Assembly (NCBI GenBank): GCA_013823725.1 | Contig: PNMQ01000006.1 | Location: 1,746 to 65,745, forward strand | DNA length: 64,000 nt | Direction: 5' to 3' | Origin: Candidatus Pelagibacter sp. | GTDB lineage: Bacteria > Pseudomonadota > Alphaproteobacteria > Paracaedibacterales > CAIOTO01 | Part shown: one piece after another, positions 1 through 64,000 of the stretch | Numbering within the stretch: position 1 is the stretch's first letter | Layout of the letters: each line of letters begins with the position of its first letter | Program-made: the position numbers and the translations under genes | The notes under the pieces: model-generated | Seen by the model: the letters and a program-made list of their open reading frames with translations, nothing else | Told to the model about the DNA's origin: nothing | Databases searched by the model: none

Positions 1-541
1 CTTCAATCTCTCAACCGTTGGAATTTTGAATGCTGAAAAGGGATTGATGATTCAAGATTTAAGATCTTGCGAAAAAACGTTTCAGCTTTTAACACAAATG
101 TCAGGTCGTGCAGGCCGTCATGAAAACACAAAAGGATACGTCATTATTCAAACAGACGATCCTTCGCATCCCCTTTTTCAAAGTCTCAAAAATTATAACC
201 GCAATGAATTTTATGATCTTGAATTAGCGCAAAGAGAATTATTTGAAATGCCACCATTTTTAAGGCTAGCGTCTGTGTTGATTTCCGGATTATCAGAAAA
301 ATTAGTTCAACAAACTTCTAGAAAACTTTTAGCGTGTATGAACAACAGTATAGAAGGAATTTCTATTCACGGTCCCACTGAAGCCGGCATATACCGAATG
401 AACTCACAATTTAGATTACGCTTTTTGATTCAAATACAGAAAAATAAGAACGTGCAGAAATTTATTCGTGATTGGCTATCTAATATCAAAATTCCATCGG
501 GAATTAAAATATATACTGATATAGATCCCATTAGTTTTTAG
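1..541 (+). CDS. priA: Primosomal protein N' (PriA helicase), C-terminal fragment; the gene starts upstream of the window
   Basis: The ORF is open from the window edge. It has the helicase motif VI-like TQMSGRAGRHENTKGYVIIQT and a PriA-type C-terminal domain. Confidence 0.9.
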   Translation, partial: FNLSTVGILNAEKGLMIQDLRSCEKTFQLLTQMSGRAGRHENTKGYVIIQTDDPSHPLFQSLKNYNRNEFYDLELAQRELFEMPPFLRLASVLISGLSEKLVQQTSRKLLACMNNSIEGISIHGPTEAGIYRMNSQFRLRFLIQIQKNKNVQKFIRDWLSNIKIPSGIKIYTDIDPISF

Positions 542-632
542 AAAAATATTTATCTATACAATGTAAAGGCAAAATAGTTTTAAGCATTGATTAAAATAAG
601 CATAAAAAAAGAATAAAAAACTTTCTTTTTTT

Positions 633-722
633 TGGCGGAGAGAGAGGGATTCGAACCCTCGATACAGTCTCCTGTATACACGATTTCCAATCGTGCGCCT
701 TCAACCGCTCGGCCACCTCTCC
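633..722 (-). tRNA. tRNA-Ser (anticodon GGA), long variable arm, CCA encoded in the gene
   Basis: The reverse complement reads GGAGAGGTGGCCGAGCGGTTGAAGGCGCACGATTGGAAATCGTG...GGTTCGAATCCCTCTCTCTCCGCCA. It folds as a cloverleaf with anticodon loop TTGGAAA, a class II variable arm and a TPsiC arm GGTTCGAATCC. Confidence 0.93.
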
Positions 723-822
723 GTTTATTTAATTACTTTAACCAATATTGACGACGAAGACAAGAATTTAATTGTTACAAGTTTTAAAAAACATCTTATC
801 TTTGATAATTTGTTCCAATTCA

Positions 823-1872
823 TTAAACCAATAAAACTTTAAAGTGCTCACCCATCATAGTTTTTGAAATCAAACGTGAGACTTGGATCGATAGTTCATG
901 TGCCCGATTAGGATTCGTTTGTGATAATTGCTGAAGACGAAGCAATATCCCCCATTCTTCTAAAAAATTTGCCTGGGTCATGATTTTGGTTTCTAGTGGA
1001 GAAAATGCCTTAGCAAAGTTTGAAAAATTTATTTGATGCGAAATATCTGCATCACCTAAGTAATCAAAAACGTTAACTTTTTGATGCCTGTACACGGTTT
1101 GCAATGTAGAAATAGATGATCCTTGAATATATCCATAGTCGAAAAAAATACATCTTCCTCCATCTCGTTCAATAATGTGTTTTAAAAATTGAGCAATTTT
1201 GATAGTTTCATCATCTTCTTCCTCAATTTCAATATTTGCATCATCACAGAACTCAAATGCTTGTGTTTGGTTTTTAAAATAAACTGTTCTCTCTATTCGT
1301 TGATTGAAGTGATCAGTGTAATATTGACGAATAGGTAAAGCATCAAAAAATTCGTTAGCGTAGCAATAAAGATATCCTTGTGATGAAATATCGCAGATAT
1401 CTGAAAAATGCTTTACTTTTAAAGCGTAATGATTTTTGTTCGACCATGATTCTAAAAGCTCCTTTTGAAGACTTTTGAAAGCATCGCTTTTTTCAATCAA
1501 AGATATATGAAGTGCATCCATAAAGTCGGGGTATTTTTTAAACACATTTAAGAGGTCAATCAATAAAGTTCCTCGCCCTGGACCCAATTCAACCAAATGT
1601 ATTTTCTGAGGTTTGCCTTTTTCATTCCAGTCATGAAGTATATATATAGCTATAACTTCACCAAAAAGTTGCGAAATTTCAGGAGACGTTATAAAGTCTC
1701 CACCACGGCCAATAACTCTATTTTTGGCGTAATACCCAAATTCAGGATGATAAAGTACCAGGTTCAAAAAATCGTATACTGCTATTTCCCCATCGCACAT
1801 GTTCTCTAATATAATAGACTGAAGGGATGAATCTGGCTGATCTTTAGAAAGAATCATTTTTTCAAAATACAT
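823..1872 (-). CDS. SAM-dependent methyltransferase, MidA/NDUFAF7 (DUF185) family
   Basis: Family motifs YHPEFGYY, GDFITSPEISQLFGE and VELGPGRGTL. An alternative start at 1857 forms an ATGA overlap with the lgt stop codon. Confidence 0.85.
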   Translation of the reverse strand: MYFEKMILSKDQPDSSLQSIILENMCDGEIAVYDFLNLVLYHPEFGYYAKNRVIGRGGDFITSPEISQLFGEVIAIYILHDWNEKGKPQKIHLVELGPGRGTLLIDLLNVFKKYPDFMDALHISLIEKSDAFKSLQKELLESWSNKNHYALKVKHFSDICDISSQGYLYCYANEFFDALPIRQYYTDHFNQRIERTVYFKNQTQAFEFCDDANIEIEEEDDETIKIAQFLKHIIERDGGRCIFFDYGYIQGSSISTLQTVYRHQKVNVFDYLGDADISHQINFSNFAKAFSPLETKIMTQANFLEEWGILLRLQQLSQTNPNRAHELSIQVSRLISKTMMGEHFKVLLV

Positions 1873-2642
1873 TTAATATAGATTCCTAAAACACCTACAA
1901 GAATCATGGGTAGAGATAAAATTTGGCCAGCCGTAAAATGAATCCCCAAAACCAAGAATTCTCCATCGGGAATGCGAAATAATTCGCAAAAGGATCGAAG
2001 CAACCCGTACAAAATTAAAAATGAAAATGATAAAAACCCGTCACCCGCATTTTTATATTTTTTGAAAAGAATATGTAATATGAATGCTAAAAAAAGACCT
2101 TCTGACAAAGCTTCATATATTTGACTAGGGTGTCTTGGTAAAGCATCTACTTGAAGAAAAATCATAGACCAAGGAAAATCAGATACTCGACCATAATGTT
2201 CCATATTTATCAGATTTCCAATACGACCGAAAAATAAACCGATAGGTGCACAAGTTGAAATAAGGTCACTGTATTTCCAAAAAGACACCTTCGTTTTCCT
2301 CGAATAATAAATCAAAGATAGTATCAGACCAACCATTCCACCATGGAACGACATTCCTCCTCCTCTGATCTCTAATATTTTGAAAGGATTTTGTACAATA
2401 GAATCCCAATCATAAAAAAGACAAAAACCTAGTCTTGCACCAATAATAACACCCAAAATGAGTGGGGTTAGCAAAGCATCAAAAATTTCCAGATCAATTT
2501 GGAACCTGATAGCTATCTTTCGTGCATAATTCCAAGCAAGCATAAGCCCAAGGCAATACAGAATGCCGTACCAAAAAATAGAAAATCCCATAACATTGAT
2601 AGCTATGGGATTAATTTTGGGAAACACAAAATGTGAATACAT
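1854..2642 (-). CDS. lgt: Prolipoprotein diacylglyceryl transferase
   Basis: Polytopic membrane protein with Lgt motifs GGMSFHGGMVG and FGRIGNLINMEHYGR. Confidence 0.93.
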   Translation of the reverse strand: MYSHFVFPKINPIAINVMGFSIFWYGILYCLGLMLAWNYARKIAIRFQIDLEIFDALLTPLILGVIIGARLGFCLFYDWDSIVQNPFKILEIRGGGMSFHGGMVGLILSLIYYSRKTKVSFWKYSDLISTCAPIGLFFGRIGNLINMEHYGRVSDFPWSMIFLQVDALPRHPSQIYEALSEGLFLAFILHILFKKYKNAGDGFLSFSFLILYGLLRSFCELFRIPDGEFLVLGIHFTAGQILSLPMILVGVLGIYIKCILKK

Positions 2643-2643
2643 C

Positions 2644-3156
2644 TTATAAAACGTGCTTTTGAATAAGTTGCTTTGTTTCTTCTGGGCCAGACCAATGACT
2701 AATTTTTACCCATTTATTTTTTTCTAAATCTTTATAGTGCGTAAAAAAATGTTCAATTTGTTTACAAATTCCTTCTGGGAGATCCTCGTAATGCTCAACT
2801 TTATAAAATGGATTAAGAGACTTATGCGGAACAGCAATGATTTTTTCATCCATCCCTTTTTCATCTTCCATGACTAACATTCCAATAGGTGTAACTTGAA
2901 CAATAACACCTGGTAGAAGAGGATATGGATCAATCACTAAAACGTCGACAGGATCTCCATCATCTGCTTTTGTGTGTGGAATAAATCCATAATGAGCAGG
3001 ATAATACATAGGAGTTTGAATATAGCGATCAACAAAGAGTGCACATGAATCTTTATCAAATTCATACTTCACCGGAAATGTGCCTTGTGGAATTTCTATA
3101 ATCACGTTTAAATTGTTTGGAATATCTATTCCTGCTTTAATTTTATCTAAATTCAT
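2644..3156 (-). CDS. ppa: Inorganic pyrophosphatase (family I)
   Basis: 170 aa with acidic active-site blocks DGDPVDVLV and EDEKGMDEKIIAV, typical of soluble PPase. Confidence 0.95.
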   Translation of the reverse strand: MNLDKIKAGIDIPNNLNVIIEIPQGTFPVKYEFDKDSCALFVDRYIQTPMYYPAHYGFIPHTKADDGDPVDVLVIDPYPLLPGVIVQVTPIGMLVMEDEKGMDEKIIAVPHKSLNPFYKVEHYEDLPEGICKQIEHFFTHYKDLEKNKWVKISHWSGPEETKQLIQKHVL

Positions 3157-3171
3157 AAATTTCTCTTAACT

Positions 3172-3822
3172 TTAGTTTTTCTTTAAAATATAGTAACGTA
3201 TTTCACGATCATGCAGAAGCGCTTTCTGATGATATCGTGTTTGAACATATTCCTTCCAAGGAAGGAATGCTTCATCTTTGTTCACCCAAGTAAACAGTTC
3301 TTTTGTCATCTCTGAATTTAAAATTTCTTCAATCCAACTTTGATAAGAAGCATGATCCGTAGCTATTCGAAACTCGCCATTGTTTTTTAACAAACGATGT
3401 AAAGTGGGTAAATTATCTTGATGAAAAAATCGTCTTTTCCAATGCTTTTTTTTAGGCCAAGGATCTGGGAATAGTAGATATAAAACATCTAACACTTTAT
3501 CTTTCATACCGGCTATTAAAAATCGAGCATCACCATTGAGAATCGAAATATTTTCAACATTATGTTCCTCTATTTTTTGAAGCAAGTGAGCAACACCGTT
3601 TTCAAAAGGTTCACATCCTAAAAATAAGCACGAAGGATTATGAGTTGCTTGATGAAATATATGTTCACCACCACCAAAACCAATTTCCATAATTTTGGGT
3701 TCACTGCATTCTTTTAAAAAATTCTCACAAGAAAGTTTTGGGAGCAATGACTGCATTAAAATATTTTGTTCTTGTGTAAGCGATCCACACCGCCTTCTAC
3801 CATATAATCTTTGAGACGTCAT
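3172..3822 (-). CDS. trmB: tRNA (guanine-N7)-methyltransferase
   Basis: EIGFGGGEH SAM-binding motif plus the TrmB signature FPDPWPKKKHWKRRF. Confidence 0.92.
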   Translation of the reverse strand: MTSQRLYGRRRCGSLTQEQNILMQSLLPKLSCENFLKECSEPKIMEIGFGGGEHIFHQATHNPSCLFLGCEPFENGVAHLLQKIEEHNVENISILNGDARFLIAGMKDKVLDVLYLLFPDPWPKKKHWKRRFFHQDNLPTLHRLLKNNGEFRIATDHASYQSWIEEILNSEMTKELFTWVNKDEAFLPWKEYVQTRYHQKALLHDREIRYYILKKN

Positions 3823-3857
3823 TGAAAATAGACTTTAAAAAAATTTATCGTACAAAA

Positions 3858-3933
<76 letters not shown>

Positions 3934-4032
3934 ATTCGTTATAAACGATACTTAATAACATAGAAAAAAAACTACCACATTGCAATAAAAAAGGATAGCC
4001 TTAATATATAGACCTTTCATTAAATATTTTTC

Positions 4033-5166
4033 TTGAAAAACATTGATCTATTTCTAAAACCTTTCAACTTGCATAATGGTGCAGGTGAAATGCTTATCTA
4101 TAATCCTGTTTATAATGAAATAATAGAAGCCAGAAGAGAAGATGACCCTACCCTTTCACAAGGAATATGGAAACAAAAACCAAAAATTGCAGACTGGAAT
4201 AAAGCAGAGAATTTAACAACTGATATTTTAATAAACAAAAGCAAAGACCTTAGAGTCTTGGGCTGGTTGATTGAATCATGGGTCATGACACAAGGACTGC
4301 AAGGTCTTAATCAATCTTTAATTTTATTGCAAAAATTTTGCGAAACATTTTGGCCTGTTCTTTACCCCAATGCCTATTCTATTTTTGAAGAACTTAGGCC
4401 CGAAAAAGATGATAATGATTCTCTTTTTAACGAACAAACCATTCCATCGGATGAAACATTTGCCCTGTACGTAGCAGAACACAGAATAGCATTATTTGAA
4501 TGGATCGATTCAACTTTATCTCAAAGACTGCATACTCTTCCTCTGTTTCAAACAGAATCTGCATCGCATCTACATTTTATTTCTATAGCTGATTGGATAA
4601 AATATCAAGATGAATATCAATATAAAAAACGTCTTGGTTCTGAAGAACAAATAGATAACGATTTTGTGCAAAATATTACAAAAATACATATTAATGCGAT
4701 AACACAATTACAAGACATTTTGAATCTAAACGAAGATGCTTTAAAATCTTTAGAAAACACGTTATTGCATTTTGATTTGAACAAGATCGTTGAGTTTAAA
4801 AATATACACAATTTTATCCATCACGCAAGGTCAATGATTCATTTTTATTTCAAGAAAAACAACATACAACCCTTGGAAGAAAAATGTAATATCCCATCTA
4901 ATATCATGTCTGAATATACACCACCTATTCCTTCTTCTACAGATCATGCATCTTCCCCGCAAATAGTTAGCAACAGAGATGATGCGTATGTTGCGCTCAG
5001 TCAAATCAAAGATTTTCTAAATTCCATAGATCCTCATAGTCCATCATTAATGCTTTTAGACCTTGCCATTCAATGGCAAAATAAATCTTTTGTAGAAATT
5101 GTAGATGATATTCAAAATGGGAATTCAAGCACTCATGCCCTTTTACGCATTTTTAATAAAAATTAG
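4033..5166 (+). CDS. tssA: Type VI secretion TssA-like protein (ImpA_N domain plus conserved TssA C-terminal motif); apparent TTG start
   Basis: The N-terminus matches the ImpA_N pattern: EDDPTLSQGIWKQKPKIADWNKAENLTTDILINKSKDLRVLGWLIESW...FWPVLYP. The C-terminus carries the TssA-type DPHSPSLMLLDLAIQWQNKSFVEIV motif (compare EPHSPVPYLL..RA..W). Confidence 0.75.
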   Translation: MKNIDLFLKPFNLHNGAGEMLIYNPVYNEIIEARREDDPTLSQGIWKQKPKIADWNKAENLTTDILINKSKDLRVLGWLIESWVMTQGLQGLNQSLILLQKFCETFWPVLYPNAYSIFEELRPEKDDNDSLFNEQTIPSDETFALYVAEHRIALFEWIDSTLSQRLHTLPLFQTESASHLHFISIADWIKYQDEYQYKKRLGSEEQIDNDFVQNITKIHINAITQLQDILNLNEDALKSLENTLLHFDLNKIVEFKNIHNFIHHARSMIHFYFKKNNIQPLEEKCNIPSNIMSEYTPPIPSSTDHASSPQIVSNRDDAYVALSQIKDFLNSIDPHSPSLMLLDLAIQWQNKSFVEIVDDIQNGNSSTHALLRIFNKN

Positions 5167-5174
5167 GTTTTTGC

Positions 5175-6200
5175 ATGCATCTTATCAATAAAACATTTCA
5201 TCACTTTTATCAAAAAAACTATAGAGAGATCATCGATTATGCCCAAGAATTATGTGACGATGGCCATCAAGTTATAAATTTAACACCTCATTCCATTATA
5301 CCCAAAGGGAGTTTTTTCAACAAAGAAAGTGCTTCTTTTCTTGATAAGCTTATTCAACCTAATGACGACTCTATAAACCACGATTCACATCTAAAGCATT
5401 CACCTTATCTGCAAAAAATCGACAAAAATAAATCAGATATCCACTCTTTTTTATCTTCTCTAGCAGATTTAACCCTATGTGAAGAAGATGAAATTATCGT
5501 ATTCCCAGGTTACGATATTGCTTGGGTAACAATTGCTACCAACAGAAAAGTTGTCCTTAAAACCTTATCCAATCCTGACAAGAATGCATTTCATTTTGAT
5601 GACTATCGATATCTTATCAATTCAAGAACAAAGTGGATTGTGCTGGATCATAACGCCTATTTTTACAATAATTTGCATAATGACTTTTTATCGAAATTTT
5701 CAGAATACTTACTAGATTTTCCAAATATTATTATTATCGACCTTTTAAGCAACAATATCGCTGATAAAACAAACAACATCTGCAAAATCGAACCACGATT
5801 AACATTTAGAAATATCATCATAGAGCCCAAAAAAATTAAAAAGACGAGTATTTACATACCCAAAGTGTTATTGGAATTTTTGTATTTCTTTAAACTGGAA
5901 AGTTTACCTTTTGATCCATCAATCATCGAAATGAATATTAAAACAATTCGTAACTTACTTGATGAAAAAACGTTTCAAATAAATTCACAATGTGGCGCAT
6001 TATTTATCCACAAAAAATTCATCTCCTCTTATGAGAATTCTCCCCTACATAGTGAACACGAGGCAATTTTCAGTATATTAAACAAGAAAGGTATTTTAGT
6101 AGACGAAGGATCAATGTATGGTATGCAAAATTTTATAGCGTTAGGCTTAACGCATGAACCAACTTTATTCAGCTCTAGTATTCAAAAATTATTAGCATAA
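5175..6200 (+). CDS. Hypothetical protein, possibly a highly divergent class I/II aminotransferase fold
   Basis: It starts 9 bp after tssA on the same strand. The block order resembles aminotransferases: GHQVINLTP, EDEIIVFPGYDIAW, TKWIVLDHNAYFYN, IIIIDLLSN, EPKKIKK, GILVDEGSMYG...ALGL. The canonical NPxNPTG, DEaY and SxSK motifs are degraded. Confidence 0.5.
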   Translation: MHLINKTFHHFYQKNYREIIDYAQELCDDGHQVINLTPHSIIPKGSFFNKESASFLDKLIQPNDDSINHDSHLKHSPYLQKIDKNKSDIHSFLSSLADLTLCEEDEIIVFPGYDIAWVTIATNRKVVLKTLSNPDKNAFHFDDYRYLINSRTKWIVLDHNAYFYNNLHNDFLSKFSEYLLDFPNIIIIDLLSNNIADKTNNICKIEPRLTFRNIIIEPKKIKKTSIYIPKVLLEFLYFFKLESLPFDPSIIEMNIKTIRNLLDEKTFQINSQCGALFIHKKFISSYENSPLHSEHEAIFSILNKKGILVDEGSMYGMQNFIALGLTHEPTLFSSSIQKLLA

Positions 6201-6340
6201 AATATTAAGACACAGAAAAAGGTTTAAAAAAACAGATTGGACATCTTTCACTTTTACCATTCACTCTTAACATCAGTTATGGCATTATAGCTATACTATA
6301 GCGCATCTACCTTACTAAAAAATTTATAGAGGAATTTCTA

Positions 6341-7588
6341 ATGGTTCATAATAATGATGAGGATAAAAATAATCACTCCAATGATAACCCATGGGATGAT
6401 GATTTTAAAGAAGACGAATCTACTGCAAACAAGCATAAGAAAAAAGTAAGCAATGAGGAATCTTCTATTCATTCCCATCATAACAACAGACATTCTCCAG
6501 AACCCTCCATTGATTTAAAAAATATTATTGAAAACCTCTTTCAAAATACAAATAAACCAGGTCCTTCAGAAAAAAAAGTTTTTGAATTTTCAAATTATTT
6601 TGATAAAAAAAAATCAGGGCATTCAGGACCTCCACATGAACATGCGCCTAAAAAAGTATTTTTTCTTATTGCAGGAATGTTAACAGCAATTTGGCTAGGC
6701 TCTGGTGTTTACCGAGTACAAGAAACAGAAACAGCCATAGTTTTGCGTTTTGGAAAATTACTTAGCAAAGACCCCATAGGACCAGGTTTACATTATCGAT
6801 TACCCTATCCTTTTGAAGAAGAAATTGTTAAAAACGTTACCGAAAACAGAATCATGGATAGCACCAAACAAATTGCTCTCAACAGGGTCAGTGAAACTGG
6901 TTTAAAGTCAGATCCTACACTTGTTTTAACTGGCGATGAAAACATTCTTCATGTCAGCTACACCGTTACATGGAAAATCAATGATGTTCCTGAATATGTC
7001 TATGCAACACAAACCCCCGAAGATATAGTATTATCCGCTACCGAAAGTGTGATACGTGAAGTCGTTGGTCAATCTAGTGCTCTGGATATTTTAACAGATC
7101 AACGTGCCAGTGTTTCTACAAAAGCCACAGAATTATTACAAAAGATTTTGGCCGAATATAAAATGGGCGTAGAAATTATAAGAGTGGAACTTCAAAAAGC
7201 AGAACCACCTCGAGAAATTGTGGCTGCCTTTAACGATATGCAAGCATCTTTAACAGACGGTGACAGCTTAAGAATTAAAGCAGACGCTTATAGATCTGAA
7301 GTCGTTCCAAAAGCAAGAGGTGAAGCATCTCAAATCATTCAAAAAGCAGAAGGGTATGCAGCAGAGGTCATAGCAAGAGAAGAAGGTAATGCGGAGCGGT
7401 TTAAAATGATTTATCAAAAATACCTAGAAAATAAATCTGTCGTTTCTCAAAGTCTGTATATTGACGCAATGGATTCTGTGCTTTCTAAAACAAAAAAGAA
7501 AATTGTAGACTTAGGATCTGGAAAGACATTTCTTCCTCACCTTGACCTCAGTTCAAATCAAAATACCCAGACACATAAAAAGAAATAA
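6341..7588 (+). CDS. hflK: FtsH protease modulator HflK (SPFH/band 7), with a roughly 100-aa low-complexity N-terminal extension
   Basis: One TM segment followed by an SPFH domain and a C-terminal coiled region (AYRSEVVPKARGEASQIIQKAEGY). Paired with hflC downstream. Confidence 0.9.
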   Translation: MVHNNDEDKNNHSNDNPWDDDFKEDESTANKHKKKVSNEESSIHSHHNNRHSPEPSIDLKNIIENLFQNTNKPGPSEKKVFEFSNYFDKKKSGHSGPPHEHAPKKVFFLIAGMLTAIWLGSGVYRVQETETAIVLRFGKLLSKDPIGPGLHYRLPYPFEEEIVKNVTENRIMDSTKQIALNRVSETGLKSDPTLVLTGDENILHVSYTVTWKINDVPEYVYATQTPEDIVLSATESVIREVVGQSSALDILTDQRASVSTKATELLQKILAEYKMGVEIIRVELQKAEPPREIVAAFNDMQASLTDGDSLRIKADAYRSEVVPKARGEASQIIQKAEGYAAEVIAREEGNAERFKMIYQKYLENKSVVSQSLYIDAMDSVLSKTKKKIVDLGSGKTFLPHLDLSSNQNTQTHKKK

Positions 7589-7632
7589 GGCCATCACATG
7601 AACACATCAAACTCTTGCGAAAGGTTTCAAAA

Positions 7633-8511
7633 ATGAACACACAGCAATCCTTAAAATCATTTATGATCATTGTTATTGGTATTATTTTAGCCGTTATCTA
7701 CAGCGGTTTTTTTATCGTTAACGAAGGTAATCAAGCTATTACACTGCAATTTGGGGAACTCAACAAAATCCACACAGACCCTGGCTTAAAATTCAAAGTG
7801 CCATTCATACAAGATGTATGGTTCTTTGAAAAGCGCGTCATTGAATTTGATTCAACTTTCATAGACGTCAAAACTGTCGATCGTAAAAGATTATTCGTTA
7901 ATGCGTACGTTTTATACAAAATTAAAGATGTTGCTAACTTTTATAGAACCGTTCGACCAGCAAATGAATACGGAACAAAAGCACGTTTAGAAACTATAGT
8001 TCCAAGTAGTATAAAAAATGTGTTGGGTAGAATTCCATTGCGCGACTTACTCAGTCCTAAAAGACACGGAGCAATGACTGAAATCAGATCTGAAATCAAA
8101 CGTCGATCAGAACCATTGGGTCTTGAAGTCATAGATGTTCGCATAGTACGAACAGAGCTACCAGAAGAAAATAGGCCTGCTGTCTATGAACGTTTTAAAC
8201 AAAGCCTTGTCCAAACAGCAAAGGGTAACAGAGCTGAAGGCGAAGAAAAATCCAGAACAATTAAAGCTTCAGCTGATCGTGAATGTGTGATATTATTGGC
8301 TCAAGCAAATAAGAAATCGCAAGAAATAAAAGGTAAAGGAGATTCTCTAGCTTTAAAAGTTGCAAATGAAGCGTACAAACAAGACCCTGAATTTTACTCC
8401 TTTTATCGATCCCTGGAGACTTACAAAAAACATATGAATACCGATGTTGAAATGATATTATCATCTGAGCATCCATACTTAAAATATATGCTTCAAACAC
8501 CTAAAAATTAG
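7633..8511 (+). CDS. hflC: FtsH protease modulator HflC (SPFH/band 7)
   Basis: N-terminal TM segment, then an SPFH domain (VNEGNQAITLQFGEL, DVRIVRTELPEE). The ATG at 7633 is preferred over the TTG at 7615. Confidence 0.9.
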   Translation: MNTQQSLKSFMIIVIGIILAVIYSGFFIVNEGNQAITLQFGELNKIHTDPGLKFKVPFIQDVWFFEKRVIEFDSTFIDVKTVDRKRLFVNAYVLYKIKDVANFYRTVRPANEYGTKARLETIVPSSIKNVLGRIPLRDLLSPKRHGAMTEIRSEIKRRSEPLGLEVIDVRIVRTELPEENRPAVYERFKQSLVQTAKGNRAEGEEKSRTIKASADRECVILLAQANKKSQEIKGKGDSLALKVANEAYKQDPEFYSFYRSLETYKKHMNTDVEMILSSEHPYLKYMLQTPKN

Positions 8512-8544
8512 ATTCACATTAAAAATTTTACGAGAAAAAAATTT

Positions 8545-10245
8545 ATGAAAAAGAATGTATATGCTTCACTTATTATTGCTTTAAGCCTTACCGTTGCAAG
8601 CCCAACCATTGCTAGAAGCAGTCGTCCACAAGATGAAAAAAAGCAAGACACTTTAAAAATGGATAGCAAACCCAAGGAAGATGTGAAGTCAAAAGTTGAT
8701 AATCTAAAAGTTTTAGAAAGTAAACAAGCAGAAGGATTCCCAGAAAAACCTACAGATAATCTTGTTGTGTTTCCTAGTTTTAGTAAAGTTGTAAAAAAAG
8801 CATTACCTGCAGTTGTTAACGTAGCTACAACACAAGTAATTAACACAAAGCCGAACAACTCAGATCCTAGAGCAAAGTCAGGACCTGGAAATCCTTTAGA
8901 AGAATTATTCAGAGGTTTTTTAGAACAAGGATCTATTGAAGAAGCACCTAAGAAGGTTAGTTCGTTGGGATCTGGTTTTATCCTCAAAAAAACGGATAAA
9001 GAATTTTTTATCGTGACCAATTACCATGTGATTTCAGATGCAAAAAAAATATCTGTCTTTTTGCATGACAAATCAGAAGTTAAAGCAACAGTTCATGCCT
9101 ATGATGAAAGAACTGATCTTGCCGTTCTAAAAATTGAAATTAAAGATCTTTCTGACGACAACAAAAAAATTCAACCTCTGAATTGGGGTGACTCTGAAAG
9201 CCTTGATATTGGAGACTGGGTATTAGCTATAGGTAACCCTTTTGGATTAGGTAGTTCTGTAACAGCAGGTATCGTTTCAGCAAAAGGACGCGATATTATT
9301 ACAAGTTCCAAAGGTGGACGTGGTGCAGACTACGTTGATGATTATATTCAACATAGCGCCCAAATTAATATGGGTAACTCTGGTGGCTGTTTGCTTGATC
9401 TTAAAGGAAATGTTATTGGTGTAAACACGGCTATTCTATCACGCTCCGGAGAACATAATGGTGTTGGCTTTGCGTCTCCTGCAACTGTGGCACAAAAAAC
9501 TATAAATCAACTCATTGAATTTGGCCGTACAAAACGTGGTTGGTTAGGAATTAGAATTCAACACCTAACAGCAGAAAAAGCAAAATCTTTAGGATCAGAT
9601 ACAAGAGGAGACATTATTATTGGCGTCACCAAAGATGGTCCGGCTGCAAAAGCTGGCATAAAGGCAAATGACATCATTATTGGTTTTGAAGGCAAAAGTA
9701 TTAGTGATCAAAACAGACTAACTCGACTTGTTGGTGAAACTGAAGTTGGTAAAGAAATTGAAATTAAAGTCTTTAGAAAAGACGAAGGAATAAAGTCCTT
9801 CAAAGTAAAAATTGAAGAATATGAAAATGCAGAAAAAAATGGAAAACTAGATTCTTCCTCCGTTGTGTCTTCTGAATCGTCTGAGTCACTAGAATTTATC
9901 GGTCTAACACTCTCCCCACTAACAGAAGATGAAGTGAAGCAAGGGAAAAAAGGTATTAGAGTTTCCAAAATATCTTCTAATGCACCGGATAGTATTTTAG
10001 AATCTGGGTTATTTCCTGGTGACATCATTGAGAAAGCCGCCAATAAAGAGCTTAAAGACACGAAACATTTCAAAAGTGTTATTGATGAAGAAAAAAAGAT
10101 AAACAGTAAAGGTTTAGCAGCCCTAGTGGTTAAGCGAAACAGTGATTCCATTTATGTATTTTTAAAACTTGATGAAATAGATACAGCGGAAGAAACCAAA
10201 AAAAGTGTTCTTGAACATGGAGCCAATTCAAAAATACCAGCTTAA
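8545..10245 (+). CDS. degP: Periplasmic serine endoprotease DegP/HtrA (Do family), two PDZ domains
   Basis: Signal peptide, then catalytic triad context TNYHVI, DLAVLKI and GNSGGCLLD. Two PDZ-like regions follow. Confidence 0.92.
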   Translation: MKKNVYASLIIALSLTVASPTIARSSRPQDEKKQDTLKMDSKPKEDVKSKVDNLKVLESKQAEGFPEKPTDNLVVFPSFSKVVKKALPAVVNVATTQVINTKPNNSDPRAKSGPGNPLEELFRGFLEQGSIEEAPKKVSSLGSGFILKKTDKEFFIVTNYHVISDAKKISVFLHDKSEVKATVHAYDERTDLAVLKIEIKDLSDDNKKIQPLNWGDSESLDIGDWVLAIGNPFGLGSSVTAGIVSAKGRDIITSSKGGRGADYVDDYIQHSAQINMGNSGGCLLDLKGNVIGVNTAILSRSGEHNGVGFASPATVAQKTINQLIEFGRTKRGWLGIRIQHLTAEKAKSLGSDTRGDIIIGVTKDGPAAKAGIKANDIIIGFEGKSISDQNRLTRLVGETEVGKEIEIKVFRKDEGIKSFKVKIEEYENAEKNGKLDSSSVVSSESSESLEFIGLTLSPLTEDEVKQGKKGIRVSKISSNAPDSILESGLFPGDIIEKAANKELKDTKHFKSVIDEEKKINSKGLAALVVKRNSDSIYVFLKLDEIDTAEETKKSVLEHGANSKIPA

Positions 10246-11083
10246 CACACAACGTTTAAATCAACAGTTTTTAAATAAAAATTTAGTTGCTTTTGATTTC
10301 CTAACGCTTCTACATCAAAATGGTGTAGAAGCACGTTTTGTTGGAAATGTTGTTAGACAATATTTATACAATCTCTTTCATGCAAAACTCAGTACATGTC
10401 TACCAGTTTTAGAATATGACATTTGCGTTCAATCCTCACCGCAAAGACTAAAATCCATTTTGAGCCAATTAAACATTCCATGTTTACAAGAAAACGTGAA
10501 CTACGGAACATTTAAAATCTATTATGGCCATCATAACTTAGAGCTTGCTTGCCTTAGAAGAGACTTTAATCACAAAGGAAGACATTGTAGCGTAGAATTT
10601 ATAGACTCATTTGAACTAGATTCGAAACGACGTGATTTTACGTTCAATGCTATAACAGTCGACCACAAGGGTTGCATCTATGATGATTGTGATGGTATTC
10701 CGGACATTAAACATAAGCGTGTAAAGTTCATTAAAGATGCAAAAATAAGCCTTCAAGAAGATGCTTTAAGGCTGTGGAGATATGTAAGATTTTGTGCTGA
10801 ATTCGGTATCGAACCAAATTTAACCATTATGGAGTATGCACGGGACTATTCTCATTTACTAAAAAAATTGCCCATTAAAAAGATAGTGTATGAATGGTAT
10901 AAGATTATAGCAACAAATCGTAACGTATTTTTTTATCTCAAAATGCTTCACGATTATGAAATGACTCAAAACTATCTAGGCCCTTTTTTCTACCCAACTG
11001 ATTCCAAAGATTATGACCAAACGGGGATTTATCAGTATTATCCAGATATTCCAAAATTGACTCTAGAAATCATAAAAAATTGA
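10205..11083 (+). CDS. tRNA nucleotidyltransferase / poly(A) polymerase family protein, short (292 aa) with an atypical head-domain motif
   Basis: RRDFTFNAI, QEDALRLWRYVRFCAEFG and DGIPDIKHKRVKFI match class II CCA-enzyme motifs. The GGxVRD...DxD block is instead GNVVRQ...EYDIC. It overlaps the degP 3' end; a likely ATG lies at 10217. Confidence 0.7.
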   Translation: MFLNMEPIQKYQLNTQRLNQQFLNKNLVAFDFLTLLHQNGVEARFVGNVVRQYLYNLFHAKLSTCLPVLEYDICVQSSPQRLKSILSQLNIPCLQENVNYGTFKIYYGHHNLELACLRRDFNHKGRHCSVEFIDSFELDSKRRDFTFNAITVDHKGCIYDDCDGIPDIKHKRVKFIKDAKISLQEDALRLWRYVRFCAEFGIEPNLTIMEYARDYSHLLKKLPIKKIVYEWYKIIATNRNVFFYLKMLHDYEMTQNYLGPFFYPTDSKDYDQTGIYQYYPDIPKLTLEIIKN

Positions 11084-11110
11084 CAGTTTTAGTGTATCAA
11101 AATTTATTTC

Positions 11111-13159
11111 TTAAATATCTATATCTTTAAAGAGAGATGCATTTTGAGTGATAAAATCAAATCTTGCTTCTGCATTTTTACCCATTAGGCGCGTTACAAA
11201 ATCTTCAGGATTTTCTTCAGCATTTTTAGGTAACTCCACTTTAATTAAAGATCTTTTTAATGGACTCATGGTTGTTTCTTTAAGCTGACTTGGAGACATT
11301 TCACCAAGTCCTTTAAAACGTCCAATTTCAACTTTTGTGTTAGCCCTAAATTTAGTTTTTACAAAAAGGTCCTTTTCATCCGTATCACGCGCATAAATCG
11401 TCTGATTATTTCCGGTTAAGCGAAATAATGGTGGTTGTGCAAGGTACAAATAGCCGTGTTTTATCAGTGGACGCATTTCTTGAAAAAAGAATGTTAAAAG
11501 TAAGGATGCAATATGAGCGCCATCAACATCAGCGTCAGTCATAATAATTACTTTGTGGTAGCGTAATTTTGATAGATCTAAATGCCTGCCGATTCCACAA
11601 CCTAAAGCCAGCACAAGATCTGAAATTTCTTGGTTTGCTTTCATCTTATCTATTGTTGCTGTAGCAACGTTTAAAATCTTTCCTTTCAAAGGTAGAATAG
11701 CTTGTGTTTCTCTGCTTCTGGCTTGTTTTGCAGTTCCACCCGCAGAATCCCCTTCTACTAAAAAAATTTCAGAATTCTGTGGATTTGTTGATGTACAATC
11801 TGTAAGTTTACCAGGAAGTCTTAAACGTTTTGTTGCACTTGCCCTGGAAACTTCTTTGGATTGTTTACGTCGCAATCTTTCTTCTGCACGCATCAAACAA
11901 ATATCGACCACTTTTTCAGCTAATTTAGGATTACCCGACAACCAGTGATCCAAATGGTCTTTAATTAACGCTTCGACTAGCTTTGTTGCTTGTGGAGATG
12001 TTAATTTCTCCTTTGTTTGTCCTTGAAACTGTGGCTGGGGTATAAAACAAGATAAAACACATGAAATAGAATTGTGTATGTCATCCGATGTTAATAAGGA
12101 TGATCTTTTTTGATTTAAACGTTCTGCATAGTCTTTAATCGATCGATTCAACGCATTTTTAACACCTTGTTCATGCGTTCCACCCTGTGGTGTGGGAATG
12201 GTATTACAAAACGATACAAAATTCCCATTTTCAAGTTCATAAAACTCATCCAAAAAAGAATGAGGCCAGGTAATTGCCCATTCACACCTGCCCTGATTAT
12301 CCGGAAAAGCGCTAGATCCGCTGAAACAATAGGTTGATTCAAAAGTTTCTTGATTTATAGTATCAGAAAGATTTTCTTCACCCTCCTGTGGAGTTGGAAT
12401 ACCAAATGTTGTCCATAAATAATCCACAATCCCAGATGGATAATAAAAACGACGTTTAGATGGAATATCTGAATCTTTAGACAACAAGTCTGGTTCACAC
12501 GACCAATTAATTTCAACCCCTTTGAATAAATATGCTTTGGATTGAATGAGATTATAAATAAGTTCTGGCTTTAAGATTAAATCTTCAAAAATTTCATAAT
12601 CTGGTTTAAATGTTACTGAAGTTCCCGATTTTCTCTGCGTCGTATCTTCCTCCAACAAAGTAGTAATGGCAACTCCGCGTTGATAAACCTGCTTATATTT
12701 TTTCTTATTTCTAACAATTTCAACTGTTACTTGTTCGGATAAAGCGTTTACAACTGAAATACCAACACCGTGCAAACCACCTGATGTCTGATATACATTC
12801 GAATTAAACTTACCACCAGAGTGAAGTGTTGTAAAAATAACTTCTAAAGCAGACATTTCTGGAAATTTAGGATGTGGGTCTACCGGTATACCTCTTCCAT
12901 CATCTGAAATTCTTAACGTGTTATCTTTTGCTAAATGTACATCAATTTTTTTTGCGAATCCTGCAACGACTTCATCCATGGAGTTGTCAATAATTTCTGA
13001 CACCAAATGATGCATGGCCTTTTCATCAGTACCACCAATGTACATTCCAGGACGTTTGCGAACTGGTTCAAGACCTTCAAGAACTTCAATATCTTTGGCA
13101 GTATATTCTTTTTTTTCTGAAGGATTAGACTTTATTGAAAACAATGGTGAATCTGACAT
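11111..13159 (-). CDS. parE: DNA topoisomerase IV subunit B
   Basis: GHKL ATPase and Toprim motifs are present ([46 protein letters not shown]). It is a paralog of the longer gyrB at 47335, which sits in the dnaN-recF-gyrB context. Confidence 0.9.
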   Translation of the reverse strand: MSDSPLFSIKSNPSEKKEYTAKDIEVLEGLEPVRKRPGMYIGGTDEKAMHHLVSEIIDNSMDEVVAGFAKKIDVHLAKDNTLRISDDGRGIPVDPHPKFPEMSALEVIFTTLHSGGKFNSNVYQTSGGLHGVGISVVNALSEQVTVEIVRNKKKYKQVYQRGVAITTLLEEDTTQRKSGTSVTFKPDYEIFEDLILKPELIYNLIQSKAYLFKGVEINWSCEPDLLSKDSDIPSKRRFYYPSGIVDYLWTTFGIPTPQEGEENLSDTINQETFESTYCFSGSSAFPDNQGRCEWAITWPHSFLDEFYELENGNFVSFCNTIPTPQGGTHEQGVKNALNRSIKDYAERLNQKRSSLLTSDDIHNSISCVLSCFIPQPQFQGQTKEKLTSPQATKLVEALIKDHLDHWLSGNPKLAEKVVDICLMRAEERLRRKQSKEVSRASATKRLRLPGKLTDCTSTNPQNSEIFLVEGDSAGGTAKQARSRETQAILPLKGKILNVATATIDKMKANQEISDLVLALGCGIGRHLDLSKLRYHKVIIMTDADVDGAHIASLLLTFFFQEMRPLIKHGYLYLAQPPLFRLTGNNQTIYARDTDEKDLFVKTKFRANTKVEIGRFKGLGEMSPSQLKETTMSPLKRSLIKVELPKNAEENPEDFVTRLMGKNAEARFDFITQNASLFKDIDI

Positions 13160-13185
13160 AACAGTTATATTTTTCTCTTTAACAT

Positions 13186-13557
13186 TTAAAAGGGTGCACT
13201 TAGTTTTTGCTTGCCTAAAACGTGGATATGAAAATGAGGAACTTCCTGTCCACCATAATATCCTGAATTAGCAATTAATCTAAAACCATTTTCATACAAT
13301 TCTTTATTTTCAACGATTTTAACAAAGGTTTTTTGAAAATCAATAATTTCAACGTCTGTTGCATTTTTATAAAAATCGTAACTATCTATGTAGCTACCTT
13401 TGGGAATTAGTAAAACGTGGACTTTTGCTTTAGGTGAAATATCTTGAAATACTACACTATGTTCGGTTTCTAGAATATAGTCACATGGAATTTCTTTTCT
13501 TAAAATTTTAGCAAAAATATTTTCTTTGTCATAGATAGCTGGACTAAGCTGCGTCAT
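13186..13557 (-). CDS. HIT family (histidine triad) protein
   Basis: 123 aa with the histidine triad VPHFHIHVLG. Confidence 0.88.
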   Translation of the reverse strand: MTQLSPAIYDKENIFAKILRKEIPCDYILETEHSVVFQDISPKAKVHVLLIPKGSYIDSYDFYKNATDVEIIDFQKTFVKIVENKELYENGFRLIANSGYYGGQEVPHFHIHVLGKQKLSAPF

Positions 13558-14926
13558 TTTTAAGATCCCTTATGATGTGTTCGCACATTTTCTTTGCATC
13601 CCCTAATAGCATAAATGTTTTATCATCATAAAATAAGGGGTTTTCTACACCCGCGTATCCCGAAGCCATACTGCGTTTGCTAAATAAAACGGTCCGTGCT
13701 TTACCAACTTGTAGTACAGGCATACCAAACAAAGGTGATGTTTTATCCGTTTCAGCAGCAGGGTTGGTTACATCATTTGCGCCTATTACAAAAGCAACAT
13801 CTACGGAATGAAAATCACTGTTAATTTCTTCCATTTCAAAAACATCCGTATAAGGAATGCTTGCTTCTGCTAGTAAGACATTCATGTGTCCAGGCATTCT
13901 GCCTGCTACAGGGTGTATTGCAAAACGAACATTAACACCTTTTTCTTTTAATAACACCACCATTTCATTGACAACATGCTGTGCCTGAGCAACAGCCATT
14001 CCATATCCTGGAACTATAACCACATTTTGTGCTTCAGATAGCATATATGCAGCATCTTGAGGAGTTGCGACTTTATGTGGCTTATCAACTATTCCTTGTG
14101 ATTGAGAAGCCACATGCTGAATGGGTTTAAATAAAACAGACATCAAAGAACGATTCATTCCCTTACACATAATATAACTTAAGATCGCGCCCGATGCTCC
14201 TACAATAGAGCCTGCTGCTATGAGGAGTTGATTACCTAAAGAAAAACCCACTCCAGCTGCAGCCCATCCTGAATAGGAATTTAACATAGATACAATAACA
14301 GGCATGTCAGCACCACCAACATTCAAAATCATAAAGCATCCCAAAAAAAGAGCAATTATGGTAGATATCAGTAAAACCAGGCAAGATCCTGATTGAATAA
14401 AAATAAAACCAAAAAAAATAACAACAAACATTATAAAGAGATTAAAAGTATTGGAAATACCTTTAATAAATAAATATTTTTCTCTTCCACTTAATTTGAT
14501 AAATGCAATAACAGATCCTGAAAAAGTTATTGCACCGATAACAATACCCATCCACAGTTCTAGTAAATGAATACAATCTAGCCCCGTAACCCCATCTTTA
14601 AAAGAAGATGTATAGATTCCCCAGGCAACAGTAACAGCAGATAATCCCACTAAACTATGAAAACCAGCAACCAGTTCTGGTAATTGTGTCATCGTTACAC
14701 GTCCTGCTACTATTCTGCCGACAACAGCACCACCAGTTATTGTTAATAATGCAAGATAAAAATATCCTTGGTTTAAATCAAAAGAGCTTCCCAATATTGC
14801 ACAAACCATGGCTAATGCTGCAAAAAATATACCGCGTGGGGCTGTTTTTACACTCTTAAAAGAATCAATAGTCAAAATGATGGATAATATAGAAATAATA
14901 TCGAGTAAACCTAAAATGGATTTCAT
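13544..14926 (-). CDS. pntB: NAD(P) transhydrogenase subunit beta
   Basis: Multi-TM N-terminal half plus a dIII NADP(H)-binding domain (VIVPGYGMAVAQAQ, HPVAGRMPGHMNVLLAEA, VIGANDVTNPAA). Confidence 0.95.
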   Translation of the reverse strand: MKSILGLLDIISILSIILTIDSFKSVKTAPRGIFFAALAMVCAILGSSFDLNQGYFYLALLTITGGAVVGRIVAGRVTMTQLPELVAGFHSLVGLSAVTVAWGIYTSSFKDGVTGLDCIHLLELWMGIVIGAITFSGSVIAFIKLSGREKYLFIKGISNTFNLFIMFVVIFFGFIFIQSGSCLVLLISTIIALFLGCFMILNVGGADMPVIVSMLNSYSGWAAAGVGFSLGNQLLIAAGSIVGASGAILSYIMCKGMNRSLMSVLFKPIQHVASQSQGIVDKPHKVATPQDAAYMLSEAQNVVIVPGYGMAVAQAQHVVNEMVVLLKEKGVNVRFAIHPVAGRMPGHMNVLLAEASIPYTDVFEMEEINSDFHSVDVAFVIGANDVTNPAAETDKTSPLFGMPVLQVGKARTVLFSKRSMASGYAGVENPLFYDDKTFMLLGDAKKMCEHIIRDLKNDAA

Positions 14927-14928
14927 TT

Positions 14929-15261
14929 TTATTTTTTCCTTTTAATATTTTGCATAGAATTCAACATTTTTGCTGTAATATAATAGCCCCCAAATATATT
15001 GATAGACACTAAAAATAGCGCTATTAAACACAATAATGTCCCAGCAAAACCAGGATTAGTTGAAAGATTTTTTAAACATGCAACAATAATAATACTAGAG
15101 ATTACATTTGTCACACCTAGAAGAGGTGCATGTAGCGCACCAGAAACTCTCCATATGATGTAGTATCCTAAAACACATGCTAATACAAAAACCATTATAT
15201 TACTGAGTAAGTCATTTGTTTGTAGTGTACTATGCATTACACCTTGAACTTGCGATATCAT
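14929..15261 (-). CDS. pntA: NAD(P) transhydrogenase subunit alpha, part 2 (membrane segment)
   Basis: 110-aa hydrophobic protein lying between pntAA and pntB, the usual split arrangement in alphaproteobacteria. Confidence 0.85.
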   Translation of the reverse strand: MISQVQGVMHSTLQTNDLLSNIMVFVLACVLGYYIIWRVSGALHAPLLGVTNVISSIIIVACLKNLSTNPGFAGTLLCLIALFLVSINIFGGYYITAKMLNSMQNIKRKK

Positions 15262-15317
15262 TTTTCAAACCACTTCATTAATTCATTATTTAAATTTGTT
15301 AATTTATTTCTTAATGA

Positions 15318-16664
15318 CTATTTTTTATCATCCTGTTTTGCTTTTTTAACATTTTTTTTGACCTCAGGATTTTTCACCACTTTGGCATTTTTTTTATTAT
15401 TAGCTTCTTTTTTTCCAGTTGTTGCAGGTTTTGTCGATGTAGACTTTTTATGTTGAACAACTTTTGGTTTTAAAACTTTTATATCTTCAAAGTTTTGAAT
15501 CTTTTTTTCAGAACCATCCAATATTTCACCAGCTATACGTACTGCATTTAAAATTTCAAAATCCAAATCTGTTGCTGTTCCATCCCATCCATTTTTAAAA
15601 CTTGTTGTCAAAAAATTGGTAAAATTATTCGACAATGTAAAGCTTGCCGTTTTAGCTACATTATTCAAAATATTATAAGGTGAGGAAATTATTACGTTTT
15701 GATGTTCTACATCTTTACCCCACTGCGTTAACTCACAATTTCCACCCGATGCACCAGCAAGATCGACAACCACACTACCAACAGACATCAATTCCACCAT
15801 AGCTTTTGTTAAAATCTTAGGAGCAGGTTTTCCTGGAATCAAAGCCGTTGTAATAACAATATCCTGGGTTTTTAAAATATTTTCCAAAGCCAATTGTTGT
15901 TTTTGTCGGTATTGTGCTGTTACTTCTTTGGCGTAAACTTGTTTGTCCGCGCTCGTTCCATTTTCATCGACAGATACAAATATTCCACCCAAACTTTCTA
16001 CTTGTTCTTTAGCTTCAGGCCTTACATCAAAAGCATGGACAATAGCACCTAACCGTTTAGCTGTTGCTATGGCTTGAAGACCTGCAACCCCAGCACCAAT
16101 AACGAGTACACGCGCTGGTTTAATGGTTCCAGCTGCCGTCACCATCATAGAGAAAATACCTTTAAAAATATTTGCGGCGTGAATAACAGAACAGTATCCC
16201 ATCAAATTACTTTGAGACGATAAAACATCCATATTTTGTGCACGTGTTATACGTGGAAGAAGCTCCAAGGAATAGCATGAATGCCCTAATGACACAATTT
16301 TTTCTAAATGTTCTTTATTTCCGTAAGGATTAAGTAAACCAATAAAGGATGTCTTGTTTTTACTGGCTTTAACATCTAAGTCATCAGGTTGCCCCAAACA
16401 CAGAATAACATCTGATTTTTGAAAAACTTCAGTGCGTTTTTTAACTACTTTTGCACCTACTTCTTGGTATTGTTCATCTGAATAATCACTTGATTTACCA
16501 CACTGAGATTCTACCACAACAGAAAATCCGACTTTTATAAGATTTTTCACATGTTGGGGAACTAAAGGCACTCTGAATTCATTCTGATTTTTTGAAACTA
16601 CAACACCAATAATCAAAGACAAAACATAACTTCCTGAATACTTTATACAACCTAATTTAATCAT
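15318..16664 (-). CDS. pntA: NAD(P) transhydrogenase subunit alpha, part 1 (dI, NAD(H)-binding), with a lysine-rich C-terminal tail
   Basis: Alanine-dehydrogenase/PNT fold with VLVIGAGVAGLQAIATAKRLGA. The last 55-60 aa are a lysine-rich low-complexity tail. The true start may be the internal TTG near 16616. Confidence 0.92.
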   Translation of the reverse strand: MIKLGCIKYSGSYVLSLIIGVVVSKNQNEFRVPLVPQHVKNLIKVGFSVVVESQCGKSSDYSDEQYQEVGAKVVKKRTEVFQKSDVILCLGQPDDLDVKASKNKTSFIGLLNPYGNKEHLEKIVSLGHSCYSLELLPRITRAQNMDVLSSQSNLMGYCSVIHAANIFKGIFSMMVTAAGTIKPARVLVIGAGVAGLQAIATAKRLGAIVHAFDVRPEAKEQVESLGGIFVSVDENGTSADKQVYAKEVTAQYRQKQQLALENILKTQDIVITTALIPGKPAPKILTKAMVELMSVGSVVVDLAGASGGNCELTQWGKDVEHQNVIISSPYNILNNVAKTASFTLSNNFTNFLTTSFKNGWDGTATDLDFEILNAVRIAGEILDGSEKKIQNFEDIKVLKPKVVQHKKSTSTKPATTGKKEANNKKNAKVVKNPEVKKNVKKAKQDDKK

Positions 16665-16758
16665 AAATAGCTATCAGTCGCAAATTATTTTATTTAATTT
16701 AATCATTTATTAGTCACTTAGTGATTGAATATGGAAAAAGAAAGTTATTGAGAATTCT

Positions 16759-18375
16759 ATGAATCCTTTTAAAAAAGCAAAAAATATATATCTGATCACA
16801 TTGTTGTCCTCTTTATCAATATCTTGTGCTTTTGCATATTACCCAGGAATGCAGATGAATAATCAAAATGGCGTGATGGGAAACTATAATGCACAATTTG
16901 GATTAAACTATGGTGTAGGAATGGGCGAAAGTTCCCCTTTTAACTATGATATATCCACCCCAAAAGTGAAAAAAAATAGAAATACCAAGAATAAAAAAAC
17001 AAGTGTAATCTTCAACAACCATTCAGAGAACGCAGAACCATCAACTCTTTCTGAATCAATTGATACCTCCAAAAAGGAAGCAGTAGAAAAAAATACTGTA
17101 CAAGAAAAAAAGCAAGAGATTAAAAGAGAAACAACCCCTCCTTACGATAGTTTAGTCCAAGAAGACCAACAGCTTAAAGGTATGTTAGATCAAAACAAGT
17201 GGTTTTTGCGATCTCATTTTACGCACCTAAAAACAGCGCAGCACTTAGCCTTTAAAAGAGGATATCTTAATTCTTTAATGAGTATGGCAACCAATTACAA
17301 TGTGTGGTATAGCCCAAGACAAGAATATCTAGAAGTGGAAACAGATCCACTGGTTACTGAAGCTATGTTGGTTTTAGAATATACAGACTCTTCAATTCTT
17401 ACTTATGTCGCAGAAACACTTCTTCAAACCATGAAAAGCAGTAAGCTTTTGTCCGCTGTTATGTCTGATAAATTTGCATTTGAAGATGATCGTATTAAAA
17501 ATTCTAGTTGGTATAACAAATCACAAAGCGACGTACAAAGTAGTTTCCAAAAAGCGTGGGACGAATATACATCCAGCATTACCCAATTAGAACAAAACAA
17601 AGTACCTGACGATCAAAAATTAGAAAAGGCAACCAAAAATCTATATCATCGCCGTACAATCGAGTCATTGATAAAATATAATTCAAAAATAGATAACGCC
17701 TTTCTAACAACTTTAAAAACTGATTTAGAAACAAAAATCGCAACATCTATAGCAAGCAAAGATACAGAAGCCACCGAAGGATTATTAGATCTCTATGCAA
17801 TGATCATTACAAACTTACGACCTGTTATTGCTGGATCCATCCCCACAGAAGCAACGGATCCTAAAGCCATATTTGAATCTTCAAAAACTTACATCACAAC
17901 TACATTACCGCAACTTCAAGCAGCCTACCCAAGAACAGATTATCCAAAGATGGAAAGTGTTATAGGAACTGCACAGTTTATCCTTAATTTTTCAGCAACA
18001 ATTCTAGACCCTAAAGCAAAATTAAACACACAAAAAAGACTTAGAGGAAAAGCCAAAGCTTCATACATTGATCTTTTAAATATCAATATTTTGAATTCAA
18101 AATCTAAAATTTCCATGAAAGATGACCAGTCCATTACACCAACTCAGGTGCAGTTTGAACGTACTATCCCTCTTCCCGATAAAATGCAAAAAAGGATAGA
18201 TCGTGCCAATAAAAAAGCGCAAGATTTAAAAAATCAGGGCATAACCAAGGACACAGCACAAGCAGCGATTCAAGTAAAAATAGATACTGCACAAGCCACA
18301 ATAAACAATAAAGCTGCTACGGTTTCAACCAATAGCGCCAATGCTGACTCAACGGCTGCCACAACAACATCTTAA
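16759..18375 (+). CDS. Hypothetical secreted protein (signal peptide, no recognised domain)
   Basis: The N-terminus MNPFKKAKNIYLITLLSSLSISCAFA looks like a signal peptide. It is followed by an N/G-rich and lysine-rich linker and a long, predicted-helical body. I recognise no family motifs. Confidence 0.6.
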   Translation: MNPFKKAKNIYLITLLSSLSISCAFAYYPGMQMNNQNGVMGNYNAQFGLNYGVGMGESSPFNYDISTPKVKKNRNTKNKKTSVIFNNHSENAEPSTLSESIDTSKKEAVEKNTVQEKKQEIKRETTPPYDSLVQEDQQLKGMLDQNKWFLRSHFTHLKTAQHLAFKRGYLNSLMSMATNYNVWYSPRQEYLEVETDPLVTEAMLVLEYTDSSILTYVAETLLQTMKSSKLLSAVMSDKFAFEDDRIKNSSWYNKSQSDVQSSFQKAWDEYTSSITQLEQNKVPDDQKLEKATKNLYHRRTIESLIKYNSKIDNAFLTTLKTDLETKIATSIASKDTEATEGLLDLYAMIITNLRPVIAGSIPTEATDPKAIFESSKTYITTTLPQLQAAYPRTDYPKMESVIGTAQFILNFSATILDPKAKLNTQKRLRGKAKASYIDLLNINILNSKSKISMKDDQSITPTQVQFERTIPLPDKMQKRIDRANKKAQDLKNQGITKDTAQAAIQVKIDTAQATINNKAATVSTNSANADSTAATTTS

Positions 18376-18404
18376 ATAATTTGAAATATTTTAAATGAAA
18401 CGAA

Positions 18405-18428
18405 GTGTCCGTCGGCACAAACGGACAC
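18405..18428. terminator. Stem-loop between the converging 3' ends of the 16759 gene and rnpB
   Basis: GTGTCCGT (18405-18412) and ACGGACAC (18421-18428) form a perfect 8-bp stem with an 8-nt loop. Short T-rich runs follow on both strands. Confidence 0.5.
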
Positions 18429-18435
18429 ACTTTAA

Positions 18436-18822
18436 ACATCAGGATCGATAAGCCGGGTTCTGTCTAGATCAAAAGATATGTACCTATCTTTCAACCGAGG
18501 CTATCATTCATCTAGGATTGCATTTACACACAACCTCGAGCAACCTACCCGAACAGCATCAAAGAACAAACACTTTGTGATAAAATCAGCACTGTTCCTA
18601 TTTGGTCTTGCTTCAAGTGGGGTTTACCCTGCCACGCATGTTACCATCCGTGCGGTGCGCTCTTACCGCACCATTTCACCCTTACCTATTTGCATAGGCG
18701 GTATAATTTCTGTGGCACTTTCCCTACGCAGGTTTGTCTGCGCGCCGGCCATTAACCGGCACTTTGTTTATTTGAAGCCCGGACTTTCCTCTTTCAAAAA
18801 AAAGCGATAACCTGATCCCTTC
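18436..18822 (-). ncRNA. rnpB: RNase P RNA (bacterial type A)
   Basis: The reverse complement contains the universal GAGGAAAGTCCGGGCT (P4 5' strand), then GTGCCACAGAAA, GGTAAGGGTGAAA, GCGGTAAGAGCGCACC and GGTAAACCCCAC, ending in the 3' ACAGAACCCGGCTTATCG. The ends pair as P1 (ATCAGG with CCTGAT). Confidence 0.9.
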
Positions 18823-19103
18823 CTAATTATACCAAAATTATAAAATAAAATAAACAGCTTAAAAAGGCATGACCTATACTTTATAAAAAATATAGATTTT
18901 TTTCAATTTTACATAAATATAAAATAAAATCTAATTATTTAAATATTAACAAAGTAAAATGTAACTTTTTGAACACAGGCCATATTTTAGGTATCATAAA
19001 AATACCGTTTTCTTATCAAACACACCAATAAAATGGTTAATGTTTACAGTAGTTATAAAAATTGTTTGTAACATCATTTTACAATTTTAAAAGAGGATAA
19101 GGT

Positions 19104-19880
19104 ATGAAAAAAATAAGCTTAGCTATTTTAGCATTAACAACATCTGCAGTCATGGCAGAACAAGTTGGCAAACCAGCACAAGGTTTTTATTTAGGTGCTT
19201 CAGCTGGCGTTGGTTCAACGCAAGCTAAAACAACATTAGCATCTGTAGGTCATAATGCTGGTGAAAATCATAACGACACTATCAAATACTCTGCTAATGG
19301 ATTCATGGGTGGTCTTATTGTGGGTTACAACCGTCAATTTAATAACTTTGTATTAGGTTTAGACCTTTATGGTGGCCTAGACACAACCAAAGAAGACGTA
19401 CGTAACGCTATTCCTTCAGGAAACGCTGCCAATAATTGGGAAGTATCAAAAACTAACTTAAAACGTAAATCTTATTTAGGTTTTGCACCACGTGCAGGTT
19501 TCATGGTAACACCAAGCACATTATTATATGTAAAAGTAGGTGCAGAAATGGGTAAATGGGAATACACTATAACACCAGATGCTGAGCAAATTAATACCTT
19601 TTCAAACGTATCTCAAACTCCTGCAATAAAAGCTGCGTCATCCAAAAATTTTACAGCATCAAAAAATAAATTATGTTTAGCACCAGGTGCGGGTGTAGAA
19701 ATATACAAAGGTAAAATGTTGTTCCGTATGGAATATACTTACCTGACAGGTCCAAAACTTAAAGTAAGCCAAGATTTATCAGCATTTAAAGCTGAAAACC
19801 TTACTACAGCAGATTCTTTATCTCATGAAGCAAAAATTAGCCAACATCAAATTAAATTTGCAATTGCATATAAATTCTAA
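19104..19880 (+). CDS. Outer-membrane beta-barrel protein (OmpA-like/porin-like beta-barrel family)
   Basis: Signal peptide MKKISLAILALTTSAVMA, alternating-hydrophobic beta-strand pattern, glycine-rich GFYLGASAGVG, and a C-terminal aromatic end AIAYKF. Confidence 0.75.
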   Translation: MKKISLAILALTTSAVMAEQVGKPAQGFYLGASAGVGSTQAKTTLASVGHNAGENHNDTIKYSANGFMGGLIVGYNRQFNNFVLGLDLYGGLDTTKEDVRNAIPSGNAANNWEVSKTNLKRKSYLGFAPRAGFMVTPSTLLYVKVGAEMGKWEYTITPDAEQINTFSNVSQTPAIKAASSKNFTASKNKLCLAPGAGVEIYKGKMLFRMEYTYLTGPKLKVSQDLSAFKAENLTTADSLSHEAKISQHQIKFAIAYKF

Positions 19881-19901
19881 AAATAAGAAGAGGACAAAAA
19901 T

Positions 19902-19928
19902 AAAAAAAACCCGAAAGGGTTTTTTTTA
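19902..19928. terminator. Bidirectional rho-independent terminator
   Basis: AAAAAAAACCC-GAAA-GGGTTTTTTTT lies between the convergent genes ending at 19880 (+) and 19960 (-). Confidence 0.85.
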
Positions 19929-19959
19929 TTTGTTAGAATTTTAAAATGCCAAACCATCT

Positions 19960-21678
19960 TTACGACGATAAATATTTAAGAATACCTGCTTGAGGACTAC
20001 GCAATCCGCCATTATCAAGAATATGGCCTAGCAATAGATCTCTTGCACTTTCACTAGTTACAATTTCAGGTTTTTCGACAGCTAATCTTTCGTATAATGA
20101 TACATCACGAACCGTTCTAAGGTTACATCTCATATCCATTAGAACCTTTTTAACATCAGCTTCTGTTACAGGAACAAGATCTGGCGATTGCGAACGGCTA
20201 GATGATGCACTAGCTGCACCTGCACCTACGATACTACCAGCATTACTTGAAAATGAACCTGAAGCAACCGATCCAAATCTAGTTGATGACGAGACAGAGG
20301 ATGGAACGAGTGCCATATTACCAGAACCTGGAGCAACCGATCCTGATGCACTTGAAGACAACGCAGGGAATGGAGGTTCAATATTACCAGAACCGAATCT
20401 AACCGCAGGTGATGATGACATCTTATTTATATTTAGAGCCTGTTGTAACTGGTAAACTGCTTCATCATAACTAAGACGTCCATTTCTCCATTCGCGGAAA
20501 AAGGTATTCATTAGTCTATCACTAATCTTACCAACATTGGCAAGTGCTTGAATATTATTTGATATTGTGCTTCTGAATACTTGATCTGCAAAAGATTCAG
20601 GAACGTTAAAAATTATAGATAAAATACTCTTAGAATCCCATCGATTGTCTATGCTTCGATTTACAAATTCTTTTACCTTATTCAAATCGAAATTTTCTGC
20701 GTCAAAATTACGAATCGGTAATCCAATTGATGTGCTTGAACTATTCATGGGTGCTGCGTCTAATGATGCACAGTATGGGGAACCTGAAGATGTAGATCCA
20801 CGAACAGCGTCATCATAGAGTTTTCTAGCATTAACATAATCGTTTTTTAACAAAAGTTGGTATAATGGACCATAAAATTCTTCACCCTTACCAAGACGTG
20901 AAGCCACACCTTGTGACAATACATCTTTCATAAGAGTCGCATTGTTGGCATACGAGTCTACGTCTATTATAGATCCTGTATATTTGCGAAAATCTATTAA
21001 CTCCTTCGATACAGGATCTGAAACAGCTGATACATTTGGACTTTCAAAACCACCATTTAATGCTTGATCATCTGCTATTTTTTTGACTAACAGACCATGA
21101 ATATCCTTATACTCTTGTTGTGCTTTTTCTTCAGATACCGAAGCTGCCTTCTGAAGGAAACTTTCAACTTTAGCCCTATTCGACTTAGAAGAGGAAATAA
21201 GATTACTCATATGCGTGTCAAGTAGCATTTTCAAATCTTTTAAATTATTGGGAAGTGATCTCAACCCTAAATCTTCGGCTAATCTCAGCCAACTTTGGTA
21301 GATACTGACACCTGGCGCTACAGAAGAAAAATTACGATCCACCGCAGATGTAGAAGAAGGTCTAGATGTTGTTTGGTATGATAATTCATCATCTGAACTC
21401 CAAGCTTTATTGTCCTCTTCGCCATCAGAATCTTGCGCTTCTGGAGACATTGCTGCTGCACGGTTTAGCATGGCGTGACGAAATATTGCTTTATTAGTGG
21501 GTGCTGAATCAGCTAACGGTCTTTGATGAATTTTAGGTTTTAACTTAGATTGACTATCACTATTAATCTCTCCCAAAAAATTTGACTTATTTGCAGTAGG
21601 TTCATCTGCCATACTTATACCAAAGCTGACATCTGATAGAGCTGAAGTTAACAATAATAAAGATAAAATTTTTTTCAT
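19960..21678 (-). CDS. Hypothetical secreted protein, Ser/Gly/Ala-rich repeats near the C-terminus
   Basis: Signal peptide MKKILSLLLLTSALSDVSFG (the ATG at 21678 is preferred over 21690). Acidic/Ser-rich N-region, and repeated RFGS...S-rich segments encoded at about 20185-20425. No recognised domain. Confidence 0.6.
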   Translation of the reverse strand: MKKILSLLLLTSALSDVSFGISMADEPTANKSNFLGEINSDSQSKLKPKIHQRPLADSAPTNKAIFRHAMLNRAAAMSPEAQDSDGEEDNKAWSSDDELSYQTTSRPSSTSAVDRNFSSVAPGVSIYQSWLRLAEDLGLRSLPNNLKDLKMLLDTHMSNLISSSKSNRAKVESFLQKAASVSEEKAQQEYKDIHGLLVKKIADDQALNGGFESPNVSAVSDPVSKELIDFRKYTGSIIDVDSYANNATLMKDVLSQGVASRLGKGEEFYGPLYQLLLKNDYVNARKLYDDAVRGSTSSGSPYCASLDAAPMNSSSTSIGLPIRNFDAENFDLNKVKEFVNRSIDNRWDSKSILSIIFNVPESFADQVFRSTISNNIQALANVGKISDRLMNTFFREWRNGRLSYDEAVYQLQQALNINKMSSSPAVRFGSGNIEPPFPALSSSASGSVAPGSGNMALVPSSVSSSTRFGSVASGSFSSNAGSIVGAGAASASSSRSQSPDLVPVTEADVKKVLMDMRCNLRTVRDVSLYERLAVEKPEIVTSESARDLLLGHILDNGGLRSPQAGILKYLSS

Positions 21679-21894
21679 ACATTTCTCCAATTTAGAATAA
21701 TTACTTTTTTAAACACATGTTTATTTCTACTGTCGTAAAATATATTCTAAATTAGTGAAGAGTTAGTTAAATTTAATAAAAAAATTATATATTATTAATA
21801 TTATTTATAAAGATAAATTTTATATTTAACATCAATAAAACTATATTAGTCTGCTTTAATCCACATTCTTATGCCACAGCAATTACGACTGCAC

Positions 21895-24645
21895 CTACTT
21901 TGCATCATTCCAATTATCGCCAATACCTGCATCAACAACTAAGGGAATATCCATATACACACATGTTTCCATTATTTTTTTGATGTCTTCTATGATAGAT
22001 GTAGTTTCTAAAATATGTTGAGGTATTTCAAAAACTAATTCGTCATGAACTTGAAGAAGCATATAAGGACGGTCTTGAATATCTTTAAAAGTGTCTTGTA
22101 AATAGTTATGAATTTGATACATCGCTTTTTTAATGATGTCTGCATTGGAGCCTTGTAAAACAGCATTAACGGCCTGTCTTTCTGCAAAGTTACGAATAGA
22201 CTTGTTGCGGTCATGAATACCTGGCGTATAGCATCTTCTACCCAACAAGGTTTCGGTATACCCATGTTCTACAGCGTATTGTTTTTGAAGGTTCATAAAA
22301 TCCCCAATGCCTGGGTATTGATTCATATAGGCTTGAATCATTTGGTTAGCAGCTCCAACTGGAATAGATAACTGCTGCGCTAAACCAAAACCACTAATCC
22401 CATAAATAATTCCAAAATTTACAGTTTTTGCATAGCGACGTTGATCCGTTGTGACTTGATCATAATCTACTTTAAATAAATCTGATGCTGTTTTTTTATG
22501 AATATCTACACCTTCATGAAAAGCTTTTTTTAAAACAGGCACATCAGCAAAGTGGGTTAACAATCTTAATTCAATTTGAGAATAATCAAAAGTTACAATT
22601 TTGTATCCTTTGGGTGCTTGAAAAGCTTGGCGAATGCGACGTCCATCTTCCGTTTTAATGGGGATATTTTGAAGGTTTGGATTGGACGATGAAAAACGTC
22701 CTGTGTTCGTGCCTGTAAGTGCATAAGAGGTATGAACCTTACCTGTTTTTTCGTTTATTTGAGAAAGCAAACCTTCTACATACGTGCTTTTTAATTTAGA
22801 TAATTTTCTCCATTCAAGAAGTAACGTAGCGATTTCATGACCTTGAAAAGATAGTTCTTCTAAAACATCCGAATCTGTAGAATAGGTTCCTGATTTTGTT
22901 TTTTTGGGTTGCGGTAAATTTTGTTCTTCAAATAAAACAACACCCAATTGTTTGGGAGAACCGATATTAAATTCATGACCACATCGTTTAAAAATATCTG
23001 CCTCAAGAACGGTTAATCTATTCGTTATTTCTTCACCAAACTGAACTAAAGATTCTTTGTGAACGCAAACCCCTTTGCTTTCCATTCTCTCTATCACGCT
23101 AACTATCGGCCTTTCAATATCGTAGTACAAATGCGTCATCGGAGTTTTTAATAATTTTTGTCGAATCGTTTCATAGAGCATTAAAGTAATTTCAGCATCT
23201 TCGCACGCATATTGTGTGGCTGTTTTCAAATCGACTTGATCAAATGTTTTTTGATTTTTTCCAGAACCTACAACTTCTTGATAACTTAAGGTTTGTCGTC
23301 CTAAATGTAATTTAGCCAAAGCATCCATGTTATGCGGATGCAAAGCACCATCTAAGCAATAAGACATCAACATCGTATCTTCATAAGCTTGCAAATGAAT
23401 ACCGTGTTTTGCAAGAATACCCATATCAAACTTTAAATTTTGACCTATTTTCAAAACACCCTGATCTTCGAGCAAGGGTTTGATCAAATCAATAGCTATC
23501 TGAAAAGGTATTTTCTTTTCTAATGTATGGTGATTAAGCGGTACATAAATAGCTTCTATTTCAGAATCATAAGGCCTATAAGCCATGGAGAAACCCACCA
23601 AAACTGCATCTTGAATGGATAGTGAATTGGTTTCGGTATCAAAGGCTACTGTTCCAACTTCTGAAGCATTTTTTATAAATGATTGCAATTGATCTACGGA
23701 ATCAATCATTTGATAATTTGCCGTTGTCTGCATGATTTTTTCAACAGGTTCATCTAAATGGTCAGATTTAGGCATTTCAGTTGATTCTAAAGGCTGTAAT
23801 TTCATTCGGTTCATCAAGGTCTTAAAACCTAATTGAGAAAAGAAATTCGCTGCATCGGATGAAAAGCCCTTAAGATGTAAATCGTCAAAGGATAAGGGCA
23901 AAACTAGATCATCAACAAGATGAACCAATTTTTTTGAAATTCTTGCCTGTTCAGCAAACTGAATTAAATTTTCACGACGTTTGTTTTGTTTAATCGTATG
24001 AGCTTGTTCTAATAAATTTTCGAGTGAGCCAAAAGTTTGAATCAGTTCAGCTGCTGTTTTAATGCCAATTCCTGGAACGCCAGGTACATTGTCAGAACTA
24101 TCGCCTGCTAATGCTTGAACATCAACTACTTTCGCTGGAGAAACCCCAAATTTTTCAAAAACTTCTTTTTCATAAATCGGTTTTCTCTTAATAGGATCAA
24201 ATAAATTAACATTGTCATCAACAAGTTGCATAAGATCTTTATCGGAAGAAATAATAACAACTTCGTGGCCTGTTTCTTTGCCAACTTTTGCATAGGATGC
24301 TATTAAATCATCTGCTTCATAGTCTACCATTTCAACAAATGCTATTCCTAATTTTTCACAAACCGCGCGAAAAAGAGGAAATTGTGGAACTAAATCTTCT
24401 GGTGCAGGTGGGCGATGGCTTTTATATTCTTCATAAATTTTTTGACGAAAAGTTTGACGACCTGCATCAAAAACAACAAGAAAAGGATTATCTGGATACT
24501 CGTTAATTAAATTAAAAAGCATGCCTGTAAAACCATATACAGCACCAACTGGTGTTCCATCCAGAGCTGTTAAAGGTGGCAATGCGTGATAGGCCCTAAA
24601 AATATAGCCTGAACCATCGATCAAAAAAACTTTATTCTTTTTCAA
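21895..24645 (-). CDS. polA: DNA polymerase I
   Basis: 916 aa with a 5'-3' exonuclease domain (LIDGSGYIFRAYHA), a 3'-5' exonuclease domain, and polymerase motifs DYSQIELRLL, RRYAKTVNFGIIYG and QVHDELVFE. Confidence 0.97.
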   Translation of the reverse strand: MKKNKVFLIDGSGYIFRAYHALPPLTALDGTPVGAVYGFTGMLFNLINEYPDNPFLVVFDAGRQTFRQKIYEEYKSHRPPAPEDLVPQFPLFRAVCEKLGIAFVEMVDYEADDLIASYAKVGKETGHEVVIISSDKDLMQLVDDNVNLFDPIKRKPIYEKEVFEKFGVSPAKVVDVQALAGDSSDNVPGVPGIGIKTAAELIQTFGSLENLLEQAHTIKQNKRRENLIQFAEQARISKKLVHLVDDLVLPLSFDDLHLKGFSSDAANFFSQLGFKTLMNRMKLQPLESTEMPKSDHLDEPVEKIMQTTANYQMIDSVDQLQSFIKNASEVGTVAFDTETNSLSIQDAVLVGFSMAYRPYDSEIEAIYVPLNHHTLEKKIPFQIAIDLIKPLLEDQGVLKIGQNLKFDMGILAKHGIHLQAYEDTMLMSYCLDGALHPHNMDALAKLHLGRQTLSYQEVVGSGKNQKTFDQVDLKTATQYACEDAEITLMLYETIRQKLLKTPMTHLYYDIERPIVSVIERMESKGVCVHKESLVQFGEEITNRLTVLEADIFKRCGHEFNIGSPKQLGVVLFEEQNLPQPKKTKSGTYSTDSDVLEELSFQGHEIATLLLEWRKLSKLKSTYVEGLLSQINEKTGKVHTSYALTGTNTGRFSSSNPNLQNIPIKTEDGRRIRQAFQAPKGYKIVTFDYSQIELRLLTHFADVPVLKKAFHEGVDIHKKTASDLFKVDYDQVTTDQRRYAKTVNFGIIYGISGFGLAQQLSIPVGAANQMIQAYMNQYPGIGDFMNLQKQYAVEHGYTETLLGRRCYTPGIHDRNKSIRNFAERQAVNAVLQGSNADIIKKAMYQIHNYLQDTFKDIQDRPYMLLQVHDELVFEIPQHILETTSIIEDIKKIMETCVYMDIPLVVDAGIGDNWNDAK

Positions 24646-24657
24646 AAAATCACCACA

Positions 24658-25005
24658 TTAAATACTAAAGGAATTTCCACAGCCACAACCTGTTGCAGCA
24701 TTAGGATTAATGATTGTAAATTTAGCTGAAAAAAGATCTTGGGTATAGTCTAAAATACCATCTTTCAAAAGAGATAAAGATACTTCATCAATCACGACTT
24801 GAATATTTCCCTTATTGAAAACGATGTCGTCCTCTGTCTTACAATCATCAAAGATGAAATGATATTCAAACCCTGAACACCCACCAGCGTTAATGCTAAT
24901 TCTAAAAAAAGAGTCCTGCCCTTCGTCTTTAATCAATTTTTCGATCTGCTTTTGCGCAGCATCTGTAATTTGAAAGTCCATCGTTTCTCCTGACTTTAAC
25001 CCCAT
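24658..25005 (-). CDS. erpA: Iron-sulfur cluster insertion protein, IscA/ErpA family
   Basis: 115 aa with GGCSGFEY and the C-terminal CGCGNSF cysteine motif. Confidence 0.88.
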   Translation of the reverse strand: MGLKSGETMDFQITDAAQKQIEKLIKDEGQDSFFRISINAGGCSGFEYHFIFDDCKTEDDIVFNKGNIQVVIDEVSLSLLKDGILDYTQDLFSAKFTIINPNAATGCGCGNSFSI

Positions 25006-25724
25006 TGATATATTTGTTTTTTATGAATTTCTAACCAGTTTTTAGAATACGTAATTGTTTCTTTTGTGACAAACTTTTTAACTTGATCCCAAAATTCTTT
25101 GGAATGATTCATATGCATAAGATGAGAAACCTCATGCGCACACACATAATCAAAAACAGCTTCTGGCACCATTATTAATCGCCAATTATAATTAAGGTTT
25201 CCCAAAGTTGAACAGCTTCCCCATCTTGTTTTGACGTCCTTAATGCGTATGGCTGAAATTTTCTTTTGAATTTTTTCAGCATACAGCACCGATCTTTCAG
25301 TTGCAAAAATCCTGGTTTGTTCAACCATCCATTTGCGCATATAACGATCGACTAAATCTTTTGGACATTCAATTTTACAAATATTTTCACACGTAAAAAA
25401 AATCTTTTTTTTAAATGACTCATGGTGTTCTAATTTGATCGTATTCCCCTTAAAAAGAAAGTAAGTACCGTCTTCAAATTTTTGAGGTTTGCACTGAACG
25501 CCAAATTTAAACACTTGGTCTTTAAGCCATAGTAAATGTTTTTGCAAAAACTCAACCATTGTTTTTTTAGAAATCCGTTGAGGTGTTTTAACAAAAGCTT
25601 TCAACTGATTTGGATGGTAGCTAAGGCACATTTTCTTTCGTTGAGGTGATGGTGAATGGTAAATAGGAATATCTATTTTTTCACCATTCAAATCACACTG
25701 AAAAGATTCTAGCAATTTTGACAT
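24996..25724 (-). CDS. YgjP-like metal-dependent hydrolase (DUF45, M48-like)
   Basis: RWGSCSTLGNLNYNWRLIMVP followed by the HExxH context YVCAHEVSHLMHMNHSKEFW. Confidence 0.85.
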   Translation of the reverse strand: MSKLLESFQCDLNGEKIDIPIYHSPSPQRKKMCLSYHPNQLKAFVKTPQRISKKTMVEFLQKHLLWLKDQVFKFGVQCKPQKFEDGTYFLFKGNTIKLEHHESFKKKIFFTCENICKIECPKDLVDRYMRKWMVEQTRIFATERSVLYAEKIQKKISAIRIKDVKTRWGSCSTLGNLNYNWRLIMVPEAVFDYVCAHEVSHLMHMNHSKEFWDQVKKFVTKETITYSKNWLEIHKKQIYQWG

Positions 25725-26644
25725 AAATGGTCGGACAAAAGATCAAAATCACTGGGGATCTGTAAATTCATTACTTTAACATCCGTTGCTATACGACGAA
25801 TTAAACCCGATAAAACCTTACCAGAACCAACTTCAACAAACAAATCCACACCTTGATTTACAAGATATTGGACTGTTTCCGTCCAGCGAACTTGGCCACA
25901 AATTTGTTGAACCAATAACGGTCTTACGTATTCGAAACCATCCAACGGTTGAGCCGTCACATTCATAATAACATCAACTTGTGATTCACTAAAAGACAGA
26001 TTGGATAAAAAAACATCCATAGCCTTTGCTGCAGGCTTCATAAAAGGACTATGAAAAGGAGCACTCACAGGTAATAAAATGGCACGCTTTGCACCATTTT
26101 CTAAACATAATTTCATCGATTGATCAACAGCTTCTTTGGTTCCACTAATAACAACCTGCTCTAAAGAGTTATCGTTTGCAACAACGCAACCATCTACCAC
26201 ACGAACATCAGATGCTTTCATTCCTAAAATTGCAGCCATAGCCCCTTCACCAACGGGAACAGCCTTTTGCATTTCTAATCCACGATGACGCACAGCTTGA
26301 ATAGCATCTTTAAATTGGATAACTCCACCATAGGTTAAGGCAGAATATTCACCTAAAGAATGGCCCGCTAAAGAATGAATGTTTTTTTTATAAGAAGAAC
26401 CCATCTGTGAATCAAACACGCGTGCAGCCATCATGCTAGCTACCAACAGTGCAGGTTGGGTATTGTGTGTTAAGGTAAGATCTTCTAGAGGCCCTTCAAA
26501 CATAAGTGAAGATAACTTCACCGACAAAACATCTTCAGCTTCTTGCAATGTTTCTTTTGCAATTGAAAAAGCATCAAATAGTTCTTTTCCCATTCCAATA
26601 CTTTGAGAACCTTGGCCAGGAAAAACAAAAGCAATTTTAGTCAT
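25709..26644 (-). CDS. fabD: Malonyl-CoA:ACP transacylase
   Basis: FPGQGSQSIGMG and the active-site GHSLGEYSAL. Confidence 0.95.
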   Translation of the reverse strand: MTKIAFVFPGQGSQSIGMGKELFDAFSIAKETLQEAEDVLSVKLSSLMFEGPLEDLTLTHNTQPALLVASMMAARVFDSQMGSSYKKNIHSLAGHSLGEYSALTYGGVIQFKDAIQAVRHRGLEMQKAVPVGEGAMAAILGMKASDVRVVDGCVVANDNSLEQVVISGTKEAVDQSMKLCLENGAKRAILLPVSAPFHSPFMKPAAKAMDVFLSNLSFSESQVDVIMNVTAQPLDGFEYVRPLLVQQICGQVRWTETVQYLVNQGVDLFVEVGSGKVLSGLIRRIATDVKVMNLQIPSDFDLLSDHLCQNC

Positions 26645-26860
26645 TTATCATTTTCTTATAAAGAATAATACATAAGATATATTAACCTTTGTTGCTACAA
26701 ATATCAATTTATAATAAAATATAAGATCTGTTAAATTTCATCAAAAATCATTATTCCTATCATTCTATTTATGTTTCAACCCATAATAAGTAAGAAATTG
26801 ATTTTCAATATGTCCATGAAATGGTAATATTAGCGATGATACATTCAAATATTGCATTCT

Positions 26861-27856
26861 ATGGATAAATCAGTACAAAAAAATGAACTCGCCTCTCTAA
26901 CTCATGATGAAGCAAAAAACATTCTCAAAAAAATGATTTTGATTCGAAAATTTGAAGAAAAAGCTGGCCAACTCTATGGTATGGGTCTTATTGGTGGTTT
27001 TTGCCATCTCTACATCGGACAAGAAGCCGTTGTGATGGGTATGCAATCTGCAGCTCTTCCTCAAGACACTGTTATCACAAGTTACCGTGATCATGGCCAT
27101 ATGTTAGCTTGCGATATGACTCCACGTGGGGTTATGGCAGAACTAACAGGCAGAAGCGGCGGTTATTCAAAAGGAAAAGGTGGTTCAATGCATATGTTTA
27201 GCCGTGAAAAAAATTTTTTCGGTGGACACGGTATTGTTGGTGCACAAATTTCTTTGGGTGCCGGTCTGGCGTTTGCACATAAATACAATAAAGATAACGG
27301 CGTCTGTATGGCATACATGGGTGACGGAGCTGCCAATCAAGGGCAAGTTTACGAATCCTTTAATATGGCTGCATTATGGAAACTACCGGTTGTTTTTATT
27401 ATTGAAGATAATAAATATTCCATGGGAACTTCCACAAAACGACATGCTGCTGGTGAAGACTTTTCACAAAGAGGCGCTGCTTATGGCATCCCTGGCAGAA
27501 CTGTAGATGGTATGGATATTTTAGCTGTCAGAGAAGCAGCTCTTTGGGCATTGGAACACGCACGTACAGGCCAAGGACCTATTCTTCTCAATATTCAAAC
27601 CTACAGGTACAGAGGCCACTCTATGTCTGATCCTGCAAAATACAGGTCAAAAGAAGAAGTTGAAAACATGAGAGAATCTAATGATCCTATCGAAAAATTC
27701 AAGGCTAAACTATTAGGCCTAGATTTAATATCCGAAAAAGAAATTAAAGATATTGAAAAGGAAGTTAAAGAAAGTGTAAACGATTCTGCAGAATTTGCGC
27801 AAACTTCTCCTGAACCAGAACCTTGCGAACTATATACAGATATATTGATTGCTTAA
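26861..27856 (+). CDS. pdhA: Pyruvate dehydrogenase E1 component, alpha subunit
   Basis: TPP-binding YMGDGAANQGQVYESFNMAALWKLPVVFIIEDNKYSMGT, with the RYRGHSMSDP loop. The ATG at 26861 is preferred over the TTG at 26852. Confidence 0.95.
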   Translation: MDKSVQKNELASLTHDEAKNILKKMILIRKFEEKAGQLYGMGLIGGFCHLYIGQEAVVMGMQSAALPQDTVITSYRDHGHMLACDMTPRGVMAELTGRSGGYSKGKGGSMHMFSREKNFFGGHGIVGAQISLGAGLAFAHKYNKDNGVCMAYMGDGAANQGQVYESFNMAALWKLPVVFIIEDNKYSMGTSTKRHAAGEDFSQRGAAYGIPGRTVDGMDILAVREAALWALEHARTGQGPILLNIQTYRYRGHSMSDPAKYRSKEEVENMRESNDPIEKFKAKLLGLDLISEKEIKDIEKEVKESVNDSAEFAQTSPEPEPCELYTDILIA

Positions 27857-27902
27857 CATCTTAGTCGAAACAAAATATAAAAATCATTAAAGGTAAATAT
27901 TT

Positions 27903-28889
27903 ATGTCTTTTAAAACACAAACCGTCAGAGAAGCACTACGCGATGCCATGGCTGAAGAAATGCGTCTTGATTCAAAAGTCTATGTTTTAGGCGAAGAAGT
28001 AGCAGAATACCAAGGAGCCTACAAAGTCACACAAGGGCTTCTTCAAGAATTTGGTTCAGAACGCGTTGTTGATAGCCCTATTACCGAACATGGATTTGCA
28101 GGTCTTGGTGTGGGTTCTGCTTTCTTAGGTTTGAAACCCATTATTGAATTTATGACTTTTAATTTTTCTATGCAAGCAATTGATCAAATCATTAACTCTG
28201 CAGCTAAAACATTATATATGTCAGGAGGTCAGCTGGGCTGTCCAATCGTTTTTAGAGGCCCTAATGGTGCGGCATCCAGGGTTGGAGCACAACATTCACA
28301 ATGTTTCGCAAGTTGGTATGCACATTGTCCAGGTTTAAAAGTAGTAACCCCCTATTCTGCTGCAGACGCAAAAGGCCTTTTGAAATCAGCCATAAGAGAT
28401 CCAAATCCTGTTATTTTCCTTGAAAATGAACTACTTTATGGACGTTCTTTTGATGTTCCTGACCATGATGATTTTACCATTCCTATTGGCAAGGCAGAAA
28501 TTATTCGACCAGGCAAAGATGTTACCATTACAGCTTTTTCTATAGCTGTAGATTTTGCCCTGCAAGCAGCCGAAAAGTTAGCAGAAATAGGAATTGATGC
28601 AGAAGTTATTAACTTGCGATCCATCAGGCCTCTTGATCTTGAAACTATCATTCATTCTGTAAAGAAAACCAACAGGATTGTAAGTGTTGAAGAAGGTTGG
28701 CCTTTTGCGGGTATTGGCTCTGAAATTTGCACACTTGTTTGTGAACACTGTTTTGACGATCTAGATGCTCCACCCGTTCGTGTAACAGGTGAAGACGTCC
28801 CTCTTCCTTATGCGGCAAATTTAGAAAAGCTTGCACTACCCAATGCTGAAAAAATTGTAAACGCTGTTAAATCAATCTGCTATCTATAA
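27903..28889 (+). CDS. pdhB: Pyruvate dehydrogenase E1 component, beta subunit
   Basis: Transketolase-like pyrimidine-binding and C-terminal domains ([28 protein letters not shown]). Confidence 0.95.
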
Positions 28890-28920
28890 AACCTGAAAAA
28901 TTGAAGAAAGAAGAATTATT

Positions 28921-30150
28921 ATGCCAGTAAAGATTTTAATGCCCGCTCTTAGCCCTACTATGACAGAGGGTAACTTAGTCAAATGGTTAAAAAAAGAAGG
29001 TGATGCTATTAAATCTGGTCAGGTTTTAGCTGAAATTGAAACTGATAAAGCCACCATGGAAGTAGAAGCTGTTGATGAAGGTATATTAGGTAAAATAATT
29101 ATTCCTGAAGGCACAGATAACGTTCCTGTAAACAGTCTAATCGGTCTCATTCTTGAAGAAGGCGAAGAGGCATCAGCTTTAGATTCTATTGATACACAAT
29201 CGTCACCTATTCCCGCATCTGCACCTTGCAGTGCACCATCCGTTGCAGCAGAGCAACCAATAAATATTGCTATAGCGACCAAATCATTGAATGATGAAAG
29301 AATAAAAGCAAGCCCACTTGCTAGACGTCTTGCAGAACAAAATCAGCTCACTTTAAATCAGATTGAGGGATCAGGTCCAAAAGGACGTATCATTAAACGT
29401 GATATTGAAAGTGCAATAACTTCCTCTCCTTCAACGATGACGGCTCTTACAAGCACAAGCAAAGCAGCTTTTATCGATATTCCAATGACAAATATGCGAA
29501 AAGTTATAGCAAAGAGATTAACGGAATCAAAACAAAATATTCCCCACTTCTATTTATCTGTCGATTGTCAAATGGATGCACTACTTAAAATGCGTTCAGA
29601 AATGAATGCAATGCAAACTGATGTAAAAATTTCAGTAAATGACCTAGTCATCAAAGCCTGTGCATCCGCATTAAAGGATAATCCACAAGCCAATGCAACT
29701 TTTCATGAAACCTATGTTCGTCAATACAGTGATGTAGATATTGCCGTTGCTGTTGCAATCGAAGGGGGGTTAGTCACACCACTTGTACGACAAGCACAAA
29801 ACAAATCGTTGTCTCAAATTTCCAAAGAAATGAAAGACTTAGCATCACGTGCACGTGCTGGAAAATTAAAACCAGAAGAATTCCAAGGGGGTGGATTTAG
29901 CCTATCCAATCTTGGCATGTATGGCATTAAAAATTTTAACGCTATTATCAATCCACCACAAGCAAGCATCCTAGCTGTTGGCGCAAGCGTTAAACAGCCC
30001 ATTATAGGCGAAGATGGACAAATAAAAGTAGCAACTATTATGAATTGTACGCTGTCTGTAGATCATCGCGTTATAGATGGAGCACTTGGTGCTGAGCTTT
30101 TACAATCTATTAAAAAATATATTGAGAATCCAGTAGCCATGTTAGTGTAG
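28921..30150 (+). CDS. pdhC: Dihydrolipoamide acetyltransferase (PDH E2), single lipoyl domain
   Basis: Lipoyl attachment site [13 protein letters not shown], a subunit-binding domain ([11 protein letters not shown]), and a catalytic domain with [10 protein letters not shown]. Confidence 0.93.
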
Positions 30151-30175
30151 ACTTTTCTTTGTCTTTGCTAATATC

Positions 30176-30207
30176 AAAAAGGCTCTTCATTATAAAGAGC
30201 CTTTTTT
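30176..30207. terminator. Bidirectional rho-independent terminator
   Basis: AAAAAGGCTCTT-CATTATA-AAGAGCCTTTTTT lies between convergent pdhC (+) and the yjdM-like gene (-). Confidence 0.85.
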
Positions 30208-30228
30208 CAATGCCTGATGAATCAATAT

Positions 30229-30573
30229 TTATTCGCTTATTTTTTTAACAAACTCAGACTTCAATCCCATCTGGCCAATACCAGGGATTTTACAATCGAT
30301 ATCGTGATCACTATCGATAATTCTAATATTTTTAACTTTTGTTCCTACTTTTACAATCGAAGATGATCCTTTAATTTTAAGATCTTTTATAACAGATACA
30401 GAATCTCCATCTTTAAGTTCTACTCCATTGGCATCGCATACTTTTCGAATTTCTTGAATTATTTCATATGGTGTCTTTGAAAACTCATAACTGCATTCTG
30501 GGCAAATAAGTAATTCACCGTCTTCATAAACATAGGGTGATGAACATTTGGAGCAAAGAGGGTGTGAAGTCAT
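30229..30573 (-). CDS. yjdM: Zinc-ribbon protein, PhnA/YjdM family
   Basis: N-terminal CxxC...CxxC ribbon (CSKCSSPYVYEDGELLICPEC) and the C-terminal YjdM barrel pattern (KDGDSVSVIKDLKIKGSS..VKVGTKVKNIRI..DHDIDCKI). Start taken at the MTSHP methionine. Confidence 0.85.
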   Translation of the reverse strand: MTSHPLCSKCSSPYVYEDGELLICPECSYEFSKTPYEIIQEIRKVCDANGVELKDGDSVSVIKDLKIKGSSSIVKVGTKVKNIRIIDSDHDIDCKIPGIGQMGLKSEFVKKISE

Positions 30574-30592
30574 ACATATTTTCCATTTCAAT

Positions 30593-30871
30593 TTAGTTAA
30601 CAAGAATTGTTTTTTTAGCGGAGGTTAAACCATGCATTATTGTCAAATTCGACTTGGCAGTTCCAAACATCTTTGCTAAAAGTTTAATAACAGCTTTATT
30701 CGCTTTTCCATCTTCAGGTGCAGCAGTCACATATATTTTATAGGTAGCTTTGCCATCTGAATCTTTTTCTTGTTTGATTTTTTCGAATTTAGCTTTAGGA
30801 ACAACTTTCACTTTAATTATACAAGGGTTTACGTGCTGACTTGGCAATTTATGCTCAGATAATTTCTCCAT
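30593..30871 (-). CDS. DUF167 (YggU) family protein
   Basis: 92 aa. VKVVPKAK...IYVTAAPEDGKANKAVIKLLAKMFG matches the YggU pattern. Confidence 0.8.
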   Translation of the reverse strand: MEKLSEHKLPSQHVNPCIIKVKVVPKAKFEKIKQEKDSDGKATYKIYVTAAPEDGKANKAVIKLLAKMFGTAKSNLTIMHGLTSAKKTILVN

Positions 30872-30915
30872 GATAGATCACCCACCATATGACATGCTGT
30901 AGCCTATTTCAAATC

Positions 30916-32163
30916 TCAATTCATATAAGATTTTAAAACCTCAGGAAGAGAAAAAGAACCATCTTTATTTTGATAATTTTCAAGTATGGCCGCCAAAGTT
31001 CTACCAACAGCTAATCCTGAACCGTTCATGGTTCGAATAAAATGCTTTTCATTTTCGCTATCTTTGTATTTTCCATTCATGCGACGCGCTTGAAAATCAC
31101 CACACATGGAACAACTTGAAATTTCACGGTAAGTATTTTGTGAAGGCATCCATACTTCGTAATCATATGTTTTTTGAGATGAAAAACCCATATCCCCTGT
31201 GCACAATAAAACTTTACGGTATGGTAATCCTAATTTTTCTAAAATAGACTCTGCGGCATTCTGCATATTCGTATACTCTGCTTCTTCTTGTTCTGAAGTA
31301 CACAAAGTTACCAATTCTACTTTCCAAAATTGATGCTGACGAATGATACCGCGATTATCACGACCTGCGGCACCTGCTTCGCTTCTAAAACAAGGAGTTA
31401 AAGCCGTTAACCGTTTAGGAAATTCTGAAGATGGTAGAATTTGTTGTGCGCACAAATTTGTTAACATCACCTCTGCCGTTGATATGAGCCAATAACCATT
31501 TTTAGTTTGAAACATATCATCTGCAAACTTTGGTAAATGACCCACTCCAAAAAGAGAGGCATCGTTTGCCAATAGAGGACCAGAAATTTCTTCGTATCCC
31601 CACTGCTTTGTATGAACATCCAACATAAACTGTCCCAAAGCACGTTCTAATTTAGCAAGTAAACCTTTCATCACGACAAAACGTGATCCTGCCAAACGAA
31701 CGGATGCTTCAAAATCCATTAAGCCTAAACCTACACCGATTTCATCATGACTTCTAATTTCAAAATCAAAAGTGCGAGGTGATCCAAAGATTTTTTCAAC
31801 TTTATTTTCAGTTTCATCAACACCTACAATGACGTCGTCTTGCGGTGAATTAGGAAGGTATGATAATTTAGTTTTTAAATCATCTTCAACCACTTGGCTT
31901 CTAGATTCCAAATCGGCCAATTCAATTTTCAATTCATCACTTTGACGTTTTAAAACGTCTACATTAAGCCCTTGCTTTACTGTTTTTTGAAACTCTTGAG
32001 CTAAATGATTTCGTTGTGAACGTAATTTTTGAACCTCTGTCGTTAATTGGCGATGCTCTTCATCAAGACTTAGAATAGGAGTAATTAAATCGTCCATCCC
32101 TCTTTTTTTTAAAGCATCTATGTATACTTGGGGTTGGTTGCGAATTCTTTTTAAATCATGCAT
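30916..32163 (-). CDS. serS: Seryl-tRNA synthetase
   Basis: N-terminal coiled-coil arm and class II motifs (FRSEAGAAGRDNRGIIRQHQF, NGSGLAVGRTLAAILENYQ). Start taken at MHDLKRIRN, which overlaps the tatC stop by 8 nt. Confidence 0.96.
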   Translation of the reverse strand: MHDLKRIRNQPQVYIDALKKRGMDDLITPILSLDEEHRQLTTEVQKLRSQRNHLAQEFQKTVKQGLNVDVLKRQSDELKIELADLESRSQVVEDDLKTKLSYLPNSPQDDVIVGVDETENKVEKIFGSPRTFDFEIRSHDEIGVGLGLMDFEASVRLAGSRFVVMKGLLAKLERALGQFMLDVHTKQWGYEEISGPLLANDASLFGVGHLPKFADDMFQTKNGYWLISTAEVMLTNLCAQQILPSSEFPKRLTALTPCFRSEAGAAGRDNRGIIRQHQFWKVELVTLCTSEQEEAEYTNMQNAAESILEKLGLPYRKVLLCTGDMGFSSQKTYDYEVWMPSQNTYREISSCSMCGDFQARRMNGKYKDSENEKHFIRTMNGSGLAVGRTLAAILENYQNKDGSFSLPEVLKSYMN

Positions 32164-32902
32164 GGCGATTACGTTCAAAATAATAAACAAATAAGATACT
32201 CAAAGTATACAAAACTCCCATGGCCAAAGCGAGTAAAATCATGCTCATCGCATCAGGTGGAGTAATTATGGCACTGATCACAGTAATGAAAACGACAGCA
32301 ATTCTCCATGTGTTTTTTAAGTATGCAACCGTTATTAATTTCAGTTTGGCTAAAATAGCTAAAATCACAGGAATTTGAAAACATACACCAAAGGCCAAAA
32401 GCATACGGAGAACAAAACTAACGTAATCAGCAATCTTTGGTTGTAATTGCAGTGCATAATCTACTTGATGAGATTCAAAGCTTAAAAGAAAAGCAAAGGC
32501 CTTGGGTATAACCATGAAGTAAGCAAAACTAAGTCCAGCTATAAAAAAGAAAGGTACCGCTGCGATTAAAGTCATGAATACTTTCTTTTCATTATCTTTC
32601 AGTCCTGGTCTTAAGAATAACCAAAACTGCAAAATAATATAAGGCAGAGACACAATCAAAGCGCTGTAGCAAGCAACTTTTATATGCGTTACAAAGGCTT
32701 CTGTTAATTGGGTATAGATAAAAAACCTATTTTGACCTAATGTTTTCAAAACCTTTAAGAGAGGCGACGTGATCAGACCAACAAAAAAATTTGATTTCAA
32801 ATAGCAAAAAACAAAAGCTGTAAACCAAGCCAAAAATGATTTAAAAACACATTTCCTTAAATCTGACAAATGCTCTATAAAAGGTTTTTGTTGATCTTCC
32901 AT
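32156..32902 (-). CDS. tatC: Twin-arginine translocase subunit TatC
   Basis: Six-TM protein whose N-terminus has HLSDLRKC (compare HLxELRxR) and a TatC-like topology. Confidence 0.93.
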   Translation of the reverse strand: MEDQQKPFIEHLSDLRKCVFKSFLAWFTAFVFCYLKSNFFVGLITSPLLKVLKTLGQNRFFIYTQLTEAFVTHIKVACYSALIVSLPYIILQFWLFLRPGLKDNEKKVFMTLIAAVPFFFIAGLSFAYFMVIPKAFAFLLSFESHQVDYALQLQPKIADYVSFVLRMLLAFGVCFQIPVILAILAKLKLITVAYLKNTWRIAVVFITVISAIITPPDAMSMILLALAMGVLYTLSILFVYYFERNRHA

Positions 32903-32904
32903 GT

Positions 32905-35487
32905 TTAGATTAAGGATCTGATAAAGTCATGAACTGTTGGTAATTTTTGAATCTGATCCCCTCCTCCTTGTGCTAAATTGGGTTTACCCCCACCCCCTTT
33001 ACCACCGAAATATTCAACGAGTTTCTTCACTAAATCATTAGCATTATAGGATAATAAGGCTTGTTCACCTAGGCCCACACAAATCGAAACTTTACCTTCT
33101 TTTTCAGATAGCGCTACGAAAATTCCAAAAGACGCTTTTTTTTGGTATATTTCAACAACTGTTCTTAAATCTTTGGCTTCAATTTCTTTTTCATCAATAA
33201 CCATCAGTGTTGGCGATGTATTTTTTTTGATACTTTCTATTTCAACATTGTATTTATTTAACAAAACTTTGACTTTCAAGTCATCAAGCTGTTTTTGATG
33301 TAAAATATTTTGTTCTTTTATTTTTTGTTTTAACTGAACAATTTCTTCCTCACGCTGTTCGTAACGATTGAGGATACTTAAACCTGTAATAGCTTCAATT
33401 CGTCTAATACCTGACGCTATTCCTACTTCAGAAACTATTTTGAAAAGGCCAATTTGCCCACTAGACTGAACATGCGTACCACCACACAATTCGATAGAAA
33501 ATAATTGGCTCTGATCACCAAACGATACTACTCTTACTTCATCACCATATTTTTCCCCAAATAATGCCATCGCCCCTGACTCTATAGCTTGATCGGGTGT
33601 TGAAATTTCAGTAGAACACGTAATATTCTGTAAAATAATATCGTTTACTAATTTTTCAACATTTTGAATTTCAATTTCACTTAAAGGCTGAGTATGCGTA
33701 AAATCGAAACGTAAACGCGAAGATTCGACCAAAGATCCTTTTTGCATCACGTGATGACCCAAAATATTCCGTAATGCTGCATGCAATATATGAGTTGCAG
33801 AATGGTTTGCAGCAATCTGTGAACGTTCCTGAACATTGACGCTGCATTTTACAGATTGCTGAACGGACAATGATCCTGTTTCAATCTTGCCTGTATGCAA
33901 AAAGAGCGAACCTACTTTCTTTACATCAAAAATGTGTACCGATAAACCTTGTGCTTCGATCAATCCTTTATCTCCAACTTGCCCACCCGATTCAGCATAA
34001 AATGGTGTTTGGTTTAAAATAAGCTGAACTTCTTCACCAGTAGATACTGTATTCACACAAGCACCATCTTTAATAATAGCTAATACTAAAGCCTCTGATT
34101 TCAAATGGGCATAGCCCATAAATTCTGTTGAAGGAATACTTTGATTCAATTGTAAAATAAAAGAATCTTGTGCTTTTTCACCCGATCCAGACCATGCTTT
34201 GCGTGCTCTATCTTTTTGTTCTGTCATGCAGGTTGAAAAAGCATCCACATCTACAGATCTATTAGAATCTTTGAGAACATCTTGCGTTAAATCTAGGGGA
34301 AAACCATAGGTATCATATAATTTAAAGGCAAGATTACCAGGAAGCTTGTCTGTAGCACTTAAATTTGATACTTCTTCATTCAATAACTTCATACCACGGT
34401 CTAAGGTTTGTAAAAACCTTTCCTCTTCAAGTTGAAAAGTCTTCTGTATAAGATCTTTTGACGTCACAAGTTCTTTATAAGTATCGCCCATTAGGTTAAT
34501 GAAATGAGGAGCCATTTTTACTAGTAAAGGTTCTTTTGCCCCTAGTTTTTGTGCATGCCTTATTGCTCGACGCATAATCCGACGCAAAACGTATCCTCTT
34601 CCCTCGTTGGATGGTAAAATCCCTTCCGCTATCATCATGCTGCATGCACGTAGATGATCTGCTATTACGTTATGGGAAGGTTCAAATTCTTCCTTGTCAT
34701 TCTGTGTTAGTTCTTTTGATAGTTTCTTAATTTCAACAAAAAGGTCTGTATCATAATTACTGTTTTTACCTTGTAAAACGGATGCTATTCTTTCTAGTCC
34801 CATCCCTGTGTCGATCGATGGTTTTGGAAGCTTTAAACGTGTTCCATCAGATTGTTGATCAAATTGCATGAAAACGAGATTCCAAATTTCAACAAATCGA
34901 TCACCGTCTTGTTCAGCAGATCCAGGTAGTCCGCCCCAAATATGATCCCCATAGTCAAAAAATATTTCAGAACATGGCCCACATGGTCCGGTATCGCCCG
35001 CTGACCAAAAATTATCATTGGTTGAAATACGTATGATTTTTTCATCCGCAAAACCTGTAACTTTTTTCCAAATATTAAAAGCTTCATCATCGTTATGATA
35101 CACGGTAATCCACAAACGATTGGGATCTAGTTCATATTCTTTAGTAATAAGTTCATAAGCCATAGAAATGGCATCTTCTTTAAAATAATCGCCAAATGAA
35201 AAATTACCTAACATTTCAAAAAATGTATGATGACGTGCCGTATAGCCTACATTTTCAAGATCATTGTGTTTTCCACCCGCACGCAAACATTTTTGAGCCG
35301 TTGTAGCCCGCGTATATTTACGTTTATCAACACCTGTAAAAACATCTTTAAATTGCACCATACCGGCTGCTGTAAACATCAATGTCGGGTCGTTGGTTGG
35401 AATCAAAGAACTGGATGGAACGACGGTATGATTGTTTTTTTCAAAAAAATCGAGAAATGTTTTACGTATGTTGTTATAAGTTGTCAT
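32905..35487 (-). CDS. alaS: Alanyl-tRNA synthetase
   Basis: 860 aa with FTAAGMVQFKD, RAGGKHNDLENVG, the editing-domain HSATHILH...CGGTHV motifs, and a C-terminal GGKGGGGKPNLAQGGG. Confidence 0.97.
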   Translation of the reverse strand: MTTYNNIRKTFLDFFEKNNHTVVPSSSLIPTNDPTLMFTAAGMVQFKDVFTGVDKRKYTRATTAQKCLRAGGKHNDLENVGYTARHHTFFEMLGNFSFGDYFKEDAISMAYELITKEYELDPNRLWITVYHNDDEAFNIWKKVTGFADEKIIRISTNDNFWSAGDTGPCGPCSEIFFDYGDHIWGGLPGSAEQDGDRFVEIWNLVFMQFDQQSDGTRLKLPKPSIDTGMGLERIASVLQGKNSNYDTDLFVEIKKLSKELTQNDKEEFEPSHNVIADHLRACSMMIAEGILPSNEGRGYVLRRIMRRAIRHAQKLGAKEPLLVKMAPHFINLMGDTYKELVTSKDLIQKTFQLEEERFLQTLDRGMKLLNEEVSNLSATDKLPGNLAFKLYDTYGFPLDLTQDVLKDSNRSVDVDAFSTCMTEQKDRARKAWSGSGEKAQDSFILQLNQSIPSTEFMGYAHLKSEALVLAIIKDGACVNTVSTGEEVQLILNQTPFYAESGGQVGDKGLIEAQGLSVHIFDVKKVGSLFLHTGKIETGSLSVQQSVKCSVNVQERSQIAANHSATHILHAALRNILGHHVMQKGSLVESSRLRFDFTHTQPLSEIEIQNVEKLVNDIILQNITCSTEISTPDQAIESGAMALFGEKYGDEVRVVSFGDQSQLFSIELCGGTHVQSSGQIGLFKIVSEVGIASGIRRIEAITGLSILNRYEQREEEIVQLKQKIKEQNILHQKQLDDLKVKVLLNKYNVEIESIKKNTSPTLMVIDEKEIEAKDLRTVVEIYQKKASFGIFVALSEKEGKVSICVGLGEQALLSYNANDLVKKLVEYFGGKGGGGKPNLAQGGGDQIQKLPTVHDFIRSLI

Positions 35488-35660
35488 GGCAATATAAATT
35501 TTACAGTCTTATGACCAACTTATCACAAATGCTAAAGATTGAAAATAACAGATATGCAGGGCTACTTCTTCATTTAAGGATAATATTTCTACTTTATTCT
35601 TCTCAATTTAATCTATTTATACTATTGTTAACAATCAGATTTAAAAAAAATTCGTAAGCA

Positions 35661-36464
35661 ATGAAAAAAGAAAATAATCATCAACAAGAAACCACCTCTT
35701 CTCTTATTCCATCAAACAACTCTGAAGAACTTAGAATTGCCAAATTTATTGCCCAAAGAACTGAATATTCAAGACGTGATGCAGAAGCGCTTGTACAACA
35801 AGGACGCGTTGTTGTTAATGGTGAAACACTTCATGAACTTGGACACAAGGTCAATCCTAACCAAGATCAAATTATGTTAGATGGCGTTTTATTGTCGTCT
35901 CAAAAACCCCGGACTAAAATATGGACTTTTTATAAACCACAAGGTTTAGTGACCACTCATAAAGACCCACAAAACCGAGAAACTGTTTTTGATTACCTTA
36001 AATCGAAAGGATTAAACCAAGCCATATCCATAGGACGATTAGATCTTAATTCGGAAGGCCTTTTGATTCTAACCAACAACAGTGAATTTTCTCACTATGC
36101 AGAATCTCCACAAACAGAATGGAAAAGATGCTACAAGGTTCGTGTTTTTGGAAAAAATATTCCTCTCGATAAATTATTAAACCTTAAAAAAGGTATTACA
36201 ATTGATAGCATTCACTACAAAGGTATCGATGTTGAATTACTTGATCATAAATCATTTGACCAATCATCTAATCAGTGGCTGTTGGTAACCTTAGTAGAAG
36301 GTAAAAACCGAGAAATTAGAAATGTCATGGAATATTTTGGTCTTCGAGTTAACCGACTTATCAGAGTATCCTACGGTCCCTTTGATCTGGGCGATTTAAG
36401 ACCAGGTGAAATCAAAAAAATTGACATCAAAAGCATACCTGAAATACAATCTATCGTTTTTTAA
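35661..36464 (+). CDS. rluB: Pseudouridine synthase, RsuA/RluB family (S4 domain plus catalytic domain)
   Basis: S4 domain (LRIAKFIAQRTEYSRRDAEALVQQGRVVVNGE) and the catalytic Asp motif GRLDLNSEGLLILTNN. EGKNREIR is also present. Confidence 0.85.
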   Translation: MKKENNHQQETTSSLIPSNNSEELRIAKFIAQRTEYSRRDAEALVQQGRVVVNGETLHELGHKVNPNQDQIMLDGVLLSSQKPRTKIWTFYKPQGLVTTHKDPQNRETVFDYLKSKGLNQAISIGRLDLNSEGLLILTNNSEFSHYAESPQTEWKRCYKVRVFGKNIPLDKLLNLKKGITIDSIHYKGIDVELLDHKSFDQSSNQWLLVTLVEGKNREIRNVMEYFGLRVNRLIRVSYGPFDLGDLRPGEIKKIDIKSIPEIQSIVF

Positions 36465-36573
36465 AATTTTAGAAAATCATTTAAATCACAATAATTTTAT
36501 ACTATAAATTAAGTAAATTTAAATATTTTATATTTATAAATAATATTTGTATATTATTATTTATGGATTTTCT

Positions 36574-36807
36574 ATGATTAAATTTATTCTAACACCCATT
36601 ATTGCGCTAACTTTTCAGTTATGGGCAGCTGACATTCCCATAGAATCTACTTCACATAATGAAGAAATAACAAGATCTTTACAAGATGTTTCTATAGAAG
36701 AAATACCTCAGTCACTTAGTCACTTAGTCACTCAGTCACTCAGTCACTCAGTCACTCAGTCACTCAGTCACTCAGTCACTCAGTCACTCAGTCACTCAGT
36801 CACTTGA
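36574..36807 (+). CDS. Short signal-peptide ORF that reads through the octanucleotide repeat and stops right after it (candidate OFF-phase 5' segment of a phase-variable gene)
   Basis: MIKFILTPIIALTFQLWA/ADI looks like a signal peptide. The ORF reads the repeat as (SLSHSVTQ)n and ends at a TGA at 36805-36807, the first codon after the tract. Confidence 0.5.
   Translation: MIKFILTPIIALTFQLWAADIPIESTSHNEEITRSLQDVSIEEIPQSLSHLVTQSLSHSVTQSLSHSVTQSLSHSVT
36709..36804. repeat. Tandem octanucleotide repeat: 12 units of 8 bp, made of CAGTCACT x1, TAGTCACT x2, then 9 perfect CAGTCACT (36733-36804)
   Basis: Counted directly in the sequence. The unit length is not a multiple of 3, and the perfect tract is open in all three forward frames. 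Confidence 0.95.
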
Positions 36808-36871
36808 AAGTTTAAGTTTATATAATTCCATACCTCAAGAAGTTTCTGCATTTTCTTCTGAATATGCCACC

Positions 36872-37528
36872 ATGGATACCGTATTTGAGAGAGTCATTGG
36901 ATTGGGTTCAGATTGCGCTACAAAACGCGGCATTAATTTATTTTTTACACCAAGTCAACCATGGCTAAAAACAAAAAAAGGACATTCTGACCTTTTTGAT
37001 TGGTTAATAATAAAAGATTATCGTTTATTAGCTGATGCCTTTTTTCGTAATCTTGATGATTTTTTCGAACTTCAAGATTTCATATTTCCTGGAACCCCTA
37101 TTAATTCAAAATATAACATGGATTGGTGTCATTTAGGACATAAACTTGATAACAATGGGGATTGGAATCGCCAAGAAACTACAATGAAAACACATGATGA
37201 CTTTATAAGACTTTTTGATGATACAAAAAATAAAATTGAATATTTGAAAAAAAAATTTATTAATTCACAAGATAAAAATGCTATTTATATAATCACTGAA
37301 GATAAAAGATGGAATAAAGAAATTGACTTAAGCACACTAATTTACTTAAGAGACTCAATTACTCACATAAGAAATGGCAATAAAAATTTTTGTCTTGTGC
37401 TATCAAGCGAGAATCCTAAATTCGAAAGTTTTGAAAATATTCTTGTTATCCACTCATTATCACCATGGAATGGAAACTACGTTAACATTTTATCTAATTT
37501 TAAATTCACATCCAATATTTGGGCCTAA
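36872..37528 (+). CDS. DUF1796-like protein (putative papain-like cysteine peptidase family); 3' segment of the candidate phase-variable gene
   Basis: N-terminal VIGLGSDCATKRG ... SDLFDWLI ... FFRNLDDFFE resembles my recollection of the DUF1796 signature (sLGsnC...PFDW...F.dFl). Its reading frame stays open upstream back into the repeat tract. Confidence 0.55.
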   Translation: MDTVFERVIGLGSDCATKRGINLFFTPSQPWLKTKKGHSDLFDWLIIKDYRLLADAFFRNLDDFFELQDFIFPGTPINSKYNMDWCHLGHKLDNNGDWNRQETTMKTHDDFIRLFDDTKNKIEYLKKKFINSQDKNAIYIITEDKRWNKEIDLSTLIYLRDSITHIRNGNKNFCLVLSSENPKFESFENILVIHSLSPWNGNYVNILSNFKFTSNIWA

Positions 37529-37617
37529 AATTAATTTTACTAGCTTAAAAGAATTCGGGATAGATTGGCATAACCTATATCTTTTATCCAATAAATAGTT
37601 TGAAAAAGAAGTATAGG

Positions 37618-40600
37618 TTATGTTCGTCTAGATCCAATATATTTCACATACGTGTAATCTAATTTATTCAAAGGTCCGTGGCTATGATCTCTCAAAATAA
37701 TAGCATCTGAACTTTGATGAATATCTTTCTTTTGTTGATAGCACATACATGCATAAATAGGTTGATCAGAACCTTCTTTATAATAAACACAACGACTACA
37801 AATCCCTTTAGACATGCATTGTACAGGGTTAAAAACACTATAATCTACCGTTAATTTATTTGAACTTCTGGATATTTTTTTTAGTTCATCCATGACAAGA
37901 GTATTCAAATCATTTGATCCATGAATTTTCCACTGAATAACATCTTTTACCTTTTCAGAAATATCTTTAAGGGTGTCCTTTAATTTATCCAAAGAACAAA
38001 GCGTATAATCTTTTCCCTCTATGGCAGAAGGAATATAATTAATTTTAAAGGTATCAAAAACAGTTTGATCATGTTCTGATTGAATATAAACAACTAAAAA
38101 AACCTTACAATTTTTTAAAATAAGCTGTTCCCTATACATCACTAGAGTACTTAATGTTTGAGGTAACGCCACCAAAACAACGTTTTGATTTTCATACAAC
38201 TCAAATAAATCTCCAGATGGCCCCGTTAATGACACTTGCTCATGAACCCGTAGATTGTTCATGGAGTATGAAGATGCACCTGCTTGATGAATCAGAAAGG
38301 TTAAGGTCCTGCCATCAACTTTTAATGGTGACAAAGCTACACCTTCTGAATAGGGTGTTTTTTCTGCTTTATTATTTATAAAATATCGATTTAATTTATA
38401 AATAAATCCTGGTCTGTAAGCCTGTGCTTGAAGAGATGCATGAATTGTGACCTCTAACCAGTGATCAAACCTCACAATTTTTTGAACATAAATTTCAGTC
38501 AAATTTTTCCACTGAGTTAAAAAGTTGCCATTTTCTAACAAGTTAGAATCTTGAAAAGCATTTTGTTTTAAAGAATCAAGGATATAGGGATAACCCTTTT
38601 TAGCACTAGCCATAGCCTTTACAACGCTACCATGATAACGGGAATTCAAATCCCCAAAACAACTTATCTTATTTTGGAACTTTGCATTTTTAACGTTTAA
38701 GAGAGGATTATCTAAATCACCATCGTCCATTGTTTTTAAATAACTATTTTCAATGATCAAACAATCTTCATCATGAGCAATGGAAACATTAGGTTTAAGA
38801 CCTGTTCCTAACAACAATGTCTTACATGCCAAGGTTCTTTCTGTCGTTTGAATCTGTGCAATACATCCCTTTTCGTCCGAATGGATATCTGCTAGTTCTT
38901 CATCATAGATAACTTTAATCCCCTCGTTCAATGCTGCCTTTAACTCCTCCACGTTAATCCTATACGCTGGAGATTGTATAATGTCTTTGCGATATAATAA
39001 CGTCACACCTCCCCATTGATCTATCAAAGAATGAATCTTTTCAAGGTTTTGCTGAACGTCTACTTTATCAATTTCACAAGCGTGTGCAAGATAGGTATCT
39101 GCTAATTCATTTTCTTGGGCTGTCCAATCTTGTCTTATTTCATGATCAGACAAACTTATTTTCAGCGCATCATAGCGATGTTTGAATTTTAAAACTTGTT
39201 GTACATAAAAAGATCGGGCTTCAACAGCGCAATCAACAGCTGTCAACCCTCCCCCCAAAACCACAATAGGAAGCTCTAATTTAAACTGAAACAATGATTG
39301 CAAATGGTAAGCCGCACCTAAATGAAGAGTCATCAAAAAATCCGTGGCAAAATGCACACCAGCAATTTTCATCCAATCTGGTTTAAGACCCTTTGAAAGA
39401 CCTGCACCTAAACATAAGGCAACATGATCAAACCCCAATGAAAATGCTTTTTCAAAACCTAATGCCCCGCCAAAACGAATACCCCCTATTAGTAAAAATG
39501 AAGAGTTACGTTGTAAAATGATACGAATCAAATCAAGATAATTTTTATTCCACCGTGACGTAATACCGTATTCACAAACTCCTCCAAATCCTTGGGGAAT
39601 TCGCTGATACATGCTTTTTTGCATACTGTTCCAGGAATACATAACTTTAAAATCATCTGAAAAAATATCTATCCAGCCATTTTCAAGTGGTTCTATTTTT
39701 GCTGTATCAATAGCCACAACGGTAATGCCTTCACGCAACAAATAGTGGGCTAATGTAAATCCAGCAGGTCCAGTACCTACAACTAATACTTTGTTTCCTG
39801 TTGCGGCTTTAGGCAATGGATTTTCAATATTTAAAGGATTCCATCGTGTTAAAAGACTATATATTTCTGGTCCATAGGGTAAGTTAAGAACAGATTCCAA
39901 AATTTGCGTTTCAATTCCAGGAACATCAACTTGTGTTTGCTTTTGAAAGATACACGCTTGTTTGCAATCGACACAAATACGATGTCCCGTTCCTGCAATA
40001 AGCGGATTATCAATCATCGCTATTGCTAAAGCAGCGATAAAATGGCCTTTGCTAAACAATAAATTCATTTCTGAAATTTTTTGATCCAACGGACACCCTT
40101 CTAGTTTGGCACCCAAAGAATTTTCTTTAACATCACCAGATGAGCTCTTCAAACCAGTACGACACGAATCTTTTTTTTGGGGGTGACAATGAATGCAATA
40201 CGATGCTTGGTTAATTTCATATTCAACAGATGGAAGATCGTTTTTCAATGTGTATTCAAGCGGACTCTTTTCAAGAACTAAACTTTCAACCTGATGGTGT
40301 GTAAAAGTAAAATCCTTTAAAAGGTCTAAAGAATTGACTGGTTCACTCTTCCAAAAAAGTGTCGTTTGATCGTTTTTTTTTTCAAATAGTTGAACTTGAT
40401 ACGCACAAAATAATTCGGCTTGTTCAATTTTTTCAGCAAATTCTTCTACATTTTCTAGCCAGTCAAAAATCTGTTTTGCACATTCATATTCGTCTAATGA
40501 ATCAAAAGGATTTAATGGTGAATTTTTAATGATTGTTTGTTTGTACTTTGTTAGAACTCTTTTTTGAATAAAGTTTTTTCTAACCCATGAAATACAACTA

Positions 40601-40827
40601 ATCTTACTGATAGTTTTTCTGTGAGTTAACACTTCCTTTTCATTAAGAAATAAAAGCGCCATAAAATCTTCAAGATAAACAGCCTGTTCTAAGATTTTTT
40701 TTTGAAAAATATCTGATGACGTATTTATTGATGAAGAATTACAAAATAATAGAAAAATCGAATGTAATTTTTCTAATTTAGATTGGTCGTATAAATCACG
40801 AATACTAAAATCGAAACGAAGGTTCAC
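37618..40827 (-). CDS. Large fused iron-sulfur flavoprotein: unknown N-terminal domain, then a GltD/NfnB-like NAD(P)H oxidoreductase, then a PyrK/NfnA-like FAD/2Fe-2S reductase domain
   Basis: GltD-like Cys clusters (CIHCHPQKKDSC, EGCPLDQKISEMN, GHRICVDCKQACIF) and two Rossmann motifs (KVLVVGTGPAGFTLA, VVLGGGLTAVDCAVEA). The C-terminal FNR-like module has GPSG and the PyrK-type cluster CMSKGICSRCV...YAC. Confidence 0.8.
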   Translation of the reverse strand: MNLRFDFSIRDLYDQSKLEKLHSIFLLFCNSSSINTSSDIFQKKILEQAVYLEDFMALLFLNEKEVLTHRKTISKISCISWVRKNFIQKRVLTKYKQTIIKNSPLNPFDSLDEYECAKQIFDWLENVEEFAEKIEQAELFCAYQVQLFEKKNDQTTLFWKSEPVNSLDLLKDFTFTHHQVESLVLEKSPLEYTLKNDLPSVEYEINQASYCIHCHPQKKDSCRTGLKSSSGDVKENSLGAKLEGCPLDQKISEMNLLFSKGHFIAALAIAMIDNPLIAGTGHRICVDCKQACIFQKQTQVDVPGIETQILESVLNLPYGPEIYSLLTRWNPLNIENPLPKAATGNKVLVVGTGPAGFTLAHYLLREGITVVAIDTAKIEPLENGWIDIFSDDFKVMYSWNSMQKSMYQRIPQGFGGVCEYGITSRWNKNYLDLIRIILQRNSSFLLIGGIRFGGALGFEKAFSLGFDHVALCLGAGLSKGLKPDWMKIAGVHFATDFLMTLHLGAAYHLQSLFQFKLELPIVVLGGGLTAVDCAVEARSFYVQQVLKFKHRYDALKISLSDHEIRQDWTAQENELADTYLAHACEIDKVDVQQNLEKIHSLIDQWGGVTLLYRKDIIQSPAYRINVEELKAALNEGIKVIYDEELADIHSDEKGCIAQIQTTERTLACKTLLLGTGLKPNVSIAHDEDCLIIENSYLKTMDDGDLDNPLLNVKNAKFQNKISCFGDLNSRYHGSVVKAMASAKKGYPYILDSLKQNAFQDSNLLENGNFLTQWKNLTEIYVQKIVRFDHWLEVTIHASLQAQAYRPGFIYKLNRYFINNKAEKTPYSEGVALSPLKVDGRTLTFLIHQAGASSYSMNNLRVHEQVSLTGPSGDLFELYENQNVVLVALPQTLSTLVMYREQLILKNCKVFLVVYIQSEHDQTVFDTFKINYIPSAIEGKDYTLCSLDKLKDTLKDISEKVKDVIQWKIHGSNDLNTLVMDELKKISRSSNKLTVDYSVFNPVQCMSKGICSRCVYYKEGSDQPIYACMCYQQKKDIHQSSDAIILRDHSHGPLNKLDYTYVKYIGSRRT

Positions 40828-40914
40828 AATATAAAAAATTAAATTTTGATTACCTCATACTAACACTGAACAGTCCCTAATGGATAGTAAAGTGTATAAG
40901 ATAGGCTTAAATTA

Positions 40915-42129
40915 TTACTTTTCACCATTATTGAAGAATATCAATCGAGTGCTAAAATAAAATAATAATAAGGATAAAATGAGCGATGCAATATATAAAG
41001 GATATGCTGTTTTGTTATAAATGAAAGCAGCTAACAAAATTGCTGCTGTCAAACAAAGGTTACGTATCAACGCTAAGATTGACACCCCAACACCTTTATG
41101 TTCTTTCATACTATCAAACATTTGTGTAGCAGAACTTGAATACAAAAAAACAGAACTGATGTAAAGCAAGCAATGAATAATTGTTAAAACAATATAGTTT
41201 TGGAATCTTGAAAAGATTGATACGATCAATGCACAGAAGAAAATCGCATTCCCAATGCATCCGATAATATAACTTTTCTCAAAACTTATAGTCGAAATCA
41301 CTTTTCTATATACAAAAGTTGATACAATACTTACAGCCACAGGAATAGTCTGATAACCTGCATATTCACTGGCAGACATGCCAAATTCTTTGATAAACAA
41401 ATAAGCATTAGTTATTGAAAACATGATTGGCATACTAAGAGGTAATGTGTGCACAATCGAACGCATTAAAAAAACCTTATCTTTTAAAAAAGATTTTAAG
41501 ATGAACCATATGCTATCATCTTTGTCTGTTTTTTTATCTGCATGGACCATCGTTTCTTTAAAATGAAACACGTATAGCAATAAGGCCATGAATGATAAAA
41601 TTCCAACAAAGATAAAGTTTGATTGCCAACCAAAATATTTTTCCAGAAATGCCCCAAAATTTGGAGCTATAGCAAAAGATACAGGAAACAAAATACTCGC
41701 AGTTGCTAATGCTTTTGCATAACAAATACCCGACAAAACATCTGCCATGATAACAAAACATGTATTAATTATCCCACCGGTTCCAAAGGACTGTATGATT
41801 CTACCTAATAAAAACAATTCAATGTTATCAGATAAAGAGCAAACAATGGACCCAACTACTAAAAATGAAAGTGCACAAACAACCGTAATTTTGCGGCCAT
41901 GTTTATCACTGAATCTGCCATAAAATAAACCGATTATTGCCGAAATAAAGGGACTGACAGATACCGATAAATTCATGATTAATCGGTCTGTTTGAAAATA
42001 TTCCGTCAAATAAGGAAGATGTGGCAAATAAATATCAAAGCAAAAAACGGCAATGACAATAAGGCTATAAAGCATTATATCAAACATAAAGTTGATTTTA
42101 TTTTTATTCTTATTTTTTATATTATTCAT
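40915..42129 (-). CDS. MFS transporter (12 TM; drug/metabolite exporter-like)
   Basis: Polytopic protein with MFS motif A, GRFSDKHGRK, between TM2 and TM3. Confidence 0.8.
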   Translation of the reverse strand: MNNIKNKNKNKINFMFDIMLYSLIVIAVFCFDIYLPHLPYLTEYFQTDRLIMNLSVSVSPFISAIIGLFYGRFSDKHGRKITVVCALSFLVVGSIVCSLSDNIELFLLGRIIQSFGTGGIINTCFVIMADVLSGICYAKALATASILFPVSFAIAPNFGAFLEKYFGWQSNFIFVGILSFMALLLYVFHFKETMVHADKKTDKDDSIWFILKSFLKDKVFLMRSIVHTLPLSMPIMFSITNAYLFIKEFGMSASEYAGYQTIPVAVSIVSTFVYRKVISTISFEKSYIIGCIGNAIFFCALIVSIFSRFQNYIVLTIIHCLLYISSVFLYSSSATQMFDSMKEHKGVGVSILALIRNLCLTAAILLAAFIYNKTAYPLYIASLILSLLLFYFSTRLIFFNNGEK

Positions 42130-43135
42130 TTTTCAAGTACTTACAAATATCAATAGCGGAATATGTTATAACATTTGAACATCCTGCTCTTATAAAAGAG
42201 TGCATAATTTCAAATGTTGATTGTTTATCATCTAAGTAACCATGATACGCTGATAACTTCTGCATGACATATTCTCCACTCACATGATAGCTGATAATAG
42301 GTAAAGATGTTTTTTCTTTTACTTTAGATACAATATCTAGATTCATAAGACCAGGCTTTATAATCAAGCAATCTGCACCTTCGGCTTCATCAAACATGCA
42401 TTCGGACAAAGCTTCAGTAGAGTTTCTATAATCCATCTGGTATGTTTTTTTATCATTCAACGCCTTCAAACCTTTACTGCCAAGGGCATTTCTAAAAGGT
42501 TGATAAAATGAAGAGGCGTATTTTACGGCATAACTTGCAATTAAAGTTTGCGTATAACCATGGGTCTCAAGATCATTTCTAATATCTAAAATTCTTCCAT
42601 CCATCATATCGGAAGGACAAACAAAATCTGCACCTGCTTCTGCTAACAACAGCGCCATAGAAGATAAAATTTTTACCGTTTCTGTATTATCGACGTCTTG
42701 AACTTTGGTATGCAAGGCACCTATTACACCGTCATGTCCATGGGATGTATATGGATCTAGGGCAACATCGGACATGATGGATAATTGATAATTTTGTTCT
42801 TTAATTTTTCGAACAGCTTTATAAATTAAAGATTCAGGATTTAAGGCCTCAGTTCCTATTTCATCCTTCTTGTCTTCAGATATTACTGGGAAAAGCATAA
42901 TCGCCTTGATTCCAAAAGACTGCAACTGTTCACACAATGCAGGAAGATCTTCTATCATATAGCGACGTAGGCCTGGAAAAATATCCAGGTCAAGACCTCC
43001 ATCGTGGGGAACTTCGCTTACAAAAATAGGCGCGATAAACTGCGACGGGTTGATGAAGTGTTCAGCAAATAAATCACGAATCCATGGTGTGGCTCGTTTT
43101 CGACGATGCCTTTGTAAAGGAAAACAAGAAACCAT
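42122..43135 (-). CDS. hemB: Porphobilinogen synthase (delta-aminolevulinate dehydratase), Asp-rich (non-zinc) type
   Basis: The metal-site region DVALDPYTSHGHDG is the Asp-rich type rather than the Cys-rich type. Active-site lysine context is SDMMDGR and KPGLMNLD. Confidence 0.95.
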   Translation of the reverse strand: MVSCFPLQRHRRKRATPWIRDLFAEHFINPSQFIAPIFVSEVPHDGGLDLDIFPGLRRYMIEDLPALCEQLQSFGIKAIMLFPVISEDKKDEIGTEALNPESLIYKAVRKIKEQNYQLSIMSDVALDPYTSHGHDGVIGALHTKVQDVDNTETVKILSSMALLLAEAGADFVCPSDMMDGRILDIRNDLETHGYTQTLIASYAVKYASSFYQPFRNALGSKGLKALNDKKTYQMDYRNSTEALSECMFDEAEGADCLIIKPGLMNLDIVSKVKEKTSLPIISYHVSGEYVMQKLSAYHGYLDDKQSTFEIMHSFIRAGCSNVITYSAIDICKYLKNE

Positions 43136-43377
43136 TATGCCGACATATTCGAAATAGCATAAGGTTTTAACGTAATTTCAGACGAATTAGCATTTATTTG
43201 ATCAATTTTTGTTTTGGCTGTTGATAGTTTTTCTTCACAATAAGATTTTAAAAAAGTACCTCTTTCATAAGCACTAACGGCCTCTTCAAGTGGCAACTTA
43301 CCATCTTCTAATTTTCTAACCAAAGACTCTAGCTCTGTTAATGCTTCTTCAAAAGAAAGAGACAAGCTGTTTTCCAT
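43135..43377 (-). CDS. xseB: Exodeoxyribonuclease VII small subunit
   Basis: 80-aa helical protein. SFEEALTELESLVRKLEDGKLPLEEAVSAYERG is the XseB signature. Confidence 0.9.
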   Translation of the reverse strand: MENSLSLSFEEALTELESLVRKLEDGKLPLEEAVSAYERGTFLKSYCEEKLSTAKTKIDQINANSSEITLKPYAISNMSA

Positions 43378-43432
43378 TTTTTTCTTTAAAAATTAAATAT
43401 TCTTAAAATTAAGTATATCTGAATTTAAAAAA

Positions 43433-43478
43433 AATTCAAAAAAAATATAAAGGCGATAGAATAAATCTATCACCTTTT
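43433..43478 (-). terminator. Rho-independent terminator downstream of the rubrerythrin-family gene
   Basis: On the minus strand: GGTGATAGA-TTTAT-TCTATCGCC (one G-T pair) followed by TTTATATTTTTTTT. Confidence 0.7.
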
Positions 43479-43498
43479 AAATTTAAAAGCGTTATGCT

Positions 43499-43918
43499 TT
43501 AATTACCGAGTTGATCCAAAGCTTTTTGGAATCTTCCAGCATGAGATTTTTCAGCCTTAGCTAATGTTTCAAACCATTCAGCAATTTCTTCAAAACCTTC
43601 TTCACGAGCTGCTTTAGCCATACCTGGGTACATGTCTGTATATTCGTGGGTTTCACCTTCTATTGCAGCTTTTAAATTATCTTGCGTTGAACCGATAGGA
43701 AGACCAGTCGCCGGATCACCAACTTCTTCTAAGAACTCTAAGTGTCCATGAGCATGACCGGTTTCACCTTCTGCAGTAGAACGAAACACAGCTGCTACAT
43801 CGTTATATCCTTCAATATCTGCCTTTTGTGCGAAATAGAGATATCTTCTGTTCGCTTGTGATTCACCTGAAAACGCATCTTTTAAATTTTGTTCCGTTTT
43901 AGATCCTTTAAGATTCAT
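43499..43918 (-). CDS. Rubrerythrin-family ferritin-like diiron protein with no rubredoxin domain
   Basis: [23 protein letters not shown] and two ExxH diiron motifs ([15 protein letters not shown]). At 139 aa it ends before any CxxC rubredoxin module. Confidence 0.88.
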
Positions 43919-43968
43919 AATTTTTCCCTATTTGAATATTGTAACTAACCATAACTTTTTTTAAATAA

Positions 43969-44934
43969 ATGGTCAACCTATCACTGAAAAAAATCTTGCG
44001 AATAAGTGCAGATAATATTATATTAAATACATGTGAATACTTATTAGATTTTGAAAACGTGAATATATTTCCCAAAGGAATAATACCTTATTTTAAAAAA
44101 AACCTCCGAAATATATTATTATTCAAGAATCAAAAAACCAGCCCTATTCCCTTTCTTGCAGAACTCAAAGAAACCAGTATGGGTTTTGCGATTAGCATAT
44201 CGTGTTTTCTAACTGCCATACTATTTGCCAATGGAGACGTTTTTTCATCTATTCCTTTCGAAATATTCTTAACATCTTTTTTTCTGTTTATCTGCATTCA
44301 TCTTAGCATCCATTTTTGGGTTAAATCTTTTTATTCAAAATATCAGTATGAATTTGCTTTAAACAACATCCTGTTTCTTGTATCTGTTTGCTTTCTTGAA
44401 AGTTTCATATTTGCACCCTTTGCTTACAGCATAAAAGCATTCGCTTACCTATCTAAAGGCATACCCTTAATTTATTTCTTTCTCTGCTCTAGCGTTAAAT
44501 TATCAGTATTGTGGGCCATAAAAATTCACCAAGAAATGATTCAATATCAAACAAAAAAGATACTTAAAGACAAATCTGTTCCAATTATTATCATTGGAAG
44601 CCAAGAAACAGTTGAACAATTCATTCAAGAAATTGTCCATTCACCTGCATTTTCTTATGATCCTCAATGCATTCTAGCTACAGAAAACCCTGAAGAATAT
44701 AACATCTGCTCCTCATGGTCTATACCTGTTCTGTCAATTTTTGAAAATAGCGCAATACATAAAACGCTAAGAACCTTACCCAAAAAACCCACCTGTATTA
44801 TTACAACAAGTTCTGTGCAAAGATCTGAAATTTCGAATCAAATTCAAGCATTATCACAAAAATATACCATACCTGTAACACAAATTATTTTGAATTATTC
44901 CAATGAAATTTTCAAAAAATCACTTGTAGCCTAG
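43969..44934 (+). CDS. Membrane protein resembling only the N-terminal TM plus Rossmann-like module of CapD/WbpM/WbaP-type polysaccharide biosynthesis proteins
   Basis: About 4 TM segments, then VPIIIIGSQETVEQFIQEI...YDPQCILATENPEE. No catalytic domain follows before dnaN. Confidence 0.5.
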   Translation: MVNLSLKKILRISADNIILNTCEYLLDFENVNIFPKGIIPYFKKNLRNILLFKNQKTSPIPFLAELKETSMGFAISISCFLTAILFANGDVFSSIPFEIFLTSFFLFICIHLSIHFWVKSFYSKYQYEFALNNILFLVSVCFLESFIFAPFAYSIKAFAYLSKGIPLIYFFLCSSVKLSVLWAIKIHQEMIQYQTKKILKDKSVPIIIIGSQETVEQFIQEIVHSPAFSYDPQCILATENPEEYNICSSWSIPVLSIFENSAIHKTLRTLPKKPTCIITTSSVQRSEISNQIQALSQKYTIPVTQIILNYSNEIFKKSLVA

Positions 44935-45053
44935 AACAGATCGATCACTTTATTTTTTCGCATAAATGCATCGAATCTCATCTTCAACTAGACTTTTTTC
45001 CAATATGAAGCTATTATGTTATACAAGATATTTTAAATATAGAAAAATTAAGC

Positions 45054-46193
45054 ATGATATTTTCCACACAAAAAAGTGATTTATTAAAGTCTGTAGGACA
45101 TTGCGTTAAAATTATTGACAAAAAATCACCTCTACCCATTCTTAATCAGCTCATGATTAAAACTTCTGACGAAGGATTATTCTTATCAGCAACAGATATG
45201 GATTTGGGTATTTTGTGTAAAATTCCTGCATCGATATCCGATCACGGCAGTATTTGCGTTTCAGGACATTTACTTTTTGAAATATTGAAAAAATTACCCG
45301 ATGGGTCATCTGTTAACTTTAAATTCAACAATGAAAGAACTCAACTTATTGTCGATTCTGGAAGATCAAAATTTTCAATAGCGTGCATGGATTCTCAAAA
45401 TTTTCCAGAGCTTATTCAATCAGAATACGACTCAACATTTATGATTAGCCCTGAAATTTTAAAAGACATGATTGACAGTACGCAATTTTGTGCTTCTCAT
45501 GATGAAACAAAATACAATATGAGCGGGATATATTTCCATTCTGTAACGACTGATCAAGGTGAAAAAATACGAACTGTTGCTTCAGATTTGTGCAGATTAG
45601 CTTGCTGTGAATATGATGCACCAGAAGGTTCTCAAGGCATGCCACAAGTTATTCTTTCTAAGAAAACAGTTTCTGAGGTTGGCAAACTCATAGAAAGCAC
45701 AAAATCAGAAATTCAAGTATCTCTATCTTCTGCAAAAGTTGAATTTGTAGTTAAGGATGAAAGAAGCGAGTATACGTTTATCTCTAGAAACATAGATGCA
45801 TCTTACCCTAGCTACGAATCAGCATTAGAGCTTAAAAGCGATCAGATTATTACAGCGGATAGAAAACAATTTTCAGAATGCGTTGACCGCGTTAGCATTG
45901 TTGTTGCATCGGATAAAGTCAACGTTATCAAACTATTTGTTTGTCAAAACGAAGCAAAATTATCAGCAGTTAGCCAGGATATTGGATCTGCACAAGAAGA
46001 AATAGAAGTAGACTTTCCTTATGATAATGCAATTGAAGTCTGTTTTAATTCTCGTTTCTTTTATGAAATAACCCAGCAAATCAAAGAAACTGAAGTTGAA
46101 GTGATGATTACAGATGGTGATGAATCATGCATCATCATTAAGCCTGTAAACAATAGTAAAAAAATGTATGTCTTAATGCCGATGGATGTTTAA
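45054..46193 (+). CDS. dnaN: DNA polymerase III subunit beta (sliding clamp)
   Basis: 379 aa with a three-domain clamp pattern, a typical N-terminus (LLKSVGHCVKIIDKKSPLPILNQLMIKT) and the dnaN-recF-gyrB context. Confidence 0.93.
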   Translation: MIFSTQKSDLLKSVGHCVKIIDKKSPLPILNQLMIKTSDEGLFLSATDMDLGILCKIPASISDHGSICVSGHLLFEILKKLPDGSSVNFKFNNERTQLIVDSGRSKFSIACMDSQNFPELIQSEYDSTFMISPEILKDMIDSTQFCASHDETKYNMSGIYFHSVTTDQGEKIRTVASDLCRLACCEYDAPEGSQGMPQVILSKKTVSEVGKLIESTKSEIQVSLSSAKVEFVVKDERSEYTFISRNIDASYPSYESALELKSDQIITADRKQFSECVDRVSIVVASDKVNVIKLFVCQNEAKLSAVSQDIGSAQEEIEVDFPYDNAIEVCFNSRFFYEITQQIKETEVEVMITDGDESCIIIKPVNNSKKMYVLMPMDV

Positions 46194-46204
46194 ACAAAAC
46201 ACGG

Positions 46205-49764
<3,560 letters not shown>

Positions 49765-49799
49765 GATATAATGTATAAAAATATATTAAAGAGGAAATT

Positions 49800-50108
49800 A
49801 TGAAAGCTGAATGGGGAAAAAAAAGAACGTGTTTAAGTTGCAAAGAACGTTTTTATGATTTAAATCAAGCAGCACCGGTTTGTCCAAAATGCAATACCGC
49901 TTTTGAAATTGTAACCTATACCAAATCACGCAGAGGACGCCCTTCTCTCGATGCTAACAGAGATTTATTAATCGATGATTTAGATCTTGATTTAGGCGTA
50001 GATATTGCATCAAGTTCAGATTCTGATATTATTGTTGACGATGACGGATTAGATGAAGATCTGAATGATATTCCTGATGTCATCAGTGACGAAAGAGACG
50101 ATTCTTAA
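49800..50108 (+). CDS. TIGR02300 (FYDLN_acid) family zinc-ribbon protein
   Basis: N-terminal WGKKRTCLSCKERFYDLNQAAPVCPKCNTAF followed by an acidic tail. Confidence 0.85.
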   Translation: MKAEWGKKRTCLSCKERFYDLNQAAPVCPKCNTAFEIVTYTKSRRGRPSLDANRDLLIDDLDLDLGVDIASSSDSDIIVDDDGLDEDLNDIPDVISDERDDS

Positions 50109-50129
50109 TTTTTTTAAGAGAGGTTTTAT

Positions 50130-50573
50130 ATGAACATTGAAAATGAAACTCCTGAACCTGTATTAGATGTAAAAAACTTTACATTTGAAGCAAAAAATAA
50201 TGATTTCGTAATTTCAATAAAACCTCTATTCATGCCAACACATTCCAGCATTGACGACTTATTATTTGTTTGGTGTTACCACGTTATGATCGAAAATATT
50301 GGACAGACTTCTTGTAAGATTGCTAACAGATATTGGAAAATTACTGATGGAAACGCAAAAGTTTGTGAAGTCAACGGAGAAGGTGTTGGTGGTGAACAAC
50401 CTCTTATAAATCCTGGCGATCTTTACGAATATACCAGCGCAGTACCTTTGTCGACACCATCAGGATTTATGCAAGGACACTACATTATGGAAACGGAAAA
50501 TGGTTCACAATTTGAACTGCCTATTCCAACTTTCTCGCTAGACAGCCCCTATGCACATTTAAGCATTCAATAA
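50130..50573 (+). CDS. apaG: ApaG (DUF525) protein
   Basis: YHVMIENIGQTSCKIANRYWKITDGN...GEGVGGEQPLINPGDLYEYTS...G.MQGHY matches the ApaG pattern. Confidence 0.9.
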   Translation: MNIENETPEPVLDVKNFTFEAKNNDFVISIKPLFMPTHSSIDDLLFVWCYHVMIENIGQTSCKIANRYWKITDGNAKVCEVNGEGVGGEQPLINPGDLYEYTSAVPLSTPSGFMQGHYIMETENGSQFELPIPTFSLDSPYAHLSIQ

Positions 50574-50585
50574 AGTTAAAAGATC

Positions 50586-51320
50586 ATGGATAAAGACTTT
50601 AATAAAAAAGATTGGTCTCTATTCTTCTCTTTGACAAAAATATTAAAGATCAAAACTATTATTCCACTTCTGAACAAAATTCAAAAAATATCCTTTTTAC
50701 TCAGCATAATAGCCTTTCTTGTTGGCGGAACTTATATCATACTATACGCGCCTGATGATGTGCTGCAAGGAAGTGTTGCCAAAATTATGTATATCCATGT
50801 TCCTGCATCTTGGGGTGCGTTAGCCCTGTATTTGGTTATGGGGGTCTTTAATATATTCGGATTCATCAAACGACTACCTCAATGTTTTATCATTGCTAAA
50901 TCAATCGCACCTACAGGTCTTGCTTACTGTCTTATCAGTCTTATTACAGGTTCTTTGTGGGGCAAGCCAACCTGGGGAACCTATTGGGTGTGGGATGCAC
51001 GCTTAACGTCTATGCTGATACTCTGTGCACTTTACATTGGTTATATTATCTCTACACAAACTTACGAGAGTTCCAAGTTAACATTAGGCGCTTATATTTC
51101 AGTACTAGGCTTGCTTAATATTCCCATTATTAAAGGTTCTGTAGATTGGTGGTTTACTCTGCATCAACCGGCATCTATTCAATTGCTTAAATTAAAATCG
51201 ACTTTAGATCCTTCAATGCTTATTGGATTAGTTATCATGGCCTTTGCCTTTGCATTTTATGCAGCAGCTATGTGCTCCTGTAAAATTATACATAACTTAA
51301 ACTTTTTTAAATCACGGTAA
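50586..51320 (+). CDS. ccmC: Heme exporter protein C (cytochrome c maturation)
   Basis: Six-TM protein with the WWD motif WGKPTWGTYWVWDARLTS and a conserved His in IMYIHVP. Confidence 0.92.
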   Translation: MDKDFNKKDWSLFFSLTKILKIKTIIPLLNKIQKISFLLSIIAFLVGGTYIILYAPDDVLQGSVAKIMYIHVPASWGALALYLVMGVFNIFGFIKRLPQCFIIAKSIAPTGLAYCLISLITGSLWGKPTWGTYWVWDARLTSMLILCALYIGYIISTQTYESSKLTLGAYISVLGLLNIPIIKGSVDWWFTLHQPASIQLLKLKSTLDPSMLIGLVIMAFAFAFYAAAMCSCKIIHNLNFFKSR

Positions 51321-51323
51321 GTT

Positions 51324-51407
51324 ATGCATATTATAACAGCATACACCGTAACCTGTGTAGTCTTAGTACTTTTATATTTCACGCAATACAGAAAATTTAA
51401 GGACTAA
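51324..51407 (+). CDS. ccmD: Candidate heme exporter protein D (27 aa, below the ORF-track length cutoff)
   Basis: ATG at 51324. It encodes MHIITAYTVTCVVLVLLYFTQYRKFKD: one hydrophobic helix and a basic tail. It sits exactly between ccmC and ccmE, where ccmD normally lies. Confidence 0.45.
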   Translation: MHIITAYTVTCVVLVLLYFTQYRKFKD

Positions 51408-51409
51408 AT

Positions 51410-51817
51410 GTGAAACCCTTAAAATTAAGAGTGTCCAAAATTGTAGCCTTTACCTTTATGACAGGTGGTTTCTTAACGTGGGGGTCAATTTTATATAGAG
51501 AGAACATTGTTTTTTTTATCAAGCCCTCAGAACTAATTGCGCAAAAGAATTCCACTTCACAAAAATCTTACAAAGTTGGCGGTTATGTTTTAAAAGGTTC
51601 TATCAAGAAAAGAATACAGGGAACCCTAGAATTTCAAATATCAGATCATATTTATAATCTAGATAAAAATAATACCATTACTGTGCACTACAACGGTGTA
51701 CTACCTAACCTTTTTGGTGAACAACAGCAAATTGTTGTTCAAGGGCGTTATATCAATCATATTTTTTTAGCCAATATTGTTTTATCGAAACATGATGAAT
51801 ATTACCGCAAGAAATAA
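51410..51817 (+). CDS. ccmE: Cytochrome c-type biogenesis heme chaperone CcmE (GTG start)
   Basis: N-terminal membrane anchor, OB-fold, and the heme-binding motif LSKHDEYY (HxxxY) near the C-terminus. Confidence 0.9.
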   Translation: MKPLKLRVSKIVAFTFMTGGFLTWGSILYRENIVFFIKPSELIAQKNSTSQKSYKVGGYVLKGSIKKRIQGTLEFQISDHIYNLDKNNTITVHYNGVLPNLFGEQQQIVVQGRYINHIFLANIVLSKHDEYYRKK

Positions 51818-51848
51818 AAAAAGCGCTGAATAAACAGCGCTTTTTTTT
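51815..51848. terminator. Bidirectional rho-independent terminator
   Basis: AAAAAAAGCGCTG-AATAAA-CAGCGCTTTTTTTT lies between convergent ccmE (+) and the OMP gene (-). Confidence 0.85.
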
Positions 51849-51870
51849 AATATAAACCAATCAGTAATGA

Positions 51871-52626
51871 TTAGAAAATGTAAGCAACACCTAATGTTAG
51901 GTTGTGGTTTACTTTTTTAACTTTACCTAAGTTTATAGTTAAAGCATCCTTTGAAAGATTAACATTACGTGAAACTTGCTTGTAGCTGTATTCCATACGT
52001 GTTGTTAGATTTTTATTTAATTTGTATTCTGCACCAACTGCTGGTGTGAATGCAAATTTTGCAGATTTTTTTGATTTAAATGCCGCATTAAATGCAGTAC
52101 CTGTTCCAATTGCAGAAGCAGCTTCGTCAGCACCTGTTGCACCAGTTACATTTAGTTCTTCGCTCAATTTGGAATATTCAAAACCTGGTTTTAAATACAC
52201 TAACAAGCTGTCAAACACGTAACCCATACGTGGTGCAAAAGCAATAATCATAGATTCTTTTGATTTGTAAGATACATTTCCTAAAGTTGCCCAACGAGTT
52301 GCTCCAGCAACACCAGAATCAACTGCCTGGTTAGGACTTGTATTTTTTGATGGTTTCGCTGTATCCATTTTTACAGCTAATTCAGCACCTAAATAAAGGT
52401 TATTCATTTGATGACCGTAACCACCAAAAACTGAAAAAGATGCGCCTGTTTTAGAAATTTTTTCTGAACCATTTGCATTGTTTTGGTCAGCAACTTTTTT
52501 CTTTACAACACCAAGGCCAGCACCAGCATAAAAACCTGTGAAGTTTCCTTTTGATGAAGGTGTGCTTGCAAATACAGCTGATGCTGATACTGCACAAATT
52601 AGTGCTAATTTATTTAGATTTTTCAT
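51871..52626 (-). CDS. Outer-membrane beta-barrel protein (same broad family as 19104-19880)
   Basis: Signal peptide MKNLNKLALICAVSASAVFA, GFYAGAGLGV, alternating beta-strand pattern, and C-terminal GVAYIF. Confidence 0.75.
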   Translation of the reverse strand: MKNLNKLALICAVSASAVFASTPSSKGNFTGFYAGAGLGVVKKKVADQNNANGSEKISKTGASFSVFGGYGHQMNNLYLGAELAVKMDTAKPSKNTSPNQAVDSGVAGATRWATLGNVSYKSKESMIIAFAPRMGYVFDSLLVYLKPGFEYSKLSEELNVTGATGADEAASAIGTGTAFNAAFKSKKSAKFAFTPAVGAEYKLNKNLTTRMEYSYKQVSRNVNLSKDALTINLGKVKKVNHNLTLGVAYIF

Positions 52627-52725
52627 TTATATTCTCCTAATGTAAAAACAAGTTTAATATATCAGTATTTTATTTACAAATCTATAATTTTATCAGGACA
52701 GGCCCTTTCTAGATTAGTTTGTTGC

Positions 52726-54039
52726 TTATTTGCAACACTCTTTTGTAACATTATTTGCCTGCAGGCTAAATACATATTTGTGTACAAAATAAAGTATGAT
52801 AATGGCCATAAATGCAATAAAGCCACTTACGGCATACATATTTTGTATAGAATAGTGTTTTGAAATATATCCACCATATATTCCTGCCATAAAGATTGAT
52901 ATAGCACTAAAGAAGTTAAAGATACCAAAACCCGTACCACGCAGGTCTGATGGTGCAAAATCTGCAATAAGGGCTAAAAAGGTACTTTGCGTTACACCAA
53001 TTTGAATACCCCATACCGCAATTCCAATATATACATATAGAATACTAGGCGAAAAACTAAGAAGAACATCGGATATCACCAAACATAGACATCCACCTGC
53101 CAATACTGCTGTTCTTGAAAATCGATCGGACAATCTACCAATAGGGTAAGCGGCTAATGCTGTTGCTGTATTGTAAATAACACCAACAATAGGACCCCAT
53201 GATTCTTTTAATCCATAATTTTTTAAAGCATGCAACGTTAATATGGATTCACTAACGCGTGCTAACATAAATACGGCAACTACCATCATCAATGCCCAAA
53301 ATTTTGTACCTAAACGCATCATATTACGTTTCATACCTGCGAAAGAAATTTCATGACGAGGTTCAGTAGCTGCAGGAACTGTTGGATGATTTATCTTTTC
53401 TTTTGCCCTGTCAGTATCGTCTTGTGTATCTAAATAATGATGCTGCGAGTCATGAACAAAATAATAGATAATTAGAAAAGCCACAATTGGAGGCAATGTT
53501 GCAAACCAAAATAATTTTTCATAATTATTAGATGTTAAATGTAGACATAAAATAGCAAGAAAAGAACCAATAAAAGACCCCGATGTTGTTAAGGCTTGGC
53601 GTAATCCAAAACATTCACCTTTAATATCTTCTGGTGATAAGTCAGCAACTAATGCATCGCGTGGCGTAGATTGAAGACCATTAGCAATGCGTTCCATTAT
53701 TCGTGATAGGAACATAATGATAAAAGCGGCAGATGCAGCAAAAAATGTTGCGCCTATAGCCAAAACAGGACGAGAAAACATGGATAGACCAAAACCGATA
53801 AGGATAATGGTTTTTCTTCTTCTGAAATAATCACTGACAATTCCTGAAAAAACTTTCATTAAATAAGCTAATGCTTCAACCGTATGTTCAAGGGCAGAAA
53901 TCCAATCTATCGTAATGCCTCTACTGTTGAGAAACATACCTGAAATTGAAAAAATAAAACTAGATGTAATATTCAAAAGGCCGCTGGCAATACCAATAAT
54001 CCAAATAGAAAAAGGAATTTTTGATTTAATTTTTTTCAT
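52726..54039 (-). CDS. MFS transporter
   Basis: Twelve predicted TM segments with a central hydrophilic loop. Motif A-like GRLSDRFSR. Confidence 0.8.
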   Translation of the reverse strand: MKKIKSKIPFSIWIIGIASGLLNITSSFIFSISGMFLNSRGITIDWISALEHTVEALAYLMKVFSGIVSDYFRRRKTIILIGFGLSMFSRPVLAIGATFFAASAAFIIMFLSRIMERIANGLQSTPRDALVADLSPEDIKGECFGLRQALTTSGSFIGSFLAILCLHLTSNNYEKLFWFATLPPIVAFLIIYYFVHDSQHHYLDTQDDTDRAKEKINHPTVPAATEPRHEISFAGMKRNMMRLGTKFWALMMVVAVFMLARVSESILTLHALKNYGLKESWGPIVGVIYNTATALAAYPIGRLSDRFSRTAVLAGGCLCLVISDVLLSFSPSILYVYIGIAVWGIQIGVTQSTFLALIADFAPSDLRGTGFGIFNFFSAISIFMAGIYGGYISKHYSIQNMYAVSGFIAFMAIIILYFVHKYVFSLQANNVTKECCK

Positions 54040-54127
54040 TGCTTTAATATTTCCTGTAATTTTAACTTTTTATTGATTTAATTACGTTAATTTAACAGAT
54101 AAGAATCCATTATAAAGATCTTAGATC

Positions 54128-54910
54128 ATGTTAAAAAATAAAAACGTCCTAATAACCGGATCAACCAGCGGCATCGGACTTGCCATAGCCGAAGGTTTTG
54201 CCTATCAGAACGCTAACTTAATTATTAATGGAATTACTCCTGAGGATAATTGTAGCGCAATTCTACAAGAATTGTCAAATAAAACAAAAGGTAAAGTACT
54301 TTATGTTCAGGCAGATCTAATTCAAGTATGTGAAATTGAAAGCATGATAAACAAAGCCTTTTCAGAGCTTGGATCTGTTGATGTTCTTATCAATAATGCG
54401 TGCATTCAACATGTTTCACCGATTGAAAGTTTCGAAAATGATAAATGGGACCAAATCATCGCATTAGGGCTTTCTTCTGCTTTTCATACCAGCAAATTAT
54501 GCTTGCCCAAAATGCGCGAAAACAATTGGGGTAGAATCATCAATATTGCATCTGCACATGGCATTGTTGCATCTGCACATAAAGCAGCATACGTTGCTGC
54601 CAAACATGGAGCTATCGGATTAACAAAGGTTATAGCATTAGAAACTGCAGAAGCAAACATTACATGCAATGCCATTTGTCCAGGTTGGGTTTTAACACCT
54701 TTGGTTGAAAATCAAATAAAAAATAATGCTGAGAAAAATGGGTGGACGTATGAACATGCTACACAAGAGCTATTAAGAGAAAAACAACCATCCATGAATT
54801 TTGTCAAACCCGATGATATTGCACAAATGAGCCTTTTTTTATGTTCTGAAGCAGCTAATCAAATTACAGGTTCAAAATTTGTCGTTGATGGTGGATGGAC
54901 AGCTCGTTAG
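54128..54910 (+). CDS. bdhA: 3-hydroxybutyrate dehydrogenase (classical SDR)
   Basis: TGSTSGIGLAIA cofactor motif, catalytic SA..YVAAKHG, and the BdhA-like C-terminus VVDGGWTAR. Confidence 0.85.
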   Translation: MLKNKNVLITGSTSGIGLAIAEGFAYQNANLIINGITPEDNCSAILQELSNKTKGKVLYVQADLIQVCEIESMINKAFSELGSVDVLINNACIQHVSPIESFENDKWDQIIALGLSSAFHTSKLCLPKMRENNWGRIINIASAHGIVASAHKAAYVAAKHGAIGLTKVIALETAEANITCNAICPGWVLTPLVENQIKNNAEKNGWTYEHATQELLREKQPSMNFVKPDDIAQMSLFLCSEAANQITGSKFVVDGGWTAR

Positions 54911-55059
54911 TCTAACGTTTATAAAAACTTTTTTTTATTAAATGCATGAAACTTATCAGCCACATTCCAAAGTTAATATAATCATTCAGTTTAATATGCT
55001 TTATGCGCAATCCAAACACTATTATAATTAAATAAAAATAACTGACATATACAATAAAA

Positions 55060-57228
55060 ATGCTTGGGTCGAATCATCTAGTTTTAAAACAAAACGAACT
55101 TATCGAAAGACTTCGTGAATATGACACTAATATTGACGAAGACATGGTCAATCGTGCCTATGTATTTTCTGTTAGGTGCCATTCTACCCAAGTCCGAGAT
55201 TCAGGAGACCCCTATTTCCTTCACCCCATAGAGGTTGCAAGAATACTCACCGAATTAAAATTAGATTCACATTCTATTGTCACAGCTCTTCTTCATGATA
55301 CGGTCGAAGACACATTCACCACCTTTGAAGAAATTGAAAAACTTTTTGGAAGTGAAATTGCACAACTTGTCAGTGGTGTTACCAAACTTACCAAACTTGA
55401 ACTACAATCTGAAGCAACTAAACAAGCTGAAAATTTCAGAAAACTTGTGCTGGCTATGTCAAGCGACATAAGGGTTTTGTTGGTAAAACTTGCTGATCGC
55501 CTACACAATATGCGAACTTTATATCATGTTTCTTCTGAATCTAAACGTCAAAGAATTGCCCATGAAACATTGGAAATCTATGCTCCTCTTGCCGAGCGAC
55601 TCGGCATTCATTCTATTAAGGACGAACTAGAGGATTTATCTTTTTATCATCTGCATCCTGATGTTTATGAATCTATTACTAATCGTTTAAAATTTGCACA
55701 ACTTGCTTCTGTTGATACCATTACTCTTATTATTTCTGACATCGAACATATTACTTCTTCGTATGGGTTGAAATGTCAAATTTCTGGACGCTCTAAAACA
55801 CCATATTCCATATGGAAAAAAATGCAGCAAAAAAATATCACTCTAGAACAACTATCCGATATCATGGCATTTCGTGTCATTGTTGATTCTGTTTCTGAAT
55901 GCTATCAAGCATTAGGCGTAATCCACAGTCACTACATGGTTGTACCTGGAAGGTTTAAAGACTATATCAGTACACCTAAAGCTAATAACTACCAGTCTTT
56001 ACATACTGGCATTTTAGGCCCTTTGAATCAAAAAATTGAATTACAAATTCGCACACAAGAAATGCACGATATATGTGAAAATGGTGTTGCTGCGCATTGG
56101 CAATATAAACAAGGTCAAAATATTCATGATGGAAAGCAGTATGCATGGCTTAGAGGCCTGCTGGAAATCTTAGAAAATGCCCCCAATCCCACTGAATTTC
56201 TTGAAAATACTAAACTAGAAATGTTTCAAGACCAAGTTTTTTGCTTCACCCCCAAAGGAGAATTGACAAACTTGCCGAATGGCGCGACAGTTGTTGATTT
56301 TGCATATTCTATTCACTCTGAAGTAGGAAATAGAACTATTGGGGCAAAAATCAACGGTAGGCAAATGCCTCTTCGTACTGTTCTCAATAATGGTGACATG
56401 ATTGAAATCATGACTTCAAAAACACAAACACCCTCTCCTACTTGGGAACGGTTTGTTGTCACTGGAAAAGCGCGTGCATGTATTAGACGCTTTATCCGTA
56501 ACCAACAAAGAACTCAATACAGTGACATTGGAAAAGCTTCATTAATAAAGATTTGCCATAAATACGGCTTTGTCTACAATGATAAAAAAGTACAAATTGC
56601 TCTTCCTAAATTTAGTTACCACACTTTAGAAGACCTCTATGCTGCTGTTGGCGAAGGTATATTATCTGCAAAGGAAGTTATCCATCTAACCCATCAAGAA
56701 AATGAATCTCTCACTAAAAAAGATGACGTTGAACATGGTTTTATCACAGAAAAAAAGAAGCTCAATAAACAAACAAACAAAGATCCATCTCATTTTATAG
56801 ATGGAATAATATCAGGGATGAGCATCTCCTTTGCGGGTTGTTGCCATCCACTTCCTGGTGATAAAATCGTAGGGATTGTACAAACTGGAAAAGGCATAAG
56901 CATTCATCGTCAAGAATGCCAAAGCATAATATCATACGAAGATCTTGATAGAATTTTAGATTTAAGTTGGTCAGAAGTAGATAATATTCTTCAAAAATAT
57001 ATAGGTAGGATTAAATTAACTATCGTAAATAAACAAGGCATACTAGCACTCATAACCAACATTATTGGAAAACAAAATGCTGATATTAATAATATAAAAG
57101 TAACTCATCGATCCAGTGATTTTTGGGATATTATCATTGATATTGAAGTTTGTAATCTAGAACAAATCAATATTCTAATTGGTATTTTGCGCTCTCAGTC
57201 ACTTGTTTTAAGCGCAGATAGGCTTTAA
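55060..57228 (+). CDS. spoT: Bifunctional (p)ppGpp synthetase/hydrolase (RelA/SpoT homolog)
   Basis: HD hydrolase domain (HPIEVA...LLHDTVEDT), synthetase domain (RSKTPYSIWKKM, YQSLHT), and TGS and C-terminal ACT-like domains. Confidence 0.95.
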   Translation: MLGSNHLVLKQNELIERLREYDTNIDEDMVNRAYVFSVRCHSTQVRDSGDPYFLHPIEVARILTELKLDSHSIVTALLHDTVEDTFTTFEEIEKLFGSEIAQLVSGVTKLTKLELQSEATKQAENFRKLVLAMSSDIRVLLVKLADRLHNMRTLYHVSSESKRQRIAHETLEIYAPLAERLGIHSIKDELEDLSFYHLHPDVYESITNRLKFAQLASVDTITLIISDIEHITSSYGLKCQISGRSKTPYSIWKKMQQKNITLEQLSDIMAFRVIVDSVSECYQALGVIHSHYMVVPGRFKDYISTPKANNYQSLHTGILGPLNQKIELQIRTQEMHDICENGVAAHWQYKQGQNIHDGKQYAWLRGLLEILENAPNPTEFLENTKLEMFQDQVFCFTPKGELTNLPNGATVVDFAYSIHSEVGNRTIGAKINGRQMPLRTVLNNGDMIEIMTSKTQTPSPTWERFVVTGKARACIRRFIRNQQRTQYSDIGKASLIKICHKYGFVYNDKKVQIALPKFSYHTLEDLYAAVGEGILSAKEVIHLTHQENESLTKKDDVEHGFITEKKKLNKQTNKDPSHFIDGIISGMSISFAGCCHPLPGDKIVGIVQTGKGISIHRQECQSIISYEDLDRILDLSWSEVDNILQKYIGRIKLTIVNKQGILALITNIIGKQNADINNIKVTHRSSDFWDIIIDIEVCNLEQINILIGILRSQSLVLSADRL

Positions 57229-57693
57229 ATGTTTATTATTGGAACAGGCATAGACCTCGTTGATATAAAGAGAATTCATACATCATTAGAAAAGTTTGGA
57301 GATCAATTTTTAAATCGTCATTTTACAAATTTAGAACAGAAATTTGCTTTTAAAAGAGAACATGATATCTCAACGTCTAAAGGATGGACAATGGCATCTG
57401 CTGCTCTTGCTAAAATGTTTGCTGCAAAAGAAGCAACTCTTAAAGCAATAGGCCTTACAACAGGCATAAATTGGGTAGATATAGAAATCAAAAGAGAAGC
57501 GTCCGGCAAGCCTTATATTGTTCTTTATAATCAAGCAGAGCAAAATTTAAATACGGTTGCTGAAAACGAAGCAGAAAAACTTGGCATAGCAATAAAAAAA
57601 GGATACATTAAAAAAGTAATCAACCTGTCGCTTACAGATGAACCTCCTCTTGCAGGTGCATTTGTGGTTATTTCAGTTGTTCATAAAAATTAA
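57229..57693 (+). CDS. acpS: Holo-[acyl-carrier-protein] synthase
   Basis: IGTGIDLVDIKRI and FAAKEATLKA motifs. It starts directly after the spoT stop. At 154 aa it is longer than usual because of internal insertions. Confidence 0.85.
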   Translation: MFIIGTGIDLVDIKRIHTSLEKFGDQFLNRHFTNLEQKFAFKREHDISTSKGWTMASAALAKMFAAKEATLKAIGLTTGINWVDIEIKREASGKPYIVLYNQAEQNLNTVAENEAEKLGIAIKKGYIKKVINLSLTDEPPLAGAFVVISVVHKN

Positions 57694-57713
57694 AAAATTT
57701 AGAAAGGCTTTCC

Positions 57714-58487
57714 ATGACAAACTCCTCTTTTATTCCTCTCACCAAAGCAGAATGGATTAAAGAAACAAAAGGCTTTGCAATTGCATTTGCTGTAGCTATG
57801 TTGATTCGTACATTTTTCTATCAACCCTTTATGATTCCTTCTGAATCCATGTATCCAACTTTAGTTGTTGGTGATTTTATTTTTGTCAATAAATTCACAT
57901 ATGGCTTTTCAAATCAATCACTTCCACTTTCACCCAATGTTATTCAAAAAGACAGAATATTTGAAGGCGAACTTAAAAGAGGAGATGTTGTTGTATTTCA
58001 CAATCCAAACCACTTGAATGAAAAAAGACAAGTCGAAGCCGTAGATTACATTAAACGCCTTATTGGTCTACCAGGAGACCGTATTCAAATGATCAATGGG
58101 ATACTTCATATCAATGGAAAAGAAGTTCCTTTAGAAAGAGGAAAAGATTACGACATGCGTCACGTCGATGGTAGAAATGAAGTCATTCCATACTATATTG
58201 AAACACTGCCTAATGGCGTTAAACATCCCATTCTCAAAATTCAAGATTTCGGAAATGGCTCACTGGACAATACACAAGAATTCACAGTTCCCAAAGATCA
58301 TTTTTTCATGATGGGAGATAACCGTGATAATTCTACCGATAGCAGAGACAAAAAAGTAGGATTTATCCCTCTTAAACGTATTGTTGGTAGGGCAGATTTA
58401 ATTCTATTGTCACATATTGGTACTTTGATAAAACCATGGACTTGGCTTAACCTTAGATTAGACCGTTTTCCTCATCTTATAAGATAA
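57714..58487 (+). CDS. lepB: Signal peptidase I
   Basis: Catalytic Ser box IPSESMYPTL, Lys box YIKRLIGLPGD, and GDNRDNSTDSR. Confidence 0.93.
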   Translation: MTNSSFIPLTKAEWIKETKGFAIAFAVAMLIRTFFYQPFMIPSESMYPTLVVGDFIFVNKFTYGFSNQSLPLSPNVIQKDRIFEGELKRGDVVVFHNPNHLNEKRQVEAVDYIKRLIGLPGDRIQMINGILHINGKEVPLERGKDYDMRHVDGRNEVIPYYIETLPNGVKHPILKIQDFGNGSLDNTQEFTVPKDHFFMMGDNRDNSTDSRDKKVGFIPLKRIVGRADLILLSHIGTLIKPWTWLNLRLDRFPHLIR

Positions 58488-58498
58488 CTACGAATTAT

Positions 58499-58993
58499 AT
58501 GAATAAACATACAATTTTTGAATGTGTAAAGTCTAAAAAAGAGACATTAAGTACAGTAACAAAGCAGACAGCCTATTATCTATCATACTATGATGATATT
58601 CGTCGCAATAAAACTATTACTAAATGGAATACATCAGCATTTCTTTTTTCTGCTTATTGGCTTTTATATCGCAAGATGTACCTTGATTTTTTTACATACG
58701 TTGCTTTCACTTGTGTTTCAGAAGCACTTTACACCCATGTCATAAAAAAAGGTATTCTATTTTTTTTTGGAACAGGGTCTGTTACAAATGATATTTCAAT
58801 ATTTTTTCTTTTAACCCTAAAATTTATCCCCTCCATTTTTTATGGGTTTTACGGAAACTATCTCTATTTTTTAAATATTGAAAAAAGATTACAAAAAAAT
58901 AAATCACAAGGAACTAATATTATAGCCCCTATTATACTTGTTATGTTTCTTTTATTAGTATTAGAGAAAATGATATTAATAAAATCTTCTTAA
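58499..58993 (+). CDS. DUF2628-like membrane protein
   Basis: KWNTSAFLFSAYWLLYRKMY matches my recollection of the DUF2628 core (fNw.AFlf...WllyRkmy). Several TM segments. Confidence 0.65.
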   Translation: MNKHTIFECVKSKKETLSTVTKQTAYYLSYYDDIRRNKTITKWNTSAFLFSAYWLLYRKMYLDFFTYVAFTCVSEALYTHVIKKGILFFFGTGSVTNDISIFFLLTLKFIPSIFYGFYGNYLYFLNIEKRLQKNKSQGTNIIAPIILVMFLLLVLEKMILIKSS

Positions 58994-59841
58994 ACTGAAG
59001 TTTTACTCTTTTTATTTTTTTTGATAGAATTAACGTGTTTTTCTTTAAATTTAATAATGACTCTATCTTCATCTCTTAAATCAATACTTTCCATTAAAAC
59101 ATTGGAAATCTTATTATGTTTAACCATGTCTGATAGAACGCTTAAAGCATTGTGATTGTTTTCTCCAGGTAATTTAACAATTAAGCTGTTGTCCATTTCA
59201 ATATTCCAGCGCCTACCTCTAATACAGATATAGCCTGTAATCCTTTTCTTTAACTCAGGAAAATGCAGTGTAGCATTGATAATTTGAAATGCTGTACTGG
59301 GAGCTAGTTCACCAACAATAATAGGTAAGGAACTAAAATCTTTAGAAATCGTTGAATGGATTATTTTACCGCTCTTGTCTACTAAATAATTTTTTTTCTT
59401 ATTTTGCCATATTGCTACAGGATGTCTTTCTATAACTTCAATTCTAAGAATTGAAGGTAAACGTCTTTGTATATAAACGCGATCGACCCATTCAATTTTT
59501 TCAACATCTTCCTTTATTTTATCTATATCAATCTGCGATATAATTTTTGTAGATTGACTTGCGACAATCTGATCTATTTTATTTCTGGTAACATTTTTAA
59601 TACCAATCACTTGAATTTTTTTCACAGTAAAATTACAGAAATTTAAAATGTAATGAGAGGACTTAAATTCTCTAAAGCTATCAATAAAGAAAAATAAAAA
59701 AATAATTCCTACAACCGCAGCGAATGAAATGAGTTTGAATTTTATACTATGCATACGTGTGATACGACGTTTACGCCTAATACCGTGGGATTTTTTTTTA
59801 TCCTTTCGTTTAAAAATATTGAGAATTTGCATCTTGTTCAT
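58990..59841 (-). CDS. ftsQ: Cell division protein FtsQ (POTRA domain)
   Basis: Basic N-terminus, single TM, POTRA-like VKKIQVIGIKNVTRNKI, and a position directly downstream of ddl. Confidence 0.8.
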   Translation of the reverse strand: MNKMQILNIFKRKDKKKSHGIRRKRRITRMHSIKFKLISFAAVVGIIFLFFFIDSFREFKSSHYILNFCNFTVKKIQVIGIKNVTRNKIDQIVASQSTKIISQIDIDKIKEDVEKIEWVDRVYIQRRLPSILRIEVIERHPVAIWQNKKKNYLVDKSGKIIHSTISKDFSSLPIIVGELAPSTAFQIINATLHFPELKKRITGYICIRGRRWNIEMDNSLIVKLPGENNHNALSVLSDMVKHNKISNVLMESIDLRDEDRVIIKFKEKHVNSIKKNKKSKTSV

Positions 59842-59897
59842 ATGGTTATATTACATAAAGGTTAGTGCTGATGAACATGTTTTTCACGTCGATTCCT

Positions 59898-60848
59898 CTA
59901 TTCACCTGTAGAGCTTCTTTTAAAAGCCAAGGTCAAATAAGTTTCGATAACGCTTAAATATGACATCCCCATATCTGCTGCAATTTCTGGGACCAAGGAT
60001 AAAGGTGTCATTCCGGGTTGAGTATTGACTTCTAAAAGAATCATATTACGATCTTGCGGTGCGTCTTTAATTTCGCAAATAAAATCTATACGTGTTATCC
60101 CATTACACTTTAAACCCTGATGTGATTTCAAAGCATATTCATATAATTTATTCATATCTCTATGACTTAACGTAGGATTAACCGTGTGTTTTGTAAAGCC
60201 AGGTGTGTATTTAGCTTCATAGTCATAAAATTCTTTAAAAGATTCAATTTCCACAGAACCCAGAATTTTATCTTCCATAACAGCAACTTGAATTTCACGT
60301 CCTTTGCAATATTCTTCAGCAAGAACTGTTTCTCCAAATTTCCAATTTTTCACATATATATCTAATTCTTCATCATTTTTAATAATAGAAACCCCTATGC
60401 TGGAACCTTCACAAGGTGGTTTTGCTACAAATGGATACCCAAAATACTGTTTTACGTTATCTTGAAATTCATGGAATTTAAAAACTCTAAATTGGGCAAA
60501 GGGAATACCCAGTGGCTGTAACATATAACGCGTTGAGATTTTATCCATAGCAACAGCAGAACTAAACACACCAGAATGTGTATAGGGAATATCCAGCATG
60601 GTTAAAACACCCTGGATAACTCCATCCTCGCCTCCTGCTCCATGAAGAGCATTGAAAATAACATCCGGTTTATTTGCTGTAATTTCATCTATAAAATTAT
60701 ATATGTCTTTTTTTACATCGACCAAAAAGACGGAATAACCCGCATCTTTGAGAGATTTATATACCTCTAAACCAGAAACAAGGGATACTTCTCTTTCAAA
60801 TGACCAACCGCCATATAAAACGCATACTTTTTTATCTTTTAAATTCAT
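59898..60848 (-). CDS. ddl: D-alanine--D-alanine ligase
   Basis: ATP-grasp enzyme with LHGAGGEDGVIQG, PFVAKPPCEGSSIGV and LEVNTQPGMTPLS. Confidence 0.95.
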   Translation of the reverse strand: MNLKDKKVCVLYGGWSFEREVSLVSGLEVYKSLKDAGYSVFLVDVKKDIYNFIDEITANKPDVIFNALHGAGGEDGVIQGVLTMLDIPYTHSGVFSSAVAMDKISTRYMLQPLGIPFAQFRVFKFHEFQDNVKQYFGYPFVAKPPCEGSSIGVSIIKNDEELDIYVKNWKFGETVLAEEYCKGREIQVAVMEDKILGSVEIESFKEFYDYEAKYTPGFTKHTVNPTLSHRDMNKLYEYALKSHQGLKCNGITRIDFICEIKDAPQDRNMILLEVNTQPGMTPLSLVPEIAADMGMSYLSVIETYLTLAFKRSSTGE

Positions 60849-60863
60849 AGAATAATTACTTTC

Positions 60864-61817
60864 TTAAGATAAAAATGGTAGAGGATCTATTGGTTTTTTG
60901 GTTCCAGACTGTCTTAGTTGCAACGCAAGCATCGCTTTATTAACTTTGCGATTGATACCTACTGTTCCAATAACATCTCCCTTTTTGATCGTTTGTCCGG
61001 CTTTAACATAAACTTCTTTCAAGAAACCATAAAATGCCATTTTCCCATCGTTGTGCTTTACTACAACAAATTGACCCCATGAACGTAGATCAGCATCTTT
61101 GCCAGCACTTGTAACTTTACCGTCTGTTAAGCTCTTAGCTTTTGTACCTGCTGGAGCTTCGATTAAGATATTACTACCAGATTTGGGATCGTATGTTCTT
61201 AATATTTTCCCATGCACTGGCCATGCATATTTTTTAGGATCAAGAGCTTGGGAGGTGGCATTTTTTTGGAAAGGTAAAAACTTTTTTGTAGCCTCTTCTT
61301 TTTCGCTCAGAATTTGTTGAGAAACATCTGCTTGATTCATAACTGAGTCCTCAGGAGAATCAAGAGACGTTTGTTGTTCATGAACTGCTTGATTTAAAAA
61401 ATCTTGAGCCTGTTCGGACGAACTATGCGATAAACCATTTCTTTCAATCATTTCATCTTGAGATGTAGATTTCTGATCAACATTTTTTTTCAAAAAAGGA
61501 TCATCCTGAACACTTTTTACCTCAAGATCATCTCCTGAAGCATAATATTCATTACTTTGCAATTTTAATGATTTAATTTTAATCCTTTGGTGCTGGACAA
61601 TTCGATAAGGAGCCTTCAAACCATTCATCAAAATCAATTCCTTTACAGGGATTTTGTATTTTTTAGATAAGGTTTTTAATGTTTCACCTTTTTTGACAAT
61701 ATGATAACTAGACACTCCCCTCGGTGAAATAATTTCACTAGGTTGATTATTAGAACCACCACATCCTGCTAAATACAAACAGGATAAAACTGTTAATATT
61801 AATGAATTACTACGCAT
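60864..61817 (-). CDS. nlpD: LysM plus degenerate M23 (LytM) domain lipoprotein, NlpD-like
   Basis: Lipobox LAGC, LysM domain (YHIVKKGETLKTLSKKYKIPVKELILMNGL), and a C-terminal LytM fold that lacks the catalytic His residues (YGF in place of YAH). Confidence 0.85.
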   Translation of the reverse strand: MRSNSLILTVLSCLYLAGCGGSNNQPSEIISPRGVSSYHIVKKGETLKTLSKKYKIPVKELILMNGLKAPYRIVQHQRIKIKSLKLQSNEYYASGDDLEVKSVQDDPFLKKNVDQKSTSQDEMIERNGLSHSSSEQAQDFLNQAVHEQQTSLDSPEDSVMNQADVSQQILSEKEEATKKFLPFQKNATSQALDPKKYAWPVHGKILRTYDPKSGSNILIEAPAGTKAKSLTDGKVTSAGKDADLRSWGQFVVVKHNDGKMAFYGFLKEVYVKAGQTIKKGDVIGTVGINRKVNKAMLALQLRQSGTKKPIDPLPFLS

Positions 61818-62610
61818 ATATTTGCCTCTTTATCATCTGATTTATCATACAATATTCTTTTAGCTGTTGACCATAGTGCTCATCTGTAAAGTCTAATTTT
61901 ACTGGATTAATCGAAATATAATTGGAGTATATAGCACTTAAATCACTATCTTGATCATTAATATTTGGATGATCTTCAAAGCGGTACATTGCTGAACCAT
62001 GCCAGAAATATTTTTCTTCTCTTGGGTCCTCGCAAACATGCATCATATCCTTAGTGTCTCTTATGCCTTGTTTTGTAATACAAATACCTTGAAGTTCGCT
62101 GTGATTGCAATCAGGAAAATTAATATTCATAAACGAATCCTTTTTGACAGGACCGTTTAAAATTAAATCTTTAACGTTTGACAAGCAAAGGCGGGCTGTA
62201 TCCCATTTAATATTTTCTCTAAATTTGAAATTCATACTCAAAGCAACAGATTTAATTCCTAAAAGTGTTCCCTCCATTGCAGCAGCAACTGTTCCTGAAT
62301 ATGATAAATCTTCAGCCATATTAGAACCATGGTTGATACCTGATAAAATTAAATCGGGCAAAGAATCTTTCAACAGGTGTCCACAAGCCAGCATTACGCA
62401 ATCAGTCGGAGTACCTGAAACAGAATAGTGTTGATAAGATTGCTGGTTAAGTCGTAGAGGTTGCTTGATAGTAATAGAGTGCCCTGTCCCGCTTTGATTA
62501 GTATCAGGTGCAACAACCCACACATCATCGGTAATTTCTAATGCGAATTCTGTGAGCAGTTTTAGACCTTCTGCACCATAACCATCATCGTTTGTAACTA
62601 AAATTTTCAT
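61810..62610 (-). CDS. surE: 5'/3'-nucleotidase SurE
   Basis: MKILVTNDDGYGAEGL and GINHGSNMAEDLSYSGTVAAAMEG. Start taken at MKIL, not the upstream in-frame ORF start. Confidence 0.93.
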   Translation of the reverse strand: MKILVTNDDGYGAEGLKLLTEFALEITDDVWVVAPDTNQSGTGHSITIKQPLRLNQQSYQHYSVSGTPTDCVMLACGHLLKDSLPDLILSGINHGSNMAEDLSYSGTVAAAMEGTLLGIKSVALSMNFKFRENIKWDTARLCLSNVKDLILNGPVKKDSFMNINFPDCNHSELQGICITKQGIRDTKDMMHVCEDPREEKYFWHGSAMYRFEDHPNINDQDSDLSAIYSNYISINPVKLDFTDEHYGQQLKEYCMINQMIKRQIYA

Positions 62611-62752
62611 AAAGCCCCTTAAGTAACCATTACATTGTACCTGAAGCACAATAAAAATTCAAAATTATTCTAAAATAAAAAGATTCTTGATTTTTTGCAG
62701 GAAAAGAACTAAAAATGTGTATAGATAACTTAATTTTTCAAAATCAAACATA

Positions 62753-63175
62753 ATGACAATTCAAAGAACTTTTTCAATACTAAAACCTGACGCAACAGCG
62801 CGTAACATTACAGGTAAGATAAATGCAAAAATAGAACATGCTGGTCTTAAAATTGTAGCTCAAAAAAAGTTGATGCTTACATTAGAACAAGCTCAAGGAT
62901 TTTACGCTGTTCACAAAGAAAGAGCGTTTTTCAACGATCTATGTTCCTTCATGATTTCTGGCCCTGTCGTTGTACAAGTTCTTGAAGGCGAAAACGCAGT
63001 AGAAAAATATCGCACACTTATGGGTAGCACGAATCCAACAAATGCAGAAGAAGGTACAATCCGTAAAGAATTTGCTGAATCAATCGAAGCTAATACTGTT
63101 CATGGTTCAGACTCACTAGAAAATGCAGCTATTGAAATTTCATACTTTTTCTCAAGTTTAGAAATTGTAGGTTAA
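62753..63175 (+). CDS. ndk: Nucleoside diphosphate kinase
   Basis: 140 aa with [11 protein letters not shown]-like start, [10 protein letters not shown], and the active-site NTVHGSDS. Confidence 0.97.
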
Positions 63176-63190
63176 AGATCATTTTATATA

Positions 63191-63802
63191 GTGAATAATA
63201 TAAAAATCTATTTACCTAATATACTCTCGGGACTAAGACTAGCGTCTAGTCCCTTTTTAATATATTCAATTTTACATTCCTATTCTTATGCTTCAATTTT
63301 AATTATTATTTTCGCAGCTCTTTCAGATGGGCTAGATGGATATTTAGCACGAAAATTCAAAACAGAATCTTCAGTGGGCAAGATTATAGATCCTATTGCT
63401 GACAAAGTTTTTATAATATCTGCACTTATAGGTTTTGTTCTTAAAGAACACCATACACACTTATATATGCTGTTAGCGCTAACGCTAATTCGTGAAGTCC
63501 TTATTATTTCGGGCTATTTTCGTCTCAAAACTGTTAAGTCGAACTTTGAAATATCACCAATATTTTCCAGCAAATTCAACACTTCTGTTCTATTCGTATT
63601 TTTTCTTGCACATATTTTCCTCTTTTATGTGCAACAATTAGAATTTCAAAACACCATATATTTCTTTTGGCATCCCTTCACAAAAGGATATAATGTTTGT
63701 ATGGCCCTATATCAATTTATGTGGCTAGTTTGTATTATTTTTAATGTGTGGTCTGGAAAATCTTATGTCCAATTTTATCAATCAGTTCGTCAAGCATCCT
63801 AA
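63191..63802 (+). CDS. pgsA: CDP-alcohol phosphatidyltransferase family protein (PgsA-like)
   Basis: The DGxxAR...G...D...D motif reads SDGLDGYLARKFKTESSVGKIIDPIADKV. The N-terminus is PNILSGLRL. GTG start. Confidence 0.7.
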   Translation: MNNIKIYLPNILSGLRLASSPFLIYSILHSYSYASILIIIFAALSDGLDGYLARKFKTESSVGKIIDPIADKVFIISALIGFVLKEHHTHLYMLLALTLIREVLIISGYFRLKTVKSNFEISPIFSSKFNTSVLFVFFLAHIFLFYVQQLEFQNTIYFFWHPFTKGYNVCMALYQFMWLVCIIFNVWSGKSYVQFYQSVRQAS

Positions 63803-64000
63803 TTTTTTTCAAATTATCTGCTTATCAATTATTCTTTTGACTTGTTTAGTATACACAGCACACGCTTTAAACGATGTACTTGACCCATTTATATTATCTT
63901 TTATCTTAAGTTATTTTATAGACAAAGGCATATCTAAAGCAGAACATCGTCTTTCAAGAACATATTTATCTCTCCTTTTTATCCTCCTGATTACAGGGCT
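63765..64000 (+). CDS. Partial membrane protein, possibly an AI-2E (PerM) family transporter; N-terminal fragment running off the window
   Basis: ATG at 63765. It encodes MSNFINQFVKHPNFFQIICLSIILLTCLVYTAHALNDVLDPFILSFILSYFIDKG..., resembling the first two TM segments of AI-2E transporters. Only about 78 codons are visible. Confidence 0.4.
   Translation, partial: MSNFINQFVKHPNFFQIICLSIILLTCLVYTAHALNDVLDPFILSFILSYFIDKGISKAEHRLSRTYLSLLFILLITG

What the first reader, a model, noticed from the sequence alone, without database searches (positions are those of the whole stretch)
36574..37528. Octanucleotide (CAGTCACT)n tract placed to act as a slipped-strand ON/OFF switch that fuses a signal peptide to a downstream 218-aa domain
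Seen directly: a 96-bp tract of 8-bp units (36709-36804). It has 9 perfect CAGTCACT units preceded by 3 units, two of which are the variant TAGTCACT. A signal-peptide ORF (ATG 36574, MIKFILTPIIALTFQLWA/AD) reads through the tract in frame 1 as (SLSHSVTQ)n. It hits TGA at 36805-36807, the first codon after the tract. I translated the frame of the downstream ORF (ATG 36872, frame 2) backwards codon by codon. It has no stop between 36728 and 36872 and reads ...VTQSLESLSLYNSIPQEVSAFSSEYATMDTV. Because the unit is 8 bp (2 mod 3), gaining one unit or losing two would join both ORFs into one secreted protein of about 325 aa. Losing one unit gives TTG AAA GTT TAA, a stop within four codons. So one register in three is ON, and this sequence is in an OFF register. 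The perfect tract is open in all three frames, as expected for a contingency repeat. The degenerate leading units look like the decayed edge of an actively slipping array. Octanucleotide contingency repeats are uncommon, and phase variation is rarely described in reduced host-associated alphaproteobacteria.
Basis: partly seen in the sequence, partly recalled or inferred. Interest (0 to 1): 0.78.

Follow-up and report, generated by a model that had tools for sequence, protein, structure and literature searches.

The report
Octamer repeat splitting a secreted-protein gene
A 12-copy run of an 8-base unit has grown inside the gene for a secreted protein and pushed its export signal out of frame with the rest of the protein. 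The break could be undone by gaining or losing repeat copies, but nothing available here shows that such switching happens.

Summary
(YAGTCACT)12 lies at 36709-36804, and nine of the units are perfect. An ORF that starts with a signal-peptide-like sequence ends at TGA 36805. The 218-aa ORF's frame is open back to 36728. Ten or 13 units in total would fuse the two ORFs.

Comparative data support a single ancestral gene:
- All close homologues (275-302 aa) are single proteins with a signal peptide, a variable linker and the domain.
- The conserved motif EYATMDTVFERV begins upstream of ATG 36872.
- The syntenic gene in a sister genome (AlaRS 91% identical) has one octamer unit and one continuous frame.

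So the array arose after the split from that genome. It added 88 bp, which shifts the frame by one base.

The anatomy therefore matches a classic slipped-strand translational switch, such as Neisseria opa. Actual switching is not shown:
- No second strain is available.
- The only other assembly breaks inside the repeat.
- No homologue carries a repeat in its linker.
- The window holds no other comparable repeat.
- The sister copy is dead, with two nonsense codons, and the gene is absent from more distant relatives.

Gene decay is therefore a serious rival. The domain is a distant DUF1796 relative whose closest predicted folds are giant-virus proteins.

Verdict: a real feature and a candidate new member of a known kind, of moderate interest.

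The parts
36574..36807 (+). Upstream half of the split gene. It encodes a signal-peptide-like N-terminus and the linker, reads through the repeat as (SLSHSVTQ)n, and ends at TGA 36805-36807 (77 aa).
   Evidence: Its N-terminus is similar to that of homologue P0005 (tblastn 43.5% identity, E 2e-4) and to the sister orthologue MIKFILPLIIALSFKLWAVDIP.
36574..36627 (+). Putative Sec signal peptide, MIKFILTPIIALTFQLWA, with cleavage predicted before ADIP.
   Evidence: Read directly from the sequence: a Lys near the N-terminus, a hydrophobic core with a 12-residue Kyte-Doolittle mean of 2.16, and a WA|A(D/E) motif shared with the homologues. SignalP was not available.
36709..36804 (+). Octanucleotide tandem array of 12 units (96 bp). 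Eleven units (88 bp) are extra relative to the single unit in the sister genome, which gives a +1 frame change.
   Evidence: TRF score 182, period 8, 12.2 copies; scripts; DNA alignment to the sister locus L137.
36709..36732 (+). Three leading units: CAGTCACT, TAGTCACT, TAGTCACT. The TAG codons of units 2 and 3 close the two frames other than that of the signal-peptide ORF.
   Evidence: The sister's single unit reads TAGTCACT because the base before it changed from C to T.
36733..36804 (+). Nine perfect CAGTCACT units with no stop in any + strand frame. This is the part expected to slip.
   Evidence: regular-expression search and three-frame translation.
36806..36871 (+). The rest of the linker, read in the domain's frame: ESLSLYNSIPQEVSAFSSEYAT. 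It is coding sequence that the frameshift has cut off from a start codon.
   Evidence: This stretch is 82% identical in DNA to the sister. The conserved EYAT motif aligns with all homologues. In the sister it lies in frame with the signal peptide.
36872..37528 (+). The 218-aa ORF for a DUF1796-like domain. NCBI annotates it as a hypothetical protein (MBA4249817.1 and MBA4283608.1).
   Evidence: It keeps all 11 near-invariant family residues. The AF2 model has pLDDT 91.7. Its closest predicted folds are giant-virus DUF1796 proteins. Eleven of 102 family members match PF08795.
35661..36464 (+). Upstream neighbour, a pseudouridine synthase (RluB/RsuA-like). It anchors the synteny comparison.
   Evidence: Pfam S4 and PseudoU_synth_2 hits. 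It is 90.3% identical in amino acids to the sister gene.
37618..40827 (-). Downstream convergent neighbour, a 1069-aa Pyr_redox_2 oxidoreductase. It anchors the synteny comparison.
   Evidence: It is 83.8% identical in amino acids to the sister gene. In the more distant relatives it lies directly against the pseudouridine synthase gene.

Best explanation
This is one gene for a secreted DUF1796-like protein, made of a signal peptide, a flexible linker and a roughly 220-aa domain.

An octamer in the linker-coding region was present once in the ancestor, in the sequence CCT CAGTCACT TGAAAG. It has been amplified by replication slippage to 12 tandem units. The added 88 bp shifts the frame by +1. 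Ribosomes that start at the signal-peptide ATG therefore stop at TGA 36805, and the domain is left without its export signal. In this assembly the gene is OFF.

The array has nine perfect 8-bp units, and 8 is not a multiple of 3. Slipped-strand mispairing that gains one unit or loses two would restore a 320-aa or 312-aa secreted protein. The locus should therefore behave as a reversible translational ON/OFF switch, in which one register in three is ON.

What is shown: the repeat, the frames, the one-gene ancestry and the post-divergence origin of the array. What is inferred: that the array slips at an appreciable rate, that ON alleles coexist in the population, and that the switching is useful rather than incidental.
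For: - **Anatomy and register arithmetic:**
- **One-gene architecture in all close homologues.** Conserved residues lie upstream of the internal ATG.
- **The sister orthologue has exactly one unit** and a single frame from the signal peptide to the domain. This fixes the ON register at 1, 4, 7, 10 or 13 units.
- **Both halves are otherwise intact.** The domain keeps all 11 near-invariant family residues. It also stays slightly closer than the sister copy to 9 of 10 outgroups. The 240 codons downstream of the repeat have no stop, although the DNA is only 30% G+C. The frameshift is therefore either recent or repeatedly reversed.
- **The linker tolerates length changes.** It varies widely in length among homologues, so an extra (SLSHSVTQ)n segment should be tolerated.
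- **The tract is perfect over 72 bp**, whereas neutral sites in neighbouring genes have diverged by 20-30% since the split from the sister. The array has therefore been homogenised recently.
- **There is a direct precedent.** The CTCTT repeats in the leader-peptide coding region of Neisseria opa switch at about 1e-3 per generation (PMC3960869).
Against: - **No length heterogeneity could be observed.** The only other assembly of this strain breaks inside the repeat. No other strain was found in the 15-billion-protein collection or in JGI metagenome contigs.
- **Both NCBI records call the 218-aa ORF**, so both are in an OFF register.
- **The repeat is unique to this gene and genome.** None of 12 homologue loci has one, and the 64-kb window has no second such repeat. 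Genomes that rely on contingency loci usually have several.
- **The gene looks dispensable.** The sister orthologue has two nonsense codons and an adjacent IS fragment. The gene is absent from relatives with 84% AlaRS identity. An intact paralogue, P0002, exists in the same MAG.
- **The unit count in a short-read MAG assembly may be wrong.**
Confidence: 0.5

Rival explanations
1. Gene decay. The repeat expansion is simply the mutation that killed a dispensable accessory gene. The array arose and drifted neutrally. The OFF register is in effect permanent, and the gene will accumulate further lesions as its sister copy already has. No selected switching is involved.
For: - The sister orthologue is a pseudogene. 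It has a TAG in the octamer and a TGA at the invariant Leu of the W-x-H-L motif, and IS or transposase fragments lie next to it.
- The gene is absent at this locus in L138 and L139.
- An intact paralogue, P0002, exists in the same MAG.
- No other homologue has a repeat in its linker.
- Both NCBI records are in an OFF register.
- Slippage-driven gene inactivation has been documented in symbionts (PMC4948707).
Against: - Apart from the frameshift, neither half of the window's gene has any lesion.
- All near-invariant residues are kept.
- 240 codons stay open in AT-rich DNA.
- The frameshift sits in a tract that is itself expected to revert at a high rate. 'Permanent' inactivation is therefore mechanistically unlikely until a second lesion arises.
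Confidence: 0.3
2. Assembly miscount. The true array has 10 or 13 units, or the population is mostly ON. The assembler mis-resolved a 96-bp tandem repeat, so the split is an artefact and the gene is simply intact.
For: - The window comes from a metagenome-assembled genome.
- Tandem repeats close to read or k-mer length are commonly mis-sized.
- An independent k=31 assembly cannot cross the repeat at all.
- Everything other than the count looks like a working gene.
Against: - A 96-bp tract fits inside a single 150-nt read, so most modern assemblers size it correctly.
- Two NCBI protein records (MBA4249817.1 and MBA4283608.1) both call the 218-aa ORF rather than a roughly 320-aa one. Whether the two assemblies are independent is unknown.
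Confidence: 0.12
3. Recoding or independent expression. Either ribosomes shift +1 at ACT-TGA-A at the end of the tract, as in prfB, to make the full protein from this DNA. Or the 218-aa ORF is translated on its own from ATG 36872 as a cytosolic protein.
For: - A +1 shift at ACT TGA would read A CTT GAA AGT, giving LES..., which is exactly the domain frame.
- A few distant family members (P0050, P0058) start at the domain and lack a signal peptide.
Against: - A tRNA-Thr on ACU cannot re-pair with CUU, and no Shine-Dalgarno-like stimulator lies upstream.
- ATG 36872 has no Shine-Dalgarno sequence (+0.4 kcal/mol). Its position is occupied by M, L or I within a conserved motif in the homologues, so it is not a conserved start.
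- All homologues with more than 40% identity have a signal peptide.
- There is no Rfam element and no significant structure in the array.
Confidence: 0.05

Closest known systems
Neisseria opa genes: (CTCTT)n in the leader-peptide coding region, a translational phase-variation switch
   Same: - A tandem repeat whose unit is not a multiple of 3 lies in the 5' coding region of a gene for an exported protein, at or just after the signal peptide.
- The repeat number sets the frame, so one register in three is ON.
- The OFF state gives a short truncated leader peptide (PMC3960869).
   Different: - The unit is 8 bp rather than 5 bp.
- The repeat lies after the predicted cleavage site, in the linker, not inside the leader.
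- It is a single locus, not a family of about 11 genes that all carry repeats.
- No repeat-number variation among strains has been seen.
- The repeat is absent (one unit) in the sister genome.
Haemophilus influenzae tetranucleotide contingency loci (lic1 and others), and the octanucleotide GCATCATC repeats upstream of hmw in biogroup aegyptius
   Same: - The mechanism is slipped-strand mispairing of a perfect array.
- An octanucleotide unit with 12-15 copies has a precedent (PMC3309571).
- Surveys of phase-variable genes list octanucleotide tracts among the accepted repeat classes (PMC7383803).
   Different: - The hmw octamers lie in the promoter region and act on transcription, whereas this array is intragenic and acts on translation.
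- The Haemophilus loci show documented copy-number differences between strains. No such difference is available here.
Slippage-driven gene inactivation in recently host-restricted symbionts (Candidatus Sodalis pierantonius)
   Same: - Repeat-mediated polymerase slippage disrupts reading frames in genes that are no longer needed (PMC4948707).
- The lineage here also shows decay at this locus. The sister copy is a pseudogene with an IS fragment beside it.
   Different: - In Sodalis the events are mostly deletions between short direct repeats.
- Here the event is an expansion to a long perfect array, and such an array is inherently reversible.
DUF1796 (PF08795), 'putative papain-like cysteine peptidase'
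   Same: - Eleven of 102 family members match the Pfam model, the best at E 6.6e-8.
- The confident AF2 model (pLDDT 91.7) matches giant-virus proteins annotated as papain-like cysteine peptidases, with E 6e-6 and TM 0.55-0.68.
- The G-x-x-C and W-x-H motifs are nearly invariant.
   Different: - The window protein itself does not match PF08795 even at E <= 1.
- No solved structure resembles the model, including papain-fold enzymes (Foldseek against PDB, best E 0.15).
- The 'papain-like peptidase' label is therefore unverified.

Membership tests
SSR-mediated translational phase-variable (contingency) locus | A perfect tandem repeat whose unit is not a multiple of 3, lying inside the coding region | tested here: met
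   Nine perfect CAGTCACT units plus three flanking variant units at 36709-36804, inside the signal-peptide ORF.
SSR-mediated translational phase-variable (contingency) locus | Changing the unit number switches between a full-length protein and a truncated one | tested here: met
   In silico, 7, 10 or 13 perfect units give 312, 320 or 328 aa, and 8 or 9 units give truncation. The full-length form matches the homologues and the sister gene's frame.
SSR-mediated translational phase-variable (contingency) locus | Repeat number varies within a population or between closely related strains | not testable with these tools
   The only other assembly of the strain (Logan SRR22387913) breaks at 36755 and 36775. 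No other strain was found in the protein collection or in JGI contigs.
SSR-mediated translational phase-variable (contingency) locus | The repeat persists at the locus in relatives, or similar repeats occur in other genes of the genome | tested here: not met
   The sister orthologue has 1 unit. None of 12 homologue loci has a repeat in its linker. The 64-kb window has no other tandem repeat of short unit and comparable score. The rest of the genome was not available.
Pseudogene | The reading frame is disrupted relative to intact orthologues or homologues | tested here: met
   A +88-bp insertion splits the ORF.
Pseudogene | Further signs of relaxed constraint, such as additional stops or frameshifts or loss of conserved residues | tested here: not met
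   There is no other lesion, and all 11 near-invariant family residues are kept. The sister copy, by contrast, has two nonsense codons.
DUF1796 (PF08795) | A match to the Pfam model at or above its gathering score | tested here: not met
   The window protein gives no hit at E <= 1. Distant family members do match: 11 of 102, best E 6.6e-8.
DUF1796 (PF08795) | A fold shared with proteins annotated as DUF1796 or papain-like peptidase | tested here: met
   Foldseek against BFVD finds seven Mimiviridae-type 'papain-like cysteine peptidase' proteins at E 5.8e-6 to 2.9e-3 and TM up to 0.68. The search against PDB finds none.
Sec-type (SPase I) signal peptide | A positively charged n-region, a hydrophobic h-region, and small residues at -1 and -3 before the cleavage site | tested here: inconclusive
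   MIK / FILTPIIALTFQLW / A|AD, with a 12-residue Kyte-Doolittle mean of 2.16. A similar WA|A(E/D) motif occurs in the homologues. No dedicated predictor was run.
prfB-type programmed +1 frameshift | A slippery P-site codon whose tRNA can re-pair in the +1 frame, a poor stop-codon context, and an upstream Shine-Dalgarno-like stimulator | tested here: not met
   The site is ACT TGA A. The shift from ACU to CUU does not allow re-pairing, and no Shine-Dalgarno-like sequence lies upstream.

The most novel reading that the evidence does not exclude
This is a contingency locus caught at its birth. In an amoeba-symbiont-like alphaproteobacterium related to Paracaedibacteraceae, a single-copy octamer in the linker of a recently acquired secreted effector has grown into a 12-unit array since the split from the sister species. 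The effector is DUF1796-like, and its relatives are found in giant viruses. The array now toggles the protein between a secreted form (ON) and either no protein or a cytosolic form made from the internal ATG (OFF). This would give the symbiont population heritable, reversible heterogeneity in a host-interaction factor. The same locus also turns over by recombination: the domain body is only 44% identical to the sister's, while the flanks are 78-93% identical.
Probability: 0.2. Interest if true: 0.6.

Novelty: new member of a known kind. Interest (0 to 1): 0.36.

Why it matters
**If switching is real.** This would extend repeat-driven phase variation to the Holosporales/Paracaedibacter-like intracellular alphaproteobacteria. 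Two literature searches found no such report for that group. It would also be a dated example of how such a switch originates: one unit in the sister genome and 12 here.

**If it is decay.** It is a clean example of a repeat expansion inactivating an accessory secreted-protein gene while its sister copy died through nonsense mutations.

**Annotation.** In either case the current annotation, a stand-alone 218-aa hypothetical protein, is wrong. The coding region starts at 36574.

**A separate by-product.** This DUF1796-like family has about 160 clusters at 50% identity. It has a confidently predicted fold with no solved relative, and its closest predicted folds are in giant viruses.

Tried and rejected
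- **Same locus in other samples.** An exact 32-mer across the 3' edge of the repeat found nothing in JGI metagenome contigs. The 218-aa protein is not on record in any other assembly. The Logan contigs of SRR22387913 match the window exactly but stop inside the repeat.
- **Scan of 185,579 species genomes for (CAGTCACT)3.** It returned more than 119 loci in unrelated phyla.
- **Repeats in homologue loci.** TRF on 12 loci found no repeat within the linker.
- **Function of the domain.**
  - Pfam, NCBIfam and PDB sequence searches with the window protein gave nothing.
  - A profile search against PDB gave nothing significant.
  - Foldseek against PDB gave nothing for either model.
- **Hairpin-promoted slippage.** The array folds weakly as single-stranded DNA (-5.9 kcal/mol, z -1.06), so this idea was dropped.
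- **RNA element.** There were no Rfam matches in 36000-38000.
- **Shine-Dalgarno analysis of the two start codons.** Shine-Dalgarno use is weak across this genome: 27% of genes against 16% of background ATGs. The analysis is therefore not informative.
- **Promoter scan.** The number of hits equals the number expected from shuffled sequence.
- **Relative-rate comparison.** The window is slightly closer than the sister to 9 of 10 outgroups. The comparison is confounded, because the two domain bodies are not simple orthologues.
Full report
**1.

- TRF reports one array at 36707-36804 with period 8, 12.2 copies, 97% matches and score 182. That is the top score among 38 rows for the window.
- A script places 12 YAGTCACT units at 36709-36804. 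They are CAGTCACT, TAGTCACT, TAGTCACT and then nine perfect CAGTCACT units at 36733-36804.
- The ORF from ATG 36574 reads the tract as (SLSHSVTQ)n and stops at TGA 36805-36807.
- The frame of ATG 36872 (218 aa, ending at 37528) is open back to 36728.
- In silico, 7, 10 or 13 perfect units give one ORF of 312, 320 or 328 aa. Eight or nine units give truncated products.
- Two Logan contigs from run SRR22387913 match the window with no mismatches and end at 36755 and start at 36775. This is what a k=31 assembler does at such a repeat. The tract and both of its edges are thus confirmed in a second assembly, but the unit count cannot be read from it.

**2. The two ORFs are halves of one gene**

- A search of 5.8 billion protein clusters found the 218-aa ORF itself, annotated by NCBI as a hypothetical protein of a MAG labelled Candidatus Puniceispirillum sp. 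It also found five homologues of 275-302 aa at 42-48% identity.
- All five homologues have a hydrophobic N-terminus with a WA|A(E/D)-type end, a linker of variable length and sequence, and then the domain.
- The conserved block EYA(T/N)(M/L/I)DTVFERVIGLG begins three residues upstream of the window's ATG 36872. The Met codon sits at a position that is M, L or I in the homologues. ATG 36872 is therefore an internal codon and not a conserved start.
- In the alignment the repeat appears as an insertion of about 34 residues within the variable linker.

**3. A sister genome dates the repeat and fixes the ON register**

- The window's AlaRS clusters with a protein from GCA_964415115.1. Its contig, L137, is syntenic. 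Amino-acid identity to the window is 90.8% for AlaRS, 90.3% for the pseudouridine synthase and 83.8% for the 1069-aa oxidoreductase. DNA identity is 85-89%, and third codon positions are 70-79% identical.
- The orthologue lies between the same two neighbours (L137 about 3792-4640, minus strand). Read from its signal-peptide ATG, it is a single frame all the way to the final stop. Two nonsense codons interrupt it: MIKFILPLIIALSFKLWAVDIPVESGSNNTRYNVSLEKTP*SLESLSLSDTLSQEISASSSEYAAMDTVLERV...WHH*FDT...FKFTPDIWQ.
- At the site of the array the sister has one unit, CCT TAGTCACT TGAAAG. Its TAG is the first nonsense codon, equivalent to the window's CAG. The second is TGA at the invariant Leu of the W-x-H-L motif, equivalent to TTA.
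- IS or transposase fragments lie between this gene and the pseudouridine synthase gene.

Three conclusions follow.
- (a) With one unit, the signal peptide and the domain are in frame. The ON registers are therefore 1, 4, 7, 10 or 13 total units, and the window's 12 units are OFF.
- (b) The array grew from a single pre-existing octamer after the two lineages split.
- (c) The sister copy is a pseudogene.

Read in the phase AGTCACTN, the window's units run T, T, C x9, T. The T-type unit equals the ancestral AGTCACT|T, so the edge units look like the oldest copies and the C-type unit is the one that expanded.

**4. The locus is accessory and turns over quickly**

- In two more distant relatives (AlaRS 84% identical; L138 and L139), the oxidoreductase and pseudouridine synthase genes abut with nothing between them. 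tblastn with 18 family members finds no relative in either locus.
- Between the window and the sister, the signal peptide, linker and 3' flank are 78-93% identical in DNA over most 60-nt windows. The domain body is only about 50-65% identical in DNA and 43.6% in amino acids.
- That is well below the 70-79% identity of third codon positions in the neighbouring genes. Neutral decay alone cannot account for it.
- The sister's domain is closer to an unrelated family member, P0018 (51%), than to the window's domain.
- One of the two domain bodies was therefore most likely replaced by recombination with a different family member.
- An intact paralogue, P0002, lies elsewhere in the same MAG, and P0005 is its orthologue in the sister genome.

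**5. What the protein is**

- The window protein matches no Pfam or NCBIfam model and no PDB sequence.
- An exhaustive profile search found 162 cluster representatives at 50% identity. Most are 250-310 aa with an N-terminal extension, and a few start directly at the domain.
- Eleven of 102 aligned members match PF08795 (DUF1796, 'putative papain-like cysteine peptidase'), the best at E 6.6e-8.
- The residues G34, C37, F64, D65, W66, H109, K143, L147, Y161, R189 and F195 are nearly invariant in the family. The window protein keeps all of them.
- With the deep alignment, AlphaFold2 gives pLDDT 91.7 and pTM 0.88.
- Foldseek finds no neighbour in the PDB (best E 0.15). It does find seven giant-virus proteins annotated as papain-like cysteine peptidases, from Catovirus, Moumouvirus, Bodo saltans virus, ChoanoV1, Yasminevirus and Megavirus. 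These score E 5.8e-6 to 2.9e-3 with TM up to 0.68.
- The biochemical function remains unknown.
- The nearest named relatives by AlaRS are Candidatus Paracaedibacteraceae and Paracaedibacter symbiosus at 53-57% identity. That fits an organism associated with protists. The NCBI labels (Puniceispirillum, Pelagibacter) look unreliable.

**6. How it most likely works**

- Shown: a linker octamer expanded by 11 units (88 bp, a +1 frame change) and cut the export signal off from the domain.
- Inferred from established knowledge of slipped-strand mispairing: a 72-bp perfect array with a unit that is not a multiple of 3 will gain and lose units at a high rate. The break should therefore be reversible, with +1 unit or -2 units restoring the frame. 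This anatomy is the same as Neisseria opa, where CTCTT repeats in the leader-coding region switch at about 1e-3 per generation (PMC3960869).
- In favour of a live or recently live gene:
  - neither half has any other lesion;
  - all conserved residues are kept;
  - the tract is perfect, although neutral sites have diverged by 20-30% since the split from the sister.

**7. Why the switch reading is only partly supported**

- No repeat-length variation could be examined.
- Both NCBI protein records call the 218-aa ORF, so both are in an OFF register.
- None of 12 homologue loci has a repeat in its linker, and the window has no second repeat of this kind.
- The sister copy is dead and the gene is dispensable in relatives.
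- Slippage-driven gene loss is known in symbionts (PMC4948707).
- A short-read MAG assembly may have the unit count wrong.

My weights are as follows.

| Explanation | Weight |
|---|---|
| Reversible OFF state of a hypermutable locus | about 0.5 |
| Plain decay | about 0.3 |
| Assembly miscount | about 0.12 |
| Recoding or independent expression of the 218-aa ORF | about 0.05 |

Against the last explanation: the ACT TGA A site lacks the features of a prfB-type shift, and ATG 36872 has no Shine-Dalgarno sequence and is not a conserved start.

**8. Comparison with what is known, and verdict**

- Repeat-driven translational phase variation is textbook biology. Octanucleotide units are unusual but have precedents: GCATCATC x12-15 upstream of hmw in H. 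influenzae biogroup aegyptius (PMC3309571), and their inclusion in surveys of phase-variable genes (PMC7383803).
- Two literature searches found no report of this kind of switching in Rickettsiales-like or Wolbachia-like endosymbionts.
- The finding is a real feature and a candidate new member of a known kind. Its added value is that the repeat's birth can be dated against a sister genome.
- Interest is moderate, about 0.36. The key defining feature, variation in repeat number, has not been tested.

Noticed in passing
window 36900-37500 compared with L137 3800-4440: The domain body is only 43.6% identical in amino acids (about 50-65% in DNA) between the window and the sister genome. The signal peptide, linker, 3' flank and neighbouring genes are 78-93% identical. 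The locus is a mosaic, which implies that the domain was replaced by recombination with another family member. The sister's domain is closer to P0018 (51%).
   Followed up: partly
L137 4717-5835: In the sister genome, transposase (DDE_Tnp_1_2) and IS-like ORF fragments lie between the dead orthologue and the pseudouridine synthase gene. The window has no such insertion.
   Followed up: no
L138 7009-7012; L139 7008-7011: In relatives with 84% AlaRS identity, the oxidoreductase and pseudouridine synthase genes overlap by 4 bp with no gene between them. The DUF1796-like gene is therefore an accessory insertion specific to the clade of the window and its sister.
   Followed up: yes
window 36872-37528 (model mda4df1e00675): The domain has a confident AlphaFold2 model (pLDDT 91.7) with no Foldseek neighbour in the PDB. 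Its only structural matches are giant-virus (Mimiviridae-type) proteins annotated as papain-like cysteine peptidases (DUF1796). This suggests a gene family shared between protist-associated bacteria and giant viruses.
   Followed up: partly
L010-L128 (genome-contig hits for the octamer): The same CAGTCACT octamer forms arrays of 3-19 units at many loci in single unrelated genomes. Examples are 15 or more loci in Chitinispirillaceae MAG JAFGIN01, 8 or more in Hymenobacteraceae MAG JANPLI01, 8 or more in Syntrophomonadaceae MAG CAZLTH01, and long mixed CAGT/CACT arrays in Metamycoplasmataceae MAG CBDHHR01. Most lie in short open stretches, probably intergenic.
   Followed up: partly
L004 5949-5980; L132 50-78; L008 2468-2487: Hexamer repeats lie near the genes of some homologues. 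(ATAATT)5.3 ends 20 nt upstream of the P0006 gene. (ATACTT) occurs at 4.8 copies in L132 and 3.3 copies in L008. These could be promoter-spacing repeats.
   Followed up: no
L008 1-134 and 4956-5010: The 5,010-bp contig that carries homologue P0003 has the same 22-bp repeat (TATCCCCCCCAAAGGTCCGTGA) at both ends. It also carries an RPA replication gene and a PhdYeFM antitoxin gene. It is probably a small circular plasmid with iterons, so some family members are plasmid-borne.
   Followed up: no
window 32905-35487 (AlaRS) and the NCBI record names: Identical proteins from this organism are filed at NCBI under both Candidatus Puniceispirillum sp. and Candidatus Pelagibacter sp. The 34% G+C content and the nearest named AlaRS relatives (Paracaedibacteraceae, 53-57%) suggest that both labels are wrong.
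   Followed up: partly
window 20255-20394: A 69-bp tandem repeat (2.1 copies, 77% matches, TRF score 155) lies inside the 576-aa ORF at 19960-21690 on the minus strand. The unit is a multiple of 3, so it encodes an in-frame 23-aa protein repeat.
   Followed up: no
L003 5962-6001 and 8273-8312: The same 21-bp direct repeat (TTAAATTGAGGATTATTTACC, 1.9 copies) lies immediately upstream of the P0004 gene and of another gene 2.3 kb downstream. It may be a shared regulatory or translation-initiation motif.
   Followed up: no

Follow-up and report, generated by a model that had tools for sequence, protein, structure and literature searches.

The window, that is, the whole stretch of 64,000 nucleotides analysed here, carries a gene whose product combines an NfnB/GltD-like and an NfnA/PyrK-like module. 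The locus raises the question of whether this protein could act as an NADH-linked transhydrogenase of the Nfn type, as the first-pass annotation had implied, or transfers electrons in some other way.

A single-chain Nfn-like iron–sulfur flavoprotein

The open reading frame is complete, with a GTG start and a TAA stop at 37618–37620, and encodes a real iron–sulfur flavoprotein. Full-length homologues, a match to the NCBIfam model NF005128 and a dN/dS of 0.146 against an 84%-identical orthologue place it far above chance, and all six domains of the protein are under purifying selection (dN/dS 0.07–0.25). The extent and the length of 1069 residues given in the first-pass annotation were correct; the strand had to be changed to minus, and every motif that it had quoted was located in the translation (Table 1).

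Table 1. Positions of the window gene, its domains and the previously quoted motifs
Feature	Residues	Coordinates	Strand	Basis
RP005/PRK06567-family single-chain Nfn-like iron–sulfur flavoprotein		37618..40827	-	ORF, family match, AF2 model
Helical head, family-specific	1-195	40243..40827	-	Pfam PF27156 RP005_N in relatives
Two-[4Fe-4S] domain	196-340	39808..40242	-	C211, C214, C222, C245, C285, C288, C292 + E253
GltD/NfnB-type FAD + NADPH domains	341-760	38548..39807	-	GTGPAG 351-356, GGGLTAVD 525-532, YRK 612-614
NfnA/PyrK-like flavin-binding beta-barrel (predicted)	775-875	38203..38505	-	SEGVALS 827-833, QAGASS 848-853, GPSG 869-872
Degenerate NAD-binding-like alpha/beta subdomain	876-990	37858..38202	-	A887-L-P-Q-T891 at GGGxG position (38155-38169)
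[2Fe-2S] site (predicted) + C-terminal helix	991-1069	37621..37857	-	C1004, C1010, C1013, C1027
CIHCHPQKKDSC	211-222			quoted motif, present
EGCPLDQKISEMN	243-255			quoted motif, present
GHRICVDCKQACIF	281-294			quoted motif, present
KVLVVGTGPAGFTLA	346-360			quoted motif, present
VVLGGGLTAVDCAVEA	522-537			quoted motif, present
GPSG	869-872			quoted motif, present
CMSKGICSRCV...YAC	1004-1027			quoted motif, present
VALSPL	830-835			quoted motif, present

The AF2 model of the window protein has a pLDDT of 86.2 and a pTM of 0.90. Residues 160–755 of this predicted structure match the P. furiosus NfnI large subunit (NfnI-L, 5jfc_L) with a VIA Z of 23.3 and an rmsd of 2.5 Å over 430 residues at 24% identity, and T. 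maritima NfnB (4ylf_B) gives a Z of 22.4. The modelled [4Fe–4S] domain superposes on the Fe–S domains of both proteins, and family-specific insertions lie at about residues 380–415 and 537–606. Domain annotation, which had been proposed as a check and was done with Pfam and NCBIfam, returned Pyr_redox_2 for the FAD/NADPH region (E 2.5e-15), a weak Fer4_20 match for the two-[4Fe–4S] region (E 8.9e-4) and NF005128 for most of the chain (E 1.7e-166, 556 bits, residues 20–938 against profile positions 34–951 of 1031). The order given in the first-pass annotation, an unassigned N-terminal domain followed by the NfnB/GltD-like and NfnA/PyrK-like modules, agrees with the AF2 model, the structural match to NfnI-L and the family-profile matches. 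In an alignment of 56 family sequences, the seven cysteines and the glutamate of the [4Fe–4S] domain, the four C-terminal cysteines and the glycine-rich motifs are invariant; the FAD/NADPH-domain motifs are likewise invariant columns, and align to the NADPH sites of NfnI-L and NfnB.

The N-terminus of NfnB aligns with the window protein only from about residue 160–185 onward. A separate model of the head domain (pLDDT 84.7), compared with 48161 representative PDB chains, gave a best VIA Z of 4.5, from Borrelia lipoproteins and assorted helices, and no match at Z≥5, a result that does not show a new fold. The head is collinear with 53 relatives at 17–31% identity and is 81% identical to that of the sister genome, and the ESM Atlas clusters nearest to residues 1–198 carry RP005_N (score 0.91, 155 shared features). 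PF27156 stands in the precomputed Pfam lists of most relatives, and is absent there for the window protein and its three closest relatives (P0003–P0005).

Family membership and the lost NAD loop

The window gene is a divergent member of the catalogued RP005/PRK06567 family (NCBIfam NF005128; Pfam RP005_N). Its 556 bits fall short of the curated whole-protein cut-off of 1072 bits, which fits a diverged C-terminus, and homology is clear. Among 8000 candidates scored, 3684 proteins reached E≤1e-3, and query coverage is 93–100% in most of the 120 matches listed, which include Wolbachia, Ehrlichia, Finniella and many MAG proteins. Most members are 33–38% identical to the window protein and collinear over the full length, with the same domain order and invariant cysteines. 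A survey of phylogenetic distribution found the family in 39 of 41 genomes of the order, whose genomes are reduced, and in 100 of 401 genomes of the class; the fused architecture is not rare and is that of a common catalogued family of aerobic bacteria. Our literature search for the RP005/PRK06567 family returned annotation-level mentions alone, with no biochemical or experimental study and no measured activity, cofactor content or partner for any member. Four apparent fusions were set aside: the long open frames of G098 and G102 add no Pfam domain and are probably over-extended in GC-rich DNA, and in L059 (with AnmK) and P0036 (with 5-FTHF cyclo-ligase) the frame seems to read through into an unrelated adjoining gene. 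NfnABC (PDB 9n5u/9bov) was rejected as a relative, being of the unrelated Bfu type.

Over the C-terminal 300 residues, the family profile matches the small subunit of NfnI (NfnI-S, 5jca_S; E 8.3e-20), T. maritima NfnA (4ylf_A; 6.9e-18) and PyrK (1e-9). The window protein alone (phmmer, 19 matches) and a profile of its four-member clade (hmmsearch, 30 matches) did not reach any NfnA or PyrK chain at E≤1, and the NCBIfam PyrK models match the protein weakly, at about 1e-3; its C-terminal unit has no direct match of this kind, and is assigned as NfnA/PyrK-like only through the family alignment. Foldseek and VIA match lists for the whole model were filled by the middle module. In the AF2 model, beta strands are predicted at 780–871, together with the beta–alpha–beta pattern of the NAD subdomain. 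The flavin-barrel motifs are invariant in the window clade. The RxYS-type flavin motif had been described as not obvious, with VALSPL in its place, and this observation holds: VALS aligns with ERIPLT of Nfn, and the arginine is a glycine throughout the family, which makes the second flavin putative. In the HMM alignment the four C-terminal cysteines fall on the NfnI-S cluster loop, with C1004 within one position of the NfnI-S aspartate.

The clearest change lies in the NAD subdomain, where NfnI-S and NfnA read GGGVG, canonical relatives read GGGLG, and the aligned residues of the window protein are A887-L-P-Q-T891. The GGGxG loop is kept in 86 of the 120 family proteins among the matches listed, and among 28 full-length proteins of the same order it is absent only in the three of this genus. 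Identity of the NAD subdomain to canonical relatives is 14–18%, compared with 55% among the canonical relatives themselves and 57–62% for the Fe–S domain, and the C-terminal subdomain carries deletions relative to other members. Its dN/dS is 0.25, and that of residues 991–1069 is 0.11; all 11 cluster cysteines are kept across a window clade that is only 63% identical. Elsewhere in the family, 8 of the 120 listed proteins, five of them labelled Wolbachia, end before the NAD/[2Fe–2S] part, and four forms of about 700 residues end before the whole C-terminal unit. Decay or truncation of the NAD-binding part has occurred independently in several lineages of symbionts.

Genome context and alternative roles

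The host, an aerobe with a small genome, has a respiratory chain, and the proton-translocating PntAB reported earlier in the window was found at 13544–16664 on the minus strand (PNTB, PNTB_4TM, AlaDh_PNT). Candidate acceptors in the window genome are FdxA (NF045490, 139.8 bits, with the cut-off at 135), an ISC-type Fdx and CtaA. A thioredoxin-reductase-like flavoprotein of 335 residues, other than TrxB, is also encoded in the genome; we take it to resemble YumC-type ferredoxin–NADP reductases, and it could already serve ferredoxin. Across 80 family loci, no neighbour family is common to more than nine, and none of the neighbours of the window gene is a redox gene conserved at other loci. The family gene abuts or overlaps the end of a cysI-cysH-cysD-cysNC operon in nine loci and does likewise in G099, while fdxA adjoins it in three. 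These relatives have the CysI expected in the genome or operon of a CysJ substitute, and the window genome gave no match to NIR_SIR (PF01077), that is, no siroheme sulfite reductase CysI. Among the 401 class genomes, NIR_SIR occurs independently of the family (47/100 with it, 158/301 without), and so does PF00175, which is not Fpr-specific (45/100 and 144/301). Co-occurrence supports neither a role confined to sulfite reductase nor a simple replacement of FNR-type reductases.

A genuine electron-bifurcating Nfn in one chain, coupling NADPH oxidation to the reduction of ferredoxin and NAD+ (or the reverse) and perhaps working with PntAB, is favoured by the presence of both modules in the family with strong profile and structural matches, by PntAB in the window and by the glycine loop of most listed members. 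For the window protein it is nevertheless quite improbable: the loop is absent here and in the genus, the NAD subdomain has little identity to canonical forms, the flavin-motif arginine is missing, several lineages drop the whole branch, and the [2Fe–2S] site has four cysteines where Nfn has Asp(Cys)3, as described in PMC8097209. Loss of the loop could instead belong to a decaying gene whose C-terminal part has no function, and the 84% identity to the sister genome, compared with 91% for AlaRS and 96% for GyrB, does indicate faster change than in housekeeping genes; with the frame intact, dN/dS at or below 0.25 even in the degenerate domain, and the cluster cysteines retained in a divergent clade, this is extremely unlikely. 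The database name, which describes the small subunit of glutamate synthase joined to a 2-polyprenylphenol hydroxylase, is carried by NF005128 and NF009415 and has been reused for Ehrlichia ECH_0778 in PMC4251998. It is a misleading name, based on sequence likeness, and we give practically no credence to the function it implies. GltB (Glu_synthase, PF01645) has no match in the 98.49%-complete window genome, and a control search matched 14 of 14 genomes, so the protein is not a glutamate synthase subunit, and the C-terminal unit resembles an NfnA/PyrK-type electron-transfer module rather than a hydroxylase.

Two further readings name a particular client. Mitochondrial Cox15 needs ferredoxin and ferredoxin reductase, and by analogy the protein might be a dedicated reductase whose best candidate client would be heme A synthase. 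ctaA adjoins the family gene in nine of the 80 loci, in seven of them directly and divergently, CtaA is encoded in the window genome, and the family is kept in nearly every genome of a reduced-genome order. Yet ctaA of the window genome lies on another contig (C3:2454-3404), and most ctaA-adjacent loci bear related labels (Reyranella, Rhodospirillales) and may reflect one inherited arrangement, so we regard this role as unlikely. Electron supply to a rubrerythrin, for NADPH-dependent peroxide reduction, is suggested by a rubrerythrin gene at 43499–43918, 2.7 kb away on the same strand, by a rubrerythrin near the family gene in L001 and L002, and by NCBIfam NF009413, which by its name is an Nfn-like/ferritin-domain fusion. 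We consider it very unlikely, as only two of 80 loci show this, both from close relatives, three unrelated genes (MFS transporter, HemB and XseB) intervene in the window, and the NF009413 match is weak (E 2.1e-3).

Proposed function and comparison with known systems

The reading that we prefer, and to which we give about an even chance, is that the window protein is an NADPH-driven single-electron donor to ferredoxin-type clients, with a C-terminal unit that lacks the NAD(H) loop. Judging from the conserved motifs, NADPH would reduce the FAD of the GltD-like unit, and single electrons would leave via the two [4Fe–4S] clusters to an external iron–sulfur acceptor, most likely a ferredoxin or a ferredoxin-dependent client enzyme; the exit and the acceptor are suggested by Nfn/GltS precedent and by the genes that adjoin family members in relatives. 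The C-terminal unit in this genus has lost the NAD(H) glycine loop while keeping the [2Fe–2S] cysteines and flavin-barrel motifs under purifying selection, and it may have a structural role or give electrons a second way out. Because the loop is lost, the canonical NADH-linked transhydrogenase role implied earlier is unlikely, and the protein is more probably an NADPH:acceptor reductase, by analogy with the non-transhydrogenating NfnII/Xfn type.

As a single instance the window copy is ordinary. The family is of wider interest, since nearly all genomes of a reduced-genome order keep it, as do about a quarter of the sampled class genomes and well-known intracellular bacteria. If it were the NADPH-to-ferredoxin route of these aerobes, it would answer the question of what reduces CysJ-less sulfite reductase, for which the passages of Price et al. 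on this point (10.1101/072470) propose only a small DUF2849 protein, and it might also reveal which protein passes electrons to heme A synthase. The window copy is a natural experiment, in that the NADPH/[4Fe–4S] core is conserved while the NAD part decays or, elsewhere, is truncated, which argues that the core, and not transhydrogenation, is indispensable there. A broader scheme, which we put forward as a long shot, would have the RP005 family supply low-potential electrons from NADPH in many aerobic Alphaproteobacteria, Rickettsiales-like symbionts, Acidobacteriota and Planctomycetota. In canonical members the NfnA-like branch would serve to bifurcate electrons from NADPH to ferredoxin and NAD+, sustained by PntAB and respiration, and in this manner CysJ-less sulfite reductase, heme A synthase and further users of ferredoxin would be fed; host-restricted lineages, this one included, would have repeatedly discarded the NAD branch, leaving natural minimal versions that show the essential half.

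Among known systems, GltD (PDB 6s6s, 7mfm) and the N-terminal half of dihydropyrimidine dehydrogenase have the same Fe–S plus FAD/NADPH unit (Z 19.5–21.3; 7mfm_I also matches in sequence at 6.5e-10), but the window genome lacks the GltB partner of the former and the window protein lacks the DPD-type FMN domain of the latter. The 'Pattern C' fused Nfn homologues, described by Liang et al. 2019 (PMC6405883) as uncharacterised single genes of Actinobacteria, Alpha- and Gammaproteobacteria, have the a-FAD, NAD and [2Fe–2S] part at the C-terminus and exceed the other fused type in length by about 200 residues. They are probably NF009415/PRK12779, a model that matches the window protein at only 1.1e-15, and the likeness is one to the description given in that paper. 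With NfnAB/NfnI, the window protein shares the large-subunit fold with two [4Fe–4S] clusters, FAD and NADPH site, and the family shares the small-subunit-like module with flavin barrel and [2Fe–2S] site. It differs from them in having B followed by A within one chain, in the extra head of about 175–195 residues, in two large insertions in the NADPH domain, in the four-cysteine cluster site and the arginine-to-glycine change of the family, in the missing NAD loop of its lineage, and in its aerobic host with PntAB and CtaA. P. furiosus NfnII/Xfn (PDB 5vj7) is as close in structure as NfnI (Z 22.8 to the window model); according to PMC8097209, its small subunit is unable to use NADH and the enzyme acts simply as an NADPH:ferredoxin reductase. 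NfnII/Xfn is a two-subunit enzyme of an archaeal anaerobe, whereas the window protein is a single chain. The NADH site of NfnII/Xfn is blocked by an obstructing loop, whereas in the window protein the glycine loop has gone and the sequence has decayed.

A fused Nfn-like flavoprotein of the RP005 family

The first-pass annotation had called a 1069-aa fusion protein at 37618..40827, and one intact frame of 1069 aa with a GTG start was found there on the minus strand, with all the motifs it had quoted present in the translation. The N-terminus (MNLRFDFSIRDLY) lies at the point where the family consensus begins, so the start codon is well placed, and the gene is a real one. By homology, we assign its product to the RP005/PRK06567 family of single-chain Nfn-like flavoproteins, whose NCBIfam model NF005128 it matches with an E value of 1.7e-166 (556 bits; the curated cut-off is 1072); the related model NF009415 reached only 1.1e-15. 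The Pfam search placed Pyr_redox_2 at residues 346-699 (2.5e-15) and Fer4_20, below threshold, at residues 243-311, and PyrK-type NCBIfam models gave weak matches (~1e-3) over residues 827-1019.

The fused architecture was shown by structure and profile comparison. The AlphaFold2 model, built with 56 homologues as input, is confident (pLDDT 86.2, pTM 0.90), and Foldseek and VIA-align superpose its residues 160-760 on the large subunit of Pyrococcus furiosus NfnI with Z 23.3 and an rmsd of 2.5 Å over 430 residues at 24% identity. The large subunits of the P. furiosus homologue Xfn (Z 22.8) and Thermotoga maritima NfnB (Z 22.4) follow, ahead of GltD (Z 19.5-21.3) and of DPD, the latter matched through its N-terminal half. 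For the C-terminal unit, the 56-sequence family profile matched NfnI-S, the small subunit of P. furiosus NfnI, over its full length (8.3e-20), as well as T. maritima NfnA (6.9e-18); it gave 1e-9 to 5e-9 with PyrK and 2.6e-8 with the small subunit of Xfn. These comparisons bear out the order proposed earlier, i.e. an extra N-terminal domain, an NfnB/GltD-like module and an NfnA/PyrK-like module.

At residue level, window GASS (family GGSS) aligns with GKTT of Nfn, TGPSG (family MGPTG) with LGPLG, and the family's liGGGlGnA with the Nfn NAD loop IGGGVGVA. The family C-x5-C-x2-C...C aligns with the Nfn [2Fe-2S] loop, and one of the family's Cys falls at most one position away from the Asp that ligates the Nfn cluster. 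The flavin motif of the PyrK-like part had been described as unclear; SEGVALS (family MEGLALT) aligns with ERIPLT of Nfn, and what looked obscure is an Arg-to-Gly replacement throughout the family.

As the start of NfnB aligns only at about residue 160-185, residues 1 to about 175-195 form an extra head. Modelled alone, the head consists of five helices and a small hairpin (pLDDT 84.7), and in the ESM Atlas the look-alikes of residues 1-198 are clusters with Pfam PF27156 'RP005_N' (score 0.91). No chain among the 48161 solved chains compared with this fold reached Z 5.

Features discussed in the text, with their locations
Feature	Location	Strand	Remark
RP005-family gene	window 37618..40827	-	1069 aa
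86-aa ORF	window 36547-36807	+	terminal tandem SLSHSVTQ repeat
218-aa ORF	window 36872-37528	+	no Pfam family
Rubrerythrin/ferritin-like protein, 139 aa	window 43499-43918	-	without rubredoxin domain
TrxR-like flavoprotein, 335 aa, not TrxB	G000:C3:146870-147877 (L124:271-1278), window's genome	-	TIGR01292 156.9 bits, cut-off 343
AlaRS homologue of a same-genus genome	G002:C1:49202-51822		two adjacent frames, 258 + 666 aa
RP005-like protein joined to AnmK	L059:5980-10365, locus of a relative		one open frame, 1461 aa

Loss of the NAD loop and constraint on the C-terminal unit

At the position of the NAD loop the window protein reads VLVALPQTLS; its 84% and 63% identical relatives have ALPQT and ALSQT, and the third genome of the genus has IATHLHS. 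GGGxGN is kept in 25 of the 28 full-length proteins of the order, the three without it being exactly those of this genus, in which the loop has been lost. Among the 120 best family matches, 86 have a GGG[LVIH]G loop, 15 have variant glycine-rich loops (including GGGVRN in P0016) and nine have none (the window protein, counted twice, P0003-5, P0010, P0043, P0062 and P0110), with one weak and one unclassifiable case. The other eight stop right after GPTG (P0065, P0070, P0071, P0077, P0089, P0097, P0113 and P0114; locus L013); seven of them are 906-936 aa long and P0089 is 1046 aa, and five are labelled Wolbachia and one beetle. P0055, also labelled Wolbachia, is full length (1114 aa). No C-terminal remainder was found after the truncated gene in the 719 remaining bases of one Wolbachia contig.

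Shorter forms of 697-717 aa occur in four genomes of one family of the order (L112 in G025, L113 in G031, L115 in G010 and L119 in G019). They stop inside the FAD domain, just past the A(V/I)GT strand, and are without the last FAD motif (FGD...) and the entire NfnA-like unit; the genes downstream are on the opposite strand and unrelated. Another family of the order has 941-994-aa forms with GGGHFN or GGGQLN. Two relatives have longer open frames, one joining an RP005-like protein to AnmK and the other (P0036, 1300 aa) to a 5-formyltetrahydrofolate cyclo-ligase domain, both probably read-through into the next gene.

Compared with canonical relatives, which have the NAD-loop glycines, the window protein is most alike in its Fe-S domain (57-62% identity), followed by the FAD/NADPH domain (42-45%) and the flavin barrel (29-39%); the [2Fe-2S] tail is at 23-25% and the NAD-like subdomain at 14-18%. 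For a pair of canonical relatives taken from different families, the corresponding values are 67% (Fe-S), 64% (FAD/NADPH), 68% (barrel), 55% (NAD-like) and 75% (tail). Among housekeeping proteins compared between the same pairs of genomes, AlaRS is 51-73% and GyrB 68-69% identical. Against the sister genome, at dS of about 0.6, dN/dS was 0.18 for the head, 0.07 for the Fe-S domain, 0.12 for the FAD/NADPH domain, 0.18 for the barrel, 0.25 for the NAD-like subdomain and 0.11 for the 2Fe-2S tail, i.e. all parts of the protein are under purifying selection. Furthermore, the cluster cysteines and barrel motifs are all invariant in the window clade (63% identical), and a beta-alpha-beta subdomain is still predicted at residues 882-998 of the AlphaFold2 model. 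On these grounds the C-terminal unit is not dead but has taken on a different role.

Distribution and gene context

Searching with the window protein returned 3684 proteins with E <= 1e-3 among 8000 candidates scored; in the best 120, one has 84% identity, two have 63% and the rest 33-42% with near-full coverage, under labels that include Wolbachia, Ehrlichia, Candidatus Finniella, Candidatus Mesenet, Rickettsiales, Alphaproteobacteria and Bryobacteraceae. At least 589 of the 600 pattern matches listed (one genome per species) encode a relative, and the 80 loci kept come from Alphaproteobacteria, Acidobacteriota, Planctomycetota, Burkholderiales, Nevskia and one Zetaproteobacteria MAG. Among the cultured carriers are Dongia sedimenti, Paludisphaera soli, Nevskia soli and Pelomicrobium. 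The family is present in 39 of 41 genomes of the order (34/35 of high quality) and 100 of 401 of the class (86/337), the class tallies including the unpublished genome G278, and that of family presence also G079, without which counts shift by at most 2.

Clustering the 790 ORFs of the 80 loci yielded no universal partner, the commonest neighbour family occurring in nine loci. In nine loci labelled Rickettsiales or Alphaproteobacteria MAGs (L003, L006, L008, L010, L012, L017, L023, L026 and L050), the RP005-like gene is last in a same-strand cysI-cysH-cysD-cysNC cluster, abutting or overlapping, and it overlaps cysNC also in L123 (G099). It there occupies the expected place of a cysJ-type reductase. 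The available text of Price et al. (10.1101/072470) reports cysI without cysJ in many Alphaproteobacteria and proposes DUF2849 as electron source, leaving the NADPH-oxidising partner open. In the class sample, family presence was unrelated to NIR_SIR (47/100 genomes with the family, 158/301 without) and to PF00175 (45/100 and 144/301), counts that are descriptive only because related genomes are not independent. The heme A synthase gene ctaA (COX15-CtaA) lies near the RP005-like gene in nine loci, mostly labelled Reyranella or Rhodospirillales, being directly adjacent and divergent in seven (L044, L045, L052, L060, L061, L062 and L064; the others are L026 and L028), and fdxA lies within 2.2 kb in three of the 80, immediately upstream in L075.

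The window (G+C ~34%) belongs to a genome of 1.26 Mb in nine contigs, 98.5% complete, in which no GltB, PF00175 reductase or NIR_SIR was found; the window protein is thus without a GltB partner. Its gene is flanked by the 218-aa ORF, an MFS transporter, HemB, XseB and rubrerythrin, with RluB, AlaRS, TatC, SerRS and PDH subunits farther away and the PntAB noted in the first reading located 21 kb off. The rubrerythrin is 98.6% identical to its counterpart in L001 and 86% in L002, far more conserved than the flavoprotein in the same loci (84% and 37%). In L001 the counterpart of the 218-aa ORF appears as two shorter frames (40-46% identity). The two AlaRS frames of the same-genus genome G002 may come from a gene that is truly split or frameshifted, or from faulty assembly.

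Proposed function and relation to known Nfn-type enzymes

We propose that NADPH would reduce the GltD-like FAD and that electrons would exit through both [4Fe-4S] clusters and reach acceptors of the ferredoxin type, with the C-terminal unit presumably no longer binding NAD(H). The genome encodes an ISC-type 2Fe-2S ferredoxin, FdxA and CtaA; FdxA is the preferred candidate client, followed by the ISC ferredoxin, then CtaA and last the rubrerythrin encoded nearby. It also encodes two Lpd-like proteins, TrxB and the 335-aa TrxR-like flavoprotein, which we take to resemble YumC-type ferredoxin-NADP reductases and which may, on that resemblance, offer this genome another way of reducing ferredoxin.

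The architecture might have proved to be that of a common, already characterised family; the RP005 family is common and catalogued, and it is uncharacterised. The window copy is a diverged variant whose pattern of decay is informative about the family, but it does not by itself constitute a new type of system. In the available text of Liang et al. 2019 (PMC6405883), fused Nfn homologues of 'Pattern C' are described as uncharacterised, with the NfnA-like part C-terminal as in the RP005 family. For an Nfn-type reading of the window protein without the NADH site, a precedent is found in NfnII/Xfn of P. furiosus, presented in the available text of PMC8097209 as an Nfn-type enzyme that lacks this site.
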